This document shows, piece by piece, positions 1 through 24,510 of a DNA stretch of 24,510 nucleotides. The notes below the pieces were generated by a model. The model searched no databases. It was not told the origin of the DNA and saw only the letters and a list, made by a program, of their open reading frames with translations. The stretch covers positions 1-24,510 of the IMG/VR virus record IMGVR_UViG_3300029997_000040; one strand, written 5' to 3'. Every line of letters begins with the position of its first letter. The stretch's first letter is position 1. Origin of the DNA: a virus (taxonomy: Duplodnaviria > Caudoviricetes). The position numbers were made by a program, and so were the translations under genes.

Positions 1-62
1 TGCAGTTCGCTGTACGCGAGATCCGACAGCTGGAACACGAACTGGCCAAGGCACATCAGCAT
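1..62 (-). CDS. U: P2 GpU-like tail protein, 5' end only (runs off window)
   Basis: ATG at 62 reads MLMCLGQFVFQLSDLAYSELQ, a typical GpU N-terminus; lies directly after the tape measure gene. Confidence 0.85.
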   Translation of the reverse strand, partial: MLMCLGQFVFQLSDLAYSEL

Positions 63-65
63 GGG

Positions 66-2810
66 TTACTCCGTGTCGCCGAGGCGGCTGCGGCTGGCGG
101 CGGCTTTGGCACGCTCGCGCCGATCCAATTCCGCCGAGGCGGCTCGGGCCGCGGCATCCTCATGTCCCGGCATCGCCTGCACCGTGACGCTGTACTGGTT
201 GTGGTTCGTGATCGAGCCACCGCCGCCGGCACGTAGCGGTGGTCGGTTGTCCAGGGTGAAGCGCGCCGGTGGTTTCACGTCGTCATCCGCACCGGTGTTC
301 CAGTGCAGCCCGGCGGCAACCACCGTCTCGTCGTGGATGCCCAGCTTGGCCTTGAGCGCGCGCCACCTCTCCATGAAGCTGTCGATCTTGTCGGCGATCC
401 ACTGGAACGCGGTGACGAAGGGCGCCTTGATCGCCTCGCTGACAGTCGACCAGGTGCTGCCCAGCCAGTCGATTAACTGACCCCCATGGACGACGATCCA
501 GCCGGCGGCCGTGCCGATCGCGGTACCGACGGCGGTGAAGCCCTTGGCCAGCCACGTGACCCCCGTGATGACGCTCATGAGCACCTCACCCAGCACGCGG
601 CCGAAGCTCACGCCGTTGGCGGTGGCGCCGGCCAGTTGCTCCTTGGTGGCCTCGAAGGGTGTGAACAGCTGAGTGATCCCGCGCCACACCGCGCCCATGG
701 CGATCGCGAGGGCATCCCATGCCGGCTTCAGTGGTGCGAGCGCCTGGCCTAGCTCATTCAAGGCGGGGCCGGCGACGTCGCGGATGCCCTGGCCGAGACC
801 GACGAAAAACGCTTTGATCGGCCCCCAGTATTTCCACGCGAGGAACAGCAGCGCGGCCACGGCGGCGACCAGCGCCAGCACGGGCAAACTGATGCCGGTG
901 ATGGCCAGCATCGCGGCACGTGCGCCGATGCCAACGCGGCCGAGCAGGCCGACGCCAGCGGCTTCACCGCCGGCACCACGACACGACAGCGCGGCACGAC
1001 CGATGGCAAAGCGCAGCAGCGCGAACTGGCCGATCAAGCTGCCCAGCGCGATCATGACGCCACCGGCAGCGACCATTAGGACGCCGAAACCGGCCGCCAT
1101 CAGGGCGAGACCTTTGGCGATTGCCGGATGCCGTTGTGCCGCGCCGGTGAGGGCTTTCAGCAAGGTGACCAGTTTCTGCAACGCGCCCACGTAGACCGGT
1201 AGCAGGGTGGTGCCCAGCGCTTTGTAGAGGTTGGCCTTCTGCGCGAGCAGCTCGGCCTCCTGTCCCTGTGCGGTGTCTGCCGCGCGCTGGTACGCCGCAT
1301 CCGTGCCCTCAAAATCGGCCGACGCCGCGAGTTGTTTCTGGATGTTGCCGCGCTGCATGTACATGCCGGCAAACAGGTCGCCGCCCTTGCGCGCACTGAA
1401 CAGGCTGTTGAGCTTGCTGACGATCTGGTTCTCGGTCAGCTTGCCCTTGGGATCGATGCGCGGGATGACCTCCTTCATCAGGTACTCGAAGGGGTTGGTC
1501 TCGTAGAGCGTCTGATTCTTCAACGCACCGGGCAGCATCTTGGTGATGTGGCCGTTCTTGCCGTACTTCACGGCACCCTTGTTCAACAGGCCGAGCTGGC
1601 TGAGTGCCTCGGCGGTCTGCTGGGTGCTGCGGCCGGCGGCCCAGTTTTGATAAGCCGAGGCAAAGCCGGTACCGGAACGCATGCCGCCCATTTCCTGAAT
1701 CGTGTGCATGGCACCGAAAAACAGCGACTTCTCGTCCATCTGTTTGGTGGCCACGCCGCCGACCTTCATCGCCTCTAAATAGTCGCTGGGCTTCACCAGC
1801 CCACCGCTGCCGACATAGGCCTTGGTCATCATGTCGAGCAGATGGTTGAACGCTTCGGGTGTCTTGGTCGCATTGCGCAGCTCGCCGGTCTGGATGGCCG
1901 CGATCAGCTCGCCGATGGTTTCCTGTCCGTGACCGGCGCCTTCGCCTTTGGACGCCATCAGCGCCTCGAAGGTGAGCTTGGTCTTGAGCAGCGACGGGGC
2001 GACCGCGATCGCTTCGTGCATGTCGCGGAAGATACTGTTGGCGTCCTTGAGGATCTCCAGCTTCTCAGTCTGCGAGCTGCCGATGGTCGCGTCGTTGGTC
2101 GCGAAGTGCTGCGCACGCGACACGTCGGCGGTACTCGTACCCTGCGCGCGCAACTGCTCGGTGATGATCTGGTAGTGCTTGGCTTCGTCGATGGCCGGCG
2201 TGATCTGACCCATGACGCGACGGCCGCCCTCGAGGGTGGCGTAGCCGGCGATGGATAAGTGCGCACCGAGCGCTTCGCTCTTGCGCAACTGGTCGTGCAA
2301 CGTGGCCAGCTTCTGCGCCTGCATACCCTGCGCACGCAAGGCCGCGGTCTGCTGTGTGATCGCGGTGGTGGCGCTGGCGGATTTTGAGCGCAGCGCGGCC
2401 TCGGCGGTGCCGAGCTGATGGGTGTTGATGCCAGCCTCGCGCAACGCATTGCGCAATGTCTGCAGCCTGGCCTGCTGTTCGCTGTGTTCGGTCTTGAGCT
2501 TGGCGCCCTCGCGCGTGAGTTTGTTGAACGCCGCCGAGAGCTTGGCCGACGGGTTGGCGGTGGCCTTCAGCGTCGCCGCCGCCGCACGCGTGCGCGCCTG
2601 CAGATCAGCCATGCGCTTGGCCGTGTCGACGCTGCCTTGTTTGAGCTGGCGGAACGCGCCGACCTGTTTCTGCGTCTGGTCGAGCTGACGCAGCGCATCG
2701 CGGGTTTTCTTGAGTTGGGCCGCGGCGCCGGTCGCGGAGCCCTGCACCTTTTTGAGCGGCGCGCTCGCCTTGTCCAGCGTCTGCAGCAGCACCTGTAGTT
2801 TGAGATCCAC
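66..2810 (-). CDS. T: Tail tape measure protein (P2 GpT-like), 914 aa
   Basis: Starts MDLKLQVLLQTLDKASAPLK; long Ala-rich coiled coil with hydrophobic and W-spaced C-terminal repeats; sits between E/E' and U. Confidence 0.93.
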   Translation of the reverse strand: MDLKLQVLLQTLDKASAPLKKVQGSATGAAAQLKKTRDALRQLDQTQKQVGAFRQLKQGSVDTAKRMADLQARTRAAAATLKATANPSAKLSAAFNKLTREGAKLKTEHSEQQARLQTLRNALREAGINTHQLGTAEAALRSKSASATTAITQQTAALRAQGMQAQKLATLHDQLRKSEALGAHLSIAGYATLEGGRRVMGQITPAIDEAKHYQIITEQLRAQGTSTADVSRAQHFATNDATIGSSQTEKLEILKDANSIFRDMHEAIAVAPSLLKTKLTFEALMASKGEGAGHGQETIGELIAAIQTGELRNATKTPEAFNHLLDMMTKAYVGSGGLVKPSDYLEAMKVGGVATKQMDEKSLFFGAMHTIQEMGGMRSGTGFASAYQNWAAGRSTQQTAEALSQLGLLNKGAVKYGKNGHITKMLPGALKNQTLYETNPFEYLMKEVIPRIDPKGKLTENQIVSKLNSLFSARKGGDLFAGMYMQRGNIQKQLAASADFEGTDAAYQRAADTAQGQEAELLAQKANLYKALGTTLLPVYVGALQKLVTLLKALTGAAQRHPAIAKGLALMAAGFGVLMVAAGGVMIALGSLIGQFALLRFAIGRAALSCRGAGGEAAGVGLLGRVGIGARAAMLAITGISLPVLALVAAVAALLFLAWKYWGPIKAFFVGLGQGIRDVAGPALNELGQALAPLKPAWDALAIAMGAVWRGITQLFTPFEATKEQLAGATANGVSFGRVLGEVLMSVITGVTWLAKGFTAVGTAIGTAAGWIVVHGGQLIDWLGSTWSTVSEAIKAPFVTAFQWIADKIDSFMERWRALKAKLGIHDETVVAAGLHWNTGADDDVKPPARFTLDNRPPLRAGGGGSITNHNQYSVTVQAMPGHEDAAARAASAELDRRERAKAAASRSRLGDTE

Positions 2811-2813
2811 GCG

Positions 2814-2927
2814 CTACTCCATTCCACACCGTTCACGGGCGCGCTCGCGCCACTGCATCAATTCCAGCAAGGTGAGGTCGACCATCGCGGCGGGTGACCA
2901 GTGGAACACCACCGCGATGTCGGCCAT
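2814..2927 (-). CDS. E': GpE' tail assembly chaperone extension (-1 frame of E)
   Basis: MADIAVVFHWSPAAMVDLTLLELMQWRERARERCGME matches the P2 GpE' pattern; the frame is open back to the slippery site at 2972-2978. Confidence 0.9.
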   Translation of the reverse strand: MADIAVVFHWSPAAMVDLTLLELMQWRERARERCGME

Positions 2928-2935
2928 GGCGTCCT

Positions 2936-3259
2936 CTACACAGCGAGGGAAGCCTTGACGTCCTTCGGTAACAAAAAATGGAGAATCTCGGTGCCGATCG
3001 CCATCAGGTCGGGCGCTTCGAGTTTGTTGATGTCCTCCGAGGTGAGGAACGGATCGCTGATGCGTGGAAGCACCTTGGCGATGGCGCTGACTTCCATCTG
3101 CGCCAGATCGGCCAGGCTCACACCGCGCAGCTCGCCGGCTTTGGGACGACGCAGCGTGATGTTGCTGATGGTCTGCTCGCCGCGCGTGATCGGTGTGTCG
3201 AGCGTGACGGTGGCCGTGGCGTTGTTCGGCTGCGCGGGAATGTCGGTGTGCTTCGTCAT
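2936..3259 (-). CDS. E: Tail assembly chaperone GpE, 107 aa
   Basis: TLDTPITRGEQTISNITLRRPKAGELRGVSL motif; follows the tail tube gene. Confidence 0.92.
   Translation of the reverse strand: MTKHTDIPAQPNNATATVTLDTPITRGEQTISNITLRRPKAGELRGVSLADLAQMEVSAIAKVLPRISDPFLTSEDINKLEAPDLMAIGTEILHFLLPKDVKASLAV
2972..2978 (-). other. Programmed -1 ribosomal frameshift site TTTTTTG (E to E+E')
   Basis: The - strand reads CAT TTT TTG near the end of E, the same heptamer as in P2; the -1 frame is open into E'. Confidence 0.88.
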
Positions 3260-3297
3260 GGATCTCTCCGTAGGGATCGGGTGGTGAGGGATGAGGG

Positions 3298-3807
3298 TTA
3301 CAGGCCGAGCGCGCGGCGCTGCTGGGCGAGGCGATCGACGACGCCGACGTTGAAGAGGAAGTTGAGGCGGTCGATCTCGATCTCGACGACGCCGTTGATC
3401 GTCAGCTTGTAGTACGCGCAGCTGATCGTGAACTTGTGCGCGGTGTCATCGCCGGGTTTCGCGTTGCCCATGTCGATCTCTTTCGGGCGGCCACGCACGA
3501 CCACTTCGACCGCATCGACGTCGCCGGTGTCGTCACGCTGGTAGGCGCCGGCAAAGCGCGTCATGTAGGCGGTGGCACTGGTGGCACCGAACTGCCGGAT
3601 CGCCTCGCGGACGATGCCGCCGGCGGTGTATTCCAGCGTGAGCAGTTCACCGCCCAGATCGACCTCGACACCGCCGTCCATGCCGCCGCTGCGGATCTCT
3701 TCCATCTTGCGGCTGAGCTTGGGCAGGGTGATCTCGGGCACCTTGCCGGCGTAGTTGACGCCGTCGTTGAACACGTTGAAATTTTTGAGCTTGCTGGGCA
3801 GTGCCAT
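3298..3807 (-). CDS. FII: Major tail tube protein FII, 169 aa
   Basis: MALPSKLKNFNVFNDG...EITLPKLSRKMEE; AGAYQRDDTG; YYKLTING. Confidence 0.96.
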   Translation of the reverse strand: MALPSKLKNFNVFNDGVNYAGKVPEITLPKLSRKMEEIRSGGMDGGVEVDLGGELLTLEYTAGGIVREAIRQFGATSATAYMTRFAGAYQRDDTGDVDAVEVVVRGRPKEIDMGNAKPGDDTAHKFTISCAYYKLTINGVVEIEIDRLNFLFNVGVVDRLAQQRRALGL

Positions 3808-3863
3808 GGCGGGGTTCCTCTAAGGTGCGGGGACGCGCGACCGCCGTAGCGGCCAAACTTAAG

Positions 3864-5042
3864 TCAGGCGTTGATCGCGGCGGCGAAATCAGCCAGGTAC
3901 GAGGTGGTGATGTGCTGGCGTAGCAGCAGATCCTCCAGTGGCGGCACCGGCGAGTAGTCGTAGTCGACGACGGCTTTGCCGCCCGCGAGGGTGCTCTGGT
4001 CGTTGGCGCTGGCGTCGTACCAGGCGCTGCCGCCGAGGATGTAGCCACCCGTCTTGAGGTCACGGAACTTGGCGTTGATGCCGTCCATGATGTCTTTCAC
4101 CAGGCTCGGGTACATCGACTTGTCCGAAGCCCACAGGAAGCCGTCGGCGATCGTGTCGCCCAACACCTGCGCGGTACGTGTGGCGGATTCGAAGACGAAG
4201 TCCGGATCATCCGAGCAGGTGCGGTTGCCCCAGAAGCGGAAGCCCTGCGTGTTGATCAGCGTGGTGATGCCGGCGGCATTGAGTACGCCCGCATCGGTCG
4301 CCGAATCCTGCAGATCCCAGTGCACGTCACGACTGATGCCGGTGACACCGTTGACGGCGACGTTGCTGATGGTTTTCTGCCAGCCCTGGTCCTGGTCGAT
4401 CTGCGCACGCAAGCCGAGCGCGTAGGCGACGGCTGGCACTTCGACGTCGGCATTGGCGACGGTATCGAAGGCCATGACGTTGGGCCAGATCACCATCACT
4501 TCGCGCTGGCTGAAGGTGGCGCGGTAAGCGATGGCCTCGGTGACGCTGGTGGCGCCGTGGGCGTGCACGTAGGCCATGCCGCGCAGTTTCTTTGCCACGA
4601 TGGCCAGCGCGACACTCACGGCCGGCGTGTCCAGACCAGGTGCACCGATGATGCGCGGCTTGATGCCGAGACGACCCTGCGCACCGAGCAGCGCCTGCAT
4701 GCCGGTGAGCCGGCCGTTGGCGTCGGTCGTGCCGATCACGTTGCTGCTGGTGGCGGCTTCGTCGACGCCCTTGGCCACGCGCACGACGATCACGATCGGC
4801 TTGGTCTGCGCGTTGATGGCTTGCAGATCCGGCAGCAAGGTGCCCATGGCGGCTGACCCGGCCTTGCCGATGGCCGCCTGCACGTCGGTGACCAGCACGG
4901 CGGTGTTCAACGGGAACGCGGCGACATCGGCATCCTCGCCGGTGGCGACCAGGCCGATAACGGCAGTGGAGGGGACCGTCAGGGTGCGCGCACCGCTGGT
5001 GGCTTCGACAACGCGGACGCCGTGGTGGTAATCGTTGGGCAT
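3864..5042 (-). CDS. FI: Tail sheath protein FI, 392 aa
   Basis: YHHGVRVVE, KPRIIGAPG, GFRFWGNRTCSDDP and DYDYSPVPPLEDL motifs. Confidence 0.97.
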   Translation of the reverse strand: MPNDYHHGVRVVEATSGARTLTVPSTAVIGLVATGEDADVAAFPLNTAVLVTDVQAAIGKAGSAAMGTLLPDLQAINAQTKPIVIVVRVAKGVDEAATSSNVIGTTDANGRLTGMQALLGAQGRLGIKPRIIGAPGLDTPAVSVALAIVAKKLRGMAYVHAHGATSVTEAIAYRATFSQREVMVIWPNVMAFDTVANADVEVPAVAYALGLRAQIDQDQGWQKTISNVAVNGVTGISRDVHWDLQDSATDAGVLNAAGITTLINTQGFRFWGNRTCSDDPDFVFESATRTAQVLGDTIADGFLWASDKSMYPSLVKDIMDGINAKFRDLKTGGYILGGSAWYDASANDQSTLAGGKAVVDYDYSPVPPLEDLLLRQHITTSYLADFAAAINA

Positions 5043-5064
5043 GGTGAATCCTCGGGTGATGCCG

Positions 5065-5424
5065 TTAGGGCACGGCGCTGAGTTGCAGGGGGACGGTGAT
5101 CGCGGCGGGCTGGGCGACGGGTGTGTCGGTGCGCACGCCTTCGAGCGTCACCACCACCTGGCCGGGCTGGTCGCCCAGAGCCATCGACACGCGCGACAAC
5201 TGGACGCGCGGTTCCCAGCGCATCAACGCGGTGGCGACGGCGGCGACCAGGCGGATTTTTGTGGCGGTGTTGAATGGCTGGTCGATCAGGCGCGGCAGCA
5301 GCGAGCCGTAATCACGGCGCATGACGCGCGAACCGACCGGCGTGCCGAGAATGTCGCCGATCGACTGCTGCAGGTGCGCGAGCCCGTCGAGCGGCTTGCC
5401 GGTGGTGCGATCCATGCCGCGCAT
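5065..5424 (-). CDS. W: Baseplate wedge GpW (gp25-like), 119 aa
   Basis: HLQQSIGDILGTPVGSRVMRRDYGS and RWEPRV motifs. Confidence 0.95.
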   Translation of the reverse strand: MRGMDRTTGKPLDGLAHLQQSIGDILGTPVGSRVMRRDYGSLLPRLIDQPFNTATKIRLVAAVATALMRWEPRVQLSRVSMALGDQPGQVVVTLEGVRTDTPVAQPAAITVPLQLSAVP

Positions 5425-6023
5425 TACAGCGGCGCTCCGGTAACAGGACCTTCGATGGGGTGAGCGTGGCCCTTGACGCTCTTGCCGCCGCCGGTGACGT
5501 CGATGGTCGCCGTGAGCTTCGTATCGACGGTGACATCGCTGGCGACGTGCAGCGTGGCACCGAGGTCGGTGTCGTCGGTGACCGAGAGCTTGCCGACGAT
5601 CCGGGTATCGCCAGCGAGAGTGATGCCGCCGGAGGCGGTGACATGCGACTTGCCGCCCTCGGGCAGCGTCGCGGTGAGCTGATGCGACTCGGGGTCATAG
5701 CGAAAGACGGCGCCATCGCGGAACGTGGTGACCTTGGCCGTGGCGCTGCCGGCCGGGCGCGGTACCGCGTTGGAGTAGATCGCCGGATGCACGACACCGC
5801 GCGCGGTATCCCCGCCGGGACAGAACACCATCACCTGCTCGCCGATGCTCGGGTCCCAGCCCGTGCTGGCGTCACCGGCACGTTCCACAAACCACGGCAT
5901 CGGCCGCGTCAGCAGCGCACCGGTCCTTACCGTGCACAAGCCTGCGTCATGATCGACGGAGGCGATCGTGCCGAAGCGCAGCAGGTTCTGCAGCAGACGC
6001 AAGATTTCGACGAGCTGATCCAT
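5424..6023 (-). CDS. V: Baseplate spike GpV, 199 aa
   Basis: NLLRFGTI, PSIGEQV, beta-helix repeats and C-terminal HxH (GHAH). Confidence 0.95.
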   Translation of the reverse strand: MDQLVEILRLLQNLLRFGTIASVDHDAGLCTVRTGALLTRPMPWFVERAGDASTGWDPSIGEQVMVFCPGGDTARGVVHPAIYSNAVPRPAGSATAKVTTFRDGAVFRYDPESHQLTATLPEGGKSHVTASGGITLAGDTRIVGKLSVTDDTDLGATLHVASDVTVDTKLTATIDVTGGGKSVKGHAHPIEGPVTGAPL

Positions 6024-6093
6024 GCCGGCATGGTGCTAATGCCATGCGCGCGAGGGCTAGGCGCGGCCGATGTACCAGTGGGCTGGTACATCG
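6021..6093 (-). promoter_or_regulatory. Putative late promoter of V, copy 1: palindrome 6068-6093 plus proximal 19-bp box 6021-6039
   Basis: CGATGTACCAG-TGGG-CTGGTACATCG has perfect 11-bp arms and is centred about 57 nt upstream of the V ATG; the module recurs at 10607-10679. Confidence 0.75.
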
Positions 6094-6144
6094 ATAAACG
6101 GCGTGTCGTGTAAAAGCGGCTCCGCGCTCTCGTTGAATTTCTGC

Positions 6145-6834
6145 TTAGACGGAGCCCTCAACGCTGCAGGTCAGCGTGATGGTCGTCGTCGATAAAACCT
6201 GTCCCGTTGAAGCATTGCGGAACTGTATGGTGAGTGCGCCGCTCTGGTCTTTGGAGCCGCCTTGGAATCCGACGGTCTGCCCGAAGCCCGCCTGCTGCGC
6301 CGCGCTGCAGGACAGCCAGTTCGATGCACTGCCAAAGCTCCCGCTGGTGGTTCCTGACGACTGGTTTAGCGTCCACGACCCACTGAACGCGACTTGCACC
6401 GCCGAGACGGCCAGCCCGAAGGTGTTCCATGTGCCGGACGCGTTGACCGTGTTTCCCGCCGGTATCGTGCCCGAGGCGGCGGCGTGTGCACGGTAACCCG
6501 TGACGTTATACGTGCCGTTCGTCGCGACGTTGAAGTAAATGTTGGCTTGCGCCGTTTGCCGATTACCCGCCACGTCGCCCGCGTTATATTGCTTGCCGTT
6601 GATGGGCAGGCTATAGACGGCCGTGCCCCTGGTCGTCCATCGCGGGCCGTTGTCGACGCCGGCACTGTTGCGGTAACCGAAATTCGGTCCTGGTGTTCCG
6701 TAGGGTGCGGCGGCGTATTTCAAACCCACCCCGTTCGAGAGGCGAAAGTTCTCGGCTTGCGGCCCGTCGCCGACGATGTCGGTATCAAAAAGGTTGTCGG
6801 CATCGACAGCGGCGCCATTGCGATAGCCCGACAT
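6145..6834 (-). CDS. Hypothetical Gly/Ser/Thr/Asn-rich beta-strand protein, probably tail-fibre or receptor-binding associated, 229 aa
   Basis: Coupled (1-nt overlap) to the upstream ORF, two genes after H; composition fits a fibre-tip or adhesin domain. Confidence 0.65.
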   Translation of the reverse strand: MSGYRNGAAVDADNLFDTDIVGDGPQAENFRLSNGVGLKYAAAPYGTPGPNFGYRNSAGVDNGPRWTTRGTAVYSLPINGKQYNAGDVAGNRQTAQANIYFNVATNGTYNVTGYRAHAAASGTIPAGNTVNASGTWNTFGLAVSAVQVAFSGSWTLNQSSGTTSGSFGSASNWLSCSAAQQAGFGQTVGFQGGSKDQSGALTIQFRNASTGQVLSTTTITLTCSVEGSV

Positions 6835-7235
6835 CAGCCGACTGCCGTTTCCGATACCGGAGCCGGCATGAGTGACGCCGCGGCAGCAGCGGCGTGCGCC
6901 GCCATGACGGCCGCGCGCTCGTTGTAGAGCGCGTCATATGCCGCCTTGATGACTAGCGCTAAGCCAGCCGTCGATACCTTCGACAAATCGGCACCGGTCA
7001 CGGGGTCGGTGCCGACACCAAAGCACCGCGGTGCAATGTCAGCAATGGTGACCTGCAATACGTCGTAGTCGCCGTTCAACGGCTGATACGCGTTGTTGAC
7101 GAACAGGCTTTCGCGAGCTTGAAAGGAGACCACGCCGCTGCCGGTCGACGGATCGTAAAGGAGGTGGGTTTGCTCGGCGATCATCTCGGCCGTGATGCCG
7201 TCGGCGATGGTACGAATGCGTGCGTTGGGTGCCAT
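6834..7235 (-). CDS. Hypothetical tail-fibre-associated protein, 133 aa
   Basis: Directly follows H, with AAGG upstream of the ATG; not recognisably GpG/Tfa. Confidence 0.7.
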   Translation of the reverse strand: MAPNARIRTIADGITAEMIAEQTHLLYDPSTGSGVVSFQARESLFVNNAYQPLNGDYDVLQVTIADIAPRCFGVGTDPVTGADLSKVSTAGLALVIKAAYDALYNERAAVMAAHAAAAAASLMPAPVSETAVG

Positions 7236-7256
7236 GGGTAAAAGTACCTTTTGGGT

Positions 7257-9146
7257 TTATGCGTTGAGTGCGTCGACGCGTGCGGAAAGCTCTTTGATGG
7301 CTTGAATCAAGACGGGCGTGATCTGCGCGTAATCCACGGTCTTGCGACCGGCACCGTCTTCGCTGACGGCCTCGGGGATCAGGGGTTCCAGTTGTTCGGC
7401 AATCACGCCCAGACGGCGACGGCCATCGGGGTTGTAGGTCTTTTTGTAGACGTAACTCGCCGTCTCGATGGCGCACACGGTGGCAAGCCCGGCGCGGACG
7501 CGCTTGAACTTCGTTTTCAGCGCCTTGGAGGAGCCCACCTGAAATCCGCCGGTGGCGTAACAGGTGCCTTGCAGCGCCGGGTTGGCGACGCCTTCATGGA
7601 TGATGCGATAGGCGACGGCACCATACGACCAGCCGCCGATCTTCATCACGTTGTCCGTGTCCAGACCGAAGTGGACGCCGCATTGACCTTCGCGAATGAA
7701 GGACATCGTTGCCGACGCGCTGTTGTTGGTGGCGTTGCCGATTTGCAGGGAGGTATTGCGGTCGTTGCCACTGCTGCTGACGGATGCGATGTTCGGTGGC
7801 GCGCCGGACGAGAAAATAGTTCCGGCCGTGCTGTTGCTGTTGCCGCGTAGGATCGCCGTCTGGTTCACCCAGCTTTCCAACGCGACGTTGCCCATATCGG
7901 TCGCATCGATAGTGACCTTGACCTTCGAACCACTCCATCCGATTTTCACCGCGTTATTCAGCTGACCTGTGCCGGTGCCCTGCTGCACCGGTGTGAAGCC
8001 GAGTAAGTTCTGCTTGGCCGCCAGCGCTTTGGTCATCGTCGCCGCGAAATTCGGATCATCGCCCATCGCATCGGCGAGTTCCTTTAGCGTATCGAGTGCG
8101 CCGGGTGAGCCGTTGATGAGCGCGTTCACGGCTGCGGTGATCTGTGTGGTCACCGCCGTCTGCAGCGGCCGTGCATCGAGCGCGGTCTGCAAGCCGTTGA
8201 TGTCGGCGATCGGATGCGAGTGGGCGAGGGCAGCAGCGCCGATGTTGGCCAGTACTTGCGCCGGCGTTTTTTCCGCGAGCGCTCCGGTGCCGTTGCCGAC
8301 CAGGTAATTGCCAGCGGTGAAACTGCCGGCGCCGGTACCGCCGCGCGCCACCACCAGGGTACCGCTGGTGATGTCGGTCGCTGAGTGTTGGTGCGATGAC
8401 GGTGCGAAGGTGAGCGGCACGTTGCCGAGATTTCGGTAGTCGAGGTAGTACGCACCGTGTTGGCCGTCGAGCAGATCCGCGTCCAGTCCGTTGTTTGCAC
8501 CGGTGTCGTACGAGGCCGCGCCACGGATGCCCAGCGCGGTGACGAACGCCAGTGCACTGACCTTGTTGAGTAGCGTCTTGACGAAGGCGCTCGGTGCGCC
8601 GACGCCAAGGCGCTCGTTGAGTGCGACCAGCAAGCTCTTGGGCGTGATGGCGAGCTGAGGGTCGGTGCCGGTGAGGGTTTCGGCATCGGTGGCGAATCGC
8701 ACCACGCCGGTGACATCGGTGGTGGCCAGACTCATCTGAAAGTTGGTGTCGCCGAACGTGAGGCTGTTGGCATCAATGTCGGCGAACTGCACGTCGCCGG
8801 CGAGCAACATGGTGGCCTGACTGCTCTTTTGCAGCAGGTCGGTGGGTTGGCTGTACACCGCGAACAGCGTGCCGTCGGCAAGGTACAGGCCGACACCGCG
8901 GACGCTGTAGGTGTCGGTACTGTCATCACGGATGGTGACGTGCAACGTGTCGGTAGCGACCGCACCGCCGCTGATCGTGCTGATGCGCTTGCTCTCACCC
9001 GGGATGACCTTCGTCGTGGGCGACGGGGTGAAGGGGGTGGCCGTGATACCGACGCTGACGATGGTGGTGGGCGCCGTGCCGTCGTGCGCGGCATTGCTCA
9101 GTGCGGCGCGACCAGCGGCCGTGACGATGAGTTTGAGTGCGGTCAT
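7257..9146 (-). CDS. H: Tail fibre protein with C-terminal peptidase S74-like intramolecular chaperone, 629 aa
   Basis: Start at 9146 (ATGA overlap with the I stop); fibre modules GLDADLLDG, HSHPIADINGLQTALD and PGALDTLKELA; C-terminus SSKALK...GVIAEQL...VDY...LIQAIKEL. Confidence 0.9.
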   Translation of the reverse strand: MTALKLIVTAAGRAALSNAAHDGTAPTTIVSVGITATPFTPSPTTKVIPGESKRISTISGGAVATDTLHVTIRDDSTDTYSVRGVGLYLADGTLFAVYSQPTDLLQKSSQATMLLAGDVQFADIDANSLTFGDTNFQMSLATTDVTGVVRFATDAETLTGTDPQLAITPKSLLVALNERLGVGAPSAFVKTLLNKVSALAFVTALGIRGAASYDTGANNGLDADLLDGQHGAYYLDYRNLGNVPLTFAPSSHQHSATDITSGTLVVARGGTGAGSFTAGNYLVGNGTGALAEKTPAQVLANIGAAALAHSHPIADINGLQTALDARPLQTAVTTQITAAVNALINGSPGALDTLKELADAMGDDPNFAATMTKALAAKQNLLGFTPVQQGTGTGQLNNAVKIGWSGSKVKVTIDATDMGNVALESWVNQTAILRGNSNSTAGTIFSSGAPPNIASVSSSGNDRNTSLQIGNATNNSASATMSFIREGQCGVHFGLDTDNVMKIGGWSYGAVAYRIIHEGVANPALQGTCYATGGFQVGSSKALKTKFKRVRAGLATVCAIETASYVYKKTYNPDGRRRLGVIAEQLEPLIPEAVSEDGAGRKTVDYAQITPVLIQAIKELSARVDALNA

Positions 9147-9697
9147 GGGGTGGCAGCCTCGGCGTATAGGTTCAGGCGGGCATAGATGCAGGGACGGATG
9201 AACGCGGCGACGCGGAGGCGTCCGGTAAGCGTGGCCGTCTGCGTGAAGGTGAAATGGCTGCGCGTGGGCTTCGTGCGATTGACCTCGGCGATGACGTCGT
9301 CGACGAACGCGGCGCTGGCCGGCTCGCCGTCGATACCGGAGACGGTGAGCTGCATGTCGAAGGTGTACGGGATGCCGGGTGGGTCCATCTGCCACCACTC
9401 GGTGAGCACCACCGAACCGCCGAAACTGGCGATGACGTCGAAGACGCTTTGCGCGGTGCCCTTGCGTCGGGCGATGTCGATGGCACTGGCGACGCGGGCG
9501 CGTTTGACGGCCAGTGGCCAGTAGCTCTTCCACGCGCTGATGCCGAGCGCCCACGCCAGCCATGCGAGCTTGTCTTCCGGACAGGTGTGCGGATTCCATA
9601 ACTCGGCGATGGGCACCGGAATGTCCGCTAGGCGTGCGGTGGCGGCCTCGATGGCGCGCTCACTGGCCGTGGCATTGGGTGGCAAAAGGCTATTCAT
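9143..9697 (-). CDS. I: Baseplate/tail protein GpI
   Basis: SLLPPNATASER, LWNPHTCP, LAWLAW and RKGT motifs; start 9697 chosen for overlap with the J stop (9709 also possible). Confidence 0.93.
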   Translation of the reverse strand: MNSLLPPNATASERAIEAATARLADIPVPIAELWNPHTCPEDKLAWLAWALGISAWKSYWPLAVKRARVASAIDIARRKGTAQSVFDVIASFGGSVVLTEWWQMDPPGIPYTFDMQLTVSGIDGEPASAAFVDDVIAEVNRTKPTRSHFTFTQTATLTGRLRVAAFIRPCIYARLNLYAEAATP

Positions 9698-10580
9698 CGA
9701 TTCCGCCATACGCGAGCGCGATCGATGTGCAGTGGGCGGCCTGTGTGCCGCTAATGACGATGTTGGCGCTCGGTGACGTCAGATCCGTGCGCTGGATGCC
9801 AGGCACGCGCAATGCACCGTAGATGCCATCGAGCGTGATGTCGCGATCGAGCTTTTTAGAGTTCGCCAGATAGGCCGCGAGGTTTTTATCGGAGGCAGCC
9901 AGCACCAGCTCACTATCCGGACCACCGAAGGTATAGCGCGTACCGACGATGGCGAAGGGGACGATTTGCGCGCTTTGCACCGTGACGTGATCGGTCAGCG
10001 GGCGCACGGTTTTTGCACTGAGCGCGCTGGTGACGATAGCGAGTAGATCGTCATCGGCCGTGCCATCGCCAATGCGCGATAGCACGCTGACGACGACCTT
10101 GCCCGGTGTGGGGCTGGTGGGCTTGGCGTCGAGCACCAGGCCGGACGCACTGAGTGCGAGGAAGATGTACGCGGCATCCGGGCCGGCGACGGAATAACCG
10201 GAGGGCGCGAGCGTGACGCGACGGCGTAACTCGTCGTCGGATTCAAACGTCGGCGCGACGCCCAGCGATGGATCGCCTGGGTCGAGGGTGAGACGGGTCA
10301 CGCCGTAGAAGGCGGCGAGGTTGTCGAGTGTCCCCTTGACGGCGAAAGCGAGCAAAACGCTCTTGGCCGCATCGTTCACCCGTTGCCTCAGGTTGAATTC
10401 GCGGTACGCGGCGACCTGCAGGATCTTGTACGCCGGATCGGATTCCACCAACGCGGTGAACGACGGATCGCGCGCGATCAGGTCGGCCAGCGTCTCGGCG
10501 AAGATCTGCTCGTACGCGAGCGTTTCCACTACCTCGGGCGGCGGCAGGCGCGACAAGTCGACGGACGTGGTGACCGTCAT
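9690..10580 (-). CDS. J: Baseplate assembly protein GpJ, 296 aa
   Basis: VDLSRLPPPEVVE, LVESDP, SVAGP, VRPLTD; the start at 10580 matches the GpJ N-terminus. Confidence 0.95.
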   Translation of the reverse strand: MTVTTSVDLSRLPPPEVVETLAYEQIFAETLADLIARDPSFTALVESDPAYKILQVAAYREFNLRQRVNDAAKSVLLAFAVKGTLDNLAAFYGVTRLTLDPGDPSLGVAPTFESDDELRRRVTLAPSGYSVAGPDAAYIFLALSASGLVLDAKPTSPTPGKVVVSVLSRIGDGTADDDLLAIVTSALSAKTVRPLTDHVTVQSAQIVPFAIVGTRYTFGGPDSELVLAASDKNLAAYLANSKKLDRDITLDGIYGALRVPGIQRTDLTSPSANIVISGTQAAHCTSIALAYGGIDE

Positions 10581-10609
10581 GGCAGGCGGGGAGCGGGTGG
10601 CGTAGGCAT
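10577..10609 (-). CDS. Putative leaderless 10-aa uORF (MPTPPAPRLP) whose stop overlaps the J start (ATGA)
   Basis: Its ATG occupies the same position in the repeated promoter as the V ATG; J has no SD-like purine tract. Confidence 0.45.
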   Translation of the reverse strand: MPTPPAPRLP

Positions 10610-10679
10610 GCCGGCATGGTGCTAACGGCATGCGCGTGCGTGCGAGGCGGTAGCGATGTACCAGTGGGCTGGTACATCG
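10607..10679. promoter_or_regulatory. Putative late promoter copy 2 (upstream of J; possibly bidirectional towards com)
   Basis: Identical 19-mer (10607-10625) and identical 26-bp palindrome (10654-10679), with the same 47-nt offset as copy 1. Confidence 0.75.
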
Positions 10680-10870
10680 GAAGCGGCCTGCCCAGCGGGA
10701 CCCCACGCAGGGCACCATGGCCGCCTCATGAAGTGGAGCGGCCGGTGACGCGCGTCAACGCGGCACCGGCCACCCGACACCGCAGCAACACCTGCAGGCC
10801 AAGCCAAAGGCTCCACACCCCGTCGACGGAGCCCGGCGAGGCTATCACGCCCGTCAACAGGATCTGAGTG

Positions 10871-11101
10871 ATGCAGGATGTTCGTTGTTCGCGCTGCGCG
10901 AAGTTGCTCGCGCGCGCCCGTGTTTTTGATGTCATCGAAATCAAGTGCCCGCGCTGCGGGACGATCAATTCGTTGAGGGCCGTATCGAGTCCCCTGCCAG
11001 CGAGCCAGGGAGCACCGAACGGAAACACTCATGACGCACACGACTCTTCCCTACACGATCCATCGCGGCGACGCGCTGCAGGTGTTACGCGGCCTGGCTG
11101 A
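10871..11101 (+). CDS. com: Mu Com-family zinc-finger regulator
   Basis: MQDVRCSRCAKLLA...IEIKCPRCGTIN has two CxxC motifs; overlaps the downstream methyltransferase. Confidence 0.85.
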   Translation: MQDVRCSRCAKLLARARVFDVIEIKCPRCGTINSLRAVSSPLPASQGAPNGNTHDAHDSSLHDPSRRRAAGVTRPG

Positions 11102-11771
11102 TGCCAGCGTCGATGCGGTCATCACCGACCCGCCGTATTGCTCCGGTGGCCAGACCATGGCCGCCCGCGCACGGCCGACCGGCGAGAAGTACATCAACAG
11201 CAACACCAAGGCGCCGCTGCCCGACTTCGAAGGCGACTTCCGCGACCAGCGTGGGTTTCTGGCATGGGCCAGCCAGTGGCTGGCCGAGTGTCATCGCGTG
11301 ACGAAACCCGGTGGCCACCTTCTCGCGTTCATCGACTGGCGCATGTTGCCGACGATGACCGATGCGGTGCAGGTGGCCGGCTGGGTTTGGCAGGGCATCG
11401 TGGTGTGGGACAAAACCGGCGGATGCCGTCCGCAGCGCGGTCGGTTTCGTAGCCAGGCCGAATACGTGGTGTGGGCCAGCCGCGGGCCGATCGATACGAA
11501 GGCGCACCCGGTGGTGCTGCCGGGTGTTTTACCCGTGCATCCGCAGCTCGGTGGCAAGCAGCATCAGGTCGGCAAGCCAGAATCGTTGATGGAAAAGCTG
11601 GTGGCGATCGTGAAGCCGAACAGCACGGTGCTCGATCCCTTTATGGGTAGCGCCACCACGGGCGTTGCCGCGCTGCGCGCGGGCCAGCGGTTTGTGGGCG
11701 TGGAGATGTCGGAGGGGTATTTCGGGGTGGCCGAGGAACGATTGCGAGCCTGTGTCATGTCACAGGCATAG
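11031..11771 (+). CDS. Orphan N6-adenine/N4-cytosine DNA methyltransferase (beta class), 246 aa
   Basis: Motif IV (TDPPY) precedes motif I (VLDPFMGSATTG); HQVGKP motif present. Confidence 0.93.
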   Translation: MTHTTLPYTIHRGDALQVLRGLADASVDAVITDPPYCSGGQTMAARARPTGEKYINSNTKAPLPDFEGDFRDQRGFLAWASQWLAECHRVTKPGGHLLAFIDWRMLPTMTDAVQVAGWVWQGIVVWDKTGGCRPQRGRFRSQAEYVVWASRGPIDTKAHPVVLPGVLPVHPQLGGKQHQVGKPESLMEKLVAIVKPNSTVLDPFMGSATTGVAALRAGQRFVGVEMSEGYFGVAEERLRACVMSQA

Positions 11772-11863
11772 GAGACCGTTACCAGAGGTTGGGTTCATCA
11801 GCGCTGATCGCGCCGTCGGCATTGATACAGCCTGCGTTTTTGCTACCGGCGAACCATCCCATC

Positions 11864-11892
11864 ACTCGCGGATGGCTGCTGCATCCGCGAGT
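11864..11892. terminator. Hairpin between convergent genes, probable terminator
   Basis: ACTCGCGGATG / CATCCGCGAGT is a perfect 11-bp stem with a 7-nt loop; only a short CTTT tail on +. Confidence 0.6.
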
Positions 11893-11909
11893 CTTTCAGT
11901 GGCAGGATG

Positions 11910-12419
11910 CTACTGGCCGCTGGCGCCGCACGGCGGACAATCTAGAGCCGTTACTGCCGGTGCTAACACCGGCGTTGTCGATATCTTGGCGGTGGCCGTC
12001 CATACGGTACTGCCATCGCTTTGATAGCGAGCTGTCAGTTGCACCGCACTGTCCTGATAGACCGTGATGGCCGGCGCCGTGCTGTTGACGGCCGCTGCCA
12101 GCGGACGTCCCGGTATGGACACGCGTTGCGCATCGGCACCCAGCGGCAGCACGAGGAAATAGCCGCTCTGCGTCGCCACCGTCACGCGTACCGTGCCAAC
12201 AAGATCGTTGGCCTGAATATACTTGACCCCGTCCTGCACGAAGACGTAGACACGCCAGCCGGGTGCCGCACTGACATTTTTCGCCTGCGGCCATGACTGT
12301 CCGAACCCCGACTGCTGCTGGCTTACCCCAGTCTGCTGCTGCGCCATGGCGGGCAGCGCCACGATGCCGGCGATCAACCCCGCCAGCAAGGGTATACGCA
12401 ATACTTTGTGTCGAATCAT
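11910..12419 (-). CDS. Secreted hypothetical protein (Sec signal ending AMA), 169 aa
   Basis: Basic N-terminus, hydrophobic core and AxA site; GAGGTG SD; core GQSWP...WRVYVF..DGVKYIQ.ND; ends CPPCGASGQ. Confidence 0.85.
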   Translation of the reverse strand: MIRHKVLRIPLLAGLIAGIVALPAMAQQQTGVSQQQSGFGQSWPQAKNVSAAPGWRVYVFVQDGVKYIQANDLVGTVRVTVATQSGYFLVLPLGADAQRVSIPGRPLAAAVNSTAPAITVYQDSAVQLTARYQSDGSTVWTATAKISTTPVLAPAVTALDCPPCGASGQ

Positions 12420-12504
12420 GATGTCACCTCTGTTTATTTATTCGTTGAAGTACCAAACGCCTTTCATCCAGCCGTGACCGATGCATGCAGTCACATGGCC
12501 AGTG

Positions 12505-14211
12505 TTATGCGGCGTATACCGCGCGTCGAGCTTTGTTTGCGGGGTATCCAACGTCGAGGTTGCCGTCCGGCGCATCCAGCAACGACACGCTAATGCGTTG
12601 ACGACGCTTGTTGGAACGCAGCCTGCCTTGGTAAAGGCTGGCCCGATCTCGCATGCCGGCAAGATCCAAGCCCATGGCGCCAAGTCGGGACAGCAGCAGG
12701 TGGCTGCTCTTGGGTAACGCGATCAATAGGGGGGGCGCCGTGGGTGGCTCGGGTTCGCCGGCCACGATCAGCATCGTCCAGGGGATGTTGCGCTTCGGTC
12801 CCACCATCACTACCCGTACGTAGAGACGGATACATGGCGTGGCGGGCGATTGCATCAGCGTATAGGCCACCGCTTCGCAGGCCAGCCGGTAGAGCGTCCA
12901 CTGCGCGCCCGGCGTTAGCAGGTTGACCCGCTCCGACACGTGGCCATCGAAGACGATGCCACATTCTTCCAGAGTTTCAGCGATCGCGCCGCTCCAGAGC
13001 GCTATAGGCAAGCCCAGACGCGGCCACTGCCACGGCGATGGAAGAAAACTTTCGTGCACCGTGGCCGTGAAGCGCTGGACCAGAAGCTGCAGCGTACGGA
13101 AGTAATGCAGCTCATTTTCCGGAAGGACGTCGCGGACGCGTTCGAGCAGGCGGCCGTAACCCTCCTTGATGTAGTCATGGGCCTGTCCCTGCATCTCCAT
13201 GCCACGACGCAGCCGCAGCTCGCCCTGATAGATTTCGTGGCGCGCCGCTTGCCGGATCTGCACATGGTCGGTAGCCAGCTGCCGCTCCTGCTCATTGAGC
13301 CAGTTGATCTTCGCGCCCAGCGGCAGCAAGACCGTGAGAAAAATGGCCATAAAGTTCTGCGCGTTGATGACGCCTGGGTCGTACTGCGCCGGCATGCTCA
13401 GCATGATGCCGATGCTGGCGGCGGTGCCGCCTACCGCGGCGCCCTGCCAACCATAGCGCACAGCCATCCACGCCACCGGCAGAAACAGGGCCATGCGTGC
13501 ACCTTGGCGCCACATGTCACCCGCCATGCCCGCGCCCATCGCCGTCAGCAATCCGACGCACGCCAGTCCGAGTACCACGCCTTCGAGCAATAGACGGCTG
13601 CGGCCCATCTGCCGAGCCAGGTCAGACCATGATTCAGACTGGCGAATGGCCTGGTGGATGGCCAGCGCCAGCGGTACCACCGTCAGGCAGCCGAGATAGT
13701 TTCCCAATAAATAGCGCGGCGCCCATAGCCGGATCAGGGCCGGGGCATTCTGTCCGGGCAGGAATGTCAGAGAGTATTGCCATGTGCCGTCGGCTGCTGT
13801 GAGCAATGCAAAGGCGAAGATGCAGCTCAGCAAAGCCACCATATGCTTGGCCGTGATCGATTCGAGTACCCGCTTGCCGGACACCGTGCCAGGCAGATGC
13901 GCACGCAGCGGCCATGTCGCCCACATGGCAAAAGCCGATATCGGAATCAGATGTAACAATGATCCGCTCCAGCCGTACTGGTCGAAACACGCATACGCGC
14001 CTGGGATCAATGCCACGACATTGGCGACCAGTAACGCCGGCCAGAAACGGCGAGGCAGCAGCAAGACACCGCCGAGCCAGATGCCGGCCTGGGGCATCCA
14101 GTGGGCGAAATAGGCCAACGAAACGCTGCGCACCAGCAGGTACGCGCCGCCAAACGCCACAGCAATCACTAGCTGCTGCAGCCAAGGCGTAAGCCCTATC
14201 CTCTTGAGCAT
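12505..14211 (-). CDS. MASE1-domain membrane sensor with degenerate NarX/UhpB-like kinase tail
   Basis: Multi-TM N-terminus with W.P.G, PRRFWP, GNYLG and RYGWQG MASE1 motifs; tail has LYRLACEA and GLDLAGMRDRA; GGAG SD before the ATG at 14211. Confidence 0.85.
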   Translation of the reverse strand: MLKRIGLTPWLQQLVIAVAFGGAYLLVRSVSLAYFAHWMPQAGIWLGGVLLLPRRFWPALLVANVVALIPGAYACFDQYGWSGSLLHLIPISAFAMWATWPLRAHLPGTVSGKRVLESITAKHMVALLSCIFAFALLTAADGTWQYSLTFLPGQNAPALIRLWAPRYLLGNYLGCLTVVPLALAIHQAIRQSESWSDLARQMGRSRLLLEGVVLGLACVGLLTAMGAGMAGDMWRQGARMALFLPVAWMAVRYGWQGAAVGGTAASIGIMLSMPAQYDPGVINAQNFMAIFLTVLLPLGAKINWLNEQERQLATDHVQIRQAARHEIYQGELRLRRGMEMQGQAHDYIKEGYGRLLERVRDVLPENELHYFRTLQLLVQRFTATVHESFLPSPWQWPRLGLPIALWSGAIAETLEECGIVFDGHVSERVNLLTPGAQWTLYRLACEAVAYTLMQSPATPCIRLYVRVVMVGPKRNIPWTMLIVAGEPEPPTAPPLLIALPKSSHLLLSRLGAMGLDLAGMRDRASLYQGRLRSNKRRQRISVSLLDAPDGNLDVGYPANKARRAVYAA

Positions 14212-14382
14212 GACGGTCTCCACTCCCTGAGTTGAACTGGTTATGCACCGGCCGTTCCATCAGCATGCGCTGAAAGTCCGTAAACGTCGTCATACCCCAG
14301 CACTTTAACTACATGGCGGCCTCTCTCCGTGTCAATGAGAAATAGTCTTAGTGCGATGCATGCGCGGCTTTCTACGCGAGGG

Positions 14383-15246
14383 TTACCTCGATGCGGGCTT
14401 TGGGGGCGGCCGATAGCACAGCGTTTCCTGGTCAGGGACGCTCGATGCTTTCTCGGTCACCTTAGTTTCAAGAGACTCTAGATCGGCTATCGATATCGCT
14501 TCGATTCGCTGCACCGCCGTACGCTGGATGACAAGTGTCGCGCCGTCACGGATCAAAGCGCAAAAATCGGACCCGCACAGGAGAAGCCGTGCTGTCGGGG
14601 ACGCTTGCTTATCGAACTCGACACGCTTATCCCCTGCAAAACTTACCAGTGGACTTGTCTTGGCAATGGCTTGGCACTCTTCCTTCGCCTCTTGCTGGCC
14701 AAGTGCTATCCATGGAAGGACGAAGGTGGTCAGCAAAGCGGCAAGAACCATTATGAAAATACCGATAAATACAGGCGCGGTCAGTAACCACGTGGTCAAT
14801 GCAACGAAATACTTCGCACGCAAAGGTGGTTTGGGTGTGACGTATTGACGTCGCTTCACCCATCGATGAAATCGCCGAAACCCTCTCCGTATGGCTTCAG
14901 ATCCCGCCAAGAATCTGAGAAGGAGTCCTATGACTAGAACCGGTGCAATGGCATAAAGGTAGCGTGGATAATTTCTTAGAAAATGAGAACCGGCAGTACC
15001 GATGAGACGTGCATAGCTGTTCAATGCAAACCAATAGGCATCAGCAGCCGATATCGGAAATTGCGACGCATTGATACCGAATACATCGAGGTAGCTTTCG
15101 CGGTACATCCGTCCTTGACCATAGAAGGTCGCGAGTGCCATGGAGAACAAGGGCACTGTCAGCCACCATTTCGGCGGCTTCGGTGGCCATAATTTTTTCC
15201 GCTCGTCTGCCTTGCCTGAATAAGTTGTTGTGCCGCGTTCTGTCAT
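14383..15246 (-). CDS. Hypothetical membrane protein, 287 aa
   Basis: About three hydrophobic segments and a Cys-containing C-terminal domain; GAGG SD; visibly lower GC than the phage core. Confidence 0.75.
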   Translation of the reverse strand: MTERGTTTYSGKADERKKLWPPKPPKWWLTVPLFSMALATFYGQGRMYRESYLDVFGINASQFPISAADAYWFALNSYARLIGTAGSHFLRNYPRYLYAIAPVLVIGLLLRFLAGSEAIRRGFRRFHRWVKRRQYVTPKPPLRAKYFVALTTWLLTAPVFIGIFIMVLAALLTTFVLPWIALGQQEAKEECQAIAKTSPLVSFAGDKRVEFDKQASPTARLLLCGSDFCALIRDGATLVIQRTAVQRIEAISIADLESLETKVTEKASSVPDQETLCYRPPPKPASR

Positions 15247-15304
15247 GTCGTTCCTCGACTAGGCTGACGCCCTGGAGTCAATCCAAGACGGGGTTTCCCT
15301 TCGA

Positions 15305-15931
15305 TCAATGCTTCGCGTTGGTGAGCTTCGTCTTGACGCCCGATTCGAGCAGAATGTATTCGCCCTTGCTCCCCCAGCGAGGCGATTGCGCGTCGAGCTT
15401 CATACACGGGCGACCACCGCAGGACGTTACGCCGACTTGGGCATACGCGGCTGCGGTATCGGCATCGACTTGCGCCGCCGCTGTTTGTGCGCGCGCATCG
15501 TCGTAGGCTTGCCTTTGAAGCCACAGCAGGAAGCTGCCACCGAGAATGAGCAAAATCATCGCCCCGACAATGGCCGCGTAGCCAGCCAAAATCTTGCGGT
15601 GCGCCGATGTTGAAACCGTCAGCGCGGCTTGCTGGAAAGCGCTTCCTGCAGCTTCCAACTTGGCGGTGGTCGTTGCGACCGCCTGATCGTATGTCTTGGC
15701 GCCTTGGCTCAGCGCCGAAGTCACACCGTGTTGGGCCGACTGCGCCACTTGGGTTCCCGAGCGATGCACCATCTGGCTGACATCGTTGCGCACGGCGGCA
15801 ATGGTGTCTTGCAGCACATGCCCGGCTTTTTGTTGTTCTTGTATCGCCTCGGCAGACCGCTGTTCAAGTACCTGGACCAGCAGGGTGAGTTGCTTGGTCG
15901 TTTCGATGAGAGCCGACAATTCGCTGTTCAT
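15305..15931 (-). CDS. Coiled-coil single-TM protein resembling Xanthomonadales 'relaxation protein' hypotheticals, 208 aa
   Basis: GGAGG SD before the ATG at 15931; helical N-terminus, one TM, C-terminal CGGRPC...GEY. Confidence 0.75.
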   Translation of the reverse strand: MNSELSALIETTKQLTLLVQVLEQRSAEAIQEQQKAGHVLQDTIAAVRNDVSQMVHRSGTQVAQSAQHGVTSALSQGAKTYDQAVATTTAKLEAAGSAFQQAALTVSTSAHRKILAGYAAIVGAMILLILGGSFLLWLQRQAYDDARAQTAAAQVDADTAAAYAQVGVTSCGGRPCMKLDAQSPRWGSKGEYILLESGVKTKLTNAKH

Positions 15932-16054
15932 GTATCCCTCCATAGATCGATAAATCGTTGAATCGGTTTTCGCAGCAGCACCCACTTCTTGTTCAGCCTG
16001 CAAGGCTAAGGTAGATTCAAGTCGACACCATTGACAAGATAGAGGGATAGTTTC

Positions 16055-17083
16055 ATGGACGAGACCGTAAAGAGCGATCCGATTTATACCGACAAGGACA
16101 GCTTTGGACCGAATGAGCGCCTGCAGCTGTCACGCGTCGAACAGCACAAGCTTACGCGCCATTTTGCGGCCTCCGATGTATTTGCCCGATGCTTGATCGC
16201 GCTGGCATGCACCACGTCATTCATCAGTCCCTGCATGGCGGCCGATGCGCCAGCACTGCAAGCGCCGGTACCCGAGGAAGTCCAAGCATTGGTGCCGGCT
16301 GGCATGAAGCTCATCTATTTCAGAGCCGATAACGGTCGAACCGAAGGATCAGATGCTGTCGCGATTTTGGATCATACGAACAAACCGGCTGATCCCAACA
16401 TGAGCACCGGGCCGCGGCCGTTGATCATGCTGCGCAAGACGGGCGGCGTCTATAAGGAGGAGGCACGCAATGACCATGTCATCGCTTGCTCGAGTTGCGG
16501 CGAGGATATGGACGATCCATTTACGCCAGGAGGCATCGAGCTGACTCCGAACCATCTTGTCATCGAACAGGATCATGGCTCAGCTTCTTCGGCTGTTTAC
16601 AAATTCGTGCGCGATCCGAAGAGCGAACAATGGATAGTTACGAGCGCTGTAAACACTCTTGCCAAACAATCTCTGACAGGGGGTGGATTTAACAAAACGC
16701 CCACTCGATTGAAATTGCCTACCCCGCCCTTGCTGACTAATTTCGACCCCGGTTGGCGGACGCCGCAGTTTTGGAAGGCGGTGGTGGTAAACGATAAAAC
16801 GCATGATTTTTCATTCGTTGGCAATCAGTCTGATGAGAAAGCCTTGGATGAAAGCGTTAAAGATGAATGTCAGAAAAGTGGCATATGTCACGTCTTAGTA
16901 AAGCAGCTTAACGGGTGCGTGGCCTTGGTCAAAGATCAGTCCGGGAGTTTTTATGGAGGATCATCTAGTGCCAAAGGAAATGCAGAGAAAGAGGCAAAGA
17001 CCAATGCTTTAAACGAATGCAAGAGCCGTGGCGCTGGTTCATGCGAAGCCGTTAGAAGCGATTGCAGTCAGAATTCCGAATAA
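16055..17083 (+). CDS. Probable periplasmic immunity protein with C-terminal DUF4189-like domain
   Basis: Signal-like segment (CLIALACTTSFISPCMAA); RND.VI.CSSCG...DPF domain; Cys-patterned tail (EC...C...NGCVALV...ALNEC....C....C); directly upstream of the effector; start uncertain. Confidence 0.7.
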   Translation: MDETVKSDPIYTDKDSFGPNERLQLSRVEQHKLTRHFAASDVFARCLIALACTTSFISPCMAADAPALQAPVPEEVQALVPAGMKLIYFRADNGRTEGSDAVAILDHTNKPADPNMSTGPRPLIMLRKTGGVYKEEARNDHVIACSSCGEDMDDPFTPGGIELTPNHLVIEQDHGSASSAVYKFVRDPKSEQWIVTSAVNTLAKQSLTGGGFNKTPTRLKLPTPPLLTNFDPGWRTPQFWKAVVVNDKTHDFSFVGNQSDEKALDESVKDECQKSGICHVLVKQLNGCVALVKDQSGSFYGGSSSAKGNAEKEAKTNALNECKSRGAGSCEAVRSDCSQNSE

Positions 17084-17133
17084 TATAAAGGTATCTATTC
17101 ACTTTTGATTCTTCAAAAATAGGACACTTTGAA

Positions 17134-18303
17134 ATGGTAGACGACGTTGATAGTCAAGGAAATAAGACGATATCCAAGCTGGTAGCCACGGACGATAAGA
17201 CGCGCACCTATGAACTGTCTGACAATACTTATGAAGAACGGGTTAACGGCTCTGCGTCATGGAGACATAATAATCCCGGAAATTTGAAGATGGAATATGC
17301 ACATAGTGCAGATCCAACAGTTCACTCTCATCGAAGCAAAGAAGATGCATTAGCTAGTGCAGTATCTAAATATCCGGGAACGGTTGATTTAGATCAACGC
17401 GGAAATGTGATATTTGATAGTTATGATCACGGGCGAGATGCTCAGATCAAATTTATCAAGAAAGATGGCGATGGTAAAACGGTGGCTCAAATGCTTGGCG
17501 ATTATTCCAAGCCAGATTATTCCGGGCCAACACATCATCAAGCGCAAGAAGCCACTATTTACGCCGTCGGCGATAAAGCGGGTGTTGATCTACGAACCAA
17601 AACAATTGACAAGATGAGCGATGCAGAAATAAGCGCGCTTGCTGATGGAATTAGCAAATTTGAAGGTTATACCAAAGGTCAGACCAACGCTCTGACTCCC
17701 GAACAAGCAGCTGAACGTCAGACGCGGGCGCAGCAAGGCATACACGACGCCCCCGCTCACGACGCTGGTCATCCTCATACGCTCAAACATGGCGACAAGG
17801 GCGCAGAAGTAGGCGCTGTCCAGCAACAGTTGCACGACCTGGGTTACCACGATTCACGAGGTAACCTGATCGGCGTGGACAATCATTTCGGCCCTACAAC
17901 CGAAGCGGCGGTGAAGGCTTTTCAAACCGATCACGGACTCAAGCCAGACGGCGTGGCCGGACCGGCCACCCAGCAGCAACTGCATTCCGCTGCGCAGAGC
18001 AACCAACTCAACGATCCAGGCATCTCGTCATCGCTCACACAAAAGCTGGATCAGCCCGGCGTAAAAACCGGCGACCCCCACATGGATAAGCTACTGGCGA
18101 GCATGAACGATCCCGTGGCTTTCAAGCAGGCCATGACGGATCTGAGCAGCTCGCCATACGGTCAAGCCTTTCATGCAGAAGGGCGTGCGCAGCATGCAGA
18201 GATGCAAAACCAGCAGGTGCAAGCCCAAGTGACTCAGCAACAAGTCCAGCAACAGGCGCAGCCTCAACCTCAAGTCCAGACTGGGCCCGTGATGACGCGC
18301 TAG
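17134..18303 (+). CDS. Probable T4SS antibacterial effector: lysozyme-like NNPGNL domain, PG-binding domain, helical/Q-rich C-terminus, 389 aa
   Basis: SWRHNNPGNLK; LKHGDKGAEV..QQQL..LGY..FGPTTEAAVKAFQ..GLKPDGVAGPAT; ends QQQVQQQAQPQPQVQTGPVMTR; no signal peptide. Confidence 0.75.
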   Translation: MVDDVDSQGNKTISKLVATDDKTRTYELSDNTYEERVNGSASWRHNNPGNLKMEYAHSADPTVHSHRSKEDALASAVSKYPGTVDLDQRGNVIFDSYDHGRDAQIKFIKKDGDGKTVAQMLGDYSKPDYSGPTHHQAQEATIYAVGDKAGVDLRTKTIDKMSDAEISALADGISKFEGYTKGQTNALTPEQAAERQTRAQQGIHDAPAHDAGHPHTLKHGDKGAEVGAVQQQLHDLGYHDSRGNLIGVDNHFGPTTEAAVKAFQTDHGLKPDGVAGPATQQQLHSAAQSNQLNDPGISSSLTQKLDQPGVKTGDPHMDKLLASMNDPVAFKQAMTDLSSSPYGQAFHAEGRAQHAEMQNQQVQAQVTQQQVQQQAQPQPQVQTGPVMTR

Positions 18304-18339
18304 GCAGGTACCGGAGCCACGGGTCCGTCTATTAGGTAG

Positions 18340-18733
18340 TTAGCCACTTTAGGAGAGTTCGCTGTGGAGTCGAATAAAACCTTTGCGGTATGCATCGACG
18401 AGATAAGGCAGAACTTCGTCTTTGGGGACACATTTTCTGGTAGTTACATCAAATCCGTAACGATGTCAGATGGGTCTTTGCGTGAGATCGCTCTTAGCCC
18501 CATGATGAAAAATGGCGATCTTGTCGTGGAGCTCAAGGACGGGAAGCACGTAAGCTACATGGGACCAAACGGCACTACGACAAATGGCAAGCTCATGGTT
18601 AGTCTTACAGAGATAGACGTGCTCACCAACGAGTCCGCGTCATCCTCTCAGTGACTCAGCTGCGCCGAGAGCGCTCACGGGTGGCTAACAAATCGTCCAA
18701 GGCGGACGGCTTCGCCGTTACTTAACTCCTATG
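18340..18733 (+). mobile_element. Integron gene cassette 1 (complete)
   Basis: Begins G/TTAGCCAC (18339-18347), carries one ORF, ends in an attC whose left end GTGGCTAAC (18681-18689) is the exact reverse complement. Confidence 0.85.
18364..18654 (+). CDS. Hypothetical cassette protein, 96 aa
   Basis: GTG start with AGGAG SD at 18351-18355; fills cassette 1. Confidence 0.75.
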   Translation: MESNKTFAVCIDEIRQNFVFGDTFSGSYIKSVTMSDGSLREIALSPMMKNGDLVVELKDGKHVSYMGPNGTTTNGKLMVSLTEIDVLTNESASSSQ

Positions 18734-18739
18734 TTAGCG
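18683..18739 (+). repeat. attC: attC site (short, about 57 bp, Xanthomonas XCR/aadA-like)
   Basis: R'' GGCTAAC, 5 nt, L'' GTCCAAG, central ACGGC-TTC-GCCGT hairpin, L' CTTAAC, 6 nt, R' GTTAGCG. Confidence 0.85.
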
Positions 18740-19328
18740 CTCATATGAACTATCAAAACCGCTTAAAGGGAGCAGTCACACAATCACTTGTGCGCTCACT
18801 TTTCGCTCAAGCCGGGTTGACCATCGTGCCACTTGGTATTGAGGAGACGATTCGGGAGGTCGCTGAGCTCCCGCTAACTAAATACCTAGGCTTGAACCTT
18901 CCTCTAGCACTTCGTAAGTTGCCTGACTTTTTTGCTACTGATAGAGATAGGACTACGCACTGGCTTGTAGAAGTGAAGTACCGGCGTGAATGGAACGATG
19001 CAACTCGGGACGAACTTGAACAATCTTTGAGCGAGCAAGTCTCTACTTGGAGCCCATTAGTTGTATTCATCTTTGTCGGAGAGACGCCCTCTCGATTTGT
19101 CCAGCCAAGCTCTTGGGTTCGAGCCGCCCAGGTCAAGATGGACAACGGGACTCTAAAGTTCAAACATTGTGAAAACGGCACGTACGTGCCGTGGAGCCAA
19201 GCCAATTTCATCAATCTTCAGCGCGTCCAAGATGTATTCCCTCAACTCAATAACTCTGAATTGTGGGCGTCGTCTGCGCTCGACTTGACCATCGAGATTT
19301 CTCGTGGTCTAACTCGGATATGAGCGCT
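18734..19328 (+). mobile_element. Integron gene cassette 2 with attC truncated at R''
   Basis: Starts G/TTAGCGCTCAT; ATGAGCGCT at 19320-19328 (spanning the stop) is the expected complement, but AAC and the rest of the attC are missing. Confidence 0.65.
18745..19323 (+). CDS. PD-(D/E)XK superfamily nuclease-like protein, 192 aa
   Basis: KG....Q/E helix, then LPDFF and LVEVKYR; lower GC; ATG 12 nt after the core GTT. Confidence 0.75.
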   Translation: MNYQNRLKGAVTQSLVRSLFAQAGLTIVPLGIEETIREVAELPLTKYLGLNLPLALRKLPDFFATDRDRTTHWLVEVKYRREWNDATRDELEQSLSEQVSTWSPLVVFIFVGETPSRFVQPSSWVRAAQVKMDNGTLKFKHCENGTYVPWSQANFINLQRVQDVFPQLNNSELWASSALDLTIEISRGLTRI

Positions 19329-19388
19329 CATGTCGAGAGGTCGCCGTATACCGAAGTCTAGTCATCGTCGTTCGCGAACCGTGGCTAC

Positions 19389-19847
19389 CTACCGGCTGAG
19401 CTGATCAATCAGCACATCGCGGATCATGTCGCGGTCACCGGCAGCGAAACCGAGCAGGCGTCGACGCGGATAACGTACACGCGGGCCATGCTTCACCACG
19501 CGATCCCCGCCACCCTCCTGGTGCACGCTCGCGATTTGCCCGGCCCGGCCGGTGAACTCGACGCTGGCGATGGCATCGGTCGCCTTGGCCTTGAGGTATT
19601 TGGCGGTGCGCAATTTGGTAAACATGGCGTCGCGCTTAATACGGCCTTGTTTGCCACGCAGCTTTTTCCGTGCCTTGCGTGGTACGAACGCAGCGCCATC
19701 GGGATTCCTCTGCGCCGCGATGCGCTGCTGCTGGCTGTGACGCAATGCGCGGCTGATGGTCAGGGCGATCGCGCGTCGGCTGGCCGGTGCGAGCTTGAGT
19801 AGCAGGCCGGCGGCCCAGTCCTCGAGCAGGACGAGATCGTCGCTCAT
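19389..19847 (-). CDS. S: Tail completion / virion morphogenesis protein GpS
   Basis: QQQRIAAQRNPDG..F.PRK, MFTKLR, VHQEG, YPRRRLLGF; ATGA overlap with R. Confidence 0.93.
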   Translation of the reverse strand: MSDDLVLLEDWAAGLLLKLAPASRRAIALTISRALRHSQQQRIAAQRNPDGAAFVPRKARKKLRGKQGRIKRDAMFTKLRTAKYLKAKATDAIASVEFTGRAGQIASVHQEGGGDRVVKHGPRVRYPRRRLLGFAAGDRDMIRDVLIDQLSR

Positions 19848-20326
19848 GCCGGTGGCACGTCCCAGCGTGCGATCAACTGCTCGCGCAGGTAGACCTCCCA
19901 ATGCTCGGCGGTGAGCTTGGCCTCGGGTTGCGGCTCGTCGGCGATGCTGATGTCTAATTTGCCGCTGCCAAGGTCCTTGACGATGACGCGCTCGGTGAGT
20001 TGCAGCTTGATGCTGAGGTCGACCTTGTCGTGGTCGATGATGTCGGCCTCATAGGTGATGCCGCTTTGGCGCTTGTCGACGTTGTCGAGCAGCTCGGACT
20101 GGTGGACACGCAGCCAGATCAGGATAGCCACCCATACGACGAGCGGATCACCGGCGAAGTCGGTGAGGATCAGGTTGAGCGTGTACGCAGTTTCATAGCT
20201 AAGGCCGGGCGCGTAGGTGCTGTGCAGAGCGCCGGCGTCGATGAAGACCAGTAACCGCTCGGGATCGCGAGCGAGATCCGGCAGCGCGGCCACGAGGGCG
20301 GCGCGCAGGCTGGCGGGTTTCTTCAT
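19844..20326 (-). CDS. R: Tail completion protein GpR, 160 aa
   Basis: MKKPASLRAAL, LVFIDAG, DLSIKLQLTERVIV. Confidence 0.94.
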   Translation of the reverse strand: MKKPASLRAALVAALPDLARDPERLLVFIDAGALHSTYAPGLSYETAYTLNLILTDFAGDPLVVWVAILIWLRVHQSELLDNVDKRQSGITYEADIIDHDKVDLSIKLQLTERVIVKDLGSGKLDISIADEPQPEAKLTAEHWEVYLREQLIARWDVPPA

Positions 20327-20817
20327 GGCCTGGCGCCGGACGCGGTGTTGATGCGTACCCAGTCCTGCAGCGCGGTCAGCTGAGCGGCGGCGACGTGACA
20401 GGTGGTGTAGTTGTCGACGACGGTGCCGGCGACGGCAGAGAGTGCAAGGCTGCTGGGCTGCGCATCAGCAGCGCCGGGGGCTCCGGGCAATACGCCCGCG
20501 GCGGCGGCGTCGTGCACGCGGGCAAAGCCAACAGGCACGACGCAACGAGCATCCGCGTGGGCAGTGACATAGACGGGGATCTCCTTGGTGAGTGTGACGC
20601 CGACGTCGTGCACGACCTGCACGCGATCGACGTACTGCACAACGATGTGGTCGCCGGCTTGTTTCTGCGCGAGCTGGCTCTGCGCAGAGCGCTCGCCGGC
20701 CTCGGCGCCAGTGGCGCGCGCTTCGGCGGTGGCGATGCGGTGGTGGGTGATCCACCCGTAGAGACACAACGCGGCGACCAGCGCGACGCCGAACAGGATC
20801 TGGCGCAGCAGCGTCAT
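20323..20817 (-). CDS. i-spanin (Rz/LysB-like), 164 aa
   Basis: N-terminal TM followed by VVQYVDRV, KEIPVYV, C.VP.GF.RVHD, NY..C and LQDW; follows the endolysin. Confidence 0.88.
   Translation of the reverse strand: MTLLRQILFGVALVAALCLYGWITHHRIATAEARATGAEAGERSAQSQLAQKQAGDHIVVQYVDRVQVVHDVGVTLTKEIPVYVTAHADARCVVPVGFARVHDAAAAGVLPGAPGAADAQPSSLALSAVAGTVVDNYTTCHVAAAQLTALQDWVRINTASGARP
20376..20570 (-). CDS. o-spanin (Rz1-like lipoprotein) nested in Rz, 64 aa
   Basis: MSLPTRMLVASCLLALPAC lipobox, then Pro-rich TTPPPRAYCPEPPALLM; in an alternative frame of Rz. Confidence 0.8.
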   Translation of the reverse strand: MSLPTRMLVASCLLALPACTTPPPRAYCPEPPALLMRSPAALHSLPSPAPSSTTTPPVTSPPLS

Positions 20818-21632
20818 GCGGCCTCCGCTGTCGTGCTGAGCGCGGCGCTGTGGCGCGCGTAGGCGCTGGCCAGCTTGGCGTCATAGAGATTTGCCGCGTA
20901 GGCCGGGCCGTTGTAGAGCTTGGCGAAGGCGGCCCACCGGCGCGCGCGCAAGGCCTTGAGCAGATCCGCATCCAACTGGACGAAGCGGACGAAGGCGACC
21001 AGGTGCTCACTCTCGCCCTTGGCGAAGGCGGCGGCCATCGCGATCGCACTGGCGTAACCGAGTGAGGTCGCGTGGTAGCCCATGATCTGGAAGCGGCCCC
21101 AGCTGCAGGCGGCAGTGGCGGCCTCCGGATGAATGGTGACGGCCTGCGCCAGGCGTGCGTATTCCGCGGCACCGCCGACATAGCCGCCGCGCTGCTGCGA
21201 GAGGATCGACGCCGGTAGTACGACGGCGGTCGGATCAATGCCTGCCACCACCAGCTGATCCCAGAACACATGCCGCTCGAACAGGATCACCACGCGACCA
21301 TCGGGTAAGAAACCACCGCGCGGACTTTCGACTTCGATCACGGCGTTGATGGCGGCCGACTCGCAATCGAGTGTGGCGGCAGCGGCAATGATGTCGTTCT
21401 GGGTGAGTGCCAGCGGGTCGATGGTGCCGGTCAATGCCGCTTGTGTGCGTGGGCCAGCGATGCCGTCGACGACTTGGCCATGACTACGCTGAAACGCGCG
21501 TACTGCCACCTCGGTCGCGGCGCCATACCAGCCGTCGATGGCGAGCGGCTGACCCGCGCGGACCAGCCGCGTCTGCAACACGGTGACGTCGCTGCCGTGG
21601 TCACCGACGCGCAGGCTGTTGGGGTTGTTCAT
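20814..21632 (-). CDS. Modular endolysin: PG-binding domain plus N-acetylmuramidase (DUF3380), 272 aa
   Basis: LRVGDHGSDV..LQ..DGIAGPRT; VES, ILFERHVF, SWGRFQIMGYH, YNGPAY. Confidence 0.93.
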   Translation of the reverse strand: MNNPNSLRVGDHGSDVTVLQTRLVRAGQPLAIDGWYGAATEVAVRAFQRSHGQVVDGIAGPRTQAALTGTIDPLALTQNDIIAAAATLDCESAAINAVIEVESPRGGFLPDGRVVILFERHVFWDQLVVAGIDPTAVVLPASILSQQRGGYVGGAAEYARLAQAVTIHPEAATAACSWGRFQIMGYHATSLGYASAIAMAAAFAKGESEHLVAFVRFVQLDADLLKALRARRWAAFAKLYNGPAYAANLYDAKLASAYARHSAALSTTAEAA

Positions 21633-21909
21633 CGTGGTTCGTCCGTAGGATGGCGGCGACGTTGCCGCGGGCGGTGAGGCTGAGCACGCACAGCACCAGG
21701 GCAATGCCGATATCGCCGAGGTGGATGTCACCGGGTGGGTACTGGCCCAGCACGATGCCGAGCGCCGTGCTGCCGGTGGAGACGATCAGCAGCCAGGCAG
21801 CGATGCTGACGATCGGCCGGTAGCGGGCGCCCTCGCGGCGATAGAGGAAAAGGCGCACGCCGGTGATGGCGTTGGTGACGAACAGCAGCAAGGCAATCAG
21901 GTGATCCAT
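21601..21909 (-). CDS. Putative holin-family membrane protein, 102 aa
   Basis: Three hydrophobic segments, YRREGARYRP and ARGNVA motifs; in the lysis cassette. Confidence 0.8.
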   Translation of the reverse strand: MDHLIALLLFVTNAITGVRLFLYRREGARYRPIVSIAAWLLIVSTGSTALGIVLGQYPPGDIHLGDIGIALVLCVLSLTARGNVAAILRTNHDEQPQQPARR

Positions 21910-22271
21910 TACGGACCTCCGCGGCGCAGCAGGTTGCTGATCCACGCCGTGAGGTCGATCGTCTTGATGCGCTCGATCAGCTGGACGGTGAGGGCAATGA
22001 CGATGGCGGCGGCGATGAACGATGCAACGCCGGATTCCTGCAAGGGAATCTGTCGCATGAGCAGCGGTGCAGCGAGGTAACCCATGATCCAGCTGATGCC
22101 GAAGTAGGCCAGCCGCGAGCGCATGGACACCTCACGCGCATGCAGCGCCATCAGTGCAGCGCCGGCAAAGGCGCCGATGATGGCGTTGCCGTCGATGCCG
22201 GGGATCAGCGTGGCGATGCTGACACCGGTGGCGACGAGGGCGATGGAGCTGGTGGTGGTCGGTTCGGCCAT
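21909..22271 (-). CDS. Putative holin, 120 aa
   Basis: MAEPTTT start, IGAFAGA, several TMs; lies between X and the endolysin. Confidence 0.82.
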   Translation of the reverse strand: MAEPTTTSSIALVATGVSIATLIPGIDGNAIIGAFAGAALMALHAREVSMRSRLAYFGISWIMGYLAAPLLMRQIPLQESGVASFIAAAIVIALTVQLIERIKTIDLTAWISNLLRRGGP

Positions 22272-22283
22272 CGGAGTCCCTTG

Positions 22284-22493
22284 TCAGTGCCAGAGCTGCA
22301 CCAGCGCGGTCTGCGACTGCGTGGCCTGTACGGTCTCGGGCAGGTTGACGACAGTGCCGAGCGGCAACACGACGCCAAGGTCAGCGAGGCCGGGATTGGC
22401 AGCGAGCGCCGCTTCGGTGACGCCCTCGGTGCGGCCCAGCACGCGCCAGCACAACGCGTCCAAGGTCTCGCCCTGGTTGGCGCGCACGATCAC
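22284..22493 (-). CDS. X: Tail protein GpX (LysM-like), 69 aa
   Basis: GTG overlapping the L stop; VRANQGETLDALCWR, ANPGLADLG, VQLW. Confidence 0.92.
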   Translation of the reverse strand: MIVRANQGETLDALCWRVLGRTEGVTEAALAANPGLADLGVVLPLGTVVNLPETVQATQSQTALVQLWH

Positions 22494-22957
22494 AACAACT
22501 CCACATCGGCACGTGGCCGGCCGAGGATGTCGCGGATGGCGTAGCGCACGTTGCGGCGGTAGTCGTCGATGGTGGAGTCGAGTGTGTCGGCGTGTTTGTG
22601 GCCGGCGTGCGTAGTGTCGACATCGCGGTAGCGCTCGATCAGTTCGGCCTGCGCGCTGGCGTACACCGCGCGGCGATACAGCCGCACCAGGCGCGAGGTG
22701 CCGGCGATGATTTTGCTGGGCACCTCGATGAGCGTGGTGCGGCCAAGCGCGACCTGTTGCTGTTGCCAGGCGTCGAGCTGGTCTTCGACGCCAGACATGG
22801 CCAGCGCGATGCACTCGGTGAGGCGCTCATTGGTGACGGTGCCATCCACGCGCATCACAGCACGAGCATTGGTGAGGTCGATGGACGGGTACCAGTCGCC
22901 CGAACGCAGGGGATCGGGCGCGGTGGTGGGCGCGGTGGCGACGAGACCGGACATCAT
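22490..22957 (-). CDS. L: Head completion protein GpL, 155 aa
   Basis: WYPSIDL, YRRAVY, ERYRDVDTT, AIRDILG...VELL. Confidence 0.93.
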   Translation of the reverse strand: MMSGLVATAPTTAPDPLRSGDWYPSIDLTNARAVMRVDGTVTNERLTECIALAMSGVEDQLDAWQQQQVALGRTTLIEVPSKIIAGTSRLVRLYRRAVYASAQAELIERYRDVDTTHAGHKHADTLDSTIDDYRRNVRYAIRDILGRPRADVELL

Positions 22958-23066
22958 GACCTCACAGGGGTGTGGCTCGAAATAAGTGCGGCGGTGATCG
23001 GTGGCGCATCGGGTGGGAGAGAGGTCACACGATGTCCACCGAGCCGCCGCGGTGCTCGGGGCGAGC

Positions 23067-23735
23067 TCAGGTGGCGACCGGTTTCGACAGGGCCAGCTGC
23101 TTTTGCAGCTTGGTGATCTCCGTCTTGATGCCCAGTCGCGCGTTCAGTTGCAGCGCACGCTGCAGATGGTCGAGTGCCTGCGCGGGCGATGCATCGCGCA
23201 GGGCCAGGCCGATGGCCTTGTGGAGTTTGGCGCGCACCTCATCCGGCATGTCGCGCCCGTTGGTTAGTTGGCCCACTTGCAGTAACTGGGATGCGGTGAC
23301 GTTGCCGCTATCCGCGTTGCCGGCACGTTCGGCGATTTCTTCCACCACCAGGGTGGCTAGGTCGCGCTGGTAATGTTCGGGCAGCTTGAGGTTGTGGGTA
23401 AGCATGTGCGTGGCCATGACCAGTGCGCCGTCGATGTCGCCGGTGTCGATGCGCCAGACCATGACGGTGGCGAACACATCGTCCTGCACCGGCTGATCGG
23501 CCTGCAGCACGCCGTCGATCCATGCCGCGTACTCCGGCAGGCGCTGGCGCTTGACCTCGATCTTCTGCGCGATCGACTGGATGTTTTTGAGGACGCGCTT
23601 ATCCTCGGCGAGCTTGGCGAGCATCAGTGCGTACGCACTGCCGGCGGCGACGGCGCCGTGATCGGCGTCGGCGACCACGGTCTGGGACATCGCGGCGGCG
23701 ATGCGTTGGCGGTGCTGTTGGGCGGGTGATGGCAT
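23067..23735 (-). CDS. M: Terminase endonuclease subunit GpM, 222 aa
   Basis: MPSPAQQHR, QDDV, MVWRIDTG, DMPDEVRAKLHKAIG. Confidence 0.94.
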   Translation of the reverse strand: MPSPAQQHRQRIAAAMSQTVVADADHGAVAAGSAYALMLAKLAEDKRVLKNIQSIAQKIEVKRQRLPEYAAWIDGVLQADQPVQDDVFATVMVWRIDTGDIDGALVMATHMLTHNLKLPEHYQRDLATLVVEEIAERAGNADSGNVTASQLLQVGQLTNGRDMPDEVRAKLHKAIGLALRDASPAQALDHLQRALQLNARLGIKTEITKLQKQLALSKPVAT

Positions 23736-23821
23736 GGCGGTTCTCTCGCGCGGTGTTCGGCAGGGCACCGTCGGCCGGCGCACCAGCCGACGGGCTTCGC
23801 TCTGGGGGAGGGGTTCGGTGA

Positions 23822-24510
23822 TTACGAGACGACGATGTTTTCGACGAACGCCGTTAGCAGGTAGTTCTCGACGACATAGGCGTCGTTGCTGGATTCGTAG
23901 TTCTCGATGCGGTCGCGCTTGGCGTTGTCCACCAGTTGCCGGCGACGTGCGCCTTCCTGCGAGTAGATGGACAGGTTGTCGAGCGTGGTGATCAGCATGG
24001 CGTTCTTCGGGAAGAACGGCACACGCACCGCCTTGAGGCCGCCGATCTGTTTCTGCGACACGATGATGTCGGTGGCCAGTTCGTTCTCGGCGGTCTGCTG
24101 CTGGTTGATGCGCTTGAAGTACTTGTCCTGCAGCAAGTCACGACCGCAGATGACCACCAGCGCGGGGTTGTCGCGCACGGCCTCGGCGATCAGGTTCTCG
24201 GTCACATCCGACACCAGGGCGTCGAGGTTCTCGTAGTCCTTGCCGGCACCGATGGTGACCTTGCCGCTGGCCGGGACGACTTCCTTCATCCAGTGCGCGG
24301 GTGCATCGGTGCGGATGTGCTCCAGCCAGCCGATGTTGACGTCCTGCAGTAGCGGGTTGGTGACCCGGTTGGTGTTCGCCGCTGCGCTGGTGCCGTGGAA
24401 GCCGATCATGATGCGATCGAGCGCCTGCTGGCCGACGACCGCATCGCGGAACATCGTCTGGAAGTTGGGGAACTTGGCCCACGCGTCGATCTTGGAATAC
24501 TTCAGCGACG
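23822..24510 (-). CDS. N: P2-family major capsid protein GpN, 3' part
   Basis: ALDRIMIGFHG, NPLLQDVNIGWL, DYENLDALV, TTLDNLSIY, NDAYVVE. Confidence 0.96.
   Translation of the reverse strand, partial: SLKYSKIDAWAKFPNFQTMFRDAVVGQQALDRIMIGFHGTSAAANTNRVTNPLLQDVNIGWLEHIRTDAPAHWMKEVVPASGKVTIGAGKDYENLDALVSDVTENLIAEAVRDNPALVVICGRDLLQDKYFKRINQQQTAENELATDIIVSQKQIGGLKAVRVPFFPKNAMLITTLDNLSIYSQEGARRRQLVDNAKRDRIENYESSNDAYVVENYLLTAFVENIVVS

What the first reader, a model, noticed from the sequence alone, without database searches (positions are those of the whole stretch)
16055..18303. Prophage-borne T4SS-type immunity/effector pair
Seen: a Cys-rich exported protein with a DUF4189-like tail, immediately followed by a protein with no signal peptide and the architecture NNPGNL domain, PG-binding domain, short helical domain, Gln-rich tail. 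Known: the immunity-then-effector order, PG-binding domains and Q-rich C-termini typify the bactericidal Xanthomonadales X-T4SS (X-Tfi/X-Tfe). Inference: the phage supplies lysogens with a cell-wall toxin for the host T4SS, letting them kill non-lysogenic kin. No T4SS machinery is in the window.
Basis: partly seen in the sequence, partly recalled or inferred. Interest (0 to 1): 0.82.

Follow-up and report, generated by a model that had tools for sequence, protein, structure and literature searches.

The report
Phage toxin with new secretion tag
A prophage carries a likely cell-wall toxin and its likely antidote; the toxin lacks the usual export tag and ends instead in a short helical tag, found on many unrelated toxins, whose genes travel with a membrane-protein gene that some bacteria keep inside their killing-machine locus, which likely marks a second route for loading toxins onto that machine.

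Summary
The two genes are real, and the pair is of the Xanthomonadales T4SS kind. ORF2's N-domain folds like the Enc34 muramidase (Z 8.8). ORF1 homologs sit directly upstream of it in 22 of 25 bacterial loci, where the toxin usually ends in XVIPCD. Here it does not. ORF2 ends in an unrelated ~55-residue helical hairpin plus a Q-rich tail, found on GH19, M23, NlpC/P60, Tle1, lipase and calpain-like toxins. Its homologs lie next to hairpin toxins or, in one clade of 12 genomes, between virB7 and virD4 of the X-T4SS locus. Those 12 genomes have few or no XVIPCD effectors but many scattered hairpin effectors. Best reading, inferred and untested: the hairpin is a second substrate signal and the membrane protein is its adaptor to VirD4. 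The phage would then carry toxin, immunity and adaptor in a variable cargo slot. Killing of non-lysogenic kin is doubtful, because X. citri blocks fratricide at the delivery step. The host's T4SS could not be checked.

The parts
15305..15931 (-). 'Relaxation protein' family gene (208 aa from ATG 15931): long N-terminal helix, one predicted TM segment (~aa 114-138), small C-terminal domain with two invariant Cys; candidate adaptor
   Evidence: TM and topology inferred from sequence
16055..16153 (+). 33-codon remnant of a calpain-like effector start, fused in frame to ORF1 (scar of a cassette swap, inferred)
   Evidence: 15/33 and 14/26 identities, pairwise E 6e-8 and 3e-8; intact calpain-hairpin genes hold this position in L003, L004, L005
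16055..17083 (+). ORF1, likely cognate immunity protein: signal-like stretch aa 46-60, ~170-aa domain with CxxC, C-terminal DUF4189 (16772-17065)
17164..17694 (+). ORF2 toxic domain (WRxNNPGN ... invariant E177), predicted Enc34/PHA02564-like glycoside hydrolase fold
17800..17982 (+). ORF2 peptidoglycan-binding domain PF01471
18055..18222 (+). ORF2 C-terminal helical hairpin, shared with unrelated toxins; candidate secretion signal
18223..18303 (+). Q-rich tail with a basic/hydrophobic end, as described for X-Tfe tails
11754..19388 (.). Variable, low-GC cargo slot of the P2-like prophage, between the DNA methylase/gpJ and gpS

Best explanation
The prophage carries a three-gene module that likely encodes a cell-wall toxin (ORF2), its periplasmic antidote (ORF1) and a membrane adaptor (15305-15931) that would load the toxin onto the host's bacteria-killing type IV secretion system through a helical C-terminal tag in place of XVIPCD. 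Shown here: the gene layout, the domain swap, the wide sharing of the tag, and the genomic linkage of tag, adaptor gene and virD4. Predicted: the muramidase-like fold with Glu177 as the catalytic residue. Inferred: the adaptor's cytoplasmic helix binds the tag and hands the substrate to VirD4; the Q-rich basic tail serves translocation as in X-Tfes; ORF1 protects mainly against the cell's own toxin; and the lysogen gains a new weapon against other species or strains. The module probably arose when an XVIPCD-type immunity-toxin cassette recombined into an adaptor-calpain islet, keeping the islet's first 33 codons and its tag.
For: Toxin: the N-domain model matches Enc34 endolysin 7q47 (Z 8.8, rmsd 2.6, 108 aligned), an enzyme shown to be muralytic. 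14 of 28 homologs with the motif carry PF20410, and 20 of 25 genomic ORFs with it match an XVIPCD profile. Immunity: an ORF1 homolog lies directly upstream in 22 of 25 loci and in 0 of 127 other loci. Tag: 60 cluster representatives at E<=0.001. Of the 43 scanned, 22 carry hydrolase-type domains (12 calpain-like, 2 GH19, 2 lipase, 2 M91, 1 each Tle1, NlpC/P60, VgrG3-like lysozyme, phage lysozyme), none XVIPCD and none a relaxase. This repertoire overlaps the published X-Tfe one. Adaptor linkage: the gene is adjacent in 8 of 8 first-found bacterial tag loci. Among 61 relatives of G495, 26 of 28 adaptor matches lie directly upstream of virD4 (12) or beside a tag effector (14), with a profile that held none of these loci. 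The gene order virD4-adaptor | virB7-8-9-11-1-2-4 holds in 4 of 4 loci read. Of the 12 virD4-linked genomes, 8 have no XVIPCD match and 4 have 1-3 weak ones, but 11 have tag matches. 28 of 30 examined are C-terminal, and 19 of these lack their own adaptor gene within 1.5 kb. All 4 XVIPCD effectors beside an adaptor gene also carry the tag, against 0 of 25 motif ORFs from loci where the adaptor search found none. 13 of 15 adaptor-positive genomes have XVIPCD against 37 of 301 overall.
Against: No secretion, toxicity or binding experiment exists. The 12 virD4-linked adaptors form one clade (100/100), so they count as one event. The 13-of-15 test ignores kinship. G142 has an adaptor and a tag effector but no VirD4 was found. 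G583 has the adaptor beside virD4 but no tag match. 4 of 26 adaptor matches in the order-wide sample have no such neighbour and 2 are ambiguous. The broad tag profile was built partly from adaptor neighbours, so one search is circular, and it gave 2 GlnE false positives in 30. The fold match is moderate: Foldseek E 0.023 and no sequence match to 7q47. E177 = Glu131 rests only on the ends of the aligned ranges. ORF1's signal sits behind 45 residues and may export poorly. The host and its T4SS are unknown.
Confidence: 0.55

Rival explanations
1. The hairpin is a T4SS signal that binds VirD4 directly. The neighbouring membrane protein does something else for the machine or the effector (chaperone, VirD4 regulator, exclusion factor).
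For: All the linkage data fit equally well. The partner has a conserved, predicted periplasmic Cys domain that a pure cytoplasmic adaptor would not need.
Against: Tag effectors carry their own copy in genomes with ordinary X-T4SSs but are mostly solitary where a copy sits beside virD4. Tag similarity tracks the cytoplasmic half of the partner more than the rest (rho 0.68 against 0.34; linked inheritance confounds this).
Confidence: 0.2
2. One reading: lysogens use the pair to kill non-lysogenic kin through the host T4SS.
For: None of the 8 sister prophage loci that span the slot carries the pair, so kin would lack the immunity gene. The host's own fratricide block is unknown.
Against: [quoted passage not shown]
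Confidence: 0.12
3. The module is not secreted, or is inert: an orphan toxin-antitoxin-like 'atypical T4E' pair, or decaying cargo after a clumsy swap.
For: XVIPCD is absent. XVIPCD-less toxic pairs are described. ORF1 starts with a foreign 33-codon remnant. G142 lacks a detected VirD4.
Against: All three ORFs are intact, and a 76%-identical homolog keeps the same toxin-tag fusion (P0002). A periplasm-acting enzyme without a signal peptide needs an exporter. The tag is tied to virD4 loci.
Confidence: 0.1
4. ORF2 is a phage lysis or virion enzyme.
For: The fold match is to a phage endolysin, and the nearest Atlas clusters by features include viral ones.
Against: The phage has its own holins and endolysin. 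The gene lies on the opposite strand to the late operon in a low-GC variable slot, is absent from sister prophages, and its homologs are bacterial T4SS effectors.
Confidence: 0.03

Closest known systems
X-Tfi/X-Tfe pairs of the Xanthomonadales X-T4SS, e.g. XAC2610/XAC2609 (PMC6536674, PMC8740702, PMC10933484)
   Same: Immunity-then-effector order, lysozyme-type domain plus PG-binding domain, Q-rich tail with a basic/hydrophobic end; direct homologs of this pair end in XVIPCD.
   Different: No XVIPCD; an unrelated helical hairpin instead; a dedicated membrane-protein gene alongside; prophage location.
'Atypical T4Es' Le1637 and XAC2247 (PMC10989847)
   Same: Toxin-immunity pairs homologous to T4SS effectors but without XVIPCD.
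   Different: The passages read describe no shared C-terminal domain, adaptor or secretion route ('adaptor', 'relaxation' and 'chaperone' occur 0 times). Its Table S1 was not seen.
Trans-intoxication protection factors, Tpf/XAC2611, DUF4189 (bioRxiv 10.64898/2026.05.09.723464)
   Same: ORF1 ends in a six-Cys DUF4189 domain and is predicted to be periplasmic.
   Different: ORF1 is 342 aa with an extra ~170-aa domain and is tied to one toxin family rather than to virB6.
Phage Enc34 endolysin, PHA02564 family, PDB 7q47 (PMC8943055)
   Same: Predicted fold of ORF2 aa 38-180; invariant Glu near the end of the last core helix.
   Different: 19% identity; an added N-terminal beta-hairpins region; PG-binding domain and secretion tag instead of a TM tail.
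T4SS coupling adaptors: F TraM, Legionella DotM/IcmSW-LvgA (passages in PMC8740702); R1162/RSF1010 MobB (recalled; only search listings seen)
   Same: Proposed role: a small partner that brings a substrate signal to the coupling protein.
   Different: No homology shown (NCBIfam TraM E 0.043, far below cut-off); the substrates here are antibacterial toxins.

Membership tests
X-Tfe (canonical) | C-terminal XVIPCD folded region that binds VirD4 | tested here: not met
   No PF20410 hit; HHalign 0.1%, E 0.54; model all-helical there
X-Tfe (canonical) | Q/A-rich tail whose last six residues hold Arg, no acidic residue, and hydrophobic/small residues | tested here: met
   Rule; the window tail fits; 78 of 91 tag proteins have Arg and 83 of 91 lack D/E there
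X-Tfe (canonical) | No signal peptide; N-terminal antibacterial domain | tested here: met
   (activity predicted, not measured)
X-Tfe (canonical) | X-T4SS in the same genome and VirD4-dependent delivery | not testable with these tools
   Only the 24.5 kb virus record is held; 5 of 5 genomes with the closest islets have VirD4 and XVIPCD effectors
X-Tfi | Upstream, co-oriented, cognate-specific gene | tested here: met
   22 of 25 against 0 of 127 loci
X-Tfi | Periplasmic location | tested here: inconclusive
   Hydrophobic stretch at aa 46-60 behind a foreign remnant
X-Tfi | Binds and neutralises the effector | not tested
Tpf (XAC2611-like) | DUF4189 with six Cys | tested here: met
Tpf (XAC2611-like) | Small stand-alone protein in or near the vir locus, mostly downstream of virB6 | tested here: not met
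   342 aa, two domains, beside an effector
Tpf (XAC2611-like) | Binds VirB5 | not tested
   Host VirB5 unknown
PHA02564 / Enc34-type glycoside hydrolase | Helical core fold | tested here: met
   Z 8.8, rmsd 2.6, 108 aligned, the best match for that domain among 48,161 chains; moderate
PHA02564 / Enc34-type glycoside hydrolase | Glu131/Trp79/Tyr95 signature | tested here: inconclusive
   E177 is invariant and lies at the matching offset from the range end; no residue-level alignment was seen
MobB/TraM-type adaptor | Sequence or fold homology | tested here: inconclusive
   Only sub-threshold or generic coiled-coil matches

The most novel reading that the evidence does not exclude
Bacteria-killing T4SSs have a second, unrecognised substrate class: toxins tagged by a short helical hairpin and recruited by a dedicated membrane adaptor, currently misnamed 'relaxation protein'. 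One lineage has built the adaptor into its vir locus and largely dropped XVIPCD. Elsewhere toxin, immunity and adaptor travel as a plug-in that even a phage can deliver.
Probability: 0.5. Interest if true: 0.87.

Novelty: new variant of a known kind. Interest (0 to 1): 0.74.

Why it matters
X-T4SS effectors are found by searching for XVIPCD, described as required for secretion. If the hairpin is a second signal, a whole class of effectors has been missed, and T4SS loci without XVIPCD partners are explained. It also names a candidate for the 'unidentified adapter proteins' that Oka et al. 2022 left open, and it is directly testable with one deletion and a reporter fusion. The same data assign a new toxin family (Enc34-like fold) and its immunity family to this system. 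They also show a temperate phage carrying the complete plug-in.

Tried and rejected
Complex prediction of the adaptor's cytoplasmic part (aa 1-113, two copies) with the hairpin gave no verdict: score 0.16 against a mark of 0.32, controls not folded. It is counted neither way. Hairpin as a degenerate XVIPCD: rejected. Hairpin as a relaxase signal: no relaxase among the 43 of 60 carriers scanned; the 17 not scanned were mostly short fragments. The adaptor had no match in plasmids or phages, no Pfam family, and only generic coiled-coil fold matches with Z under 8; PDB sequence searches were uninformative. PHROGs and NCBIfam found only the PG-binding domain in ORF2 and nothing in ORF1. Viral scans returned only identical copies of this locus, and the metagenome scan only identical or near-identical ones. 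The order-wide hairpin tally (21 of 301) is not used, because the profile held seeds from those genomes and many hits are near E 0.001. One wrong-frame row in alignment A7 was dropped. The Enc34 sequence was not obtained, so there is no residue-level alignment. Earlier-findings look-ups by sequence and by words returned nothing.

Full report
OBSERVATION. The window is part of a P2-like prophage: capsid, terminase, holins, endolysin, tail completion, baseplate, sheath, tube and tape measure are all on the minus strand. Between gpS (19389-19901) and the methylase/gpJ end lies a low-GC cargo slot. Of 15 viral loci found with gpS, two are identical copies and one is an identical fragment that stops short of the slot. 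The other 12 lack the pair, and 8 of these span the slot. ORF1 (16055-17083) has DUF4189 at aa 240-337; ORF2 (17134-18303) has NNPGNL at aa 46 and PG_binding_1 at aa 223-283.

THE TOXIN DOMAIN. An AlphaFold2 model (28-row alignment, mean pLDDT 80.9) matches, for aa 38-180, the catalytic domain of phage Enc34 endolysin (7q47; Z 8.8, rmsd 2.6, 108 aligned, 19% identity). Foldseek gives the same entry at E 0.023. That enzyme degrades Gram-negative peptidoglycan and uses Glu131 (PMC8943055, parts 1-2 of 5 and passages read). W43, R44, N46-G49, D128 and E177 are invariant in 28 and 22 aligned homologs. E177 sits three residues before the end of the aligned range, as Glu131 does; that equivalence is inferred. 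No sequence match to the PDB was found.

THE PAIR IS OF X-T4SS ORIGIN. 14 of 28 database homologs with the motif carry PF20410, in Luteibacter and Lysobacter among others. In 301 genomes of the family of G001 (Rhodanobacteraceae), 19 have the domain, at 25 distinct loci. An ORF1 homolog lies directly upstream in 22 of 25, and in none of 127 other loci held. Of 25 motif-bearing ORFs from those loci (one locus counted twice, one fragment not included), 20 match an XVIPCD profile strongly. So ORF1 is very likely the cognate immunity gene. Its DUF4189 tail is the domain of the fratricide blocker XAC2611 (preprint abstract and sections 5 and 12 read), but ORF1 has an extra domain and a different position.

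THE TAG IS NOT XVIPCD. XVIPCD is a folded region that binds VirD4 plus a Q-rich tail that ends basic and hydrophobic; both are needed for delivery (PMC8740702, passages). ORF2 has the tail but not the folded region. Its aa 308-363 form a predicted helical hairpin. This hairpin was found in 32 proteins and in 60 representatives at 50% clustering. I scanned 43 of the 60: 12 calpain-like, 2 GH19, 2 lipase, 2 M91, 2 RTX-repeat, 1 each of Tle1, NlpC/P60, VgrG3-like lysozyme and phage lysozyme, 4 with a PG-binding domain only, 15 with no family, and none with XVIPCD or a relaxase. The published X-Tfe repertoire lists CysPc, GH19, Lipase3, DUF2235, NLPC_P60 and M23 (PMC6536674, section 13 and passages). 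In stored proteins the hairpin ends a median 16 residues from the C-terminus, and the profile hits none of 17 XVIPCD proteins and none of 120 adaptor homologs.

THE THIRD GENE. The divergent gene 15305-15931 belongs to a family labelled 'relaxation protein'. It is one long helix with a predicted TM segment and a small two-Cys domain. It is adjacent to the hairpin gene in 8 of 8 bacterial loci first found, typically as adaptor | calpain-hairpin + small exported gene, at different chromosomal sites. The first 33 codons of ORF1 resemble the start of those calpain genes. I infer that the immunity-toxin cassette replaced the body of a calpain gene and kept its start and its tag. In 301 genomes drawn across the order, 26 adaptor matches in 15 genomes divide as follows: 15 beside a hairpin effector (all later used as profile seeds; the nine divergent tails first chosen by eye match the original family at HHalign 95.9%, E 5e-9), 2 ambiguous, 4 beside XVIPCD effectors that also carry the hairpin, 1 directly upstream of virD4, and 4 without such a neighbour. 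13 of the 15 genomes have XVIPCD effectors, against 37 of 301 overall (Fisher p 1.5e-11, kinship ignored).

LINK TO THE MACHINE. In G495 the adaptor gene lies between virB7 and virD4. Among 61 genomes related to G495, 28 matches divide into 12 upstream of virD4, 14 beside hairpin effectors and 2 fragments. Four loci read in full show the X-T4SS order, and these VirD4s are 54-67% identical to the five closer-type VirD4s of XVIPCD-rich genomes against 37-44% to two others. Of the 12 genomes, 8 have no XVIPCD match and 4 have one to three weak ones; five Rhodanobacteraceae genomes have 4 to 20 each. Eleven of the 12 have hairpin matches, 49 in all. Of the 30 examined, 28 are C-terminal and 2 are GlnE false positives. 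The 28 include lysozyme, GH19, M23, SLT, VgrG3-like and Tle1 proteins, and 19 have no adaptor gene within 1.5 kb. This is the pattern expected if one adaptor in the vir locus serves scattered substrates, while portable islets bring their own. Against: the 12 adaptors are one clade, G583 has no hairpin match, G142 has no detected VirD4, and the loci are too short to see a divergent adaptor upstream of long effectors.

MECHANISM. Shown: layout, domain swap, sharing of the tag, and linkage. Predicted: a glycoside-hydrolase fold. Inferred: the adaptor binds the hairpin and presents the toxin to VirD4, the tail drives translocation, the toxin cuts prey peptidoglycan, and ORF1 guards the producer (confidence 0.55). 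The main rival is direct VirD4 binding with another role for the partner (0.2). Killing of non-lysogenic kin is less likely (0.12): X. citri immunity proteins are not absolutely required against sister cells (PMC10933484, abstract only), and XAC2611 blocks sibling delivery. The host is probably a Rhodanobacteraceae member, since the nearest named adaptor and tag relatives are, but its genome is not held.

NOVELTY. XVIPCD-less 'atypical T4Es' are in print (PMC10989847, passages), and an AlphaFold 3 screen lists non-XVIPCD VirD4 partners (bioRxiv 10.64898/2026.08.23.746524, passages). In the passages read, neither describes a shared tag or an adaptor. Searches for 'relaxation protein' with Xanthomonas and type IV secretion, XVIPCD with adaptor, XVIPCD with DUF4189, X-T4SS effectors lacking XVIPCD, Luteimonas with virD4, prophage-borne T4SS effectors, and all XVIPCD papers since 2022 gave no listing that describes this module; most hits were seen as listings only. 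Subscription papers are missing from the library. I did not read supplements (Table S1 of PMC10989847, datasets of PMC8740702, the preprints' tables), which may list some of these proteins. The MobB analogy is recalled. Verdict: a new variant of a known kind, interest 0.74.

Noticed in passing
My comparison agrees only that the slot varies and that five sister loci keep a stub of the 192-aa gene. The toxin gene ends 35 nt before it.
   Followed up: partly
window 11910-14223 (-): A MASE1 sensor-like gene (572 aa) and a 169-aa predicted exported gene, both host-like cargo in the same slot.
   Followed up: no
window 14383-15246 (-): A 287-aa membrane protein of no family; a 34%-identical homolog lies in the cargo of sister prophage L090.
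   Followed up: no
window 11031-11771 (+): An N6/N4 DNA methylase on the strand opposite the tail genes, at the edge of the slot and shared by seven sister loci.
   Followed up: no
proteins P0003-P0006, P0008, P0013, P0017, P0019; L016: The same toxic domain with a third kind of C-terminus that matches neither PF20410 nor, for the five tested, the hairpin; by eye XVIPCD-like but shortened. P0034 and P0037 have yet another short tail.
   Followed up: no
L047, L049, L057, L062: Effectors with the hairpin followed by a divergent XVIPCD, each beside an adaptor gene: possibly dual-signal substrates.
   Followed up: partly
L022 2974-3525, L025 726-208, L026 2917-3309: Further ORF1-like genes lie downstream of the effector in tandem effector arrays.
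   Followed up: no
G142; L053, L054: An adaptor with a Tle1-hairpin effector in a genome with no detected VirD4, and two adaptor-like genes with no effector neighbour; unexplained.
   Followed up: partly
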